Below are positions 1-64,000 of a stretch of DNA of 64,000 nucleotides, one piece after another. Origin of the DNA: Malacoraja senta (Eukaryota); assembly GCA_038087875.1 (NCBI GenBank), contig CM075980.1, forward strand, positions 44,082,001 to 44,146,000. The letters run 5' to 3'. The position numbers and the translations under genes are program-made. The notes under the pieces are model-generated. The model worked only from the letters and a program-made list of their open reading frames with translations, was not told the origin of the DNA and made no database searches. Every line of letters begins with the position of its first letter. Positions within the stretch are counted from its first letter, which is position 1.

Positions 1-1226
1 CCTGGTGTGGAACACCTCATCCTGGGTGCAGATGCGGCATAGACGGAGCTATTGGGAGTGGGGGGTGGAGTACTTACAGGAAACAGGGTGGGAAGAAGAG
101 TAGTCTAGATAGCCATGTGAGTCAGTGGGTTTATAGTAGATGTCGGTCAGTATTCTGTCACCTGCGATGGAGATAGTGAGGTCTAGTAACTGTAGGTAGA
201 TGTTGGAAATTGTCCAGGTGTATTTGAGTGCCAGATGGAAGTTAGTGGTGAATTGAATGAAGTCAGTCAGTTCTGTATGGATGCTGGAGGTAGCACCAAT
301 GCAGTCGTCGATGTAGCGGAGGTAGAGTTCAGGGATAGGGCCATGGTACGCCTCGAACAAGGATTGTTCGACATACCCTACAAAGAGGCAGGCATAGCTT
401 GGGCCCATGCGCGTGCCCATAGCTACGCCTTGGATTTGGAGGAAATGGGAGGAGTTAAACGAAAAGTTGTTGAGGATAAGGACCAGCTCCGCTAGGCGGA
501 GGAGAGTATCAGTAGATGGGGATTGGTTGGTTCTGCAGTCGAGGAAGAAACGGAGGGCTTTAAGACCCTCCTGGTGGGAGATGGAGGTGTAGAGTGACTG
601 GACATCCATGGTGAAGATGAGGGAATGGGGGCCTAGAAAATGGAAGTCAAGACAAAGAGCGTGTGAGGTATCTTGAACATACGTAGGGAGGGATTTAACC
701 AAGTGGGATGGATGGAGTCGAGGTATGTGGAAATATGTTCGGTGGGGCACGAATAGGCCGAAACAATGGGTCTGCCAGGACAGTCAGGTTTGTGGATTTT
801 GAGGAGAAGGTAAAATCGGGCCGTGCGGGGCTGCGGAACGATGAGGTTGGAGGCTTGGGAGGGCAGGAAGCCGGAAGTGATGAAGTCAGTGATAGTGGCC
901 TGGTGCTCGTCTGTGGGGTCATGGTCCAAGGTTAAGTAGGAGGAAGGTACACAAAAATGCTGGAGAAACTCAGCGGGTGCAGCAGCATCTATGGAGCGAA
1001 GGAAATAGGCAACGTTTCGGGCCGAAACCCTAAGTAGGAGGAGGTGTCTTAGATTTGGCAAGTGGCCTCAGCCTTGTAGAGATCAGCGCGCCAGACTACC
1101 ACGGCACCTCCCTTGTCGGCAGTTTTGATCACCCAGTCTGGGTTGTTGCAGAGTGAGTGGAAGGCTGTCCGTCGGGGGGGGGGGAGGTTAGAGTTCGAAA
1201 GGGGAGTGGAGAAGTTGAGGCGGCTG
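1..1226 (-). mobile_element. Penelope-like element, reverse transcriptase region (frameshifted)
   Basis: ORFs 49..750 and 633..1061 carry PLE RT motifs KIHKPDCPGRPIVS, FTMDVQSLYTSI, QIQGVAMGTRMGPSYACLF, YLRYIDD and YYKPTDSHGYLDYSSSHP; the element runs into an N gap. Confidence 0.9.
945..1030 (-). mobile_element. Short PLE terminal-repeat (pLTR) insertion inside the PLE RT
   Basis: Matches the pLTR at ~37817-37902; flanked by the 12-bp direct repeat TAAGTAGGAGGA (933-944, 1031-1042); truncated within hammerhead stem II. Confidence 0.8.
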
Positions 1227-1469
1227 ANNNNNNNNNNNNNNNNNNNNNNNNNNNNNNNNNNNNNNNNNNNNNNNNNNNNNNNNNNNNNNNNNNNNNNNNN
1301 NNNNNNNNNNNNNNNNNNNNNNNNNNNNNNNNNNNNNNNNNNNNNNNNNNNNNNNNNNNNNNNNNNNNNNNNNNNNNNNNNNNNNNNNNNNNNNNNNNNN
1401 NNNNNNNNNNNNNNNNNNNNNNNNNNNATGTAGGCAATAAATATAATTACTCAGTAAATGAAAAGGGAT

Positions 1470-1643
1470 TAAGGAAAGAGCGTTCACGTCGCGGCCCTGC
1501 TTCCACCAAGCTTTCCACCACCACGCACAAGAAGCACAAGAAGCGACAAGACAGACACCATTGTATACAGATGCCGAGAAGTGTGTTCAGCTCTGGCCGA
1601 ACAACTTCTAATCTTGTGTGTGGACTCGATAAGAAGAAGAAGT
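1470..1643 (+). mobile_element. Probable LINE 3' end with (AAG)n tail
   Basis: Ends ...tgtggactcgatAAGAAGAAGAAG, a microsatellite tail typical of non-LTR elements; clade not determined. Confidence 0.35.
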
Positions 1644-1805
1644 AAATGAAAAGGTTAATTCTAGTTAATTGCACCACAGTGATCCAAAAATTGTCGAGCA
1701 CTGTAAAGGCAGGCACAGTTATCACTGCAAGATACACCTGCACCTGTTTCAGTTGTGGGTCTGTCACAGGTGCTGTAGAATTGCCATACCGCTAAAGGAA
1801 AATAA

Positions 1806-2112
1806 TGGGCCTGTCCCACTTGGCCATTTTTTAGGCAACTGCTGGCGACTGTCATACTCGTAGCAGGTCGCTGAAAAACCGGCGACAACCTACGACAGCA
1901 CCTACATCAGGAGAAGTCAAGCTACGCTCATTGGCATCAAACCGACTGTCGCCGAAAATGTTTCAACATGTTGAAAATCTAGTGGCGACTAGAAAGACGC
2001 TACGACTTTTTGCACGACTGAGGAGACTACTCCCGGCGACCACCGGCGAACATGTGGCGACAAACTAGTCGTCTGTAGTTGCCTAAAAAATCGCCTAAGT
2101 GGGACAGGCCCA
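1806..2112. mobile_element. PIF/Harbinger (Tourist-like) MITE
   Basis: TIRs TGGGCCTGTCCCACTT / AAGTGGGACAGGCCCA; TAA TSD at 1803-1805 and 2113-2115; internal GGCGAC/GTCGCC repeats. Confidence 0.85.
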
Positions 2113-2671
2113 TAACGGTGTTCAGTCATAGGTTGGAACTGAGACAAGACGACCTGGTGAATGGTGACTTGATCGAGGTGTGGGGTGTCAGGCTTGAAGT
2201 GCTTTACATTTTTTAATACTTAACAAAATATCTTTTAATTGCACAGTTGGTTTCAATCATTTCTGAATGACTATCTTTTGAATATCCCCGACATTCAGAA
2301 GCAAGTCCTTAACTGTCCTGTCAGCTGGCAAGGGCTGGGTGTGGATTAGCCAGTTGGCAATGCCTTCTCAGTTGATTTGTGAGGCGAGGCTCTTCAGCTC
2401 TGCCCACCCAAAAACATGAAGGCATAATATAACACACCTCACCATTCGGCAGCAGGAACGGCCTTTGGCACCATGCTGACAAAGGATTATCAGTTGGTAT
2501 CCGCGTCAGTGACTCCTTCGTGCGATGCAAGCAAACATACATCCTCATAGTTCTCTCAAGGCATGCAGGCATTGGATCATGACCCCCAACAAAGATAGCA
2601 GAGGTGCTGTTGATCACAAAGTTCTCCTTTTACTGAACATTCACTAAGATGTCAACAATACTGCAACAGAA

Positions 2672-2838
2672 ATGTGGAGGAAAGAACTACAGATGCTGGT
2701 TTAAACCGAAGATAGACACAAAATACTGGAGTAACCCAGCGGGACAGGCAGCATCTCTGGAGAGAAGGAATGGGTGACGTTTTGGGTCGTGACCCTTCTT
2801 CAGACTGTGATTTACTCCAATATTTTGTGTCTATCTGC
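2672..2838 (-). mobile_element. PLE-derived mini-element with degenerate hammerhead
   Basis: pLTR consensus; the minus strand reads CTGAAGA-AGGGTCACGACCC-AAAACGTC; short inverted arm at the right end. Confidence 0.75.
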
Positions 2839-4370
2839 AACGTAAAAGATACACTGTACACTCCAAACATAGTACTTACGGTAAGTAGAAAATACAACAA
2901 CTTGAAAATCAGACGTGGAAATTAGGTTCAAATTCATTCCAAAGTGACTACAGAAATGTATAACCTTGTGACAGAGTATAATGAGTGAACTTTGCCACGG
3001 TGGGTGCACCATGCATGCATGTTTGAAACCTCAGGGCATGTACCACAAAGTGCTGTGGGCAGAAAATTATGCAAAGATTTGACTCGGCTGCAATGGAAAA
3101 ACACATTCTTCCTTCACCCTCCCGAAAACAAACACGAATGTTAACCATATAGGAGAGAAACCTTCCACTTACAATTTTGACTTGTTAATTAAATGCTCAA
3201 AAACAAATGTCTGCTAATTTTCTTCCTCTTTCAGGTGGATTGCTTGGGCCACAGTCACCATCAATGTGACTATGATCGGTTGCCAGGACCATGTTCATCC
3301 AGAATGGGATTTTTTTTCTGCCTGCTTTCTCTCTCTTTGCTTCAGGAAGGCCTTTCATCTAATTGTCTAACAGAATGAACAACATTACACATGATGCCAG
3401 TTAAGGTTGAATGACAGACAAGGCCACGGTTTGGCCTTGCAAAGCCTTGGCCTTGAAGCTGAATACTCTTCCGTTGCAACTACAAGGTTAGAGGAAGTCG
3501 AACCTTACTTTTGACTTTGAGTCTATTAAACCACAGTATATTCAAAGTAAAATTGTTGGCACGGTGTGAAATTGACTAAAGTCTATTTTTCTTTCTATTT
3601 CAGACCACCATGAGAATTCAGGATTGGACCTGATTACATTAAAGCTTTTGTTTTAAACCACATTCGATCTTTCCCCTAGATTCTTTCGCAATTCACAGAG
3701 AACTGATTACTCCAATGGGAACTGTTGTATTTCCATGTGGATAAAAAAAGACCCATCGTAATGCAGAAAGACTTTCAGGCATTAAAAATGAAACTACAGC
3801 ATGGATAAGTGACCACAACATTTCAAGATGCATGGTCATATTTTCAGTTGGAAAAGCATGTTGTCTCTCTCTGTAGGACCAACTCATTTAGTTGTGTGTG
3901 TAATGGAGTATTTTATGTTATCTTCAACAATAGGTCAAATCAGAAGGGAAGATGTGAATTGATTTTATCTAGGGAGTTATGATTTCCACTGCAATGCTTA
4001 AAACTCACAGATTTGCTAGATGTGGTACTCAAAGGTGTTTGTCAATGTTACTACACATCAGTCTGAAGCTAGTCCCACACAAGGAGAAGACTTGATGAGA
4101 TAAACCATTGACTTCCATTGGAGTAAAACAGATTTCTAAGTCTTCATTTACAAATCGTTGGAGGGAGAAGTCAAATAAAATGGGAATAAGATTTTTCTGC
4201 GTGGTGACGCTGAGCTGGCAGCAATATCTGTTCTGGGCCTGGCAGTTCACCCCAATCTTACCTGAACTGGACCCAACAGGTAGGTCTCTGACAACCTTTC
4301 ATTACTCAGGGATGTGATTGCCGAGGTACAGGTCAAGGTGGGCTGATAACCTACCAGGACAACTTGACAA

Positions 4371-4668
4371 AATATTACACATGTATGCGATGGATCTATC
4401 TTGGGCCCCACCTCGGTCATCGTTGACCATGGGTGATGCATCCTAGTTGTCGGCTGCTTGCCCCAAACCTCGGCTAGAGCAGCATGGCTGGTGGCTGAAG
4501 AGACCAGTGCGGGAGTGACAGACTCTGTGGCAAAGGTCACATTTGTGTGTGGTCTCTGCAGCCACAAACGATGCTCGTCTAGCCGAGGTTTGGAGCAAGC
4601 AGCCAACAACTAAGATGCATCATCCATGGGGGGCCAAAGATAGATCCATCGCATACATGTGTAATATT
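4371..4668. mobile_element. Foldback/MITE-like element
   Basis: Imperfect inverted arms of ~120-135 bp (AATATTACACATGTATGCGATGGATCTATC... / ...GATAGATCCATCGCATACATGTGTAATATT); possible TA target site. Confidence 0.65.
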
Positions 4669-4879
4669 CATCACATGCGATGGATATGCTCTCCAAAATT
4701 GTGTTTTTGGGAGGCAATCTGCAATTGGATATGACTGCTTTACTTACACAGACAGTCTTAATCAGAAAGTGGGAAATAGAAAGCTTCAAAAGCAAATCTA
4801 GAGTTATGCTGGGCATCTTTCCACTGAGTGTTCTACAAGTTGAATTAAGCCTTTAGTTAAGTCCATCAGGAAGTTCGTA

Positions 4880-5312
4880 CATTCACAAGTTATAGGAGTA
4901 AATTAGGCCATTCAGCCCATCGAGTCTGCCATGGCTGATCTCTACCCATTTTCCTGCCTTCTCCCCATAACCCTTGACACCCGTTCTAATCAAGAATTTG
5001 TCCATCTCTGCCTTGAAAATATCCACTGACATGGCCTCCACAGCCTTCTGTGGCAATGAGTTCCACGGATTCCTCTGACTAAAGTAGTTCCTCCACACCT
5101 CCTTTCTAAAAGAGCGCCCTTTAATTCTGAGGTTATCACCTCTAGTCCTACTCTCCCTCCAGTGGAAACATCCTTTCCACATCCACTCTATTTATGGCTT
5201 TCATTATTCTATAAGTTTCAATGAGGTCCCACCTCAACCTTCTAAACTCCCGTGAGTAGAGGCCCAGTGCTGTCAAACGCTCATCATGTGCTAACCCACT
5301 CATTCCTGGAAT
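4880..5312 (-). mobile_element. CR1/HER1 LINE 3' fragment
   Basis: ORF 4883..5182 ESRTRGDNLRIKG...WNSLPQKAVEA, the CR1 ORF2 C-terminus, followed by the 3' UTR. Confidence 0.85.
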
Positions 5313-5565
5313 CTTTCCACATCAGGAAGGATGTGGGTCTACAAGGGTGGTAGTCCCACGGGCAGCAGAGATGCTCAGTTCAAATTCTCCTTATACATGG
5401 ACGACATGACATTCTGCTCCTAGTCACTTTTGGTCTTCAGTTCAATGAGGATTTGTGATCTATTCAAACTGATCTTTGGGGCCAGAGTGTTTCACAGTAA
5501 AAGTGAAGCCACGTTCTCAAGCGGTGGACCTAACTGATCCTCTGATCCCTTCAGCGTCCGCTTAC

Positions 5566-5625
5566 CTAATGATGTTGGGCATTTGGTTTGGGGGAGCCAG
5601 GGCTTGTAGCAACACTGCGTGGAGT
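5566..5625 (-). other. Candidate 60-nt exon (unassigned)
   Basis: Acceptor ttctatctgtAG and strong donor AG|GTAAGC; no recognisable product. Confidence 0.25.
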
Positions 5626-5683
5626 CTACAGATAGAATTTAAAAATGTATTTTGGCAACTACTTTCCTAGGCTGGTCATCAGG

Positions 5684-5896
5684 AGTGTAGGAAGGAACTG
5701 CAGATGCTGGTTTAAACTGAGGATAGACACAAAATCCTGGAGTAACTCAGCGGGACATGCAGAATCTCTGGCGAGAAGGAATGGGTGACTAAGGAATGGG
5801 TGACTGAAGTCTGAAGAAGGGTCTCGACCCAAAAATTCATCCATTTCTTCTCTCCAGGGATGTTGCCTGTCCTGCTGAGTTACTCCAGCACTTTGT
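5684..5896. mobile_element. PLE-derived foldback mini-element
   Basis: Inverted pLTR arms around a degenerate hammerhead at 5811-5838. Confidence 0.75.
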
Positions 5897-6363
5897 TTTA
5901 AAAAATTTTAATTTTGTTAAATATTTATTTTATTAAAAGCAATTATACAAAGAGAAAGTAATCTACATAACAGTTATACAATTTTCGTACTGCTTCAATT
6001 TTAATATTTTATAAACTAATAACTAAATCGGAAAAAAAGGAAAAAGGAAAAAAGGGAAAGAAAGAAAAAAAGAAAAAGAAAAGAAAGAATTTCGAGAAAG
6101 ACATGAAAAGGAAAAATGAAAAACCCCAGAACTAACGAGGAAGTGAAAGAAGCGGAGATGTATCCCACTGCCCTTCCATACGCCCACTCACCCGACCCTA
6201 GCGTTGGTTTTGAGTTTGTGTTCAACCATTATGTTGTTGAAGAAATTCAATAAAAGGAGACCATATTTTGGAAAATTGATCTGGTTTGTCAGTCAAGACA
6301 AGCCTTATTTTTTCTAGATGTAGTGTCTCGGTCATTTCTGTGATCCACATCTTCACTGGGGGG
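5897..6363 (-). mobile_element. 5'-truncated L1 LINE
   Basis: Minus strand encodes KMWITEMTETLHLEKIRLVLTDKPDQFSKIWSPF (L1 ORF2 end, similar to 55156..55575); A-rich tail; 16-bp TSD TACT(C/A)CAGCACTTTGT at 5881-5896 and 6364-6379. Confidence 0.85.
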
Positions 6364-7454
6364 TACTACAGCACTTTGTGTCTAGTCTCTGCGATGCTGT
6401 GCCTGGTACAAACATGGCACACTCACCACGACTTTGCCATAAGCCGTTCTCACTTTACTGGAGCTCAGAAATGGATCAAGTTCAATCAATACAGGTTATG
6501 GTTTGCTAGGTGTCACACAAGTATCCCCTGCCATTTTCCTAATGCAAACAAAAATGCAATTACACTCTCAAATGAGGCAAGTACTTGAATTCCAGGCATG
6601 GGTGGCACCAGAATAAACAACTGCAGGTCCCTCACACTTTGCAACTTTAGAGCATGTTTTCCAGAGGGAACAAATTACGAGGCCTGTGCTTTGCTCCTTG
6701 TACTGGTACACAATATGACATTTCTATTCCATAACCAGATGTCTCTTGTCTGACTCCCATGAACAGAATTTTAATCCAAAATGCTCTGCTCGCTTCTTTC
6801 CTGAGAGATTCCTTCTGTTATTGAAGCTAAAGCAGGCTAAAGGGCAATATTACTCCAACTGAGAATTAATAACTTAGTCCCTGAGAACTCAGATGAAATT
6901 CCATCACTATTTATAGTGAAATTATAAATTTCCGATTTTGTTTTAAACTGTGAACAATGGAATTCCTCCCCCTCACGTTGCTGCAAAGATCCAATATTTC
7001 CGCAGAAATTCCGGCTACGGATGTATTAACTTGCGTCAATATGGTTTTAAGGTTATTGAGCGTAGGCAACTTGAGATTTTAAAAAGTTACTAAATGGACA
7101 TCATCATCCCGGAAATTCAAGAAGTTAGCTGTGATCCGGTTGAAATTAATGTAGTTCTTCTCCAAAAGCAGAAGGTTGGAAAACATTACACATTAAAAAC
7201 ACTCAGAATTGAATTTAGGTACCTGCCATGTGAATGACTGATTAAACAAAAATACCCCTAGTGGATGGGAAAGTGGGATAACATGGAACCAGTGATGGAC
7301 TTGATGGGCCGAAGGGCCTATTTCTACGCTGCGTCTCAAAACTAAACTAATGAATGTAATTAATGAAGTTTGTGAACAACTTACTAATCAGCTAGAGCAA
7401 AACAGATCAGAATTGAAGAATTGAAGGAAGAGAGGTAAATGTTATGTCATGAGG

Positions 7455-7587
7455 AATAGGAGTAGAATTAGGCCATTTGGCCCATCAATTCTACTCCGCC
7501 ATTCAATCATAGCTGATCTATCTCTCCCTCCCGGCCCTATTCTCCTGCTTTCTCCCCAAACCCTCTGACACCTGTACTAATCAAGAA
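7455..7587 (-). mobile_element. CR1 3' UTR fragment
   Basis: Matches the CR1 3' end seen at 9015-9160 and 26770-26920. Confidence 0.7.
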
Positions 7588-7601
7588 ATGTTCATCTTAA
7601 T

Positions 7602-8190
7602 CAGAGTTGTATGGGGCTCTGGTAAGACCACATCTGGAGTATTGTGTAGTTTTGGTCTCCTAATTTGAGGAAGGACATCCTTGTGATTGAGGCAGTGCAG
7701 CGTAGTTTCACGAGATTGATCCCTGGGATGGCGGGACTGTCATATGAGGAAAGATTGAAAAGACTAGGCTTGTATTCACTGGAGTTTAGGATGAGAGGAT
7801 ATCTTATAGAAATATAAAATTATAAAAGGATCGGACAGGCTAGATGCAGGAAAAATGTTCCCAATGTTGGGCAAGTCCAGAACCAGGGGTCACAGTCTTA
7901 GAATAAAGGGGACGTCATTTAGGACTGAGGTGAGAAAATACGTTTTCACCCAGAGAGTTGTGAATTTGTGAAATTCCCTGCCACAGAGGGCAGTGGAGGC
8001 CAAATCACTGGATGGATTTAAGAAAGAGTTAGATAGAGCTCTAGGGGCTGGTGAAATCAAGGGATATGGGGAGAAGGCAGGCACAGGTTATTGATTGGGG
8101 GATCAGCCATGATCACAATGAATGACGGTGTTGGCTCGAAGGGCTGAATGGCCTCCTCCTGCACCTATTTTCTATGTTTCTATGTTTCTA
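7602..8190 (+). mobile_element. CR1/HER1 LINE 3' fragment
   Basis: ORF2 C-terminal remnant (LYGALVRPHLEYC...SRTRGHSLRIKG) and (TTTCTATG)n tail. Confidence 0.85.
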
Positions 8191-9236
8191 AAACCAGGCA
8201 AAGAACTCAAGTGGAAGGACAGTACCAAATTTGGTAAAACACCAGGTATGAAGTCATGATGCTTTGCTTGACTTTTGGAGACCCTGGGAGATTTGGTTTG
8301 TAGGCTGGGGAAGGAAAATATACAGAGATGGTTGTAAACAAGTGAAAGGGAAAGGGAGTCAGCATCTGTAAAGGGATATGGCTAGGAGAACTGACAGGGT
8401 AAAAATTTGGCAGATGGCTTAGAATATGCTGAATTGTGAAGATATTCTTTTTGATAGGAATAGAAAAACAGAATATTGATGAAAGAAACAGAATCTATGG
8501 AATGCTACAATGCTGAGGGATCTGGAGTGTCCTATATAAAACACAGAAAGTAATTAGAAAGTTATGTGGAACATTGACCTTTCTTGCAGGGGTAACCAAG
8601 TAGGAAAAGGTCAGGAAATTTTACAATTTTTATGAAATTCCACTGGAATCCAGATTCCAGGATTAAATTAATTGGGTTGATTCCTCGGATGAAGGGGCTG
8701 TCTTACAAGAAAGTTGTAGCTTTACTCATTAGCATTTAAAAAAGGTGAGAAGTGATCTTAATGAAATGCACAAGATTCTGGTGGGTTCTGATGGAAGCTG
8801 ATGGAAGCTGACTGATCTGAAACATTAATTCTGTTTCGTCGCTCCAGATACTGCCTGACTTGAGTATTATGGGATAATTTTTCCTATTATCTATGGCAGT
8901 AAAATGGGTGCTAGTGAATCCGTTGCAAGTTCCACATGAATTCACTTCATTTCCAATGAAGTCAATAACCAGACATTAACCAGGATGCATTGACCCTGCC
9001 ACATGGTGTTTCTTGAATAGTACGGGTGTCAGAGGTTATGGGAGAAGGCAGGAAAATGGGGTTAGGAGGGAGAGATAGATTAGCCATGATTGAATGGCGG
9101 AGTAGACTTTATGAGCCGAATGGCCTAATTCTACTCCTATCACATGAACTATGACCTTATGATTGCTACAGGTTTGTTTTGAGTTAGTAGCTTGTATTTA
9201 AACTAATCCTTCACTCAATTTAATCAATCAATCAAT

Positions 9237-9537
9237 TGGCGCCCATTGGCGCAGCGGTAGAGTTGCTGCCTTACAGCGCCGGAGACCCGGGTTTGATCCC
9301 GACTACAACTGCTGTCTGTATGGAGTCTGTACGTGACCTGAGTGGGTTTTCTACGAGATCTTCGGTTTCATCCCACATTCCAAAGACGTACAGGTTTGTA
9401 GATTCATTGGCTTGGTATAAATGTAAATTGTTCCTAGTGTGTGTAGGATAGTGTCAATGTGTGGGGATCGCTGGTCGGTGCGGACTCCGTGGGCCGAGGG
9501 GCCAGTTTCCGCGTTGTATCTCTAAACTAAACTAAAA
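9237..9537 (+). mobile_element. HE1-type tRNA-derived V-SINE
   Basis: tRNA head (TGGCGCAGCGGT, GGTTTGATCCC), V-domain-like core, CR1-like tail GGGCCGAGGGGCCAGTTTCC, (TAAAC)n end. Confidence 0.85.
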
Positions 9538-9619
9538 CGAAACAATTCTGATCTATTTTGCTTTAGCTGGTCAGTAGGTTGTTAACAAACTATTGATAAT
9601 TAATTAATTACGTACATTA

Positions 9620-9876
9620 CTTTAGTTTAGAAACACAGGATAGAAACAGGCTCTTTGGCACATCAAGTTCATGCTTACCATCACTGGTTCCATCTTATCC
9701 CATTTTCTCATCTATTTAAAAAAAGAGACCAATTAACCTCCAAATCGTTTGGAATGTGGGAGGAAACCGGAGCATTCGGAGGAATCCCATGAGGTCACAG
9801 GGACAACGTCAGGATCAAACCCGGGTCCCTGGTGCTGTGAGGCAGCAGCTATACCAGCTGCAGCATTGTGCTGCCC
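9620..9876 (-). mobile_element. HE1-type SINE (degenerate)
   Basis: Reverse-complement match to the other HE1 copies. Confidence 0.7.
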
Positions 9877-9904
9877 TACTGTTTATACACAACAGCTAAC
9901 TAAA

Positions 9905-10262
9905 AGAGACATAGAAAATAGGTGCAGGAGTGAGCCATTCAGCCCTTCAAGACAGCACAGCCATTCAATATGATCATGGCTGATCATCCAAAATCAGTAC
10001 ACTGTTCTTGCTTTTTCTCCATATCCCTTGATTCCGTGAGCCCGAAGAGCTAAATCTGACTCTCTTTTGAAAACATCCAGTGATTTGGCCTCCACTGCAT
10101 TCTGCGGCAGAGAATTCCGCAGATTCACAACTCTCTGGGTGAAGAAAGTTTTTTCTCATCTCAGTCCTAAATGGCCTACCCCTTGTTCTTAAACTGTGAC
10201 CCTGGTTCTGGACTCCCCCAACATCGGGAACATTTTTCCTGTATCTAGCCTGTCCATTCTTT
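9905..10262 (-). mobile_element. CR1 LINE 3' fragment
   Basis: ORF2 C-terminal remnant and 3' UTR. Confidence 0.8.
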
Positions 10263-10297
10263 TAATCTAATACATCATCACATAATGTAATACCTCA

Positions 10298-10925
10298 CAG
10301 GGCTGTCAACATTGGGCGAGAGTTGGGAGTGCAGCGCAGTTCAGTGCAGTTACAGTAATTCAGCGCAGTTACAGTAATTGAAAATCTAGCAGGCAAGCAG
10401 GATGCTTTCTCCAACCACCCCCATTTAAAGGCCACTATCTTCCACCGCTTCCACCCAGTGCTTGGTACCTACTTCCAGCAGCCACTGGTTGTCCTCCAAG
10501 ATGCACCGAACCGCAGCCTGGTCCATGCCGGTCACCAGGGCAAATTCAGCGCAGAGACTCTCACGGCAGCGGCGCAACGCTTCCGACGCCTCCGACGGCC
10601 CGGGACTCTTGCACTGAGGCTGCTCCATGGCCCGAGCTGCATCGAGCGACTCGCCAACCCGGCAAACATTCGCCAGCCCGGCAAACACTCGCCAGCCCCG
10701 GCTCCCCGTCTGCATCTGCCCCCGCCGCTGCTTCTGCTTCCATCCGTCCCTCCACCCCGGCTCTCCAACACCCGCGGCCCATGCAGTTGATATTAGTTTT
10801 GAAATTCTCGTTGATCACAGAATTTCTCACGACAGAGCGTGAGAAATTTGTGATCAGCGTGAGAGCGTGAGAATTGGGCCAAATGCGTGATTCTTACGCT
10901 CAATGCGTGAGAGTTGGCAGCTTTG
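10298..10925. mobile_element. Non-autonomous TIR DNA transposon (hAT-like) carrying a gene fragment
   Basis: TIRs CAGGGCTGTCAAC (10298-10310) and GTTGGCAGCTTTG (10913-10925); subterminal GCGTGA array at 10825-10912; no clean TSD. Confidence 0.65.
10473..10628 (-). pseudogene. TDP2: TDP2 (tyrosyl-DNA phosphodiesterase 2) exon-1 homolog, UBA-like domain; apparently a transposon-captured fragment
   Basis: gccATGG Kozak start; MEQPQ...RRCRESLCAEFALVTGMDQAAVRCILEDNQWLLE resembles TDP2 LCVEFASVASCDAAVAQCFLAENDWEME; phase-0 donor GAA|GTAGGT; exons 2-7 not found in the window. Confidence 0.75.
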
Positions 10926-11524
10926 GAGTTACTCATATGGAATATAACCAGATTTCCACATTGGAAACCAAAGAACATTGCAGACCATAAAACTCTGATG
11001 TGAAGAGTAACGTTTACCAGGAGAAATACCTCAGAGAAAGTCAGGCAGAGATAAATTCATATTGATCTTACCTATCAGTTGGCAAAAGCACACCAGATTG
11101 TTTCCAGAGAACTGACCTGGCTGCAAGCACAACAGACAATCGACAGCAAGTCTCTGCTTTAAATTATCAGCTGATAAACATCACAGAGAACAAAGAAGTA
11201 GGTCAAGGGCCACAAAACCTATCATACTTTGAGAATAATTGCCCAACTTCAAAAGTTCTCAAACAGTGATTGAATAAATTCAAAAAATCATAATTGAAGA
11301 TTGCACTTTCACCAGTCCATTCCAAGTCCTCTGAACTAATCAAGTCGTCAATTATGCCAACAATTCATATTAAAAATAGGAAGACTCAATGCAAATCTAC
11401 TCTTACATGCCAGTGAGCATTCATGAGCATCTATGATTAAACGTACGATGTGATTCTCCTAAACCCTTGCCCAACATTTATCCCTTAATCTACTGCATTC
11501 AAATCTGATCATTCCTGCTGCCAT

Positions 11525-11845
11525 TCGAGTCAAGTGTTTATTGTCATATGTCCCAGATAGAACAATGAAATTCTTACTTGCAGCAGCACATCAGAATATG
11601 TAAACATAGTAACTGTAAACAATATGATAAACGAGAGAAAAAAAAGTTCAATGTGTGCTTATATAAACACATACTCACAAATACACATATATGTAGATTA
11701 TATATATATATACACACACAGAAAAACAAATAATAACAAAGCAATAATAACAATAATAATCTATGTAGATCAGAGCTTATTTGAGATTGTAGTGTTTAAG
11801 AGCCGAATGGCTGTAAGGAAGAAGCTGTTCCTGAACCTGGACGTT
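11525..11845 (-). mobile_element. Rex1/Babar LINE 3' fragment
   Basis: Same 3' end as 24358-24895 (SRFRNSFFLTAIR; ...catatgacaataaacacttgactc). Confidence 0.75.
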
Positions 11846-12474
11846 TACCTAACAAATCGTAAAACAAAATGTAAAGATTGCTAATTTTTTGTCACAGTGG
11901 CATCATGTAAAAGTGAAAAACTGAATCTGAGTTTTGAGTCCGAAAATTATGGAATGAAATCTAGCCCAAGTGTAAACATCCAGGTTGGTACACGAGTACT
12001 AAATCAAAGAGCTAGCTATAGCATCAGAGGCATGGTGGGTTGATAAGATGTGGTCTCAGATGAATGCTCTGACATTGTTTTGATGATGATCTGGGAAATT
12101 TCTTTGGAAAGTACCTGGTCAATATCTTTCCTTTAAAATAACTGAAACAGATGATCTTTATCATATTGTACCTAATGCTGCCTGTAATTTGGCCATTTTT
12201 CCTTAAAATTAATTGGCGAAAGTTTGTGAAAGAAATCAACTAAATGCAAATATTTTTTCTTTTAAGAAGAGATGTCTGTAATATATAGAATATTTACCAT
12301 GACACCGTGAAGGCAGTGTTCCTTTAAAAAATAATTTGATCGTTGTTAAGGTTTGAGATGGTGTTAATTGTTTCACAATACGAAAATTAATAGAACAGGG
12401 TGCACTTTGCCCTGGGAAACCTTTTTAGACTTTGTTTGGAGAAAAATATCTTAGAAAGCAAATTTACAAGGCAC

Positions 12475-12790
12475 TTAGGCAGTGCTTCAGGTTCGATTCT
12501 GACCCCCAGGACTATCCATGTCTTGTTTGCACATTCTCACCGTGACATTTTGGAGCTCAGGTTTCCTCCCACATCCCAAAGACTTGCTGGTTTGCAGGTC
12601 AATTGGCAACTGCAAACTGTCTCTATGTAGGTGGACGGCAGGAGAATCGGAGAAGGGGTGGGGCGGGGGGCAGGATTTGTTGGGCGTATTGGAGAGAATA
12701 GATTGGAGGAAAATAAGCACAGAAATATGAGAATGGGATTAGTTGGAGTGCTGAGATTTCATGGGCTGAATGCCCCCCTATGGTCTGTGA
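12475..12790 (+). mobile_element. HE1-like SINE (old)
   Basis: B-box GGTTCGATTC and core ggtttcctcccacatcccaaagac. Confidence 0.6.
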
Positions 12791-13037
12791 AATCTAAAAA
12801 TATGAGATACAAAGATATTGTGTGCAGAAATGGGCATAAATACATAAATTAAAGATTTAAACTGGCACAAAAAACAATTTGTGAACATTTTATTCAATAT
12901 TTTTTAAACTAGTTCCATTCACACTCAAATATATTCCTATATAAATCATCAATAATGAAAAGGTGCACAGGTATTTACTCCAATACATATAATGTAAATA
13001 TAATACATTTATTCAAAACCTAGCTGAAGTATTAGGA

Positions 13038-13741
13038 CAGGGGTGGGGAACCTGCGGCCTTAAGGCCGCATGCTGCCTTCTAGGCCATTAAGTGCGGCCT
13101 TTTGAATGAATCCAAATTTTGTAGAACAAATCCTTTTATTTTTATTGATATGTTTTTGTTCATCTTTTATTATTTTTATTTTAATCTTAAAATTAACGTA
13201 TTTAAAATACCAAAGAGTAAAAGAAGATTCAACGAAATAATCTTCCCCGACTGACGGCCACAATTAAAACATTAGTAATTCATGAGGGCTATTTTAACAC
13301 CTGTTATGCTCATCATTTAGTTCTAATGCGACTCTAGACTGTACGTTAACTTTGACATGCACGAAAAATGCTTTCTGGCTTTTCAACCACTTATTGCTGC
13401 GAATCTACATTCTCCTACCTAACCCAAATCAAGACGCCCTTAAGGTCACAAATGACGGATACCCATCGAGAAGATCAGCTGAAACTGCGTACCTCCATGT
13501 TGCAACCAAATATTCAAATGCTTTCCCACAAAAAGCAGTCACAACAAAGTCATTAAAAGGTTAATTAACTTTAGAATTAACAATTTTTTTTCATTTTCTT
13601 GAAGTTAGTATATAGTAGTTAGATTTTTACAAAATAGTGTACATTTTGAAGTATATCTAATTGAAGTTTCTTGGATGCGGCCTTGTTAGATTACAGCTAA
13701 CTTAATGCGGCATTCCAACATGAAAATGTTCCCCACCCCTT
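13038..13741 (+). mobile_element. hAT (Charlie/Buster-type) internally deleted transposon
   Basis: TIRs CAGGGGTGGGGAAC / GTTCCCCACCCCTT; 8-bp TSD TATTAGGA (13030-13037, 13742-13749); transposase C-terminal remnant FSTTYCCESTFSYLTQIKT...KKQSQQSH (13368-13556). Confidence 0.9.
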
Positions 13742-14796
13742 TATTAGGATAATGAGGTGATAACGATATTTGTTTTGCACAGATTTTAAAAATTAAATAA
13801 TTCCAAAATAAAATATTGTAAATATTTGCAATCTGAAAGAATGGGAAAGTGCTCAAAATACAGCAGGTTAGGTAGAGAAGCAGAACTAATATTTCAAATG
13901 AGTGATCATCATTTTCAAAAGCCACAAGATAATCTCCCATGCAATGACCAAGAGGAAACAGTTTAGCCCATGTAAGAACTTTCTGTGAAGGGGCACTGAT
14001 TTAACAACGTTAGTCAAATTCCATAGTTATGAAATATTCCTCTGCTATTTTAGTGGCTCTGAACATTGAACTCAGTGGATGGATAAATCTTTAAATCACA
14101 TCCCTTTTTTCCACCTTATCTAATCTCATGAAACGTGTACATGCACAGATACCTCTTCCTAAACAGTTCCTCAGGATCAACAATGACTTGCTTCCATTCT
14201 GGTTTTTATGAGTTCTGGGGGAATTGCATAAGCACTCAATACATACTATTTGCTACGTTAGTGATGCTAAAATCCAAGGCATCCAGAAATGTATGGCTGA
14301 AACATAAATTAAGTGCTTTGCAAGAAAAAATAAGAAATAGAAGCTGCTGCCGTAAGATTCACCATTCTCGATCGATGCTTTAGCTTATAACCTAACGTAA
14401 GAACATTAAATTCTCCAATTTTAGGAAACCGTTTTCCTCTCCTCTCTTTTCTCTGCCCCCCTTCACATTTCTCTCCCTATTTCGCTCCCTTCCCCCACCT
14501 CTTCACCGTCTTCCACTCATATCCCTCTGGCTTCACATTCCATTCCTCCTCTCTCATTATCTGACACCATTTTGTCTATTTTTCATCTTTGTCCAACTTC
14601 CAATCACCTGTAGTCACCCACCATTTGACAGGTTTTGTCTTGTCCGCACCTTTTTTCTGGCTTTCTCCCCTCCTCCCCCTTATACAATCAGCCAGAAGAA
14701 AGGTCCTGACCTGAAATGTTGCCTGTCCATTCCCTCCACAGATGCTGCCTGACCTACTGAGTTATTCCAGCACTAGTGTTTTACTTAGGATTCTAG

Positions 14797-15210
14797 TAAG
14801 TAAGTAAGTAAGTAAGTAAGTACATTTTATTTATATAGCACGTTTAAATCAACTCGCGTTGAAACCAAAGTGCTTTACATAAAAGAAATAATAAAAGAAA
14901 TAATAAAGTTTCCGTACATCCATAGAAAAATTAAAAATCATTAACACATATATTAACACATTATAGAATTCAACATGAACGTCCCCCCACAACAGAATCA
15001 AAAATTTCCACTGTGGGGAAAGGCATCAAAAAGTTAAGTCCTCTTCCTCTGTGAAACACCCGAGGTCAGGGCCTATTTGTGGCCTCCGCAGCCAGTCCGA
15101 TGTTTTCAGGCCCTCTTTGCCGGAAAGCTGGAACTCCGGCGTCGGGTGAACACTCCTCAGCGGCTTGGAAAATGTCTGGAGCGGCCGCTTCCTCCCCGGA
15201 GACCGCGGCC
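14797..15210 (-). mobile_element. GC-rich non-autonomous retroposon with L2-type tail, inserted in a pLTR
   Basis: (TTAC)n tail; GTAAAGCACTTTG...GTGCTATATAAATAAA end; shares a hairpin with the copies at 21.1, 34.5 and 51 kb. Confidence 0.6.
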
Positions 15211-15307
15211 TAGTATCTAGTATCTGCAGTTCCTTGCGTCTCCAAATTAATTTACGCTTTTTGCTGATTATATTTAGATTGTAACAGGGATTATATTTAG
15301 ATTGTAA

Positions 15308-16358
15308 TATTCCACCACTCACCCATTCCCCCAACGCAACCCGTTCCCCCAACACAATTTTCTACCCCTCAGCCATAACCCCTAACTGTGCAGGCACGGC
15401 TCATTTCTCCTCATCCCCCAGCACTGCCTCTCCCTCCTCTTCATGTGTGGGAGGGGAGGAGGGAAGTGGGGTGTGTGGGAGAGGGGTGTGTGTGGGCGGG
15501 GAAGGGGTGTGTGGGCAGGAGGGAAGGGTGTTGGGGTAGGAGAGAGGGGAGTGGGGGCGGGGGGAGGGGTGTGGGGTGGGGGGGAGAGGTGTGGGTGCGG
15601 GGAGAGGGGTGTGGGTGCAGGGGGGTTGTGGGGGGAGGAGGGGTGTGGAGGCGGGGGAGGGGTGTGGGGATGGGGTGGGGTGTGGGGGCAGGGGGGATGT
15701 GGGGGATGGGGGGTGTGGGCGGGGGGTTGTGGGGGGGAGTGGGAGGGGGAGGTGGGGAGGGAGGGGGAGAGCTCGGTGAAAAGACGGGGGAAGAGCCATG
15801 GGGGATAAGGCAGTATCACGGGGAGGGGGCAGGAGCCAGCGAGGGGGACCAGAGGGGAAGGGGCTGGAGCTGGTGCTGCGATGGGGACTCACAGCGGGCG
15901 CTGATCACTGGTCGTTCTCCTCCGCCAGGATCAGAGTCTCCGCTTTCCGTTTGGCAACATCGGCAACATCTCCGACTCCATGCTGGGCCGGGCCGCTTCT
16001 GGTCTGTCCGAAATTCTGGTTGGAGACCTCCGCCGGCCATCCTCAGCTCCAGTCAAGACACGATGGCGCAGGAAGAGGCGGACCGTCCCGCGGAGTGACA
16101 GGAGAAAAGACTCATCTGCGCGGCGCTGACTGGCAGGAGAGGAAATCGATCTGCGCACGCGAGGTTTTTAAGATTTTTAAATCTAGCTAACTTTTACAAT
16201 AAGCCACCGATCGGAACAAAGTTTTGTGCGCTCACAGTACAGGAGAACGGTGAGTGAGCTGGTGAAAAATCGTAGCGCTATCGCGTACTGATTTTGCGCA
16301 AATAGAAAAAACACGCAAACCGGAGGATAAGAAGATCAGAGTTATAGTTATGTATAGA
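15308..16358 (-). mobile_element. Non-autonomous Helitron, 3' end missing
   Basis: Minus strand starts A|TCTATACATAACTATAACTCTGATCTT (Helitron-type 5' TC terminus); G/C-rich low-complexity interior; no 3' hairpin-CTAG. Confidence 0.55.
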
Positions 16359-17399
16359 TTTAGCAAGTTATTACTTGAAGTCCAGCTGCAAAAGAAAATT
16401 TTGTAAAATGTCACCAGCCTAATAACATTTACATTACCTTTGTTAACTGAAACCCACAGGCCAAGTTCTAACGGATGAGTTGAGTTTATAGATTTAAAAT
16501 ATAATATTTTCACTATTCATTATTTTCAGATAGTAACTAAAAACCAACAATTTCACACAGAAAATATTTAATCCAAATTACCTAATGGCTTATGAATAAA
16601 CCATTCACATATTGAGACTTTAGGCTGGCAGGCTGAATGTCTATGACATTGCTACATTAAGCAGATGCAGTACATATATAATTGCAGACGGAACTAAAAG
16701 CATGGTCATGTTAAAGATAAAAAATGGGAACTGTACAGTATAATCTCGGTGGGATGCAGTGGTTTTTTTTGTAGCCTTATTTGCTTCTGAAAAGGTAAAT
16801 GTCATCATTTCCTTTTCTGGCCACATGGCATATTAAAAGCATGTACTGGCACCTTTAAAATTCAATGGAGAGCTAATGTAACTTGCCTTTAGTGAACAGC
16901 ATCAATAAAACTAGTTCTGATGTTTAGTATCCTCATGATCTCCTCAAGTTTTGATGTTGAATCAACTTCAGGATGGCTTGAACTCAAAAAAAGATTTGGT
17001 TGCTTTGTCAGACATTTGGTTTTTTTTTTTGCAACTGTAGAAGAGTTTCAGTTCCCTGTCTACAAACTGGTGAAATATTAATCATTCTTTCAAGGCCTTT
17101 TCTAGGCAGTTTTCAATACAGAGTCTTTCTGGGTTTTGTCTGTGATTTCAGACACCGCTACATAATGTCTTCATTAACCATATTTAACATGTAGACCTTG
17201 ATGAGTTGCCTAGATGGGTAGAACAATTGGAAGACAAAATTTAATAATAATTAGTACAAGGTCATGCATTTGGAAGGCCCAATAAGCCTAGTACAGATTT
17301 AATGTTAAGGCCCAAAATATAGTGAGGAAAAGCGGGGACATTGTTTAGAAGTGTCTCTAGAGGTGCAGCACAGATAGACAAGGTGATGAAAAAGCATAT

Positions 17400-17780
17400 T
17401 GAATTCCCCCTTAATTCCCCCTCCTTCTTTTCCCCCTATCTTCTGCCCCCTTTTCCTTCCTTCCTCCACTAAAAGTGGGCTAACCAGTACTGCAGTTACA
17501 ACGATGTATCCCCTTGGGAACACGCTGCCTCCAGCCAATAATCAGTCTATCAAGGAACCTCCTTGCCTGTTGCCCGCCCCTATTTGTCCTGGCTTTCTTC
17601 CGCTTCCAGTATTCCCCTCCCCCCCCCTTCCTCCTCCTCCCCCAAACAGTCAGTCTGAAGAAGAGTCCCGACCCAAAACATCGCCTATCCAATTTCTCCA
17701 GAAATGCTGTCTTATCTGCTAAGTTACTCCAGCATTTTGCGACCATCTTTAATATAAACCAGCATCTGCAGTTCCTTTTT
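17400..17780 (+). mobile_element. PLE 3' UTR/pLTR inserted into an old CR1
   Basis: Pyrimidine-rich PLE UTR followed by a degenerate hammerhead (17655) and pLTR; CR1 remnants on both sides (~17210-17400, ~17800-18540). Confidence 0.65.
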
Positions 17781-18019
17781 ATTCGTGCCTCCATTAGCTG
17801 GAGCATGAAAATGAAGTGCAAGGAACTCGTCGTACAGTTTTATATGACATTAGTTGGGCCAAAGTTGGAGTACTCTGTGCTATTGTGTTCACCATACTGA
17901 AGGAAGAACGTGATCTTCGGGGCAGTCACCAGAGTCACCTGGAGCTGTTCAATTATGAGGGGAGACTGGAAAGACTGGTTTGTTCTTCCTGGAGCAGAGA
18001 TGATAGAGGGGGGAGGGGG

Positions 18020-18243
18020 ATAGACACAAAATGCTGGAGTAACTCAGCGGGACAGGCAGCATCTCTGGAGAGAAGGAAAGGGTGACGTTTCAGATCGAGA
18101 CTCTTCTTCAGACTTGAGAGAGGTCTCGACCCAAAACGTCACACATTCCTTCTCTCCAGAGATGCTGCCTGTCCCGCTGAGTTACTCTAGCAGTTTGTGT
18201 CTATCTTAGATTTAAACCAGCATCTGCAGTTAGTTCCTACACG
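18020..18243. mobile_element. PLE-derived foldback mini-element
   Basis: Inverted pLTR arms; hammerhead core on the minus strand at 18084-18111. Confidence 0.8.
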
Positions 18244-18621
18244 TGATCGAGGGGGGGGGGGGGGGGGCGGTCTGGAATAATATATACAAAATATGTGAGG
18301 GCATAAATAGGGTACATAGTAAGAATGTTTTTCTCATATTACTGGTATGCAAAACAAGTGGGTTTGCTTTTAATTAAGGTATAGATCAGCAGATTTAGCG
18401 GAGATTTGTAAAATATTTTTTTGTAAGTGAGGGTGGTTGGAATTTGGAACACACCCTGAGCTGGTGGTGAAAGCAGAGGCTCTCATAACATTTATGAACA
18501 CCAACGAGTGCAGAAATCACCAAGGCATAGAAAGAAATAGCTGAAAAAATTCCCTTCTTGGTGAGAGTCCTTCCCTATGAAAGTTGGCTTGTTTTCATAA
18601 TTTACTACAAGGATGGGTACG

Positions 18622-18753
18622 TGAACTTGCTGCCCTGTGTGGTATTCCAGTTGACCTCATGCCTATAAAACCTCACCAGTGTTGGTGTTGAACTTGCTGC
18701 CCTGTGTGGTATTCCAGTTGACCTCATGCCTATAAAACCACACCAGTGTTGGT
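18622..18753. repeat. Tandem duplication, 67-bp period, 2 copies
   Basis: 18622-18686 vs 18689-18753, one mismatch. Confidence 0.9.
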
Positions 18754-19007
18754 TTTTAGTAGAATGGTACTTTCCGCCTATGGTATCTGACTCATTATCA
18801 AACAAACTGTGGCAGCAATTTAATGTTACCCAATAAGCAATATCTATACTCCTTCCTACACCTTTATTTGAAAGTCTGGTTGATTGCTGCCATTACTACA
18901 TGGTTTGGATATACGATAGATTCCAGTCTTTATAGACTTTATATTCTTTACAGTAAACTATACAATCCCAGTTCCTCATCATCAGAATGAACTTACAAAC
19001 TGTGAAA

Positions 19008-22000
19008 TATAACCATATAACCATATAACAATTACAGCACGGAAACAGGCCATCTCGACCCTTCTAGTCCGTGCCGAACATGTATTCTCCCCTAGTCCCA
19101 TATACCTGCGCTCAGACCATAACCCTCCATTCCTTTCCCGTCCATATAACTATCCAATTGATTTTTAAATGATAAAAACGAACCTGCCTCCACCACCTTC
19201 ACTGGAAGCTCATTCCACACAGCCACCACTCTCTGAGTAAAGAAGTTCCCCCTCATGTTACCCCTAAACTTCTGTTCCCTTAATTCTCAAGTCATGTCCC
19301 CTTGTTTGAATCTTCCCTACTCTCAGTGGAAAAGCTTATCCACGTCAACTCTGTCTATCCCTCTCATCATTTTTAAAGACCTCTATCAAGTCCCCCCTTA
19401 ACCTTCTGCGCTCCAAAGAATAAAGCCCTAAACTTGTTCAACCTTTCTCTGTAACTTAGTTGCTGAAACCCAGGCAACATTCTAGAAATCTCCTCTGTAC
19501 TCTCTATATTGGTTGACATCCTTCCTATAATTAGGCGACCAATATTGTACACCATACTCCAGAATTGGCCTCACCAATGCCTTGTACAATTTTAACATTA
19601 TATCCCAACTTCTATACTCAATGCTCTGATTTATAAAAGCCAGCACACCAAAAGCTTTCTTTACCACCCTATCTACATGAGATTCCACTTTCAGGGAACT
19701 GTGCACAGTTATTCCAAGATCCCTCTGTTCACCTGCATTCTTCAATTCCCTACCATTTACCATGTACGTCCTATTTTGATTTGTCCTGCAAGATGTAGCA
19801 CCTCACACTTATCAGCATTAAACTCCATCTGCCATCTTTCAGCCCACTCTTCCAACCGGCATAAATCTCTCTGTAGACTTTGAAAATCTACTTCATTATC
19901 CACAGCCCCACCTATCTTAGTATCATCTGCATACTTACTAATACAATTTACCACACCATCATCCAGATCATTGATGTACATGACAAACAACAGTGGACCC
20001 AACACAGATCCCTGTGGCACCCCACTAGTCACTGGCCTCCAACCTGACAAACAACCATCCACCATTACTCTCTGGCATCTCCCATTCAGCCACTGTTGAA
20101 TCCATCTAGCTACTCCACCATTAATACCCAACCATTGAACCTTCTTAACCAACCTTCCGTGAGGAACCTTGTCAAAGGCCTTACTGAAGTCCATATATAC
20201 AAATCCACGGCTTTACCCTCATCAATTTCCCGAGTAACCTCTTCAAAAAATTCAAGAAGATTAGTCAAACATGACCTTCCAGGCACAAATCCATGTTGAC
20301 TGTTCCTAATCAGCCCCTGTTTATCCAGATGCTTATATATATTATCTCTAAGTATCCTTTCCATTAATTTGCCCCCACTGACGTCAAACTAACAGGTCTA
20401 TAATTGCTAGGTTTACTCTTAGACCCCTTTTTAAACAATGGAACAACATGCGCAGTACGCCAATCCTCCGGCACTATTGCCGTTTCCAATGACATTTGAA
20501 TATTTCTGTCATAGCCCCTGCCATTTCTACACTAACTTCCCTCAATGTCCTAGGGAATATCCTGTCCGGACCTGGAGACTTATCCACTTTTATATTTCTC
20601 AAAAGTGTCAGTACTTCCTCTTCTTTGAATCTCATAGTTTCCATAGCTACTCTACTTGTTTCCCTTACCTCACATAATTCAATATCCTTCTCCTTGGTGA
20701 ATACCGAAGAAAATAAATTGTTCAATATCTCCCCCATCTCTTTTGGCTCTGCAGATAGCTGTCCACTCTGACTCTCTAATGGACCAATTTTATCCCTCGT
20801 TATCCTTTTGCTATTAATATAGCTGTAGAAACCCTTTGGATTTACTTTCACCTTACTTGCCAAAGCAACCTCATATCTTCTTTTAGCTTTTCTAATTTCT
20901 TTCTTAAGACACTTTTTACATTTTTTATACTCCTCAAGCACCTCATTTACTCCATGCTGCCTATAAATATTGTAGATCTCTCTCTTTTTCCGAACTAAGT
21001 GTCCAATTTCCCTTGAAAACCATGGCTCTTTCCAATTTTACTATTTCCTTTCAACCGAACAGAGACATAAAGATTGATTGATTGATTGATTGATTTATTT
21101 CTTGTCATTTGAACCTCAAAGAGGCTCAACGAAACTCCGTTTCCACAGCCATACAAACAAAACAATTCTTACACGACACACAAACAATTCAATTTACAGA
21201 AAAACATCCATCACAGTGAATCTCCTCCTCACTGTGATGGAAGGCAAAGTCATTTCTTTCCCCTGCACCATTTTTTCTCCCGATGTTGAAGCCCCAGGCG
21301 GGCAATGTTAAGTCCCACGGCCGTTGAGGCCGCGCGGGGCGGTGTACGGCCCCGCTCCAGTCCAAAAGTCACAAAGTTGGAGCCCCCGGCGGGCGCTGGA
21401 AAATCCCAGCCGCCATTAAAGACGCACCGGGCGATTTACGGCCCCGCTCCGGGTCGTTCCAACCCCGCGACACGGGCGGGAGAAGTTGCGTTGCGGGAGC
21501 TCCGGAAAGATTCTGTACTCTTAAAATTCACCTTTAAATGTCCCCCATTTCTCTCTCCACATCTTTCCCATAAACAAACTGTCCCAATTTACTCCTTTTA
21601 AATCCTTTCGCATCTCCTCAAAGTTAGCCTTTCTCCAATCAAAATCTCAACCCTAGGTCCAGTTCTGACCCTCTCCATAATTATATTGAAACTAATGGTA
21701 TTGTGATCACTGGTCCCGAACTGTTCCCCAACGCATACCTCTGCCACCTGACCCGTCTCATTTCCTAACAGGAGGTCCAGCACCGCCCCTTCTCTAGTAG
21801 GTACTTCTATGTATTGCTGCAAAAAACTATCCTGCACACATTTTACAAACTCCAACCCATCCAGCCCATTTACAGAATGTGTTTCCCAGTCTATGTGTGG
21901 AAAATTGAAATCTCCCACAATCACTACCTTGTGCTTACTACTAATATCTGCAATCTCCTTACATATTTGCTCCTCCAATTCTCGCTCCCCATTTGGCGGT

Positions 22001-22336
22001 CTATAATACACCCTATGAGTGTTGCTACCCCTTTCCCATTTCTCAGTTCCACCCAAATAGCCTCCCTAGAAGAGCCCTCTAATCTATCCTGCCAAAGCAC
22101 TGCTGTAATATCTTCCTGATAAGCAATGCAACACCTCCACCTCTTGCCCCTCCAATTCTATCACACCTGAAGCAACGAAATCCTGGAATATTTAGTTTCC
22201 AATCACAGCCCTCCTGCAACCATGTTTCACTGATCGCCACAACATCATACTTCCAGGTGTCAATCCAGGCTTTAAGTTCATCCACCTTTCTTACAATGCT
22301 CCTAGCATTAAAATATACACACTTAAAGAAACCCAC
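19008..22336 (-). mobile_element. CR1 LINE, most of ORF2 (APE endonuclease + RT), frameshifted
   Basis: [62 protein letters not shown]; (GGTTATAT)n tail. Confidence 0.95.
21076..21506 (-). mobile_element. GC-rich non-autonomous retroposon nested in CR1
   Basis: (TCAA)n tail; TSD AAAGATT on both sides; 13-bp hairpin TCCATCACAGTGA...TCACTGTGATGGA. Confidence 0.7.
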
Positions 22337-22408
22337 CCTCTCTTATTCTCTGTTTATTGTCTTTTCTTCTCTCTCCCTACATTTTGGGTCAGAGTGCTTC
22401 CATTCTCT

Positions 22409-22606
22409 GTGTAAGAAGGAGCTGCAGATGCTGGTTTAAACCGAAGATAGACACAAAAAGCTGGAGTAACTCAGCAGCTCAGACAGCATCTCTGGAGAAA
22501 AGGATAGGTGACCCTTCTTCAGAAGTGTCTCGACCTGAAACGTCACCTATTTCTTTTCTCCAGAGATGCAGCGACCCACTGTGTTACTGCAGCTTTTCTC
22601 AGTCTA
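22409..22606. mobile_element. PLE-derived foldback mini-element
   Basis: Inverted pLTR arms with partial hammerhead halves at the centre. Confidence 0.75.
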
Positions 22607-23066
22607 TTTTACAAACTATGAAGTTTGACATTACAAAGTGCCAGTAAAATTCCTCTTGTCTTGTCTTTGGATGAGCAAGCTGTCGGAACAGCAATAAGAA
22701 TCTGGCCTTTCTAAATGGTCATAATTGAAGTGGGCAATGGTCATGGGAATGATGGCAACCGACTGGTCTCTCCAGCGCATTTCAGTGTCTGTTTGTAGTC
22801 ATGGATTTTGCTACATCTCTCCTATTTTAGTTTGGAGATACAGCGCAGAAACAGGCCCACCACACCGACCAGCGATCGTCGCACATTAACACAAGCCTAC
22901 ACACACTAGGGTCAATTTACACTTATACCAAGTTAACAAACCCAAGCCAATTAACCTGCAAACCTGTACGTCTTTGGAGCGTGGGAGGAAACCGAAGATC
23001 TCGGAGAAAACCCACGTGGTCACGGGGAGAACGTAAAATTCCATACAGACAAGCACCCGTAGTCAG

Positions 23067-23710
23067 TGTAGTGACAGTCTTTATGACATCTCAAGGATTT
23101 AGTCCTCGATAGTCACTAATATGTTGATTATATGTCAGAAGGTAATCGTACGCACCCACGAGCCCTCCACGAGACATCCAAAGCCGTCGAACGATGAATA
23201 TTCCAAAACGTCTCTTGATTAATAGTTTCTTTATTGAAGTACAAAACAGTAAGAGTTCATAAAAGCTTCTTCTTGTATGAGTACGTTTCAATCATACTCG
23301 TGGTCATGCTCGTGCATGGTCGAGAACGATGTCTGTAAAGGTAACTGGTTATAATTATAACATACTGAGTTATGGCCCTGTCCCACTGTACGAGTTCATT
23401 CAAGAGTTCTCCCGAGTTTGCCCTGATTCGAACTCGGAGATTTACGGTAATGACCGCTCGTAGGTACTCGGGGCTCTCGTGGACATTTTTCAACATGTTG
23501 AAAAATCTTCCCGAGTCTTCCCGAGCTTACCGCGTTTCCCGAGTACCTGCCGTTAGCGTTACAAGCCGCTAAGAGACGTCCCGAGCTCCGACGTACCCGC
23601 TACGTACATTCTACGTGCTTACCACGAGTTTGATTTTTTTTAAAACTCGGGAGAGCTCTTGAATGAGCTCGTACAGTGGGACAGGGCCATTAAGCTAAAT
23701 GGCTACTACA
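23067..23710 (-). mobile_element. Solo LTR (~324 bp excluding the nested MITE)
   Basis: TGTAGT...ACTACA termini; 5-bp TSD GTCAG (23062-23066, 23711-23715); AATAAA on the minus strand. Confidence 0.75.
23373..23689. mobile_element. PIF/Harbinger MITE
   Basis: TIRs TGGCCCTGTCCCACTGTACGAG; TTA TSD (23370-23372, 23690-23692). Confidence 0.9.
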
Positions 23711-24131
23711 GTCAGCATTGAACCCGGGTCTCCGGCGCTGCTAGTGCTGTAAGGCAGCAACTCCACCGTTGCGCCAGCGTGCCACCCTATTGTCCCAAGC
23801 TGTACCAGTCTCCCATGAAATGCTCGAGCATTCTTGCCTACTATTTCCAACAATGCAGCAATTTTACAGTAGATACACATTCAAATGTATTGTTTGCTCA
23901 ACAACTTTGACTGACTAGATCATCCACTATTCTGCACATAGAACTAACATGCATGGCACAGTCTAAAAAGACCAAACTTCACAGTGCATGGCTGTGTGCA
24001 GTGTTTGAGTACCAACTGCCTGGGATGCTTCTGCAAGTAGAGTATGCAGGCATCAGAAACGTACGTGTGTGAACTGGAAGTGGGATGAGGAAAAGAAGAA
24101 GAATTAGGTAGGAGGATACAGTCACCCTCAC

Positions 24132-24211
24132 CAGTTTCAATTTGTTGTTGGCCATGAGTTCAGAAATGAGCTCGCCAGCAATGGCGTCCATGCATTGGTC
24201 TGAAACCAATC
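24132..24211 (-). other. Candidate 80-nt exon (unassigned)
   Basis: Branch-like CACTAAT, acceptor TAG, open frame LVSDQCMDAIAGELISELMANNKLKL, donor CTG|GTGAGG; no homolog recognised. Confidence 0.35.
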
Positions 24212-24357
24212 CTAATTGATACAGATTATTAGTGGTGAGTGATTGGGCTGTGGCGAATTGAACAGGGTCAAGGGCTAATAGTTTTATTGCTAACGTTCCA
24301 GGATATGACGTTTGAAGATACTCTCATTAATCTGCACTAGACAAGATGTCATTGAAC

Positions 24358-24895
24358 TTCATACAGGTGCACAGTAGAGAGCATACTGACTGGCTGCATC
24401 GTGGCCTGGTTCGGCAACTGGAACGTCCAGGAGCGGAAAAGACTGCAAAAAGTTGTGACCACAGCCCAGTCCATCACCGGCTCTGACCTCCCCACCATCG
24501 AAGGGATCTATCGAAGTCGCTGCCTCAAAAAGGCAGCCAACATCATCAGAAACCCACACCATCCTGGCCACACACTCATTTCACCGTTGCCATCGGGAAG
24601 AAGGTACAGGAGCCTGAAAACGGTATCGTCCAGGTTCAGGAACAACTTCTTCCCTACAGCCATCAGGCTATTAAACACAACAACAAATAAGCTCTGAATT
24701 ACAACAGACTATTATAATTATTGCACTATATGTGTTTATTTATTGAGTATATGTGCATGTGTATACACACACTGAACTTTTTTTCTCCTGATATGTATTA
24801 TGTTTACATGTTCTGTTGTGCTGCAGCAAGCAAGAATTTCGTTGTCCTAACTGGGACACATGACAATAAAACACTCTGGACCCTTGACTTGACTC
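24358..24895 (+). mobile_element. Rex1/Babar LINE 3' fragment
   Basis: YRCTVESILTGCIVAWFGN...HHPGHTLISPLPSGRRYRS...RFRNNFFPTAIRLLN; (CTTGA)n tail. Confidence 0.9.
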
Positions 24896-25039
24896 TCGAA
24901 CAGTTCTTGTGACACTGCCTCAGTATGCCTCAGTTGGTCATGCTTCCACACAGTTCTATTTTGGGTTCAGATCTAAGTCTAGTGATTAGAGCTCTCGCAT
25001 TAATAATGACATCAGTGCTGAGCTGAGTGTGTGCAATCT

Positions 25040-25250
25040 CCCAGGAAGAGGGCGGTGGAGGCCGGTTCTCTGGATACTTTCAAGAAAGAGCTAGATAGGG
25101 CTCTTAAAGATAGCAGACTCAGGGGATATGGGGAGAAGGCAGGAACGGGGTACTGATTGGGGATGATCAGCCATGATCACATTGAATGGCGGTGCTGGCT
25201 CGAAGGGCCGAATGGCCTACTCCTGCACCTATTGTCTATGGTCTATTGTT
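25040..25250 (+). mobile_element. CR1 3' fragment
   Basis: ORF2 end and 3' UTR with ATTGTCT-type tail. Confidence 0.8.
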
Positions 25251-25259
25251 TATAAGGTT

Positions 25260-26270
25260 AACAACTCTCCTTTTGATGCGAAGACTCTGCCACCCAACAC
25301 ATCAATCTCCAACATTTGCATCACCTTCAACGTGATCCCACTACCAGTCACATCATCCCATTCCCACCCCTTTCTCTATTCTGTCGAGAGCACATCCTCT
25401 GCAACTCCTTGGTTCACTCAGTCCTTACCTCCCAAACCACTCCTCCCCAGGCACTGTTCCTGCTACCACAGGAGATGCCACACATGTCCATACCCTCCTC
25501 CCTCACCATTATCCAGGGACTCCAGCAGCCATTCCACACCTCCTCTAACCTCTTCTACTGCATCCAAGTGCTCCCAATGTGGCCTGAATGTGGCGTAGGT
25601 TCACAAGGTTAATTCCCGGGATGGCGGGACTGTCATATGCTGAGAGAATGGAGCGGCTGGGCTTGTATACGCTGGAATTTAGGATGAGAGGGGATCTTAT
25701 TGAAACGTATAAGTTTATTAAGGGCTTGGACACGCTAGAGGCAGGAAACATGTTCCCAATGTTGAGGGAGTCCAGAACCAGGGGCCACAGTTTAAGAATA
25801 AGGGGTAAACCATTTAGAACGGAGATGAGGAAACACTTTTTCACACAGAAAGTTGTGAGTCTATGGAATTCTCTGCCTCAGAGGGCGGTGGAGGCCAGTT
25901 CTCTGGATACTTTCTTGAAAGAGTTAGATAGGGTTCTTGAAGATAGCGGAGTTAGTGGATATGGGGAGAAGGCAAGAACGGGGTACTGATTGGGGATGAT
26001 CAGCCATGATCACATTGAATGGCGGTGCTGGCACGAAGGGCCGAATGGCCTACTCCTGCACCTATTGTCTATTGTTCGTTACCACGGTGAGACCAAGCCA
26101 TGACTTAGCAACCGTTTAGTCAAGTACTTGGACTGCCATGGCATGTTGGCTCTCCCAGTTGCTAACCATTTTAACTCCCCTCCCTGATGAATACCGACCT
26201 TTCTATCCCAAGCCTCGTCCATCACCACAGCACGGCTACAAGAAACTGGAGGAACAGCACCTTAAATTTC
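25260..26270 (+). mobile_element. Degenerate PLE GIY-YIG region interrupted by CR1
   Basis: SSNLFYCI...GETK...KLEEQHL remnants similar to 43333-43800. Confidence 0.6.
25585..26074 (+). mobile_element. CR1 3' fragment
   Basis: ORF 25588..25989 RRFTRLIPGMAGLSYAER...WNSLP. Confidence 0.9.
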
Positions 26271-26271
26271 A

Positions 26272-26920
26272 CAACAATAGCATCTATTTTAAGAGGGCTA
26301 GAATACAAAAACAGGGATGTAATGCTGAGGCTCTATAAGGCACTGGTCAGCCCGCATTTGGAGAATTGTTAGCAATTTTGGGCCCCATATCTGAGGAAGT
26401 GAAGTGCTGGCTCTGGAGAGGGTCCAGAGGAGGATTACAAGAATATGATCCCAGGAATGAGTGGGTTAACATATGATGAGGGTTTGAAGGCACTGGGCCT
26501 GTACTCACTGGAGTTTAGAAGAATGAGGGGGAAATTGAAATTTACCGTATAGGGAAAGTCTTGGATAGAGTGGATGTGGAGAGGATGTTTCCACTAGTTG
26601 GAGAGTCTAGGACTAGAGGTCACAGCCTCAGAATTAAAGGATGTTCCTTTGGGAAGGAGATGAGGAGAAATTTCTTTAGGTGCGTGGTGAAGCTATGGAA
26701 TTCTTTGCCACGGAAGTTTGTGGCTGCCAAGTCAATGGATATTTTTAAGGCAGAGATGGATAGATTCTTGATTAGTACGGGTGTCATGGGTTATGGGGAG
26801 AAGGCAGGAGAATGGGGGTTAGGTGGGAGAGATAGATCAGCCAAGATTGAATGGCGGAGTGGACTTGATGGGCCGAATGGCCTAATTCTCCTCCTATCAC
26901 TCATGAGCTTATGACCTTAT
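26272..26920 (+). mobile_element. CR1 3' fragment
   Basis: LYKALVSPHLE...; ORF 26561..26914; (ATGACCTT)-type tail. Confidence 0.85.
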
Positions 26921-27399
26921 CTGACACCCTTTAGTCTCATTTTCATCTCTGACCTTTTTCCACCCATATGTCAATTAACCTCTCTCCCCTCACCTGTATT
27001 CACCGATCATGTCCAAGCTTTGTCCCATCCCCACCCCCACCATTTTTACCAGCTTTCTCCCCCGCTACGATGTATGAAGAAGTGTCCCGATAGGAAACAT
27101 TGCCAATCCACAACCTCCACAAATGCTGCTGATCCACAGAGTTACTCCAGTACTTCTCAATGTTCTCTTCTCAGTGTAATATCTCAGAATCAATCCCATA
27201 GCATTATTTTTAAGAGGAGCATGGAATTTATCCAGGATTCCCTTGGCAATATTTAGCTCAGTTAATATCATTAAAAACATCAGGTCATTTGATATTTGTG
27301 CGTACTGAGGTTATCTGCAATGTTATTACAATGGTGGTCACACTTCATGAAGTTGTTCGCCGTCAGAAATGCACTTGAGGTCAAGAAGAATGCTACATA

Positions 27400-27770
27400 G
27401 AGGTGGTCTTGGAGGGGAGGATGCTCCTCAAACTATGGTGCACCCAGGACAATACAGCTCACCCCCTCCATGACACACTGGTCAACCTGAGGAGCACCTT
27501 CAGCAACAGACTGGTTCCACCAAGATGGAGGACAAAACGCCTCAGGAGATCCTTCTTCCCTGTGGCTATCAAACTGTACAACTCCTCCCCCTTCTGTCAT
27601 AGGGTAGACCGAGACTGATACTCCTCCCCCGCCCCCCACTCCCCAATCTTTGCACATCCCTGATCCTTTACACTGGTCACTTAAATTTCTTGTTTCATGT
27701 ATTTTGTGTTTTTGTGTTTTTATGATCAATTTCTCGCCTGGGATAAATAAAGTTCTATCGTATCGTATCA
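27400..27770 (+). mobile_element. Rex1-like LINE 3' fragment
   Basis: DNTAHPLHDTL...RRSFFPVAIKLYNS; (TATCG)n tail. Confidence 0.75.
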
Positions 27771-28221
27771 AATCATAAATGCAAGTTTCCACTTTGCTTT
27801 TGCTTCCAGGTTAGGCAATGACTCACAACGTTAGTCGGCCTAGTTATCTGTTCCTCTCTCTTCTGGGTGCCAGTCTGGAGGAGCCCATGAAAAGAGGAAG
27901 CATTTCCAACATTCCTCCTCGTCTTCCAAGGTCTCCAGACCTCCACTCACAGCCAAAGGTCTTGGCTTCTACTCTCTCATTATGCTTTCTCCTGTTCCTC
28001 AAGCCAGATTATATTGTGGAATGACCGATGCCATTTGCTCCATCCAGTACAAGCCTCTCCTTTAAGAGCCACTGGCTAGCTTTAACCAGTGCAGAATAAC
28101 TTTCACTTCTGATATTTCTTTTCCACTGATGTGCCTAGCTGATCAACAGCATGGAAATTACTAGAACTGCAGATTTCTAGTTTAAAAAAAAACCAAAACG
28201 TCACCGATGCATGTTCTCCGT

Positions 28222-28485
28222 GTGGCTGCCTTACAGCGGGTTTGATCCTGACTACTAGTGCTGTCTGTACGGTGTTTTTACATTCTCACTGTGACCACGT
28301 GGGTTTTCTCCGGGTGCTCCGGTTTCCTTCCACACTCCAAAGACGTATAGTTTTGTAGGTTAATTGGCTTCAGTAAAATTGTAAATTGTCCCTAGTGTGC
28401 AGGTTAGTGCTAGTTTGCAGGGTGATCGGTGGTCGGTTCGCCAAAGGGCCTGTTTCCGTGCTGTATTTCTAAAATAAAACTAAAG
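28222..28485 (+). mobile_element. HE1 SINE nested in a pLTR
   Basis: HE1 core and tail; pLTR halves on both sides. Confidence 0.75.
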
Positions 28486-28674
28486 TTGCTGCCTGACCCG
28501 TTGAGTTACTCCAGCACTTGGTGAATTTTTTTGGATAATACTAACTGTGCATCAAAAAGAATACATTTGCAATACGACCAATTGGAATTGGGTTAATCAT
28601 GCACGATGACTTCAAAAACAATTTTTGGGGTTTGTTAAGCTGAGTAACTGTTTTTCACATCCGATATTTCCTGT

Positions 28675-29400
28675 CAGTTGCTGCCTTACCCGGGTTCAGT
28701 CCCGGCTACCGGTGCTTGTCTGTACGCAGTTTGTACCTTCTCCCCGTGGCCTGAGTGGGTTTTCACCGGAGATCTTCGGTTCCTCCCACAATCCAAAGAC
28801 GTACAAGTTTGTAGGCTAATTGGCTTGGTATAAATGTAAATGTAGACTGGATAGACTCGGCTTGTACTCGCTAGAATTTAGAAGATTGAGGGGGGAATCT
28901 TATAGAAACTTACAAGATTCTTAAGGGGTTGGACAGGCTAGATGCAGGAAGATTGTTCCTGATGTTGGGGAAGTCCAGAACTAGGGGTCACAGTTTAAGG
29001 ATAAGGGGGAAGTCTTTTAGGTCCGAGATGAGAAAAACATTTTTCACACAGAGAGTGGTGAATCTGTGGAATTCTCTGCCACAGAAGGTAGTTGAGGCCA
29101 GTTCATTGGCTATATTTAAGAGGGAGTTAGATGTGGCCCTTGTGGCTAGAGGGATCAGGGGGTATGGAGAGAAGGCAGGTACAGGATACTGAGTTGGATA
29201 ATCAGCCATGATCATATTGAATGGCGGTGCAGGCTCGAAGGGCCGAGTGGCCTACTCCTGCACCTATTTTCTATGTTTCTATGTCTATGTTTCTAAATTA
29301 TCCCTAGTGTGTGTAGGATAGTGTAAGTGTGCAGGGATCGCTGGTCGGTGTGGACTCGGTGGGCCTGTTTCCATACTGTATCTCTAAACTAAACTAAATT
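28675..29400 (+). mobile_element. HE1 SINE interrupted by a CR1 3' fragment (~28843-29295)
   Basis: SINE resumes at aaattatccctagtgtg; CR1 ORF 28929..29192. Confidence 0.8.
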
Positions 29401-29755
29401 GCCATGAACATAGATCGCTTTTAAAGAAACATATCTGTGTGATTTAATTCTCCTACCTACAGTAATCTGATAAGCACATTTTGTGTAAGTGCAAGGTCAG
29501 GGCTTGAGTGCAAACTTGGGCCTTGAGACATTGGATAATGTTCTTCAAAGATAAAGTTAATATTTGAGACTAAATATATATTTTTTGTGGTATAACTACA
29601 CATAAGAATATATAGATAACATTGACTTGGCTCATTTAAAAAAAATAATGGCTTTATAGTATAATTATAGTATAGTCTATAGAAAAGTGTAGTTATTTCA
29701 TCGTTGGTGTCAGTGACAGCCTTCCATTAAATCTTAATCTTAATGTTTAAGATTT

Positions 29756-30262
29756 GGGCAGCACGGTGGCGCAGAGGTACAGTTGTTGCCTTACGGCGCC
29801 TTCAGGGCCAGATACACAAGTTCGATCCCGACTACGGGTGCAGTCTGTACGGAGTTTGTATGTTCTCCCCGTGATCGCGTGGGTTTTCTCCGAGATCTTC
29901 GGTTTCCTCCCACAATCCAAATACGTAACAGGTTTATAGGTTAAAACTGAATATGGACACAAAATGCTGGAGTAACTCAGCGGGACAGGCAGCATCTCTG
30001 GAGAGAAGGAATGGGTAACGTTTCGGGTCGAGACCCTTCTTCAGGTCTCCAGCTTTTGTGTCTGTCTTCGGTTTAAACCAGCATCTGCAGTTCCTTGTTA
30101 CACAGGGTTATAGGTAAATTGGCTTGGTATAAATGTAAATTGTCCCTTGCGTGTGTAACCTAGTGTTAATGTGTGGAGATTGCTGGTTGGTGCGGCCTCG
30201 GTGGGCTGAAGAGCCTGTTTCTGCGCTGTATCTCTAAACTAAGCCACACTAAACTAAACTAA
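29756..30262 (+). mobile_element. HE1 SINE interrupted by a PLE foldback (~29950-30104)
   Basis: Full HE1 head and tail; nested pLTR arms with an intact hammerhead core. Confidence 0.85.
30017..30044 (-). ncRNA. Minimal hammerhead ribozyme motif (PLE type)
   Basis: CUGAAGA-A-GGGU(CUCG)ACCC-GAAA-CG-UU; all core nucleotides present. Confidence 0.65.
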
Positions 30263-30494
30263 AAAGGAATTGATTGAAACAATGCAGTTTCCAAAAAACA
30301 ATTCTGAATCAATCATAAAATCAGGATGAATTGAAGCTGTTCCTCTTTCCTTTCTCCTAAAATCCTGTCTAATATGTATCCCCCTTTCAACAACATCACA
30401 GCTAATTCAACTGTAACTGTAGCTCTTCATTGATACCTACCTTCAGTAACTTTTCATTCCTTTGTGAATCAAGAATCTATCCATTTCTACTTTA

Positions 30495-31010
30495 AAAATA
30501 TTCCCAGTACAGTTCTGGTCGGCCTGCTAGAAGAAGGATGTCATCAAACTGGAAAGGATGCAAAAACATCTTACAAGTATAGAACCAGGTCTGGAGGGTT
30601 TGAGTTATAAGGAGAAGCTGGATATTTTTTTCCTGGAGTGTAGAAGGCTGAGTATATAGAATCATAAGGGGCATAGATAAGGTGAAACACCACGTTTCTC
30701 TTCCAGGGTAAGATAAGCTGAAACTTGAGGTCATAGGTTCATGGTCAGAGGGTAAAGGCATATGGGACCCGAGGGGCAACCTTTTCACACAGTAGTGGTG
30801 CGTACATGGAATAAGCTGTCAGAGCAAGTGGTAGAGGTTGCGACAATTCCGACCGTTAAAATACATTTTGGTCATTTGGTCATGGATAGGAAAGGTTTTG
30901 AGGAATATGGGCCAGGCACAGGCAAGTGGGGCTAGCTCAGTTAGGCAGCTTGATCAGCACAGAGGAACTGGGCCGAAGAGACTGTTTCCGTGTTATAGAG
31001 TTCCATGTCA
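30495..31010 (+). mobile_element. Old CR1 3' fragment
   Basis: Degenerate ORF2 C-terminus and 3' UTR. Confidence 0.65.
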
Positions 31011-31324
31011 CTACTTCTACCACCCGTGAGGAAGAAAACTTTGAAGACTAATGATCCCTTGATTAAAGAAACATTCTGATGACGACAAAGGTTTCTGATT
31101 GCATCTCTTTTCTGAGAAACAGTTTAGAGTGGAACTTCATTTATAAGGTCAATACCTCAAAAATAATTTACCTGAAAAAACATTTATTTTTTCCTCTAAT
31201 CATTGTCTCATGATAGAGAGATAACTTATGTTGAAATCCTCTTGATCACAAAAGCAGAATTAAAAAAAACCCTGCTGTTAAGCAGCTCCAAACAAAAACA
31301 AGATTGTATGATAGTGCAGTCGGA

Positions 31325-32915
31325 CAGTTTAGTTCAGTTTAGTTTATTGTCACTTTATTGTTTATTGTCACCTTATTGTAGAGTGAAAAGCTTTTGTTGC
31401 ATGCTAACCAGTCAGCAGAAAGACAATACACAATTACAATCGGGCCATTTACAGTGTATGATAAGGGAATAAAGTGTAATGCAAGGTAAAGCTAGTAAAG
31501 TCTGATCAAGGATAATCTGACGGTCACCAGAGGTAGATTGTAGTCAGGGCCGGCCTTAGGAGGTGCGGGGCCCAATTTGGAACAATATTGGTGAGCCCCA
31601 GGTTCCCAGCCAAGGTCTGTAGAATCATAGAAATAGAAATAAAGTATATTATAGACTTTATATCTCTATGGTAGAATGGAAAGTAATCCAAATGTGTGCT
31701 TAAAAAGTGCCTGTGAATTAATGGACCAAACCGATCTAAGCTACATTGTAATATAAAATTGCATACATGTAAGCCTACGTAACAATCAAAATGTGTAGAT
31801 CACCTCTGAAAAGTACATAGTTACAATACCACTTGTTTAGTGACTGTGAAATGAAGAAAAAAAGTAATTTAATTAACTAGATTCTGGGAAACCAATAACC
31901 ATTGGCGAAAAACCAGACCAGGCATTCAATTTTGGGCTTCAGCCCCATCCTACCCTTTCGGGCTTTGATTACTGCAGACCTTTTTGAGTGGAAGACTTGC
32001 TATAAAACTTCGGATTTTACAATTTAACTACTTGGTTTCCCTCCCAAGTTTACTCTCTCCAACTTTCCCCACGAGAGCTCGCTTAAACCAAATAAAGCCA
32101 TGTCTGTTTACACATGTGTCATTTATTTATTCATTTATTTAAAATAATACTCGTACTGTCTGTAAATATGACTGAATAAAGCAGAAAACATATAACACCT
32201 GCCTATCACTTCTTTGAAAAGCCGTAACTGAAGGAATGCTTGAGAAAATTAATTCATCTTCATTGTCACATAATGATATACGATCATCTTTTACCTGGTG
32301 TTTTATGAACATTTTGTACTGCTCTTTACAGTAAACTTCCAAAAATCAGTGACTTCATATTTCAGATATATGGCTTATACCTTGGTCACTAAAACTTACC
32401 TCATTTATGGATCTGTGACACAAAATTAATCAGCTAGTAGTAAGATCCAGTCAGCTGTGTTTACGCTCGATGGAAGGGAAACTCACACCATGAGATGGAA
32501 ACAAACGTAGATCTGACGACCTCTAGAAACTTTGGCCAGTTACCATGCCAAAGAAAACGTTTTTTAACAATGCGGAGTATACTTGAGGAAACTGAGATGA
32601 GCCGAGAGTAGATTAGCATGGGGCCCCCTTAGGAGCAATTGGTCCAATTGGCTTAAGGCCAGCCCTGATAGTAGTTCAGCACTGCTCTCTGGTTGTGGTA
32701 GGATGATTCAGTTGCCTGATAACAGCTGGGAAGAAACTGTACCTGAATATGGAGGTGTGCGTTTTCACACTTCTATACCTTTTGCCTGATGGGAGAGGGG
32801 AGAAGAGGGAGTGGCCAGGGTGTGACTGGTCCTTGATTATGCTGCTGGCCTTGGCCGAGGCAGCGTGAGGTATAAATGGAGTCAATGGAGGTTAGTTTGT
32901 GTGATGGTCTGGACA
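31325..32915 (-). mobile_element. Rex1/Babar 3' fragment interrupted by a hAT element
   Basis: ORF 32676..32885 SHPGHSLFSPLPSGKRYRS; tail at ~31325-31544. Confidence 0.75.
31545..32667. mobile_element. Non-autonomous hAT (Tip100-like) element
   Basis: TIRs CAGGGCCGGCCTTA / TAAGGCCAGCCCTG; 8-bp TSD ATTGTAGT/ATAGTAGT; subterminal CCAATT(T)GG and GGGCCCC motifs. Confidence 0.8.
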
Positions 32916-33518
32916 GTTGGACTACGAGTTGTCAATGATATCCATGAGGCGAGTTCTAAATCATAGTCATGACATTATGGAGAGTCAATGAGCAAAAGTT
33001 GAATCTCCCAGATACACAAGGTGAATTTACAATTGCAGGCAACTCTCGAGAACATCTTAATAGCACCAACACATGGCAGCAGGCGCTCACAAACTTAACT
33101 GCTATACCAAACGATACAGCGATACATTATAAGGAAGTCAAATCTGCTAAAAAGGAGGTAAACATATAATTTCAGTTACTGCAAATATAGCAATCAATGC
33201 CCACAGCAATATGTCAGATATGTAGACAAAGCCAGAAGCACAATGTCTGGTTGGTTCTGACGTTCTATCTTCAGGCCCATTTCTATCCCATGAAGCTGAA
33301 GAGGGAATCAATTAATTCTGAAATGTTATATCAGTGAATGAAGTGCAGATAACAATTCCAACCTGCACAACAACATAGTAACTCAAAACTGTGGACCTCC
33401 TTCATTCCTCCCTCAGTTTTATGCTTCTTGAAATCCAACAGCTTTCAAAATCAGGATCTTAATAGTGCGTCATCTCCACATTTATCCTATCATAGAGTTA
33501 AACAATACAGAAAAAGGC

Positions 33519-33775
33519 CCGAAGATAGATACAAAATGCTGGAGTAACTCAGCAGGACAGGCAGCATCTCTATAGGGTGAAGTTTCGGGTCGAGACCCTT
33601 CGTCAGAATGAGAGTCAGGGGAGAGGGAGTCTGGAGACATGAAAGGGTGAGGTGTGAAAAGGACAGATAAATGCACATGAAGATATGGCTTATCGTTAGC
33701 TGAGGAGAAGCTGGCAACGAGGCATCCAATCAGTAATGTTTAATCAGGAGGACAGTGAATACAGTTGGAGTACTG
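33519..33775 (-). mobile_element. PLE 3' UTR/pLTR with hammerhead core (33579-33606)
   Basis: CUGACGA-AGGGUCUCGACCC-GAAACUUC. Confidence 0.7.
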
Positions 33776-33819
33776 GGATGAACTAAATCGGCACCAGCAG
33801 GCCCTCGCTCTGACTCTCC

Positions 33820-35690
33820 CCCAAAAAATTGCTATCACAGAGAAAGTCCTTTGGCACATCTTGTCCAAGCTGACTGGGATGCCTATCTATGCTCAACCCA
33901 TTCTCCTGTGTTTGGCCTTATGCCTCTGTTTCTATTCTTTCCATTTATGTGTCCTACTACTTTTTAAACACTCTCATTCTCCCTGCTTCAACCACCTCTT
34001 CTGGCAACTTGTTCTATATATTTATTACCACTGTGTGGAAAAAAAACTTCTCCCTCAGTTCTCCTTTAAGTATTTTCCCTCTCTCCCTAAATCTGCGTCC
34101 TCTAGTTTCCGACTCTCCTATCCTGGGAAATGGACTCTGACTCTCTACCCTACCTTTTCCTCTCATCATTTTATAAACCGCTACAAGGTTACCCCTCAGC
34201 CCTCTGCCTTCCAGTGAGAACAATCCCATCCCATCCAAAGGTCATGACATAATGATCCCAGCCCTTGAATGCCTGAAGTAGGGTTTCAACCCGAAACGTC
34301 AACCATTCCTTCTCTCCAGAGATGCTGTCTGACCCACTGAGTTACTCCAGCTTTCTGTGTCTATCTTCAGTTTAATCCAGCATCTGCAGTTCCTTCCTAG
34401 ACCTAGCAGATAACAGTTGGTCTTGGCATCAGGTTCGGCACAGACATTGTGGGCCGACGAGCTGTTCTTGTGCTGTATTTTTCTATGTTCTATATCTTTC
34501 CGTTCCAACGCCGGAGTTTCGATCATCCCGGCGAGAGGGCCCGTACATCGGGCCGTCCGTAGCAGCGACTGCAGACGGTTCAAAGGCCCCGACCACGGGT
34601 GAACAAAGAGGACGATGATTGAACTTTATTGCCTTCCATCACAGTGGGAAACGCTGATTCCACTGTGGTGGATGTTTATGTTAAACTCTATCGTGTATTG
34701 TGTTCTTTTTATTCGTACGGCTGTATGGTAACCCAAATTTCACTGTACCAATTAGTGCATGTGACAATAAATGTGAACGAACTTGAACTCTTTTCTGCAT
34801 TCTTGGTAGTGCGACGTTTAATAGTGTGTTGACCAGAACTGCATACAATATTCCAAGTGTGGTCCTAGGAATGTCATGTTCAGCTGCAAAATGATACTCC
34901 AACTGTTTTACTTAATACTCCTGTCTATGATGACAAACAAGCTAAATGTCTTCTTCCCTAACTTATCCACCTGTGTTGCTATTTCATGGAGCTAAAAGAC
35001 TGCACACTAAGTCCCTCTATTTTCCAAATTTCCTAAGGTCCTTGCCATTTAATATACTTGTTTTAGATGACCCAACATGTATTACCTCACACTCGTCTGA
35101 ATTGAATTCCGTCTGCCACTATTCCAGGCAACTTTCCAGATCTATTCCAGGCAACTTTCCGGATCATCTACGCCCTTCTTTATCCTTCTGCAACTATCCT
35201 CATTATCTCCAGTTCCACCAACCTTCATGCTGTCAGCAAACATACTCATCATAACCACATTCTCATCCAAGTCATTTATATCTGATAAACAAAGGTCCCA
35301 ACATTGATCCTTGCAGTACACCATTGGTTACATCTCCAGTCAGCTAAACAACCCTCCACCACTAGTCTCTGCATCTTATCACCAATTTTGCCTGAAGAAG
35401 GGTCTCGACCAGAAATGTCACCCATTCCTTCTCTCCAGAGATGTTGCCTGTCCCGCTGAGTTACTCCAGCTTTTTGTGTCTATCTTCAGCATTTTGTGTC
35501 TATCTTCAGTATAAACCAGCATCTGCAGTTCCTTCCTATCAACTTAACATTCAGTTTGCCACATGCCCCATCTTTCTGGACCAGCCTACTATGCAGGACT
35601 TTGTCAAAGTCCACGCACTCCTCGTCTATTCCCTTGTCCTTATTAATTTTCTTATTAACCTCTAAAAATATTCAGATTTTTCACTCGTGT
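33820..35690 (-). mobile_element. Old fragmented CR1 with nested pLTRs and a GC-rich retroposon
   Basis: ORF 34014..34238 GLFSLEGRGLRGNL...ESETRG; INDLD...FAD remnant in ORF 35142..35324. Confidence 0.65.
34497..34790 (+). mobile_element. GC-rich non-autonomous retroposon (5'-truncated), Rex1-type tail
   Basis: Homologous to 51270-51515; tail aaatttcactgtac...gtgacaataaa. Confidence 0.7.
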
Positions 35691-35939
35691 TATTTTTGAA
35701 TTTGGGAATAAACCTGCACTTCAAAAATTGGCCATCAGTGGTGCATCTAGATTCAGTATAGACCATCTGTACTGGAGTTGTCTTTGACTATAATTACCAA
35801 TGCATGTACAGACAAGGAGGAAACATTGCGTCCAAGTAATGCAACATCCGATCACATGTGGCTCAGATGCTGCGTCATCATGACATAGATGATTCTTGAG
35901 CTCATGTCCTGCATGTGTGACTTGAACAGAAAACCCTAA

Positions 35940-36190
35940 GCTTAGTACTAACAGGATAGTACTAACAGCGTGGTACTAACAGCATAGTACTAATAGGATT
36001 AAACTAACAGCATAGTATTAACAGCTTAGTACTAGTAGCATAGTAATTGCATAGTACTAACAGCATAGTAGTAACAGCATGGTACTAACAGCATAGTACC
36101 AACAGCATAGTACTACCGGCATGGTACTAACAGCATAGTACCAACAGCATAGTGCTATCGGCATAGTACTAGCAGCATAGTATTAACAGC
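35940..36190. repeat. 14-bp minisatellite (CATAGTACTAACAG)n, ~18 copies
   Basis: Seen directly; the unit contains the palindrome TAGTACTA. Confidence 0.9.
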
Positions 36191-36229
36191 TACACTGATG
36201 GATGAGGAATTGAATGTGGTGGCCTCATT

Positions 36230-36543
36230 TGTTTTGGTTTAATTTAGAGATACAGCATGGATACGGCATGGACACTGCCCTTTGGCCCGCTGATTCCGAG
36301 CCAAGCAACGATCACCCGTACACTAGTTCCATCCTACACACTACGGACAATTTACAGAAGCCAATTAACCTACAAATCTGCATGTCTTTGAAATGTGGAA
36401 GGAAACCAGAGCACCCAGAGAAAACCCACGTGGTCGCAGGGAGAACATACAAACTCCATACAGACAGCACCCGAGGTCAGGATCGAACCGGAATCCCTGA
36501 CGCTGTAAGGCAGCAACTCTACCACTGCTCCACTGTGCCATCC
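36230..36543 (-). mobile_element. HE1 SINE
   Basis: Full head, core and tail on the minus strand. Confidence 0.85.
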
Positions 36544-37662
36544 CCAATGGATACATGAGATCGGAAGATTATTTTGAAAAGCACAGGAGAAGATTGGTGT
36601 CATGGTTTCATTCAACAATATTAGACAGATTATCTGGTCATTATCTCATTTCTAATTGTGTACATTCGCTTTATGTGATTTTTTAGCCACTTTTCCTACA
36701 TATCCAGTAATTCCAACCAAAAGGATTTCTTTGGCTGTAAAGTGTTTTGGGCCATTCTGAAATAGACATTGGAGAGGCTATATAAGTACAGGACTTTGCT
36801 GATGATTTCATCGAAACCTGAGGATTCTTGGTCACATATCATTGAAGCAAAGTAAACACATATGATCATCTAGTTTATCGTCATCTTGGCAACAAGGTGG
36901 AGTTGGTTTGTGATTGTCATTCGATAAAATATAAACTGTTTTCACCAAAACATTATGGAAATATCATTGGATTTTGCTTGTTGATGTTGCTAGTTCTTAC
37001 GCAACTTGGGAATTCACAGCAGGAAATTCACAGTTTTCATGGACCTGCCTCAGTAATTCTATGTGAAAATAAGTCATCTAGCATTCAAATGTCTCTAACT
37101 GTATCTTTAATCATGCATTCAATGCCAAAGCATTGGAATTGATCTTTAGTTTGTCTGGATAAAAATAATTGTTGAATTTCATGTTCCATATGGCTTCCAA
37201 GGTGGCACCCAACACAGGCGACTATTTGCGTGCTAGCCACAGAAGCAGATCTACAATCACACATTACAAACGGGAATATCATCCTTTGAAGTCCTGCTAC
37301 AGTGCAAAGATGTCACAATAGAATGATTCACAAGGAAGCAACGATGTGGTTAGAATCAGTTGTCTTTCCATTGTGATATACTTGCGTAACAAGGAACTTA
37401 CTAGTTCAGCCCAAATTAGCAACAGTTTTATGTGCAGCTGATATGTCTCATGACATCAAGGATTCTTAAAGAGTAAAGGAATATCAGCTGTGGATCGCTT
37501 GCTATTTCGATTCTTTATTCCATGGGGGTGGAACACATAAGTAAAAAGAAACATAACTAGTTGGAAAGGTATCTCAACCGAACCTGACAAACGAAACTTT
37601 GTTTGGAAGAATGGTTTGACTGAAAATACAGGGTTTCAATGACCAATTATTGATCTGACCCT

Positions 37663-37902
37663 GGGGGCATGAACATTGAGTTCTCCCAACTCTGCTAGCC
37701 CTTGCTGTCCCCTCCCCTTCATCAGCCCTCTGGTTGTCTCCTCCCATCCCCCAGCCCTCGGGCTCCTCCTCCGCCTTTTTTCCTTTCTTCTCCCCACCCC
37801 CTATCAGTCTGAAGAAGGGTTTCGGCCCGAAACGTTGCCTATTTCCTTCGCTCCATAGATGCTGCTGCATCCGCTGAGTTTCTCCAGCATTTTTGTGTAC
37901 CT
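37663..37902 (+). mobile_element. PLE 3' end (MNIE stop region, 3' UTR, pLTR)
   Basis: ggcatgaacattga...ttctc end of the PLE ORF, pyrimidine-rich UTR, pLTR. Confidence 0.8.
37809..37836 (+). ncRNA. Minimal hammerhead ribozyme motif (PLE type)
   Basis: CUGAAGA-A-GGGU(UUCG)GCCC-GAAA-CG-UU; intact core. Confidence 0.7.
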
Positions 37903-38239
37903 ATTGATCTGACATGTTATCTCAATTTCCCTCTCCGCAGATGTTGCCAAACCCACAGAGTATTTCCAAAATTATCTGTTTCTATTGAGATTTTTAGCAA
38001 CAGGAATATTTTACTTTTGAATGCATTTTACTTTGCTTGGAGTAAATTTATCCAATCATTTATTTTTTTAAATGAGCAATTTACAGTGCCTACCTGATGA
38101 TGATTAAATATTTAACATATCATTAAAATATATATACAGCAGTCATGAGTTTTCCGAACATCACCCACTAATTCAATTGTCCATATTTGATCGAAAATCT
38201 TCTGGAGTTTACAACTTAACTGGATTTTTGTTGCAGCCA

Positions 38240-39040
38240 TTACTCTAGTGCAGAATCATATTTTTCCCTTTTAGGAACTTTCGGTGCTGGCACATAAGTA
38301 CGTTTGTACTGTCTTTTTTGAGACATTTCTGGTACTGGCTCTTCAGTAGGCCAGCACATATACTGCCTTTTTTCAGGCATTTCTGGCACTGGCTCTCCTG
38401 TAGGCCAACCACTGTAATACCTTTGCACAGTCATTTCTGATGGCTCTCCTGTAGGCCACCCTTGTGCCTGTCCCAACCAAGGCACACCCTGTGCTGTATC
38501 CTCCATTGGCCAACACCGACCTGATTCCTCCTGTGGGGTTCTTTGTAAATCATTCCCCATCAGGAGGTCTAAACTGGCGACCCTTGCAGCCATAACGTTT
38601 TCTGCTGCAGTCTACAGGTCGGGCCGACTTTTGTCCTGCCTTGCGCCCCGCCGCCAGCGGTTTAACGACACATTCGACCGTAACGGGAGTTGATGGCTTC
38701 GATGCCACTGCCTCCTCTTCCAGACGCCCGCTACCCTTAGCATCGGGGGTTTTACCTGCGGTGCGTCCCTGGCCTCTCCTTCCCCTACGCCCTTTCTCCA
38801 TTCTGAGTTTGTGTGGACCTCTGCCAACACGTCTGAGCGGGAAGAAAAGCGCCCTGTAAGTAAAAATGAAACCACTTACCTTGTCCGATTTTTGCTTTAA
38901 ATTTGCTTTACTCACCGCCTGGAGGAGCTGCTGCTCTTCCACACACGGTCATGAACGCTATGCGTCTGATCGATAATGACGCGTGTGCGGCTGGACGGGG
39001 TCTTCTTCACGTAGTCACTCACGTGACTCCGAAGTAAAAT
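38240..39040 (-). mobile_element. Probable DIRS (tyrosine-recombinase retrotransposon) 5' terminus and start of ORF1
   Basis: Starts ATTTTACTTCGGAGTCACGTGAGTGACTACGTGAAG, which I recall as a DIRS-type terminus; CpG-rich leader; low-complexity frameshifted ORFs 38550..38942 and 38240..38593; no RT or YR domain visible. Confidence 0.45.
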
Positions 39041-39138
39041 CATTAATCAATAGCTCAAATAGCATTGTTCTTTAGTTAGCAACAATGTTATTGAGGATTT
39101 TGTTTAAAAGTCAACATCTCTGGAGGTAAGGAATCGGT

Positions 39139-39166
39139 GACGTTTCGGGTCGAGACCCTTCTTCAG
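39139..39166 (-). ncRNA. Minimal hammerhead ribozyme motif (PLE type)
   Basis: CUGAAGA-A-GGGU(CUCG)ACCC-GAAA-CG-UC; intact core. Confidence 0.7.
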
Positions 39167-39706
39167 AAGTGTCTGGCACAACAGTTTTTTCTGCAACTGT
39201 CCCCAGGCATGTCCCTGGTTCATCCAAATCTGTGTAAGTAATTGAAGGCTTGGCTGGATGTGTGGGGACTGTAAAACGTATGTGTTTAGGTAACTTAAGG
39301 ATTGAGCATACAATGCCAGAGGACCTTCATAACCTGCTGTGCCTGTCCCACTGAGTTACTCCAGCATTTTGCGTCTATCTTCGGTGTAAACCAGCACCAG
39401 GAGTTCTTTCCTGCACACTTCTGTCAACGGGATGGATAAAGGATGTTCTATTTACAGCTCCATCTCTTCCCAACTGCAATACTCGCAACAGAAAGAAACC
39501 ACAGACCATACTGGGACGAAGTTTCTGACACCCAATATATCTGAACAACACATGTTAACGTTCTTAATAACAAACCCATACTAACTAAGCAAACAATTAG
39601 CCTTATTAAAGAAATTTCCACTAAATGGATTGGGAAATGTCGTCATTATGCAGTTAATTCCCCAGAGATTTTCCAGATTCATGATGGCATGAGGCAAGCA
39701 CCATAA

Positions 39707-40577
39707 AAGGGCTGTCCCACTGCAGCGACCTAATACGCGAGTTTGGAAGAGTTTGCCCGAGACTCATACTCACAGCATGGTCGACACGAGGTCCTAGGAG
39801 GTCTTTGTAACTCTCCTTCATGCTCGAGAGTAGTCCCCGCGTACTCGAGGCCTCAGCTAGGTCGCGGCGTTTTTTTCAACATGCTGAAAAATGCCCGCGA
39901 GTAAAAAAAGATCGCCATGGAAAAAATTGATATTTTTTTGCTCGTAGGTTTAGTCGAGGTAGGTCATAGTAGGTCGGCATGTTATCCTAGGTAATCAAAG
40001 GCAATCGAAGATAGTCGAAGGTAAAGCTCGTTGAGAAAAAAAAGGTAAGTAAACCGACCGGTAATGTTAAATGTCCGCTAAACTTTATTAAATGTTGTCT
40101 GGCTTCTTAAAAGTGTCTCCACTCCTTCTCCCCCCTTCTCTCCCCTTCTCTCCCCCTCTCTCCACTTCTCTCCCCCCCCCACCCCCCTCTCCGCGCTCTC
40201 TAAAGGACTTACTGTTACTGTGACAGCCGTCTTTTACCTTCCTGTTCATCGCGGGTGTGAATTTCAGACAGCGCTCCCACGCTTTCNNNNNNNNNNNNNN
40301 NNNNNNNNNNNNNNNNNNNNNNNNNNNNNNNNNNNNNNNNNNNNNNNNNNNNNNNNNNNNNNNNNNNNNNNNNNNNNNNNNNNNNNNNNNNNNNNNNNNN
40401 NNNNNNNNNNNNNNNNNNNNNNNNNNNNNNNNNNNNNNNNNNNNNNNNNNNNNNNNNNNNNNNNNNNNNNNNNNNNNNNGCTGACGGTCGATCCAGCTCG
40501 AGGTTTTTCAGGCGAGTGCCCTGGAGCTTGAAGGTCGAAGACAGCTGCTGAAAAGTTGCGTCAGTGGGACAGGCCCT
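39707..40577. mobile_element. PIF/Harbinger non-autonomous element (spans an N gap)
   Basis: TIRs AAGGGCTGTCCCACTG / CAGTGGGACAGGCCCT; TWA flanks. Confidence 0.75.
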
Positions 40578-40919
40578 TTAGTTTTCTCTGCAAAGTGCAG
40601 TCCTTTTCTTCTCACCCTTCTGATCATTTGGCACCTCCAGTGTAATATATGTGATTCATAGAGGTTAGACGGCACCACTCTAGTTGCCATCTGTGGTCAC
40701 TGCACTGATTTGGTTAAGGAGAAGTACATTTAATTTAAGAACATGCTTTTAAATGAGACCACTAATGCCTGACTTTCTGTCGTCACTCAATGGATAAGAT
40801 GCCAACAAATTTAACAAGTGGTGTTGGCAGCTTGCCAATCACTCAAATGAGCATGCCTCCCAGATTTGCACAGGCCTCTCCATTACATCATCAAGTACCT
40901 GTGGTAATTGCCATGACTG

Positions 40920-42735
40920 TAGTTCAGTTTTACATATACAGCGCGGAACCAGGCCCTTGGCACTGAGTCCACACTGACCAGCGATCCCCGCACACTAATG
41001 GCCCTGTCTCACGGTGCGAATCCACCCATGAGTGATCCCGAGTTTAAAACAAATCAAACTCGTGGTAATCACGTAGAATTAACGTAGAGGGAACGTCGGA
41101 ACTCGTAACGCTAACGGCAGGTACTCAGGAAACTTGTTAACTCGTGAAAATCTTTCAACATGATGAAAGATTTCCACGAGTCAAATTTACTCTTGAAGTA
41201 AAAATTTTAAAACTTTTAAACTCGTTGTAAGAACGTAGTAGCCCGTGAGTTTACCGTAGTGACTCGTGAGTCTTCCGTGGGCACTCTTTAACTCAGCGGG
41301 ACAGGCAGCATCTCTGGAAAGAAGGAATGGGTGACGGGATGAAGTTTCCAAAATTCTGCTGCGTCTTTGTGTTACTCCAGCACTGTGTGTTCACTTTTTG
41401 TCAACCAGCATCTGCCCTTTGTTGTGTATGACATTATTTGTATCCGTGACAGTTGATTGTCGCTCCCTTCAGTTTCCCAGGGGGTCGGGACGGGACTGGA
41501 GTTGGGAGGGAAAGGTGGGGGGGGGGAGGGGAGTGGAGGGGGGGGGTGGGGTGACTTAGTACGGGAGACAAGTGTAGGAGAGGTGTACTGACTGTGTGGG
41601 CAGACACTTTGGTAGTGATTGCCCATGGGGTTCACTGTCGAGGACTTCATAATGCAGAGAGCATTATAAACAGTTGCCGCAAAAAAAGATTTTGTGTGGA
41701 TCTGGTATATCTGGGTATTGAAGGCGCTTCTGGTCTGCAGTGTGCAATACAGTGCATCTTTAGAAAGGAAAAATACAAAACATGTCAATCCCACTGGATA
41801 GGCCTTAGTCATGGTGCTGTGCAACACGGAAACAGGTCCTTCGGCCCAGCTTGGCCGTGCCGTCCAAGTTGGCATCTTGGGATAGTCCTATTTGCCTGCA
41901 TGTGGCCCTCTAAACCCTTCCCATCCATTTATCTGTCGTTAATAACCTCAAGAAAATATTAAGTCTACGTGAGCCTGCTTCAGTTTCCTGGGTCCAACTC
42001 AGAGAGAAGTCTCCCCCCTTGCCAGGGTTAAACGCTCCACTGTTTATAATGCTCTCTTCATTATGAAGTCCTCGACAGTGAACCCCATGGGCAATCACTA
42101 CCAAAGTGTCTGCCCACACAGTCCGTACACCTCTCCTACACTTGTCTCCCGTACTAAGTCACCCCAACCCCTTCTCTCCGGAGATGCTGCCTGTCCCGCT
42201 GAGTTAAAGAGTGCCCACGGTAGACTCACGAGTCACTACGGTAAACCCACGGGCTACTACGTTCTTACAACGAGTTTAAAAGTTTAAAATTTTTACTTCA
42301 AGAGTAAATTTGACTCGTGGAAATCTTTCATCATGTTGAAAGATTTTCACGACTTAACAAGTTTCCCGAGTACCTGCCGTTAACGTTACGAGTTCTGACG
42401 TTCCCGCTACGTAAATTCTACGTGATTACCACGAGTTTGATTTGTTTTAAACTCGGGATCACTCGTGGGTGGACTCGCACCGTGAGACAGGGGTTTAACA
42501 CTACCCTACACACACTAGGGATGATCTACATTTTATACCAAGCCAATTAACCTACAAACCTGTATGTCTTTGGAGTGTGGGAGGAAACCGAAGAACTCGG
42601 AGGAAACCCATGCTGGTCACAGGGAGAACGTACAAACACCGTACAGACCGCACCCGTAGTTGGGATTGAACCCGGGTTTCAAGCGCTGTAAGTGCTGTAA
42701 GGCAGCAACTCTACCGCTGCGCCACGGTGATGCCC
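40920..42735 (-). mobile_element. HE1 SINE split by a long-TIR Harbinger element
   Basis: SINE tail at 40920-40998, remainder at 42496-42735. Confidence 0.8.
40999..42495. mobile_element. Foldback PIF/Harbinger derivative with composite long TIRs
   Basis: TAA TSD (40996-40998, 42496-42498); outer arms ~325 bp plus inner arms ~125 bp; body related to the 23373 MITE. Confidence 0.85.
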
Positions 42736-42848
42736 TTTTGGTGATAAAAGTCGCTGAAAACATTCATTGTGGCCAAAAGAGACTAATGGTAATAAGTGTG
42801 CTGGTCAGCTGATGGAGAAATTCCTCAAGGTATGATCAGGAAAAGTGA

Positions 42849-44050
42849 AGGTAGACACAAAATGCTGGAGAAACTCAGCGGGTGAGGCAGCATCTATGGA
42901 GAGAAGGAATTAGCGATGTTTCTGATGTCAGGGGAGGGGGCGGGACAAAGATAGAATGTAGGTGGAGACAGTAAGACTAGTGGGAGAACTGGGAAGGGGG
43001 AGGGGATGGTGAGAGAAAGCAAGGGCTACCTGAAGTTAGAGAAGTCAATGTTCATACTGCTGGGGTGTAAACTTCCCAAGCGAAATATGAGGTGCTGTTC
43101 CTCCAATTTGCGCTGGGTCTCACTCTGACAATGAAGGACGCCCAGGACAGAAAGATCAGATTGGGAATGGGAGGGGGAGTTGAAGTGCTGAGCCACGGGG
43201 AGATCAGTTTGGTTAAGCGGAGGTGTTCAGCAATATGATCGCCGAGCCTGCGCTTGGTTTCGCCGATGTACAGAAGTTGACACCTGGAACAGTGGATGCA
43301 GTAGATGAGGTTGGAGGAGGTGCAGGTGAACAATTCGCAGAGACCGTTCCCTCCGTAATTCCCTGGTCAACTCGTCCCTTCCCACCCAAACCGCCCCCTC
43401 CCCAGGTACTTTCCCCTACAACCGCAGGAGATGCAACACCTGTCTCTTTACCTCCCTCCTCGACTCCATCCAAGGACCCAAACAGTCTTTCCAGGTGAGG
43501 CAGAGGTTCACTTGAACCTCCTCCAACCTCATCTACTGCATCCGCTGTTCCAGGTGTCAACTTCTCTACATCGGCGAGACCAAGCGCAGGCTCGGCGATC
43601 GTTTCGCTGAACACCTCCGCTCAGTCCGTCTTAACCAAGCTGATCTCCCGGTGGCCCAACACTTCAACTCTCCCTCCAATTCCCAATCTGACCTTTCTGT
43701 CCTGGGCCTCCTCCATTGTCAGAGTGAGGCTCAGCGCAACTTGGAGGAACAGCACCTCATATTTCACTTAGGAAGTTTACAGCCCAGCGGTATGAACATT
43801 GACTTCTCCAACTTGACGTAGCCCTTTCTTTCTCACTCCATCCCCTCCCCCTTCCCAGTTTTCCCACTAGTCTTACTGCCTCCACCTACTTTGTCCCGCC
43901 ACCTCCCCCTGACATCAGTCTGAAGAAGGGTGTCGACCCGAAATGTCGCCAATTCCTTCTCTGCATAGATGCTGCTTCTCCCGCTGAGTTTCTCCAGCAT
44001 TTTGTTTCAACCTTCGTTTTTACCAGCATCTGCAGTTCTTTCTTAAACAT
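42849..44050. mobile_element. Penelope-like element 3' part (GIY-YIG + pLTR) in inverted arrangement
   Basis: FTCTSSNLIYCIHCSRCQLLYIGETKRRLGD on the minus strand (42849-43332) and on the plus strand (43333-44050); hammerhead at 43920-43947. Confidence 0.9.
43920..43947 (+). ncRNA. Minimal hammerhead ribozyme motif in PLE pLTR
   Basis: CUGAAGA-A-GGGU(GUCG)ACCC-GAAA-UG-UC, directly downstream of the GIY-YIG ORF. Confidence 0.65.
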
Positions 44051-44473
44051 CAGGAAAAGTGTTCAGGTGGAGTAGTGTGGTCTTTATTGTGGTTCTTGGA
44101 TGAATGCCAGACCTCTGAAATTCTGTGGGCTTCTTTTTAAATGTTCCACACATGCCAGAGTGAGGGGCCATGGGCATTCCTGAAAGAGATCGAGCCTTAA
44201 ACCATAGATCTAAATTCAGCAACGATTATGTTGCACAACACCAACCCTGGATAAAAGGACGCTAAACTCATCTTGGCATAGGTATGAATGCTATTTTGTT
44301 ACGGGCCAAGCTGATGCAACAACAAAGTTTGACAAGTTACGACATCAGATTAATTTCTTTTTACACAATCAACAGAACTATTCAAAATCCACTTCACAAA
44401 ATTGATGATGTCAGTGATGGTCAATTGCGAAATGTAAACTTTTAACCTTCTGACTAAGAGGCACATGTCTTAC

Positions 44474-44571
44474 CACTTGATCTGGCAAGACATTGATTGC
44501 TGTTCTTTTCCCCATCAAATGCTTTCATGAAAAAAATCATATGGAAGAATACACTTTCTTCTTCAAACCAG
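44474..44571 (-). other. Candidate 98-nt exon (unassigned)
   Basis: Acceptor ttcttctacAG, donor GTG|GTAAGA, single open frame WFEEESVFFHMIFFMKAFDGEKNSNQCLARSS; no homolog recognised. Confidence 0.3.
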
Positions 44572-45212
44572 CTGTAGAAGAACTATTTCACACTAACTTA
44601 AACAAATGTCAAGGTATTTCCTAGAATATATCTGTGACCAAACTTCATTGACAATAACAACTTTGAAAAGGCCTAAGGCAGTGAAAGGAGCTATGCAAAT
44701 ATCTAGCTTTTTATTATATTTACCTTATGGTTCGAAAAACATCTCTGCGACTGCAGGCAAATAATAGCAGAAGTTAAATACTTATGATGAGCATTTTTTA
44801 AATATATCACAGGATATGAACTTTGCTACCAATGTCAGCATTTATGCTTCATTTCCAAACGCTCTAGCAAAGGTGGCGGTGAACAAACATTCGTGAATCA
44901 CTGCAGTTTATATAAATATTTAATCCAAAATGTGTGTGTCGCAATATTTGGGCCTATGTCACTTTTTCTATTACTACTAACAATATTTTCCATTTTCTTG
45001 GTGACTTGTACTGGAATCTACACGATTTTCATACACTTGTCCTGAAGAGTGAATTGAATTTAATGTTGTCAGTCTCCTTTGGGCAAAAGTGTTGGGCAGC
45101 TCAACACGCTTATTTTGTTTTGTTCCCACTTTTGATTTCTGACCTGAAATATTAGCTGTTTCACTTCACAGCTGCAGCCTGAACTGCTGAGTATTGCCAC
45201 CATTTTCTGCTT

Positions 45213-47040
45213 TTAGACAATAAATAATAAACAATAGACAATAGGTGCAGTCGGCCATTTAGCCCTTCAAGCCAGCACGGCCATTCAATGTGATCATGGC
45301 TATTCATACACAATGAATACCCCGTTCCTGCCTTCTCCCCATATCCCCTGACTCCGCTATCTTTAAGGGCCCTATCTAGCTCTCTCTTGAAAGTATCCAG
45401 AGAACCTGCCTCCACCTAAGGCAGAGAATTCCACAGACTCACAACTCTCTGTGTGAAAAAGTGTTTCCTCATCACCGTTCTAAATAGCTTACCCCTTATT
45501 CTTAAACTGTGGCCCCTGGTTCTGGACTCCCCCAACATCGGGAACATGTTTCCTGCCTCTAGCGTGTCCAAACCCTTAATAATCTTATCTGTCTCATCCT
45601 TCAAAATTCCAGAGTATACAAGCCCAGCCACTCCATTCTCTCAGCATATGACAGACCCGCCATCCCGGGAATTAACCTTGTGAACCTATGCTGCACTCCC
45701 TCAATAGCAAGAATGTCCTTCCTCAAATTTGGAGACCAAAACTGCACTCAATACCCCAGGTGTAGTCTCACTAGGGCCCTGTACAACTGCAGAAGGCCCT
45801 CTTTGCTCCTATACTCAAATCCTCTTGTTATGAAGGCCAACATGCCATTCGCTTTCTTCACTGCCTGCTGTACCTGCATGCTTTCATTGACTGATGAACA
45901 AGGACCCCCAGATCTTGTTGTACTTCCCCTTTTCCCCAACTTGATACCATTTAGATAATAATCTTCCTTCCTGTTTCCGCTACCAAAGTGAATAACCTTA
46001 CATTTATCCACATTAAACTGCATCTGCCATGCATCTGCCCACTCACCCAACCTGTCCAAGTCACCATGCATTCTCATAGCATCCTCCTCACAGTTCACTG
46101 CCACCGAGCTTTGTGTCATCTGCAAATTTGCTAATGTTACTTGTAATCCCTTCATCTAAATCATTAATATATATTATAAATAGCTGCGGTCCCAGCACCG
46201 AGCCTTGCGGTACCCCACTAGTCATTGCCTGCCATTCTGAAAGGGACTCGTTAATCCCTACACTTTGTTTCCTGTCTGCCAACCAATTTTCTATCCATGT
46301 CAGCACTCTACCCCCAATACCATGTGCTCTAATTTTGCCTACTAATCTCCTATGTGGGACCTTATCAAATGCTTTTTGAAAGTCCAGATACACTACATCC
46401 ACTGGCTCTCACTTGTCCAATTTCCTAGTTACATCCTCAAAAAATTCCAGATGATTAGTCAAGCATGATTTCCCCTTCGTAAATCCATGCTGACTCGGAC
46501 CGATCCTGTCACTGCTATCCAAATGTGCCGCTATTTCATCTTTTATAATTGACTCCAGCATCTTCCTCACCACCGATGTCAGGCTAACTGGTCTATAATT
46601 CCCTGTTTTCTCTCTCCCGCCTTTCTTAAAAAGTGGGATAACATTAGCTACCCTCCAATCCACAGGAACTGATCCTGAATCTATAGAACATTGGAAAATG
46701 ATCACCAATGCGTCCACGATTTCTAGAGCCACTTCCTTAAGTACCCTGGGATGCAGACCATCAGGCCCTGGGGATTTATCAGCCTTCAGTCCCATCAGTC
46801 TACCCAACACCATTACCTGCCTAATGTGGATTTCCTTCAGTTCCTCCGTCACCCCAGATCCTCTGGCCACTACAATATCAGGAAGATTGTTTGTGTCCTG
46901 CTTCGTAAAGACAAATCCAAAGTATCTGTTCAACACATCTGCCATATCCTTGCTCCCCATAATAAATTCACCCGTTTCAGTCTTCAAGGGTCCAACTTTG
47001 ATCTTAACCAATTTGTTCCTCTTCACATACCTAAAGAAAT
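45213..47040 (-). mobile_element. CR1 LINE, RT domain and 3' end
   Basis: [51 protein letters not shown]. Confidence 0.95.
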
Positions 47041-47107
47041 TTTGGTTCAAATTTCCAGCATTCAGTAATTTTTTTTTGATTTCCCTTTACTTTGTTGCTG
47101 CCTTCAC

Positions 47108-48210
47108 TTTGTTTAGTTTAGAGATACAGCGCAGAAACTGGCTCTTCGGTCCACCGGTCATCCCCGCACTCTAATACTATCCTACACACTAGGGACAATT
47201 TATATTTATATCAAGCCAACTACAAACCTGTACATCTCTGGAGTGTGGGAGGAAACCGAAAATCAATAGACAATAGATAATAGACAATAGGTGCAGGAGT
47301 AGGCCAATCGGCCTTTCGAGCCAGCACCGCCTTTCGAGCCAGCACCGCCATTCAATGTGATCATGGCTGATCATGCACAATCAGTACCTCGTTCCTGCCT
47401 TCTCCCCATATCCCCTGACTTCGCTATCTTTAATGCCCTATCTAGCTCTTTCTTGAAAGTATCCAGAGATCCGGCCTCCACCGCCCTCTGAGGCAGAGAA
47501 TTCCACAGACTCACAACTCTCTGTGTGAAAAAGTGTGTTCTCGTCTCCGTTCTAAATGGCTTACCCCTTATACTTAAACTGTAGCCCCTGGTTCTGGACT
47601 TCCCCAACATCGGGAACATGTTTCCTGCCTCTAGCGTGTCCAAACCCTTAATAATCTTATATGTTTCAATAAGATCGCCTCTCATCCTTTTAAATTCCAA
47701 AGTATACAAGCCCAGCCGCTCCATCCTCTCAGCATATGACAGTCCCGCCATCCCGGGAATTAACCTTGTAAACCTACGCTGCACTCCCTCAATATCAAGA
47801 ATGTCCTTCCTCAAATTAGGGTACCAAAACTCCAGGTGTGGTCTCACAAGGGCCCTGTACAACTGCAGAAGGACTTCTTTGCTCCTATACTCAACTCCTC
47901 TTGTTATGAAGGCCAACATGCCATTCGCTTTCTTCACTGCCTGCTGTACCTGCATGCTTACTTTCATTGACTGATGAACAAGGACCCCCAGATCCCATTG
48001 TACTTCCCCTTTTTGGAACTTTCCCTTCCCCTTTTCCTAACTTGACTCCATTTAGATAATAATCTGCCTTTCTGTTTTTGCTCGGAGAAAAACCCACACA
48101 GGTCACAGAGAGAAGGTACAAACTCCGTCAGAGAGCACCCATATTCGGGATTGAACTCGGGTCTCTGGCGCTGTAAGGCAACAACTCTACCACTGCGCCA
48201 CTGTGCCGAC
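47108..48210 (-). mobile_element. HE1 SINE interrupted by a CR1 3' fragment (~47263-48080)
   Basis: ORF 47371..47967 is the CR1 C-terminus; SINE halves on both sides. Confidence 0.85.
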
Positions 48211-48784
48211 CTTACTTGTCCAGTAACAAAACGATATTCATACCAATGCCAGGATATGTTTATGGGACAATTTCCTCAGTCATCTATGCTGGAGCTAGTG
48301 TTATAGATATAAAGAAGTAAGACCATTGAAGGCATTTTTATTTACTAAAATGGCACAAAGTAGAAAGACAATACCAGGCTATTTGTGGTTGATAAAGATG
48401 CACAGAAATAACCTAACATTTGTAATTCTTTCCAACTTTCATTCTGAACTGTATTCTTAAATTATTACGCAGAATTCAGTTCAGACAAATAGACTATTTG
48501 TTAATTCATCTTAATCCTCATTGAATCTGGTTGGGCATTTATACGCCTCAGAAATGCACTGGACCTTCACACTCATTTGCTAATTCTGCTGCTTATTTCC
48601 ACAACTCACTAAATCTGGATTCTATATAAATAAAGAATATAAACTGCTTCACTGGCTGAAATCTACTATTCAAATAAATAAATAACTCAGCCTTTACTTT
48701 GTCTTGCTTCTATTTTAGTTTTTGTTTAGCAACATTTACTTTATAAACATTTGGCATCTCTGAAATAAGATTCAATTCAACTAA

Positions 48785-48907
48785 GAGTCTGAAGAAGGGT
48801 CTCGAACCGAATCGTCACCCATTCCTTCTCTCCAGAGATGCTGCCTGTCCCAGCATTATGTGTGTACCTTGGATTTAAACCGGCATCTGCAGTTCTTTCC
48901 TGCACAA
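48785..48907 (+). mobile_element. pLTR mini-insertion
   Basis: Starts at a degenerate hammerhead; flanked by the direct repeat AATTCAACTAA. Confidence 0.75.
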
Positions 48908-49356
48908 TTCAACTAACATTGTATTAATAAAAATAACAACTTGTTAGTACTTAAAAGCACCAGAATTAGAGCTTTTCATTTAGACTAACGGAATAAGATT
49001 GCCTGATTTTAAGTCTAGAATTTAAAAACATCTTCCAGGAAAGAAAAATAGGAGAGAACAAATGTAGAGCATAGGAAAGCAAAATCTTTAGGATTTAACA
49101 TCAAAGTTAGAAGCTTACAAATTACAGTCCACAAGGATTTTATGACATTAGAGTTAATGTTTTTAGCTTTACTTTCCGCTCACTGAGCCAGATTTCATGA
49201 ACTAGACATTAGAAGTAAACAGAATGCTGTATCAAGTCAAATATTTAATGAGTAGTGATTTACTAAATTATAGAAAATAACAGTAGAAATATTTTTCTTC
49301 AGTACAGTGAAATTTTCTGAATAATTATATTAATCCAGTGAATGATCAGCAATATA

Positions 49357-50397
49357 TAGGTATGTTACAAAACTTACCTTCAGTCGCGCTGTAATTCTGC
49401 CACTGGCCGTGTGTACGATTTTGGCGCCTTTAAGGGGGGGCGGGGTTAAAACACAGGTTTCTCCTCCCTTGTCCTGGTTAATATTTTGTTGGAGTACAAG
49501 CGTTGGCTGAAGAATCATTCCTAGTGGCTTTTTGTGTATTTTTTATTTTTATTAAATCGTCAATGTCAGCGCTAGAGTAATTTTAAAATCAGCTCCTGAA
49601 GCGTCAACGCCGATAACGGGGACGGATTTCACACACGGGACAGGTAAACGAAAGTGGTTTCTTTAAATGTATAAAAGTGCTTCTTAAGAAGCCTTTAATT
49701 CACATTTTTTCATGCGACACGGTGATTTTATTCCCCGAATTAACAGCAGTATTTTTCATGCCGATACGGGGTTAAATTCACCGCAAATGAATGTTCCAAA
49801 AGATCGCGTTCCAGAAATCCTCACTCACAAGATGATTTAAATGTGCATTAATTTACAGGTATTAAACATTCAATTCCTTCCATTTGGCCTGTAAATTCAT
49901 GAAAATGAGATTTAAAAATTATGTTATATTGTGAATTATTGTGTGAATGTTATTTGGACACTTAGGCTATTTAAAAATGTTAATCTATTCTTAAGAAATT
50001 GATAGATGTTTAGATCTAGTAATTGAATTTTGTAATTAGCTACAATTAGGTAACTAACTAATTATATGCTTTACTTTCATGTCTTCTAAGTAAGATTGTT
50101 TCATATTTGTTTCAGAATGCTTCAATCTATACTAACTGAAAATTTCTTTCAGTTATCTTAATTTTTAAGAAAGTTATGGGCTTTTAACTGTCCTCGATCA
50201 CAGCTTTTGTGTTAAGTCAATGGAAAAGCAATAGGGAACAAGATGCTAATTTCCGAGTATGAAAATGGCCATAACTTCTTTAATACTGAAGATATGAAAG
50301 TGAATTAGGTGTCAAATTAAACTTCTTTTTATGCTTTATCTGATGGGATAAATTGCAGACTTTATTTTTTAAATCTCAAAATTTTGTAACATTGCTA
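49357..50397. mobile_element. Non-autonomous DNA transposon with TAG...CTA termini
   Basis: Imperfect 16-bp TIRs TAGGTATGTTACAAAA / TTTTGTAACATTGCTA; superfamily uncertain (Academ/Kolobok-like); TSD unclear. Confidence 0.55.
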
Positions 50398-50624
50398 CAA
50401 TATATTCCAGTATTCCCAGAAACAATTGTCTGGGAATTGTCACTTATATTCAAGTTTGCATTGGGTTAAATATCTCCATATGGAGCATTATTTTATTATG
50501 ATGTTTACTTTAACACAAAATACATACGTAGATGTAAATTTTCCCAAACCAAGATAGGATATCAAACATGAAACTTCTTTGAGGGGGTCATTTTTAGCAG
50601 AGGATCCGTGTTCAAACAGAAACA

Positions 50625-51700
50625 GGGCAGCACGGTGGCGCAGCAGTAGAGTTGCTGCCTTACAGCGCTTGCAGCGCCGGAGACCTGGGTTCGATCACCA
50701 CTTCGGGTGCTGTCTATGCGGAGTTTTACGTTCTCGAGTGTGGCTGCCTCGCCTGCAGTGGTCTGTCCTCTCATCCTTTTTGTTATTTTTAGTCTGTTTT
50801 AAAGTTTGTTTTTGGAGGTCTTTAGTCTTTTTTATGTGGGGGGAAAGGGGGGGAAGGGGAATCTGTTTTTCGACCGGATAGATGGTCGAGGATGCATCTA
50901 TCCTCCGAGCCGCATCGTCGCCCCCTCCACGCAGCCTACTATCTGGATTGGTGCGGCCTTTCCGGCCAGAGCTTCAGCTTCAGCAGCGGCGCAGCACTGG
51001 ATTTCATCGCGGAGCAAGCGATGCCTTACCGGGAATCGCCGTGTTGGAGCTCCGGAGTGCTGGGACTGCCGACTTCAACACCGTGGAGCTGTGGTCTGTG
51101 GAGCTTCCAGCCGCGGCGGCGCTGACTCTGGCATTGCAGAGCCTAGGATCTCTCGCTGAGGTCGCCAGGATTGAATCTCCAGCCAGCTCGGCCTGTGGAC
51201 TTCGGGATCCGCGGTCTCCGGTAGGAAGCGGCCGATTCGGAGGCTCCGGGCAGCTGAGAGTGTTCTTCCGTTCGAGGGCCTGAAACACCGGGCCGCTGTA
51301 GCAGCGACTGCGGAGGCCTCAATAGGCCCCGACCATGGGTGAACAGAGGAAGATGACTGAACTTTGGTGCCTTCCCTCACAGTGGGAAACGTTGATTCCG
51401 CTGTGGGGGGATGTTTTTATGTTTTATGTTAAATTCTATAGTGTTGTGTTTATCTCATCTGTGTGCTGCATGGTAACTCAAATTTCACTGCACCAATTGG
51501 TGACAATAAATGTCCTTTGTCCCCATGACCGCGTGGGTTTTCTTCGATATCTTTCCATTTCCTCCCACACTCCAAAGACGTACAAACCAAGGAAACCGAA
51601 CATCTTGGAGGAAACCTACGCAGGTCACGGAGAGAACCTAAAAACTCTGTACAGACAAGCACCCGTTGTCAGGATTGAACTCGGGTCTCTGGCGTAAGGC
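50625..51700. mobile_element. HE1 SINE cluster hosting a GC-rich retroposon
   Basis: HE1 head at 50625-50734, continuation at ~51520-51575, inverted HE1 piece to ~51700. Confidence 0.7.
50735..51519 (+). mobile_element. GC-rich non-autonomous retroposon, near full length, Rex1-type tail
   Basis: CpG-rich body; conserved hairpin at ~51371-51411; tail aaatttcactgcac...gtgacaataaa. Confidence 0.7.
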
Positions 51701-51865
51701 AGTATGTACAGGAGGGAGCTGCTGGTTTACACCGAAGATTGATATAAAATGCTGGAGTAACTCAACGGGACAGGCAGCATCTCTGGATAGAAGGAATGCT
51801 ATGCCACTGTGCCTCATGAATATGATTGTACTTGAAGGTATGGTGATCATTAACTCTAAAAACAA

Positions 51866-52131
51866 GACCCCACCCCCCCAACACCCCCGCCTCCGCCTTC
51901 CCCACCCCTGCCCCCCTGGCACCCCCCCCCCGCACCATGCCCCCCCCCCCCGCTCCTGCCCCCCCCCCAACGTGGGGACAATTTATTGCCTCCATAAATT
52001 CCATAATTTTCCTCGTGGGGGGTGATGGGCGTGATTGGCTCTGGGGGACGCCTGTCTCTGGGGTGAGTGCCGATGCCACACCCCCTCCCCTCGCATTGGG
52101 GATGGGGCCCATCGGGTCCCACTCGGTCTAG
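51866..52131 (+). mobile_element. Helitron 3' terminal fragment
   Basis: Subterminal hairpin GGGGCCC-ATC-GGGTCCC, then ...GGTCTAG|T. Confidence 0.65.
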
Positions 52132-53921
52132 TTAACTCTAAAAACAACAGGTAGTACAAAATCATGCCAAAGCCTAGATTATTAAAGCAGAGGTAAAATA
52201 AATTTGTTCTCTTCAGTCTACATTGGTCTGGACATAGCACTGCCTGACCATACGAGTAATACATTCTCGTTAATACTGTTTGGAATATTCTGAGAATAGA
52301 AGGATGTCAAAAATGTCTATAATTCTATTTTGGGGATGTCAGCTCTTTCTGCATCAGCAGCAACTTCCCTTCAAATTTCTCGCATTTCCTCACAGCGTCA
52401 GGAACGAGTGGGATGCATGATCTCGAAATAGTCCTCCTTATTTATTTTCAGTTGGATGAGGTCAAGGAACCTCTCCTTTTCTATTTGTGCTAATTGGTGA
52501 ACACTCCAATTGTCTGTGGGCTGATGTGAATGTTTATACCATCAAAGGTTACTTATTAATGGACAAAGGTTCAGAGTACTATGGTAATAGCTGGGAGGTG
52601 TTTGTGCATGATTTGCATTTGTGTATTATCAAAGCACGAATATGATAACAATGTACACATCGTTATCAAAAATAATGTTGCAAAATAGAAATATTCCAAT
52701 AGCAATAAAACTATTCTATTCGAATTAACAAATATAAATTTACAAACATACCCTATCCCTAAAACCTTTCAAGAGTAATTTAGTACTGTTGTTCAATAGA
52801 ATTTAATGTATGTTTGGATATCACTAGCTGAAGAATAGTAGTAAGCATCTATGGCCAATCTACAGTGCAGGGCACAGGTGCCAAAGGTGAATGACTGAAT
52901 GAATGAATGAATGAATGAATGAATGAATGAATGGCCATCACAACACATGCAAAGCTTGCTTCAGAATAAGCTGTATGCTCAATTCTCTTGCCGATATATT
53001 CATTTTTAGACTTTATCATCCACAATGAACTATTCTGACCCCTGCAGAACACCTGGCCCTATTACACCCACCACAGCCCAAAGTCCTAAGCAGCTCACAA
53101 GGTCTAACTTCCCCCCTTTGACTGAAGCTCCAACTCTCTTTCTGCCTCCCCCCCTGTGCTTTCCTCTTGTCTAGCCTCTTCCACCTTGCAACCCGTCCCT
53201 CTCCCCTGCCCCTCACCCCCACACCCCATCAACCCGCCACGTTGTGAATCAATCTATTGCTGAGCTGAGATTCATCAGCTACTTAAAATTACAGATAGCT
53301 GAGGAAAGACCTCAGAGTGGACTTGGTTGTTCTGAGCACGACGATGGGTGCAATAAAAATATTACAGAGGAGGCACATAGACTAAAGAACTAGTATCCTA
53401 CTGCACTTCCTGGTTTGAATATTTTTTAGGTCTGGCAGAATTTCTATCCCTTTGTATTTTCAGGCTGTGTAAATATATACTAATAAGTAGTTCATCCATA
53501 ATAAAGGGTTGAGACCCTTCTTCAGGCTGAAGAAGGGTCTCTACTCATTACGTCACCCATTCCCTCTCTCCAGAGATGCTGCCTGTCCCGCTGAGTTACT
53601 CCAGCATTTTGTGTCTATCTTCGGTGTAGTTCCTTCCTACACATATCACACAAAACAAAACTGCCTTATGTGTAATTTAACTATTGCTGCATGCACTCAA
53701 TAGTGAGGCAGTGAATTAATCGGTTGGTTACAAAGTAAAATTGGAAAAGACTTTATGACATTAATATCTTATGCCACTAATGTCAAGTTAGCGAATGGCT
53801 CAGCGGGACATCATGTATAATTACAAGAGTGTCTTTAAATTTGTTATAACCATTGAACACAATTCTGGAATTTTCTGTGGTATTTTACAGACAAGCTGCA
53901 ATATGCACCAATTAAGCAATG

Positions 53922-54231
53922 CCGGCACGGTGGTGTAGTGGTAGAGCTACTGCCTTACATCGCCAGAGACCCGGGTTCCATCCTGACTATGGGTGCCGTC
54001 TGTACGGAGTTTGTACGTTCTCCCACCTGCGTGGGTTTTCTCCGAGATCTTCGGTTTCATCCCACACTCCAAAAACGTACAGGTTTGTCGGTTAATTGGC
54101 TTGGTGTAAATGTAAAATTGTCCCTAGTGTGTGTAGGATAGTATTAATGTGCGTGATCGCTGGTCAGTGCGGATTCGGTGGGCCGAAGGGCCTGTTTCCG
54201 TGCTGTATCCCTAAACCACACTAAACTAAAC
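53922..54231 (+). mobile_element. HE1 SINE
   Basis: Full head, core and (TAAAC)n tail. Confidence 0.85.
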
Positions 54232-54353
54232 AATGAGGGAACTGTATCCCCCCCCCCCCAATGATGTTCTTTCTGTTCCTACCCACGTTATTCACAGTCA
54301 AACATTATAGTCCTGAATAGACTTTGCTGGAAGGACAACTCACAGATAAAACT

Positions 54354-56480
54354 ATTTTTTTATTATTATTTTTTATTATTAATTGTTTTATTTTAACCAG
54401 CGGCATATGACATAATACAGTTATTGTACAGCTTCAATTTTAATTTTTAGCTATAGTTAGAGAAAAGAAGAGAGAAAAAGCAAGAGAGAGAAGACGTGGA
54501 TGTGCAAGGATAGAACCCCTAGACTACCAAATTGGTGTAGCCAAAGAGTGAGTAAAGGGCCTGTCCCACTTGCGTCTGGCCCGACCAAACGTGGTCGCTT
54601 GAGGCGTATGGTCGCACGGAGACATATGGCGTTGTGCAGGGCTGGTCCCGACATCACGCGGGGCTCCGAAAATCTTGCACTGTCTGAAAATTTTGCGCGC
54701 AAACGGCCTGTCGGCATGCAGGCGCATTGCGGTCGTACGTAGCGTCTTGACGGCGTACACAGCGTCTTGACGGTGTACGCCTAGCGTGTAGCATTGCGCG
54801 ATGATGTCACCGCCCGACACCGTGCGACGCCCAGATTCAGTCAGCCCGCCTCCTGCCCAGCTGATTGGTGAGTATGACGCAAATGACATCACGCGCGAAC
54901 TTAGCGCGTATTTAGCGCGTATTTAGCGCGTACTTAGCGCGAACTTTGCGTGAACTCCGCTTCCGTTTGGTCGTGCCAAACGCATGCAATCGCATGCAAG
55001 TGGGACAGGCCCTTTAGTAAAAGAAATAAGGAAGACGTAGAGAAATAAAAAGACAAAAACAGGAAGAAAAACAAAAGGTGATGATACCTCGCATCCCTCC
55101 CCACCCATCACCCAGCCCGTAATTAGATTTAACTTCAAAATTATGTTGCACCAAACTATCCTTGTGATAAATCAATGATTGGTGTCGATGTCTTCGAAAA
55201 ATGCTCTGTTTTTTCTGCTAAGACGAGTCTAATATTTTCAAGATGTAGCGTCTCAGACATGTTTGTAATCCACATTTTAAGAGTAGGGACAGATGTATGT
55301 TTCCAAAATTTGAGTATTCGTTTTTTCGCCGTTATCAGATCATAATTGAGGAAACGGCTTTGAAATATTGAAAGCTCAGAGCAGGCTTCTGACGTTCCTA
55401 GAATAATCAGTTCCGTGTCGGGGTCCAATTTTGTTTTTAATGTTTTTGAGAGAATTTCAAAAATTTCTCTCCAAATGTTATGTAATTTTATGCAAGAGGC
55501 GAAGGAATGTGTTATAGTTGCTTCTTGGAGACATTTGTCACAAATAGGAGATACATTTGGAAAGATCTTATTCAATTAGACTTTGAATAGTAGAGTATTT
55601 TAAATTGAATTAACGTATGTCTAACGTTAATCGAACAATTGTGTATATATAAAAGGTTTTCTTCCCATCTGTCTTTTAGAATTTTTAGGCCTAGTTCCTC
55701 TTCCCAGTCTCTTCTAATTGCTTCTGACGATGGGATTTCTATATTTAGAAGGGTATTATACAAATATGATATTAAGTTGTTTGACTCTGAATTTCTATTC
55801 ATACATTCGTCTAGTATATCTGGCAGCAGAGTTTGGTAGTCATGGGTATATGTTTTCAGGTAGTCTCGAATTTGAAGATATCTAAAATATTGATTACCTT
55901 TCAGGTGATATTTCGACTGTAATTCCTGAAATGAGAGAAGAGTTCCAGTCTTGTAAAGATCTCCAAGTTTTTTGATTCCTAGTCTTTCCCTATATGTAAA
56001 CGTTTTATCTATAATAGATGGCTTGAACAAAGGGTTATTGGCTATTGGTGAAAGAAGAGATACATTTCTTAGTTTATAAGTTGATTTTATTTGTCTCCAG
56101 ATTCGTAGAGTGCTGTGTATAATCGGATTTTTATCATATAGTGTGTTCTTCAAATTTGTTGGAGAGAGAATAATCGCGCTTATATTAAAAGGTGAGCAGC
56201 CCTCTCTCTCCATTATTAACCAATCTACCTGTTGGCATAAATTGTCCAGCCAGTAAATTACATTTTTAATATTCGTTGCCCAGTAATAGTATAAGAAGTT
56301 GGGGAGAGCCAATCCGCCCGTTTCTTTGGGTTTACATAGGTGCCGTTTATGAATTCTATGTGTTTTATAATCCCAAATAAAGTTTGTAATCAGTGAATCA
56401 AGATTTTTGAAAAAAAATGTAGGAAGATATATCGGTATTGATTGAAATAAATACAGAATTTGTGGTAGGAAGATCATCTT
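54354..56480 (-). mobile_element. 5'-truncated L1 LINE (ORF2 C-terminal half)
   Basis: ORFs 55572..56477 (LPQILYLFQSIP, GGLALPNFLYYYWA) and 55156..55575 (CDKC...THSFASC zinc knuckle); A-rich tail. Confidence 0.9.
54556..55013. mobile_element. PIF/Harbinger MITE in the L1 3' UTR
   Basis: TIRs AGGGCCTGTCCCACTTGC; TWA flanks; CpG-rich interior. Confidence 0.85.
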
Positions 56481-56864
56481 TAGTTACTAAATTAAACGCT
56501 CTTATTCAATTCTGGAAAACACTCCCGTTGTCTCTAATAGGCAGAATAAATGCTATAAAGATAAAACTGTTATAAGGACTGTAGCTGAAAAGTTCATTAA
56601 TTAAACATGGATTAGAGCTATTAACACTAAAATATAGCTTCCATCCTGTTGATAAAACTGAGCGGTGAATATCATAGAGAATAAATATTTAATTCATGTG
56701 GTTAGGGTCGCTGGCAGTTAGTAAATAGAATGTGAGAAATGTAAAAAAAAAATCCTTTCTCTTCTGCACTACCAGCTGTGTTCATAAAAGTCATGTATGC
56801 TACGATTTGCCGGGATAAAACAGAAATCTAAATTTTTCACTGTTTTTTGATACTCACTGACTTT

Positions 56865-57120
56865 AAACTTTAGAGATACAGCCCCTTCGGGCAACTGAGT
56901 CTGTGCCGACCAACGATCCCTGCACATTAGCGTTATCCTACACACTAGGGACAATTTACAATTTTACCAAAGTCTATTAACTTACAAACCTGTACATCTT
57001 TAGGATGTGGAAGGAAACTGGAGCATCCGGAGAAAACCAACACGGTCACAGGGAGAACGTGCAAACTCCGTACAGAATCAAATGCGGGTTTCAGGCAGCA
57101 ACTCTACCGCTGCATCACCA
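56865..57120 (-). mobile_element. HE1 SINE
   Basis: Reverse-complement HE1 match. Confidence 0.75.
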
Positions 57121-58475
57121 ATCATGGCAATAGTAAATCAATAAACCAATTAACGGGATTAATACTTGCACACATGAATCAGATATTTTGTCACTGATTG
57201 ACAGTTAAACAAATATATTAAACATTTTCTTATCTTTAAAAAAGGAAATTATGAAAGAAATTCAGTACCTCAATTTTGTAATAAAGCAAAATACCACTTC
57301 TGTCAATATTGTTCCATTATTACTATAAAAATGTATAAACATGTTACTATATTTAATAATATTTACAAGGTACAGCTTAAGTGCAGTTCAAAAATGATAG
57401 ACAATTTAAAACATGTGAATTTTTAAATATTATGAGCTTTTAAAATTCACCTTTGCACAATAATACACAATTTATTTACTTTTTAAGAAATCTTTTCCTC
57501 AATGTATCAACTTTACATTTACTGTTAACCCTTGGTGTCAACTACTTGAGCAGACAGGACTTGGTTTGGTGGTTTTCATAGCTGCCATGTTTTTTCATCC
57601 ATGTCAAATCATCATAAATTAAACTCTTGATTTAGGTACAAGGATAGAAAAGGTTTAGAGGGCACATTGGCCAATCGGGGGTAATTGGGACAACTCATTA
57701 TCCATATACAAATTGAGTCAGTTTCTCAACAACTCTACGACGCTGTATTTTTAATGGTTTCTCTGTAGGTACAGTAATGTATTTATTTTAGTAATAAAGG
57801 TAATGGGTTGTGGTTGAATATCCTGGAGATTATTTCTCAAATGATAAGCCCTTTAATTTGTTAATGTGTAGGAGGAACTGCAGATGCTGGTTTAAACCGA
57901 AGATAGACACAAAAAGCTGGAGTAGCTTAGTTGGACTGGCAGCATCTGTGGAGAGAAGGAATGGGTGATGTTTCGGGTCGAGACCCTTTTTCAGATATAA
58001 TAATAATTCTTTCTGTAAATCAAGTCATCCAAAATCCCTGTTCATCCCCTCATTTCAATCAGAAACTTGATTCCATCACCAAGTTTATTTCAAAGATTAC
58101 AGGATTAAAAGTGTTGGTAGTCGTAGTAGAAGGAATTAATTGTAATTTTACATCCTTGTTACTATTTAAAATAAGTACGAATTTCCTCTCCCAATTCTTC
58201 CATATTATTCTCAGCCTGTTTATGTTGTGATACTTGTAATGCCTTTAATGCTAGAAGCAATTTGACCTAATAACAGGGTAGACACAAAATGCTGGAGTCT
58301 CAGGCAACATCTCCTGAGTGAAGGTATGGGTGGCGTTTCGGGTCGAGACTCTTCTTCAGACCTAATAACAGTTATATTTCTCCTAATGTGAGGGATACTA
58401 GATTGGAAAAACTGCAGAAGGAAATTTTACGAGCTATTCTTTTGAAACACGATAATCCTTAAAAAGATACTGTAA

Positions 58476-59277
58476 TGGGGCTGTCCCACTGTACGAGCTA
58501 ATTCAAGAGTTCTCCCGAGTTTCCCCTGATTCGAACTCGGAGAATTACGGTAATAGCTGCTCGTAGGTACTCGGGGCTCTCGTGGACATTTTTCAACAGG
58601 TTGAAAAATCTTCACGAGTCTTCACGAGCCTACCGCGTTTCCCGAGTACCTGCCGTTAGCGTTACGAGCCGCTAAGAGACGTCCCGAGCTCCGACGTATC
58701 CGCTACGTACATTCTACGTGCTTACCACGAGTTTGATTTTTTTTTAAACTCGGGAGAGATCTTGAATGAGCTCGTACAGTGGGACAGGGCCATTAAGCTA
58801 AATGGCTACTACAGTCAGCATTGAACCCGGGTCTCCGGCGCTGCTAGTGCTGTAAGGCAGCAACTCCACCGTTGCGCCAGCGTGCCACCCTATTGTCCCA
58901 AGCTGTACCAGTCTCCCATGAAATGCTCGAGCATTCTTGCCTACTATTTCCAACAATGCAGCAATTTTACAGTAGATACACATTCAAATGTATTGTTTGC
59001 TCAACAACTTTGACTGACTAGATCATCCACTATTCTGCACATAGAACTAACATGCATGGCACAGTCTAAAAAGACCAAACTTCACAGTGCATGGCTGTGT
59101 GCAGTGTTTGAGTACCAACTGCCTGGGATGCTTCTGCAAGTAGAGTATGCAGGCATCAGAAATGTATGTGTGTGAACTGGAAGTGGGATGAGGAAAAGAA
59201 GAAGAATTAGGTAGGAGGATACAGACACCCTCACTCGGGAGAGCTCTTGAATGAGCTCGTACAGTGGGACAGCCCCT
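58476..59277. mobile_element. PIF/Harbinger MITE containing a copied 442-bp segment and a duplicated right end
   Basis: Outer TIRs TGGGGCTGTCCCACT / AGTGGGACAGCCCCT with TAA TSD (58473-58475, 59278-59280); 58793-59234 matches 23690-24131. Confidence 0.9.
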
Positions 59278-59976
59278 TAAGGAGTAGAGCAATAATGGAT
59301 TTTAAAGTTTTCTTGTGTTCTACATTTCTATAAAGTAACCAAATAATTAATACATAATAAAAGACTATAATTGCAGAAAATCTAAAACTTTTTAGCTAGG
59401 CTTTAAAATATACAGCAAAGTCAGAAATACGGACTCTTGTACAGCTTTTAATGTGAAAGATATTTTATTTTATTTATTTATACTATATTTTATTTATTAT
59501 ATTGAATGAAAACTAATTTTAACCGAAGTTTTATGAGAACATGCAGTTACAATTATTCTCATCTCATCAGGACACAAGCTCCGAAACAGTAACCTCTCCA
59601 GAAAAAGAGCTGGTCTGAAAACACTTGGTGAGGTTTCTTCAATTCTGGCATAACTTTGAATTTGGCACCACTTGCCACATGCAGCTACAGTGTGGCTCGA
59701 AGGCAAGAAATATTGCAGTAAAAAAACAATTTACAATTTTAATCGTTTTAAATAAAGTGAAGATTGGGCATANNNNNNNNNNNNNNNNNNNNNNNNNNNN
59801 NNNNNNNNNNNNNNNNNNNNNNNNNNNNNNNNNNNNNNNNNNNNNNNNNNNNNNNNNNNNNNNNNNNNNNNNNNNNNNNNNNNNNNNNNNNNNNNNNNNN
59901 NNNNNNNNNNNNNNNNNNNNNNNNNNNNNNNNNNNNNNNNNNNNNNNNNNNNNNNNNNNNNNNNNNNNNNNNGATA

Positions 59977-60171
59977 CAGGATTAGCATTGAGGGTGGCAT
60001 GAATTTAATGGTGAGAATTGCCTGTTTCGGTGCTGCTTCTGACTCTGTGAGGGAATGTAACCTTTGGGGTTACTCTCTTCCCTGAGGTTACATTCCCTCA
60101 CAGAGTCAGAGGCAGCACCGAAACAAGCAATTCTCACCATTAAATCCATGCCACCCTCAATGCTAATCCTG
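59977..60171. repeat. Near-perfect inverted repeat (87-bp arms, 21-nt loop)
   Basis: 59977-60063 vs 60085-60171, 3 mismatches. Confidence 0.9.
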
Positions 60172-60381
60172 CAACCTCCCACAGGGAATCCAATGGTATT
60201 AGTATAGTATTAGTTTAACAGAAATGCATGTAAAAGTCTTTTTGTTGCAGTCAAGGGGGAAAGAGTCAATAGATATGGGGGGGGTTTGGACGCCGGCTTG
60301 CAGTGCAGAAAAGAAGGCAGGGATTATCATTATACTTCAGGGTGATATTGGAAGTTTGATAGACAAGAGCAGGACTCAATA

Positions 60382-60814
60382 GGGCCATTCTTTGGAAAGG
60401 GAACCAAAATGTCACACACGTGACCACACGTCATCACATAAAGTAATCCATTAGAAATATTCTAGTAAGAGATTCATCTTATTCATTGCTATTTTCGTAC
60501 CCGCAGAACTATAATGCATGTCTGCTAAAGATATGAACATTCCAGCTTTTTAAAATTCACAGAGTTTGTGAGAAAACTGAGTTATGAAAAAAATGCTTCC
60601 GTGTGCGGTCACACACGTGACCAGTCATGTTTGACCTCTGACCCTAAACAAAAAATTGTCCGCATGACATATAAACATTTCACTTGATAAACTTCGAAAA
60701 AAAAGAATCATACATACAGTACAAAACAAGATACCTGTAACGCTTTCAGAATTAGAAGAGATGTGTTCCACAATTTTTCATATGTCTGGTCACACACGTG
60801 ACTAAGAATGGCCC
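60382..60814. mobile_element. Harbinger-like MITE
   Basis: TIRs GGGCCATTCTT / AAGAATGGCCC; motif GTCACACACGTGAC three times. Confidence 0.65.
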
Positions 60815-60929
60815 AACATGGCTTTACCTCATTCCACCAGGTCTGCCATTGCAAGGATAATATTGTTTACAAATTATCTATACAAATCTATGTCCCTTAG
60901 TCTTAAGTGAGATAAGATTGGTGCTATAC

Positions 60930-61185
60930 TAGTCTAGCCTAGGACCAGAGGTCATAGCCTCACAATTAGAGGATGTTCCTTTAGGAAGGAGATGAGAAGG
61001 AATTTCTTTAGAGGGTGGTGAATCTGTGGAATTCTTGATTCTTGATTAGTACCGGTGTCAGGGGTTATGGGGAGAAGGCAGGAGAATGGGGTTAGGAGGG
61101 AGAGATAGATCAGCCATGATGGAATGGTGGAATAGACTTGATGGGCCGAATGGCTTAATTCTGCTCCTATTACTTATGACCTTAT
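60930..61185 (+). mobile_element. CR1 3' fragment
   Basis: RTRGHSL remnant and 3' UTR. Confidence 0.75.
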
Positions 61186-61197
61186 ACCAAAGAGAGT

Positions 61198-61900
61198 AGT
61201 CATAGAATCATACAGCATGGAATAAGGCCCTTCGGCCCAACTTGCCCATGCCAACCTAAAGATGCCCCGCCTACATTAGTCCAATCTGTTTGCATTTGGC
61301 CCATATCTTTCCTATCCATGTATCTGTCCAAATATATTTTAAATATTGCTATTGTACATGCCTCAACTACCTCCGCTGGCAGCTCATTCCATATTCCCAC
61401 CACTCTGTGTATGAAAAAGTTGCCCTTCAGGTTCCTATTAAATCTTTCCCTTCTCACATTAAGCCAATGTCCTCTGGTTTTTAATTCCCCTACTCTGGGT
61501 AAAAGACTGTGTGGATTTACTCTATCTATTCCTCTCATAATCTTGTACACCACTGTAAGATTACCTCTCTTCGGGAGCCGGCGTGCTTTGTACCTTTGTC
61601 AGCGAGGTAGGTGGCCGCTATTTGTATACATTCTGTATGCAAGCAACAAATCTCACTGTGCCTAGTCACATGTGACAATAAAGTATTCCTATTCCTGTCC
61701 TCCTGCGCTCCAAGGAATGACATCCTGTCCTGCCCATCTTCTCCCTATAGTTCAGGCCCTCGAATCCTGGCAACATCCTTGTAAATCTTATCTACAAACG
61801 TTCTTGCTTAAGGGCATCTTTCCTATAGCAGAGTAACAAAACTGAACACAAATGTGGCCTCACCAACGTCTTGTACAATTGTAACATCCCAATTTCTGTA
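61198..61900 (-). mobile_element. CR1 3' fragment with a nested Rex1-type tail (~61575-61695)
   Basis: ORF 61200..61553 VYKIMRGIDRV...WNELP. Confidence 0.8.
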
Positions 61901-63207
61901 CATAAGTTGGGGGATCTGCTTTTAATGCTGACGAGGGCATTGAAGACAGAGGTGAGAGTATGACAGCGTTTACTTCACATCTTCTTATTAAGCTTCCAAT
62001 TCTGATTCAGAAAAGCAAAATGAATTCTGTAAAGACTGCAAAGATCCTGTCCTGGTTTAAAATGTAAAGAGGTCTCTCACGTGGAAATTAAAATATGCAA
62101 TTTAAGTCTTTCTGTAGATGAACAAATCTAACTTTTGGAGGGATCAATGAATATGATTTCAGGACACTTAGCTGTTCATCATAGATCCCCAATCAATTGC
62201 TGGTACATTATATTATTAATATTTTTGAGCTTTTTATACAAATGCTGAAGTAGTATGTAGACATTTATTCATGATCATATCTTCATATTATAAACATAAA
62301 ATTCTTTAAACAAAGGGTTAAGGTTGCAATATTTCACAGATTATTATACGTTTTTCCTGTATTTCATCTACCAATAGCAGATTTTTGAACCTCTATTTGA
62401 ATTATTTTGCTCCATCTCCAAGTAGTAGTTTATCTTTGTATCTCAATTTTCATCAAATATCAATGTGGAAACTGTTTCAAATTCGATACAGGACATTTTC
62501 TGCACATAGCCAAGTGTGTATCAAGCAGAACAGCAGAGTTTCACAGTGTGGAGCTGCCGCCTCACAGCTCCAGCAACTGGGGTTCAATCCTGAACTCTGC
62601 TCCTGTCCCTGTGAAATCCCTAGGTTTCCTCCGGGTGATACTGGAGCCTATGTGCTCCAAAGACATACAGGTTTGTAAGTTAATTGATGAAGGTGAATTG
62701 ACTCTCAAGTGCAGGTGAGCAGCAGGATTGGAGGGGGTGAGGGGAGAGATGAAGGGAATGTGAGGAAAATAACATGGGATTTGTGTGGGTTGGTGCATAA
62801 TGATGGGCATGGACTCAGTTGGAAAAATATCCTGTTCCCATGCTGTATGATTATGACCTGCATTATTCAGAGACTCAGATTTGTTATGGCACAGAAGACC
62901 ATTCACCCCATTGAATGGATGGCTGCTATTAATAATTTGAATTATATAATTATATGTCATATTCATGGATTATGAATAGAATAATCGATTCACCCATTCT
63001 TACCCCATCTCTGAAAAATTATTCTCTCCTAAGTGCTTCTCCAATTTCTTTGTGGAAGCACTGATTCATTTTGTTTTCATCACCCCTAGTGCCAGTGAAT
63101 CCCAATGATAACTACTCTTTCTATGTAAAATAAAGTTATTCCTTCCATTGAATATTTGAATTATATGTCACCGACTCGTCCGTCATTACTAATAGGATGA
63201 TATCTCT

Positions 63208-63530
63208 AAAGGACATAAAGTATTGCAGTAACTCAGCAGGTCAGGCAGCATCTCTGGAGAACATGGATAGGTGACGTTTTGGGTCGAGACCCTTCTTCAG
63301 ACTGATTGTGTGGGCGGGGCAGAGGGAGAAGTAAGCTGGAAAAGGTGAGAGACAGGAGAAAGCATGGCAGGTAATATGTCGACATAGGCGAGGGGGGGGG
63401 GGTGTTGATCGGCAGATGATTGGAACAAAGATCAGAAATAAGAACAGAAGGTGTGAGACACATTTGAAGAGTGGCAGATTGTGAATACAGATGGAGGAAA
63501 GTAGCAGGAGGGGTGGGCCTGGGGGGGAGG
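63208..63530 (-). mobile_element. PLE 3' UTR/pLTR with degenerate hammerhead
   Basis: CTGAAGA-AGGGTCTCGACCC-AAAACGTC at 63273-63300. Confidence 0.7.
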
Positions 63531-63651
63531 GTGGGAAGGGGAAGATATCTCGAATTACTCTAGCTAAAACTGTTATAATCTCTTGTCAAACCTCCTCTTA
63601 ATCTCTTTGCTCTGAGGAGACCAGTTGAAGTTTGCAGTTGAAGTCTCTTAT

Positions 63652-63945
63652 TTTGTTTAGTTTAGAGATACAGCGCGGACCCACTGGGTCCAACGATCCC
63701 CACACATTAACTATCCTCCACCCACTAGGGACTCTTTTTACATTTACTAAGCCAATTAGGCTACAAACCTGTACGTCTTTGGAGTGTGGGAAGAAATCGA
63801 AGATCTCGGAGAAAACCCACGCAGTTCATGGGGAGGACGTACACACACCGTACAGACAGCACCCATAGTCGCGATCGAACCCGGGTCTCCGGTGCTGGAT
63901 TCGTTGTAAGACTGCAACTCTACCGCTGGGCCACCATGACCGCCA
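63652..63945 (-). mobile_element. HE1 SINE
   Basis: Reverse-complement HE1 match. Confidence 0.8.
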
Positions 63946-64000
63946 CTTATCACTGGAACCATTCTCGTAATTTTGTTTCTGCACTCTTTAGGGCCACCTT

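Follow-up and report, generated by a model that had tools for sequence, protein, structure and literature searches.

That cut-and-paste transposons can capture fragments of host genes and amplify them is well established from plants, where the Pack-TYPE elements (Pack-MULE, Pack-CACTA) are non-autonomous transposons with terminal inverted repeats (TIRs) that carry captured host gene DNA (PMC8903248, PMC6379663). Animal cases of capture and mass amplification by such transposons are few in the literature searched. Turmoil-1 of C. elegans is a TIR DNA transposon into which host coding sequence has been transduplicated, with the captured pieces inside long inverted terminal repeats and a low copy number (PMC2572040); Helitrons in bats and frogs have also been described. 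The closest parallel to the locus treated here is the Helitron HelibatN3 of Myotis, in which NUBPL is represented from its promoter and 5'UTR through the first exon into the first intron, in about a thousand copies (Pritham & Feschotte 2007, cited in PMC4224331), that is, the same type of cargo on the same scale in a vertebrate.

The DNA analyzed here, referred to as the window, is a whole stretch of 64,000 nucleotides (64 kb) from Malacoraja senta. A first-pass annotation of the window had proposed that TDP2 exon 1 is enclosed within a TIR DNA transposon between positions 10298 and 10925, and that a Pack-MULE-like element had captured and possibly amplified it. Our analysis bears out the capture and the amplification and revises the class of element and the amplified unit. 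We favor, with a probability of roughly 0.88, a reading in which a non-autonomous TIR transposon captured a 5' piece of TDP2 and spread to ~1,000 copies, the copy in the window being a deletion derivative undergoing neutral decay. The window copy is composed of the following features.

10298–10331, plus strand: left terminal 34 bp of the transposon family, with the 13-bp TIR CAGGGCTGTCAAC at 10298–10310 (one mismatch to the family consensus)
10332–10364, no strand assigned: 33-bp filler at the internal-deletion junction, in part a tandem duplicate of the adjacent TTCAGYGCAGTTACAGTAA (repeat families D3, D4)
10365–10472, minus strand: first ~106 bp of TDP2 intron 1, captured alongside the exon (family majority 91.7% identical to C19 locus A)
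10473–10628, minus strand: captured TDP2 exon 1, 52 codons, N-terminal UBA-like domain (ATG at 10628–10626, donor GTAGGT at 10472–10467)
10629–10779, minus strand: TDP2 5'UTR with proximal promoter, ~150 bp of captured sequence (81% identical to locus A on C19; homology stops at ~10779)
10780–10925, plus strand: transposon-specific right terminal region (GCGTGA(GA) array at 10837–10910; no homology to the TDP2 locus)
10913–10925, plus strand: right 13-bp TIR GTTGGCAGCTTTG (two mismatches to the consensus GTTGGCAGCCCTG)

The open exon with its ATG and GTAGGT donor was confirmed as annotated; the peptide reads MEQPQCKSPGPSEASEALRRCRESLCAEFALVTGMDQAAVRCILEDNQWLLE (10628 to 10473, minus strand) and is directly followed by GTAGGT. 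The inverted termini are present as well, and CAGGGCTGTCAAC and GTTGGCAGCTTTG pair at 10 of 13 positions in the window copy. The subterminal array is equally real: five of the nine GCGTGA motifs of the whole 64-kb window lie inside 10837–10910, where ~0.025 would be expected in 146 bp. The layout of the 628-bp copy is 34 bp of left end, 33 bp of filler and 561 bp of right end. Over 34 nt the left end can be aligned to the left ends of five other copies (L012, L013, L006, L007, L037) before it departs from them, and the right terminal region is shared in part with an older backbone family (L037, L031). Homology to the real TDP2 locus starts at 10367 in the intron part and extends through the exon up to 10779, 151 bp upstream of the ATG. 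The captured 5'UTR contains a 19-bp tandem duplication (10651–10688, repeat family D5) that the real gene does not have. As the first-pass annotation had conceded, no target site duplication (TSD) surrounds the window copy, whose flanks are ATACCTCA and GAGTTACT.

Among all PDB sequences, the window exon matched TDP2 only, namely the human UBA domain (6q00_B, E = 7.9e-4) and, as the second match, C. elegans TDP2 (E = 0.91, not significant alone), in agreement with the N-terminal UBA-like identity first assigned to it. The match to Pfam UBA_4 was sub-threshold (E = 0.0019), and the protein language-model neighbors of the exon were UBA_4-type clusters. An exhaustive protein search with the 52-aa exon did not return full-length TDP2; it returned P0001 and one spurious bacterial match and nothing else. 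P0001, a 110-aa protein call from a public metagenome assembly, is the read-through ORF of another copy of the transposon.

Copies of the segment were sought in the 1.94-Gb assembly to which the window belongs, with 10298–10925 as the query. The search gave 3,021 first-look candidates, and all 40 scored matches were 90–93% identical over window positions 10365–10921. Genome-wide there are 2,521 occurrences of a 25-mer from the exon-side terminus (≤2 mismatches; reversed control, 0) and 1,028 of a 32-mer that spans the exon/donor junction (≤3 mismatches; control, 0). The exon is not single-copy, and the supposition that it had been amplified holds. Homology of the other copies to the window ends at 10364/10365 and their sequence then continues elsewhere; the long copies run ~2.5 kb past a nested SINE to a second TIR. 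One complete copy (L012:502–3871) measures 3,370 bp between both TIRs, and in L013 this element has a LINE nested in it. In complete copies the consensus termini CAGGGCTGCCAAC and GTTGGCAGCCCTG are exact reverse complements that form a perfect 13-bp TIR, and the inverted-repeat match between the family ends stops after these 13 bp. Because aligned copies end at GTTGGCAGCCCTG, the reverse complement of CAGGGCTGCCAAC, the two imperfect ends in the window are mutated versions of this perfect TIR. Duplicated target sites, which the first-pass annotation had suggested looking for, were found in other copies: TTAACA in L006, CAAGTG in L013, TGTCACAC/TGTTACAC in L012 and TACAATA in L037, a copy of the related backbone family. 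Their lengths are 6, 6, 7 and 8 bp across the four copies, and a TSD is absent in two copies, that of the window and L007. Four sequencing runs that behave as low-coverage DNA (organisms A, B, C) also contain the family, including the long-form joint 10240>10365.

The amplified unit is the ~3.4-kb element with ~1.05 kb of TDP2 DNA and not the 628-bp form, which had initially been taken for the mobile module. Among the best 40 of the 3,021 candidate copies the junction in the window was found in no other copy, all of them losing homology at 10364/10365, and the 628-bp form has no TSD. No long ORF is present in L012:502–3871 and no Pfam domain was detected in the backbone ORFs, so the family is non-autonomous. 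The ORFs in L031 and in the insert of L013 are nested LINE ORFs and not a transposase, and none of the retrieved loci was an autonomous copy with a transposase. No origin was identified for element positions ~1200–3016 (~1.8 kb of the long element).

The window copy is a decaying, internally deleted member of this family and not the real TDP2 gene. It is best read as an internal-deletion derivative formed in place, because it has no TSD and a minimal left end, and it probably never moved. That its two ends stem from one insertion cannot be proven (no TSD; right TIR with two substitutions). A generic SINE lies at 9905–10266, 31 bp outside the left TIR, and is oriented like the SINE nested in the long copies. 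This SINE is treated as a separate generic copy whose position and orientation are coincidental, though odd, because it reaches 25 bp past the truncation point of the captured SINE.

The first-pass annotation had found no catalytic TDP2 exons near the captured one and had called for the true multi-exon locus to be located. The real gene is on C19, with the window on C4. A 45-aa probe corresponding to exons 3–4 of human TDP2 served as a lead only, and the loci were then confirmed against PDB. The probe matched C19 at 4698195–4698281 (E = 3.6e-7) with the next exon at 4695037–4695090, and also matched a second, tandem C19 locus at 4638803–4638889 and 4630952–4631005. The following exons were identified.

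C19:4712337–4712516: TDP2 exon 1, peptide MEQPQCKSLGPSEAAGPQVEGEEEALRRCRESLCAEFALVTGMDQAAARCILEDNQWLLD (E = 1.6e-27 against the window peptide; tblastn, L033:4417–4238)
C19 near 4701940: TDP2 exon 2, beginning RALNSYFE after a polypyrimidine-AG acceptor
C19:4698195–4698281: TDP2 exon 3, DESVISLLTWNIDGLDETNLQERARGVCSCLAL (TWNIDGL...), 13 of 13 PDB matches being TDP2 (best E = 3.6e-12)
C19:4646439–4646618: exon 1 of the paralogue

Exon 1 on C19 also matches the TDP2 UBA domain in PDB and is located ~14 kb upstream of exon 3 on the same strand, and the start of exon 2 continues the UBA-like domain as in human TDP2. Neither transposon TIRs nor subterminal repeats were found at either C19 TDP2 locus. 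Two degenerate DNA patterns were tried in addition. WNIDG...LQEV within one exon had no match in the genome, since an intron separates the two motifs. The pattern P-S-D-H-W-G-L gave 15 matches, which were rejected: 14 belong to a repeat encoding PCDHWGL, and the remaining one, on C5745, is non-coding by translation and was taken as a chance match.

Comparison of the long element with the parent locus delimits the capture. Element positions 156–739 and 759–1200 are collinear with the TDP2 locus at 80.6–84.7% identity, with similar values for the paralogue, and the captured span of ~1.05 kb takes in exon 1 together with ~150 bp of the 5' flank and some 0.8 kb of intron 1. The junction with the SINE, CTGTAACTGC followed by AGGAAAAATG, is identical in the element and in TDP2 intron 1. 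No counterpart of the terminal ~155 bp of the element exists at C19, where 51% identity over 51 aligned columns is the random level. The family majority and the real TDP2 exon 1 are 94.9% identical at the DNA level, a 24-bp indel aside. This 24-bp deletion in the exon and the 19-bp tandem duplication in the 5'UTR are common to all transposon copies and missing from both real paralogues, which argues for a single capture followed by amplification. On these sequence comparisons, the capture was probably one event at the DNA level. Over 413 bp the family majority has an identity of 0.893 to locus A and of 0.866 to locus B, and the two loci have an identity of 0.918 to each other; in a three-way comparison the transposon is the odd one out at 29 sites, B at 20 and A at 10. 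These values mildly favor locus A or the ancestor of A and B as the donor.

An older, more divergent family (L037, L031) shares 88 bp with the element at its exon-side end and 354 bp at the opposite end, but its interior differs and the TDP2 piece is absent. This GC-rich interior and the ~1.8 kb at element positions ~1200–3016 are the foremost candidates for other captured cargo. The backbone search gave 4,050 first-look candidates, most of the long matches being 73–81% identical to the query. This older family is the backbone that acquired the TDP2 piece. The transfer went from host to transposon, because the exon corresponds to a conserved part of TDP2, its N-terminal UBA-like domain, and because the backbone family occurs without the exon.

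How the element was assembled and moved we infer as follows. A progenitor element would have acquired ~1.05 kb of TDP2 DNA in which the SINE was already nested in intron 1, and the piece would have been placed between the ~155-bp exon-side terminal region and the remainder of the element. A transposase acting in trans would recognize the 13-bp TIRs together with the subterminal GCGTGAGA repeats, and the ~3.4-kb element, itself without a transposase, would have been amplified by cut-and-paste transposition to roughly 1,000 exon-bearing copies. Interrupted gap repair may then have produced the internal deletion with filler seen in the window.

With respect to class, Pack-MULEs are Mutator-like elements with TIRs of ~100 bp or more and TSDs of 9–11 bp. 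The TIR of 13 bp and the TSDs of 6–8 bp do not fit, and the Pack-MULE-like label given at first pass was dropped along with any Mutator-like identity. Helitrons are rolling-circle elements with neither TIRs nor TSDs, and Helitron gene capture was rejected, inverted termini and TSDs both being present. A retrocopy or SINE-type retroposon was likewise rejected, as intron and 5' flank are kept and the copies pass the SINE to reach the second TIR. The terminus motif of hAT elements is YARNG, which the family terminus CAGGG fits, and the TIR is short (13 bp). The TSD of hAT elements normally has a fixed length of 8 bp. The termini of the element thus look hAT-like, but its TSDs of 6, 6, 7 and 8 bp depart from the fixed 8 bp of hAT. 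It also resembles non-autonomous hAT elements (Ds, MER/Charlie-type MITEs) in its short TIRs, its short subterminal repeats and its internal-deletion derivatives with filler.

The Pack-type features present are TIRs shared across a family, TSDs, a host gene fragment taken up at the DNA level with its parent elsewhere, and no transposase gene. As in Pack-TYPE elements, introns are retained, the element is multi-copy and would be mobilized in trans, and its copies are mostly decaying pseudo-exons (PMC8903248, PMC6379663). It differs from them in its vertebrate host, probably a cartilaginous fish to judge by its repeats, and in its combination of 13-bp TIRs and 6–8-bp TSDs, which is neither Mutator- nor CACTA-like, and its single capture reached ~1,000 copies, far more than in typical Pack-MULE families. 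Unlike HelibatN3, a rolling-circle element lacking TIRs and TSDs, it is a cut-and-paste element with 13-bp TIRs and TSDs, its cargo is TDP2, and its host belongs to another lineage of vertebrates. Unlike in Turmoil-1, the captured DNA lies in the interior of the element, takes in promoter and intron sequence and is present at high copy number. The limited literature searched contained neither a report of a captured TDP2 nor one of a Pack-type TIR family in fishes, cartilaginous or otherwise.

The fate of the copies was assessed in eleven copies other than that of the window, a small sample that is biased in consisting of the best matches to the window copy. The mean divergence from the family majority was as follows.

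Intron part: 3.8% (CpG 12.5%, non-CpG 3.6%)
Exon: 4.3% (CpG 12.3%, non-CpG 2.6%)
5'UTR/promoter: 4.6% (CpG 10.2%, non-CpG 3.1%)
Transposon end: 4.5% (CpG 14.0%, non-CpG 3.0%)

The exon and the non-coding parts diverge equally, which points to the captured exon and promoter being neutral passengers. CpG sites decay ~4 times faster than others (10–14% versus 2.6–3.6%), and for this reason the copies are probably methylated in the germline. Nearly all CpGs are retained in the window copy, which resembles the real gene in this respect and has 30 of them in the captured 413 bp; its CpG losses are fewer than those of the other copies, a difference that is not significant (Fisher p = 0.15). A stop or frameshift interrupts the exon in 2 of 11 copies, close to the neutral expectation for 52 codons at ~4% divergence, while the ORF is intact and the donor site preserved in the other nine. 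In this small and biased sample, pN/pS relative to the family majority is 0.37 over all sites and 0.56 over non-CpG sites (~p = 0.07, not significant), values that leave room for weak constraint on the exon copies. From these patterns we infer that the copies are silent and lack function.

The alternative that survives best is that the 5' module is functional in some copies, serving as a promoter and first exon, giving rise to chimeric transcripts or a UBA-only peptide, or producing antisense or small RNA directed at TDP2. The nine intact ORFs with their donors and a pN/pS below 1 would suit such a role, and a precedent exists in the bat Helitrons, among which those that carry promoters and first exons are present in the most copies and contribute to transcripts (PMC4224331). 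We nevertheless consider it unlikely: total divergence of the exon equals that of the non-coding parts, the share of intact ORFs agrees with neutral decay, CpG sites decay ~4 times faster as in methylated DNA, and the pN/pS deficit loses significance once CpG sites are left out.

Spread by a route other than TIR transposition, either by segmental duplication or by LINEs retrotransposing a transcript that ends in the nested SINE/LINE tail, is very improbable. The idea draws on the LINE-tail repeat that follows the captured intron piece in long copies and on the repeat unit having at first appeared to stop at the SINE end (window 9905). Yet the copies go ~2.5 kb beyond the SINE to the second TIR and stop sharply at inverted 13-bp termini flanked by short TSDs, the intron is retained, poly(A) is absent, and the SINE was already in TDP2 intron 1, as its identical junction attests. 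A SINE-like retroposon built of a head and a LINE tail was rejected on the same observations, namely that the copies reach the second TIR and that the SINE is part of TDP2 intron 1.

Scarcely credible is a reverse transfer, in which the exon was born in the transposon and an old insertion gave the C19 TDP2 gene its promoter and first exon. Homology between the element and C19 is symmetric by itself and would allow either direction. However, the UBA-like domain encoded by the exon matches the one found at the equivalent N-terminal position in human TDP2 (and, more weakly, C. elegans TDP2), the C19 exon splices to RALNSYFE as in human TDP2, both C19 paralogues lack TIRs and subterminal repeats, and the older backbone family has the same ends without the exon.

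That the window contains the authentic TDP2 exon 1 at its original site, with unrelated TIR-like flanks and exons 2–7 beyond the window start, can be virtually discounted: its intact ORF, ATG context and donor, its almost complete set of CpGs (30 in 413 bp) and its missing TSD are what such a locus would offer, but the exon with identical flanks occurs ~1,000 times in the genome, TDP2 exons 1, 2 and 3 stand in order on C19, the window carries the family-specific 24-bp deletion and 19-bp duplication that both paralogues lack, and homology to the real locus breaks off right at the start of the transposon-specific ends.

Capture of a TDP2 5' piece by a non-autonomous TIR transposon, followed by amplification, provides a vertebrate TIR case in which the parent gene, the capture boundaries, the cargo-free backbone and ~1,000 copies have been identified, a counterpart of the bat Helitron and NUBPL. 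For genome annotation, about a thousand false "TDP2 first exons" can mislead gene calls, P0001 being one already made. The copies scatter CpG-island promoter and splice-donor modules genome-wide and so constitute a natural experiment. It is distinctly improbable that the ~1,000 TDP2 modules are not inert and that some of them drive chimeric transcripts, a UBA-only peptide or antisense or small RNAs modulating TDP2; if this were true, they would link transposon cargo to host DNA-break repair, TDP2 being the enzyme that removes 5'-phosphotyrosyl DNA adducts.

The backbone of the TDP2-carrying element is likely to be an older non-autonomous family of ~2.5 kb, more divergent than the element itself, whose 13-bp TIRs are identical to those of the TDP2-carrying element and whose TSD is 7 bp long (TACAATA). 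A genome search returned 4,050 first-look candidates for this family, mostly with 73–81% identity to the query. The interior is GC-rich, with internal ~70-bp tandem repeats, and might itself be another captured sequence.

Copies of the older backbone family:
L037:101-2646 (G000:C6:58870644-58873189, in the window's own assembly)
L031:101-158

Further copies of the TDP2-carrying element were found at L008:116-2060 (G000:C951), where two truncated copies, inverted and head to head, abut near L008:1160; they possess 94% and 85% identity, respectively, to the complete copy L012. A transposon copy is also present in a public metagenome assembly (L034, a 4,646-bp contig of ENA ERZ25070917), with the TIR CAGAGCTGCCAAC at 3835, and this contig looks like host DNA within the metagenome. 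Its gene at 4019-4351 is the read-through ORF of the transposon copy, annotated as a 110-aa protein (P0001), a gene call that looks like an annotation artefact due to the captured exon.

A LINE-tail/SINE-like repeat is very abundant: at least eight copies lie within the 64-kb window, and in the sequencing runs examined its contig depth is enormous. Repeat copies in the window include:
9905-10266
7845-8182
25047-25240
25741-26072
28943-29281
45229-45556
47329-47628

The copy at 9905-10266 lies outside the window element, 31 bp from its left TIR, and is oriented like the SINE nested in long TDP2-carrying copies, to which it is 88% identical (most copies, ~80–83%).

Among other features, a coding-like motif, CCCTGTGACCACTGGGGTTT (P-C-D-H-W-G-L), is repeated at 14 genomic sites on many contigs (e.g. 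G000:C1:174392107, C2:49484286 and C7:46368770) and is probably part of a multi-copy endonuclease-bearing element. GC peaks at window positions 15001-16000, 43001-44000 and 51001-52000 (0.53–0.61, background ~0.40–0.45) may represent either CpG islands or repeats of high GC content.

TDP2 itself is present as two tandem paralogues on C19 of the same assembly, lying ~66 kb apart, with ~85–92% non-coding identity to each other and a 60-aa UBA-like N-terminus encoded by exon 1 in both. Loci L032, L033, L035 and L036 span both:
G000:C19:4630952-4646618, minus strand, TDP2 paralogue
G000:C19:4695037-4712516, minus strand, TDP2 paralogue (locus A)

A backbone-family copy was located at G000:C19:4736134-4737124, ~24 kb upstream of locus A exon 1. 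This proximity may be due to chance (roughly 10%), which is conceivable because the family has thousands of copies; it is also possible that the copy is a trace of the capture event.

What the first reader, a model, noticed from the sequence alone, without database searches (positions are those of the whole stretch)
58476..59277. 442-bp segment copied 35 kb into a MITE, ending exactly at a predicted 5' splice site: possible intron-RNA-templated insertion
Seen: 58793-59234 equals 23690-24131 with only 3 substitutions. The MITE bodies at 23373 and 58476 differ at more than 10 sites and have different TSDs (TTA vs TAA), so they are independent insertions. The 58-kb MITE has two right ends: the donor's (...ACAGGGCCA-TTA) and its own (...ACAGCCCCT-TAA). 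The copy carries only the right tip of the solo LTR and half of the SINE, so the 23.7-kb locus is the donor. The copy stops at 24131, which is the G of CTG|GTGAGG on the minus strand, right after a candidate 80-nt exon. Inference: a break in MITE B primed on the homologous MITE A sequence, and synthesis ran to the 5' end of the template. This geometry is what reverse transcription of an excised minus-strand intron would give. Alternative: DNA-templated strand invasion resolved at the 2-nt AC microhomology.
Basis: partly seen in the sequence, partly recalled or inferred. Interest (0 to 1): 0.75.

Follow-up and report, generated by a model that had tools for sequence, protein, structure and literature searches.

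The report
MITE patched with neighbour copy's flank
A small jumping-gene relic in a skate genome was repaired using a sister copy 35 kb away as template, and the copying ran 442 bases into that copy's flank; this is a clean example of a known repair scar, and nothing supports the idea that an excised intron RNA was the template.

Summary
Bases 58793-59234 equal 23690-24131 with 3 substitutions, two of them CpG>TpG in the copy. The copy lies inside a Harbinger-type MITE, between a donor-type right end and the MITE's own right end. The net insertion is 485 bp, equal to 23647-24131. It enters through 38 bp of shared terminal-repeat homology and leaves at a 2-nt AC microhomology.

Locus A is the donor. 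There the segment continues a nested SINE / hAT-like element / MITE A context.

Contigs from three related species (about 4.5% divergent) carry MITE B's right end plus flank, so MITE B is old. The copy is young (0.7% from its donor) and appears limited to this species' lineage.

This matches single-copy "Pack-TIR" formation by DNA-templated gap filling or template switching, described in animals (PMC8277862).

The intron-RNA reading rests only on the copy ending at a GTGAGG motif.
- 169 equally good "donor plus open exon" sites occur in this window.
- No indexed RNA run holds the putative exon.
- Its peptide has no vertebrate homologue.
- Its acceptor is ordinary.

Verdict: real feature, a new member of a known kind. 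RNA templating is not excluded, at about 3%.

The parts
22942..23063 (+). 5' half of a tRNA-derived SINE at the donor locus, split by later insertions
   Evidence: Aligns to SINE copies at 42538-42660 and 63749-63870.
23064..23369 (.). Left part of a roughly 326-bp hAT-like non-autonomous element inserted in the SINE. MITE A later inserted near its right end.
   Evidence: Ends TGTAGT.../...ACTACA and an 8-bp TSD-like pair GTAGTCAG / ACAGTCAG, read from the alignment. Inference only; the family was not tested.
23373..23689 (.). MITE A: 317-bp Harbinger-type MITE flanked by TTA (23370-23372 and 23690-23692). It is the homologous entry point of the template.
   Evidence: Terminal inverted repeats of 48 nt at 95.8%.
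23647..24131 (+). Maximal donor tract of 485 bp: the last 43 bp of MITE A, the TTA, the 17-bp hAT-like tail, the SINE 3' half and about 335 bp of unique DNA.
   Evidence: Identical to 58750-59234 except at 4 sites.
24132..24211 (-). Not supported as an exon.
   Evidence: One open frame only. No RNA holder. No vertebrate homologue. Acceptor pyrimidine tract 55%, ordinary.
58476..58749 (.). MITE B, left end and body of B's own type. TAA target-site duplication at 58473-58475.
   Evidence: 16 differences from MITE A in this part. A contig from run X1 matches 58335-58498 exactly, across the left junction.
58750..58787 (+). First copy of the 38-bp terminal-repeat block TCGGGAGAG[A]TCTTG...GGGACAG. 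The switch from template B to template A lies somewhere inside it.
   Evidence: Shared by A and B. The single private A at 58759 contrasts with C in both MITE A and the second copy.
58788..58792 (+). Donor-specific MITE terminus GGCCA. B's own terminus is CCCCT.
58793..59234 (+). 442-bp copy of the flank of MITE A (23690-24131). The last two bases, AC (59233-59234), are microhomology with B's ...AAAC|TCGGG.
   Evidence: 3 substitutions in 442 bp. SINE half at 58813-58895, 100% identical to 23710-23792.
59235..59277 (+). MITE B's own right end: the second copy of the 38-bp block plus CCCCT. It is followed by the TAA target-site duplication at 59278-59280.
   Evidence: Contigs of X1 (exact) and of three related species (4-4.6% divergent) start inside this end at 59254-59260 and run into the right flank.

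Best explanation
This is a DNA-templated repair or replication scar, a single-copy 'Pack-TIR'. MITE B, an old 317-bp Harbinger-type element, suffered a break. The cause was either its own excision followed by gap repair, or a stalled fork at its hairpin-prone ends.

Inferred steps:
1. A growing 3' end carrying B's right terminal repeat paired with the same repeat of the paralogous MITE A, 35 kb away on the same scaffold.
3. The new strand let go and re-annealed to B by a 2-nt AC microhomology, 40 nt behind the point where it had left. This is why a 38-bp piece of the terminal repeat now stands on both sides of the insert.

Shown: the structure, the direction A to B, the two junction types, the old age of MITE B, and the young age of the copy.
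Inferred: the order of steps, the cause of the break, and that the template was DNA.
For: - Change of template: 17/284 differences between the MITE bodies against 3/475 afterwards, p = 1.3e-5.
- The net insertion is exactly A 23647-24131 (485 bp). It enters through 38 bp of homology and leaves at AC microhomology, with no loss of B sequence and both TAA duplications kept.
- Donor context at A is nested and native: SINE halves and a hAT-like element flank MITE A.
- The MITE family has about 1e5 copies by contig depth, yet the template used is only 35 kb away. A random pick would be that near with probability about 3e-5, assuming a 2.5-Gb genome. This is the cis preference known for ectopic DNA gap repair.
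- Tan et al. 2021 (PMC8277862) describe this class in 100 animal genomes. Single-copy Pack-TIRs arise by transposition-independent gap filling, 59.8% are intrachromosomal and mostly near the parent, median microhomology is 2 bp, and the TE predates the capture.
- Here MITE B's right end plus flank is present in three related species about 4.5% divergent, while copy and donor differ by 0.7%.
- In X1 the shared segment has about 2.2-2.6 times single-copy depth, and depth rises by about 26 (48.5 to 74.8) near the right junction, which I read as a second contig. In relatives X6 and X13 depth is about 1-1.3 times with no such rise. This last point is suggestive only.
Against: - No read or contig listed bridges 59234/59235 or the whole element, because contigs break in the highly repeated MITE.
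- The empty MITE B was not seen directly in a relative.
- DNA and RNA templates give the same product, so the DNA nature of the template rests on priors and on the lack of evidence for a transcript.
- One extra mutation (A at 58759 against C at 59244) must be assumed under every model.
- The end of the tract does coincide with a good donor-like motif (chance 0.3-0.8%).
- A and B are separated by a 193-N run (40287-40479), so the 35-kb distance depends on the scaffold.
Confidence: 0.85

Rival explanations
1. Intron-RNA-templated repair. The broken + strand end in MITE B annealed to an excised or nascent minus-strand intron RNA containing MITE A. A reverse transcriptase (LINE RT or Pol theta) extended it to the RNA's 5' end at the splice donor (24131). 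The end was then joined by AC microhomology.
For: - The tract ends at CTG|GTGAGG, with an 80-nt stretch upstream that is open in one frame.
- A random end falls on a site of this quality with probability 0.26%, or 0.8% allowing for the 2-nt ambiguity.
- RNA-derived patches at breaks are documented in human cells and polymorphisms (PMC5110952; PMC11390984 listed).
- The genome is rich in LINE RT genes.
Against: - No run in the index that looks like RNA holds any of the exon's sampled words. Only one DNA-like run of the same organism does.
- The peptide has no vertebrate homologue among 1.84e9 representatives. The single hit is a repeat motif in an unrelated ankyrin-like protein.
- The acceptor pyrimidine tract is 55%, reached or exceeded by about a quarter of all AG sites in the window.
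- 169 equally good candidate donor+exon sites exist in 64 kb of TE-rich DNA where no ORF of 110 aa or more looked like a host gene (by eye; not searched).
- The insert shows no RNA hallmark: no splice, no poly(A), no untemplated bases.
- The AC ambiguity means the copied tract may end 2 nt short of the supposed RNA end.
- The 38-bp duplication needs the same return-behind step as the DNA model, so RNA adds a step without explaining more.
Confidence: 0.03
2. Aberrant transposition (end bypass or transduction). The transposase mobilised MITE A's right end together with flanking DNA, and this fragment integrated into MITE B.
For: P elements can capture flanking DNA this way (cited in PMC8277862). 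The inserted block starts with a complete MITE A right end.
Against: - There is no second terminal repeat or TWA site at the donor's 24131/24132 (CCCTCAC|CAGTTT).
- There is no target-site duplication around the inserted block in B.
- The left junction lies in homology and the right in a 2-nt microhomology, which are marks of copying, not of integration.
- The donor is intact.
Confidence: 0.03
3. Assembly artefact: a chimeric join of reads from locus A and locus B, close to a contig end (N run at 59773-59972).
For: An N run lies 500 bp to the right of the element. No listed contig bridges the inner junction.
Against: - The copy differs from the donor at 3 sites, two of them CpG decay, which a chimera would not produce.
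- The structure is orderly: a full MITE with both TAA duplications.
- X1 contigs match exactly across both outer junctions.
- The shared segment has about twice single-copy depth in X1, and depth rises by about 26 near 59194-59234, which I read as a second contig.
Confidence: 0.03

Closest known systems
Single-copy Pack-TIRs formed by transposition-independent gap filling in animals (Tan et al. 2021, Nat Commun, PMC8277862)
   Same: Foreign DNA between the intact ends of a TIR element. The parental copy is retained, on the same chromosome and near. There is a 2-bp microhomology at a breakpoint. The TE is older than the capture. The element is single copy.
   Different: Here the parental segment abuts another copy of the same MITE family. 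One breakpoint is therefore a 38-bp homologous entry through the terminal repeat rather than a microhomology, and a second, donor-type MITE end was carried in. The carrier is a Harbinger-type MITE in a cartilaginous fish.
P-element-induced gap repair copying non-homologous sequence from ectopic templates (Gloor, Nassif, Engels and colleagues; cited in PMC8277862; details from my own knowledge)
   Same: Homology search by the transposon's own sequence, synthesis running on into the DNA next to the ectopic copy, cis preference, and non-processive synthesis finished by annealing.
   Different: Those were experimental events after induced excision. Here it is a fixed natural event, and excision as the cause of the break is only inferred.
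Filler DNA at transposon excision sites in grasses (Wicker et al. 2016, PMC5023962; Roffler and Wicker 2015, PMC4423477)
   Same: Fillers from a few bp to several kb, copied from elsewhere by SDSA-type repair.
   Different: There the TE is usually replaced by the filler. Here the TE is fully kept and the filler sits inside it.
Class 2 templated sequence insertion polymorphisms, proposed to derive from reverse-transcribed RNA (Onozawa and Aplan 2016, PMC5110952)
   Same: A patch of a few hundred bp from a distant locus, the donor retained, microhomology at a junction, no target-site duplication and no poly(A).
   Different: In those cases RNA origin was argued partly from donor types such as spliced cDNAs (PMC5110952; I did not read that paper's section on RNA origin). 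Here the patch is colinear with genomic DNA, enters by long homology to a repeat, and no transcript is known.

Membership tests
PIF/Harbinger-type (Tourist-like) MITE | 3-bp TWA target-site duplication | tested here: met
   TTA on both sides of MITE A (23370-72, 23690-92). TAA on both sides of MITE B (58473-75, 59278-80)..
PIF/Harbinger-type (Tourist-like) MITE | Terminal inverted repeats, small size, no coding capacity | tested here: met
   Inverted ends of 48 nt at 95.8%. Length 317 bp. Only short chance ORFs.
PIF/Harbinger-type (Tourist-like) MITE | High copy number | tested here: met
   Summed contig depth over the MITE is 2-3 million against about 20 for single-copy flanks in X1, and similar in three relatives. 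This is an order-of-magnitude figure only.
PIF/Harbinger-type (Tourist-like) MITE | Ends shared with an autonomous element encoding a DDE transposase and a Myb-like protein | not tested
   No autonomous partner was looked for. Earlier notes of this scan call the family Harbinger-type.
Single-copy Pack-TIR by gap filling | Non-self sequence lying between both intact ends of a TIR element, with a retained parental copy elsewhere | tested here: met
Single-copy Pack-TIR by gap filling | Homology or microhomology at the breakpoints, and no target-site duplication around the captured block | tested here: met
   38-bp homology on the left, AC on the right, no duplication of B sequence other than the homology block.
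Single-copy Pack-TIR by gap filling | The TE without the capture is present at the orthologous site of outgroups | tested here: inconclusive
   The right end of MITE B plus flank is present in X3, X6 and X13. In X6 and X13 the captured segment is at about single-copy depth with no junction-side contig. No contig spans the element.
Single-copy Pack-TIR by gap filling | Single copy (not re-mobilised) | tested here: inconclusive
   The depth of the unique part in X1 is about twice single copy, as expected for donor plus one copy. Depth from contigs is a poor copy-number measure.
RNA-templated insertion from an excised intron | The end of the tract is the 5' end of a real intron (a donor used in vivo) | tested here: inconclusive
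   No RNA run holds the exon. No homologue of the peptide. The motif alone is expected by chance at 0.3-0.8%. RNA data for this species seem to be lacking.
RNA-templated insertion from an excised intron | An RNA hallmark in the insert (splice junction, poly(A), untemplated bases) | tested here: not met
   The insert is colinear with genomic DNA and has clean junctions.

The most novel reading that the evidence does not exclude
The template was RNA. A break in MITE B was extended by reverse transcription on a minus-strand intron (excised or nascent) carrying MITE A, and synthesis ran off at the intron's 5' end. This would be a germline, fixed case of intron-RNA-templated break repair in a vertebrate, and a concrete route by which intron sequence can be moved.
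Probability: 0.03. Interest if true: 0.8.

Novelty: new member of a known kind. Interest (0 to 1): 0.27.

Why it matters
This is a very legible natural record of how a cut-and-paste element picks up foreign DNA. The repair strand entered a paralogous copy through the shared terminal repeat, ran on into that copy's flank, and came back by a 2-nt microhomology.

It shows that, in a genome with about 1e5 copies of one MITE, neighbouring copies serve as ectopic repair templates. Such events create composite elements with three ends. This adds a cartilaginous-fish Harbinger case to the Pack-TIR catalogue. Another report of this scan describes a TDP2 exon captured by a TIR element in this same window.

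It does not open a new mechanism. The RNA idea would matter for intron mobility and for RNA-templated repair, but it has no support here.

Tried and rejected
- RNA test of the donor. Two run searches found no RNA holder of the putative exon. Small RNA-like runs of other species hold only 8-16% of the 1-kb stretch.
- The single read-laying run was therefore spent on the copy locus. Contigs break inside the hugely repeated MITE, so neither the inner junction nor an empty MITE B in relatives could be bridged. The many 'skips ~488' joints are ordinary paralogous MITE copies, not the orthologous empty site.
- Protein test of the exon. There was one hit only: a repeat motif of an unrelated 1097-aa ankyrin-like protein, dismissed as chance. 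A 31-aa query has limited power.
- Test whether the 'exon' is antisense to a decayed LINE. TE homology on the + strand starts only at 24362, and the two retrieved homologues are short fragments. Inconclusive.
- 'Solo LTR' claim. No other copy in the window, and unique depth. Unverified.
- Locus B as the source and A as the copy: rejected because the SINE and the hAT-like element are continuous around MITE A.
- Capture of a free DNA fragment by end joining: rejected because the left end of the block lies in 38 bp of homology.
- The N runs were located but neither read nor filled.

Full report
**1. The observation**

- MITE A occupies 23373-23689 (317 bp, TGGCCCTGTCCC...GGGACAGGGCCA) between two TTA triplets.
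- The element at 58476-59277 begins TGGGGCTGTCCC and ends GGGACAGCCCCT, between two TAA triplets.
- Inside it, after a body that differs from MITE A at 17 of 284 positions (last differences at 58745 and 58759), comes a donor-type terminus: CAGGGCCA plus TTA.
- Then follow 439 further bases identical to 23693-24131, apart from 59163 C>T, 59167 C>T and 59225 T>A. The first two are CpG>TpG changes in the copy.
- The density of differences drops from 6.0% to 0.63% (Fisher p = 1.3e-5).
- After 59234 the sequence resumes with TCGGGAGAGCTCTTG...GGGACAGCCCCT, which is MITE B's own right end.

The net gain is 485 bp, equal to A 23647-24131. Because the first 38 bp of that block are the terminal repeat shared by A and B, the left junction can lie anywhere in 58750-58787. 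The right junction has 2 nt (AC) of ambiguity. The result is a 38-bp direct duplication of the repeat around the insert.

**2. Direction**

At locus A the copied segment is in its native, nested context.

- A SINE is split into 22942-23063 and 23710-23795.
- It is split by a roughly 326-bp element with ends TGTAGT.../...ACTACA and a TSD-like pair GTAGTCAG / ACAGTCAG.
- MITE A sits inside that element, 17 bp from its right end.
- The copy at locus B starts with the TTA, these 17 bp and only the 3' half of the SINE.

A is therefore the donor. 23800-24600 has no other copy in the window, and contig depth there is at single- to two-copy level.

**3. Independent sequence data**

Earlier notes of this scan identify the genome as a skate. 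Run searches gave DNA-like runs of the same organism (X1, X2) and of five other organisms.

Laying contigs of X1, X3, X6 and X13 on 58100-59760 showed:
- The MITE family is extremely abundant. Summed depth is 2-3 million against about 20 for single-copy DNA, so contigs break inside it.
- X1 contigs match exactly across both outer junctions (58335-58498 and 59255-59760).
- In all three other species a roughly 1060-nt contig starts inside MITE B's right end (59254-59260) and follows the right flank at 4.0-4.6% divergence. MITE B was therefore inserted before these species split.
- The unique part of the captured segment is represented in X6 and X13 by one contig. It runs on past 59234 (X6) or past 59203 (X13), where its alignment stops, into sequence unlike locus B, so it is the donor orthologue. 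Its depth is about 1-1.3 times single copy.
- In X1 the depth is about 2.2-2.6 times single copy. Depth also rises by about 26 (48.5 to 74.8) from about 59194 towards the junction. I read this as a second contig; it is not among the listed pieces.

Together with the 0.7% copy-donor divergence against about 4.5% between species, this suggests a young, lineage-specific capture into an old MITE. The depth argument is suggestive only. No listed contig bridges 59234/59235.

**4. Mechanism**

No B sequence was lost, both TAA duplications are intact, and the insert enters through homology and leaves through microhomology. Those are the marks of copying by a wandering 3' end, not of integration. Two equivalent routes fit.

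(a) MITE B excised. The gap was refilled from the sister chromatid from both sides. The left nascent strand, ending in the terminal repeat, re-invaded the paralogous MITE A, copied about 450 nt into A's flank, dissociated, and annealed through AC with the right nascent strand, which had meanwhile copied B's right end.

(b) A replication fork stalled in the hairpin-prone MITE. It switched to MITE A and back, returning 40 nt behind its point of departure.

Either route explains the 38-bp duplication. Under every model, one later or synthesis-associated mutation is needed for the A at 58759 against the C at 59244.

Among about 1e5 family members, the template used is 35 kb away. By chance this has probability about 3e-5, assuming a 2.5-Gb genome. 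It is the expected cis preference of ectopic repair.

**5. Comparison with the literature**

Tan et al. 2021 (PMC8277862) catalogued 370 Pack-TIRs in 100 animal genomes.
- They conclude that single-copy ones arise by transposition-independent gap filling.
- 59.8% are intrachromosomal, and most lie near the parental copy.
- Microhomology, with a median of 2 bp, is present at a breakpoint in 67.6%.
- The TE predates the capture.

The present case meets each testable criterion. Fillers after transposon excision are also well known in grasses (PMC5023962).

The particular feature here is that the parental segment adjoins another member of the same MITE family. One junction is therefore a true homologous entry, and a second MITE end was imported. 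That makes the path of the repair strand unusually easy to read.

**6. The intron-RNA reading**

The geometry is right: a + strand 3' end extended on a minus-sense RNA would stop at that RNA's 5' end. RNA-derived patches at breaks are also documented (PMC5110952). But everything depends on 24132|24131 being a real donor.

- Only one frame of the 80-nt 'exon' is open.
- Its peptide finds a single hit in 1.84 billion representative proteins, a repeated motif of an unrelated ankyrin-like protein.
- No RNA-like run holds any of its sampled words.
- Its acceptor pyrimidine content (55%) is reached or exceeded by about a quarter of all AG sites in the window.
- None of the window's ORFs of 110 aa or more looked to me like a host gene. 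They look TE-derived or low-complexity, judged by eye and not searched.
- GTRAG sites preceded within 50-250 nt by an AG and an open frame occur 169 times on the two strands of the window. A random end therefore meets one with probability 0.26%, or 0.8% with the 2-nt ambiguity. Among thousands of notes made on this genome, such a coincidence is expected now and then.
- The insert carries no RNA hallmark.

I put this reading at about 3%. It is not refuted, because RNA data for this species appear to be lacking.

**7. Other rivals**

- Aberrant transposition is disfavoured. There is no terminal repeat or TWA site at 24131/24132, and no duplication around the block.
- An assembly chimera is disfavoured by the three substitutions (two CpG decays), the orderly architecture, and the X1 contigs. 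An N run 500 bp to the right and the lack of a bridging contig still call for a long-read check.

**8. Verdict**

Its most likely origin is DNA-templated gap filling or template switching between neighbouring MITE copies. It is a new and very clear member of the known single-copy Pack-TIR class. The RNA-templated headline is unsupported. This scan noted the same stretch once more under the same title, and it noted other templated insertions in Harbinger MITEs of this genome. I did not test those.

Noticed in passing
window 23064-23709: A roughly 326-bp element with ends TGTAGT.../...ACTACA and a TSD-like 8-mer pair (GTAGTCAG / ACAGTCAG) splits a SINE. It looks like a hAT-type MITE, and MITE A is nested in it 17 bp from its right end. 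That makes three TE layers in 900 bp.
   Followed up: partly
window 40287-40479; also 1228-1427 and 59773-59972: There are three N runs. Two are exactly 200 long and one is 193 long. The 193-N run lies between donor and copy, so the 35-kb distance depends on it. The run at 59773 is only 500 bp from the composite MITE. They were located only, not read or filled.
   Followed up: no
window 41002-41219 / 42275-42492 (also 41201-41325 / 42170-42294 and 41542-41674 / 42039-42171): A large nested inverted-repeat structure, 95-98% complementary over about 1.5 kb. Its outer arms are 82% similar to the right third of the MITE (23576-23692). It may be a foldback or head-to-head pair of a related MITE family.
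   Followed up: no
window 59163, 59167: Both transitions that separate copy from donor are CpG>TpG in the copy. This fits germline methylation of the composite MITE.
   Followed up: partly
window 35911-36216: A tandem array of a 14-bp unit, about 22 units.
   Followed up: no
window 15380-16200: A G/C-rich low-complexity stretch, open in several frames on both strands (Pro-rich and Gly-rich translations). It may be a CpG-rich repeat or a degenerate minisatellite.
   Followed up: no
window 24362-24720 (+): The 3' tail of a retroelement ORF (…CTVESILTGCIVAWFGN…FFPTAIRLLN), just beyond the putative exon. I guess (not tested) that it accounts for the small shares of words held by RNA-like runs of other species.
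   Followed up: partly
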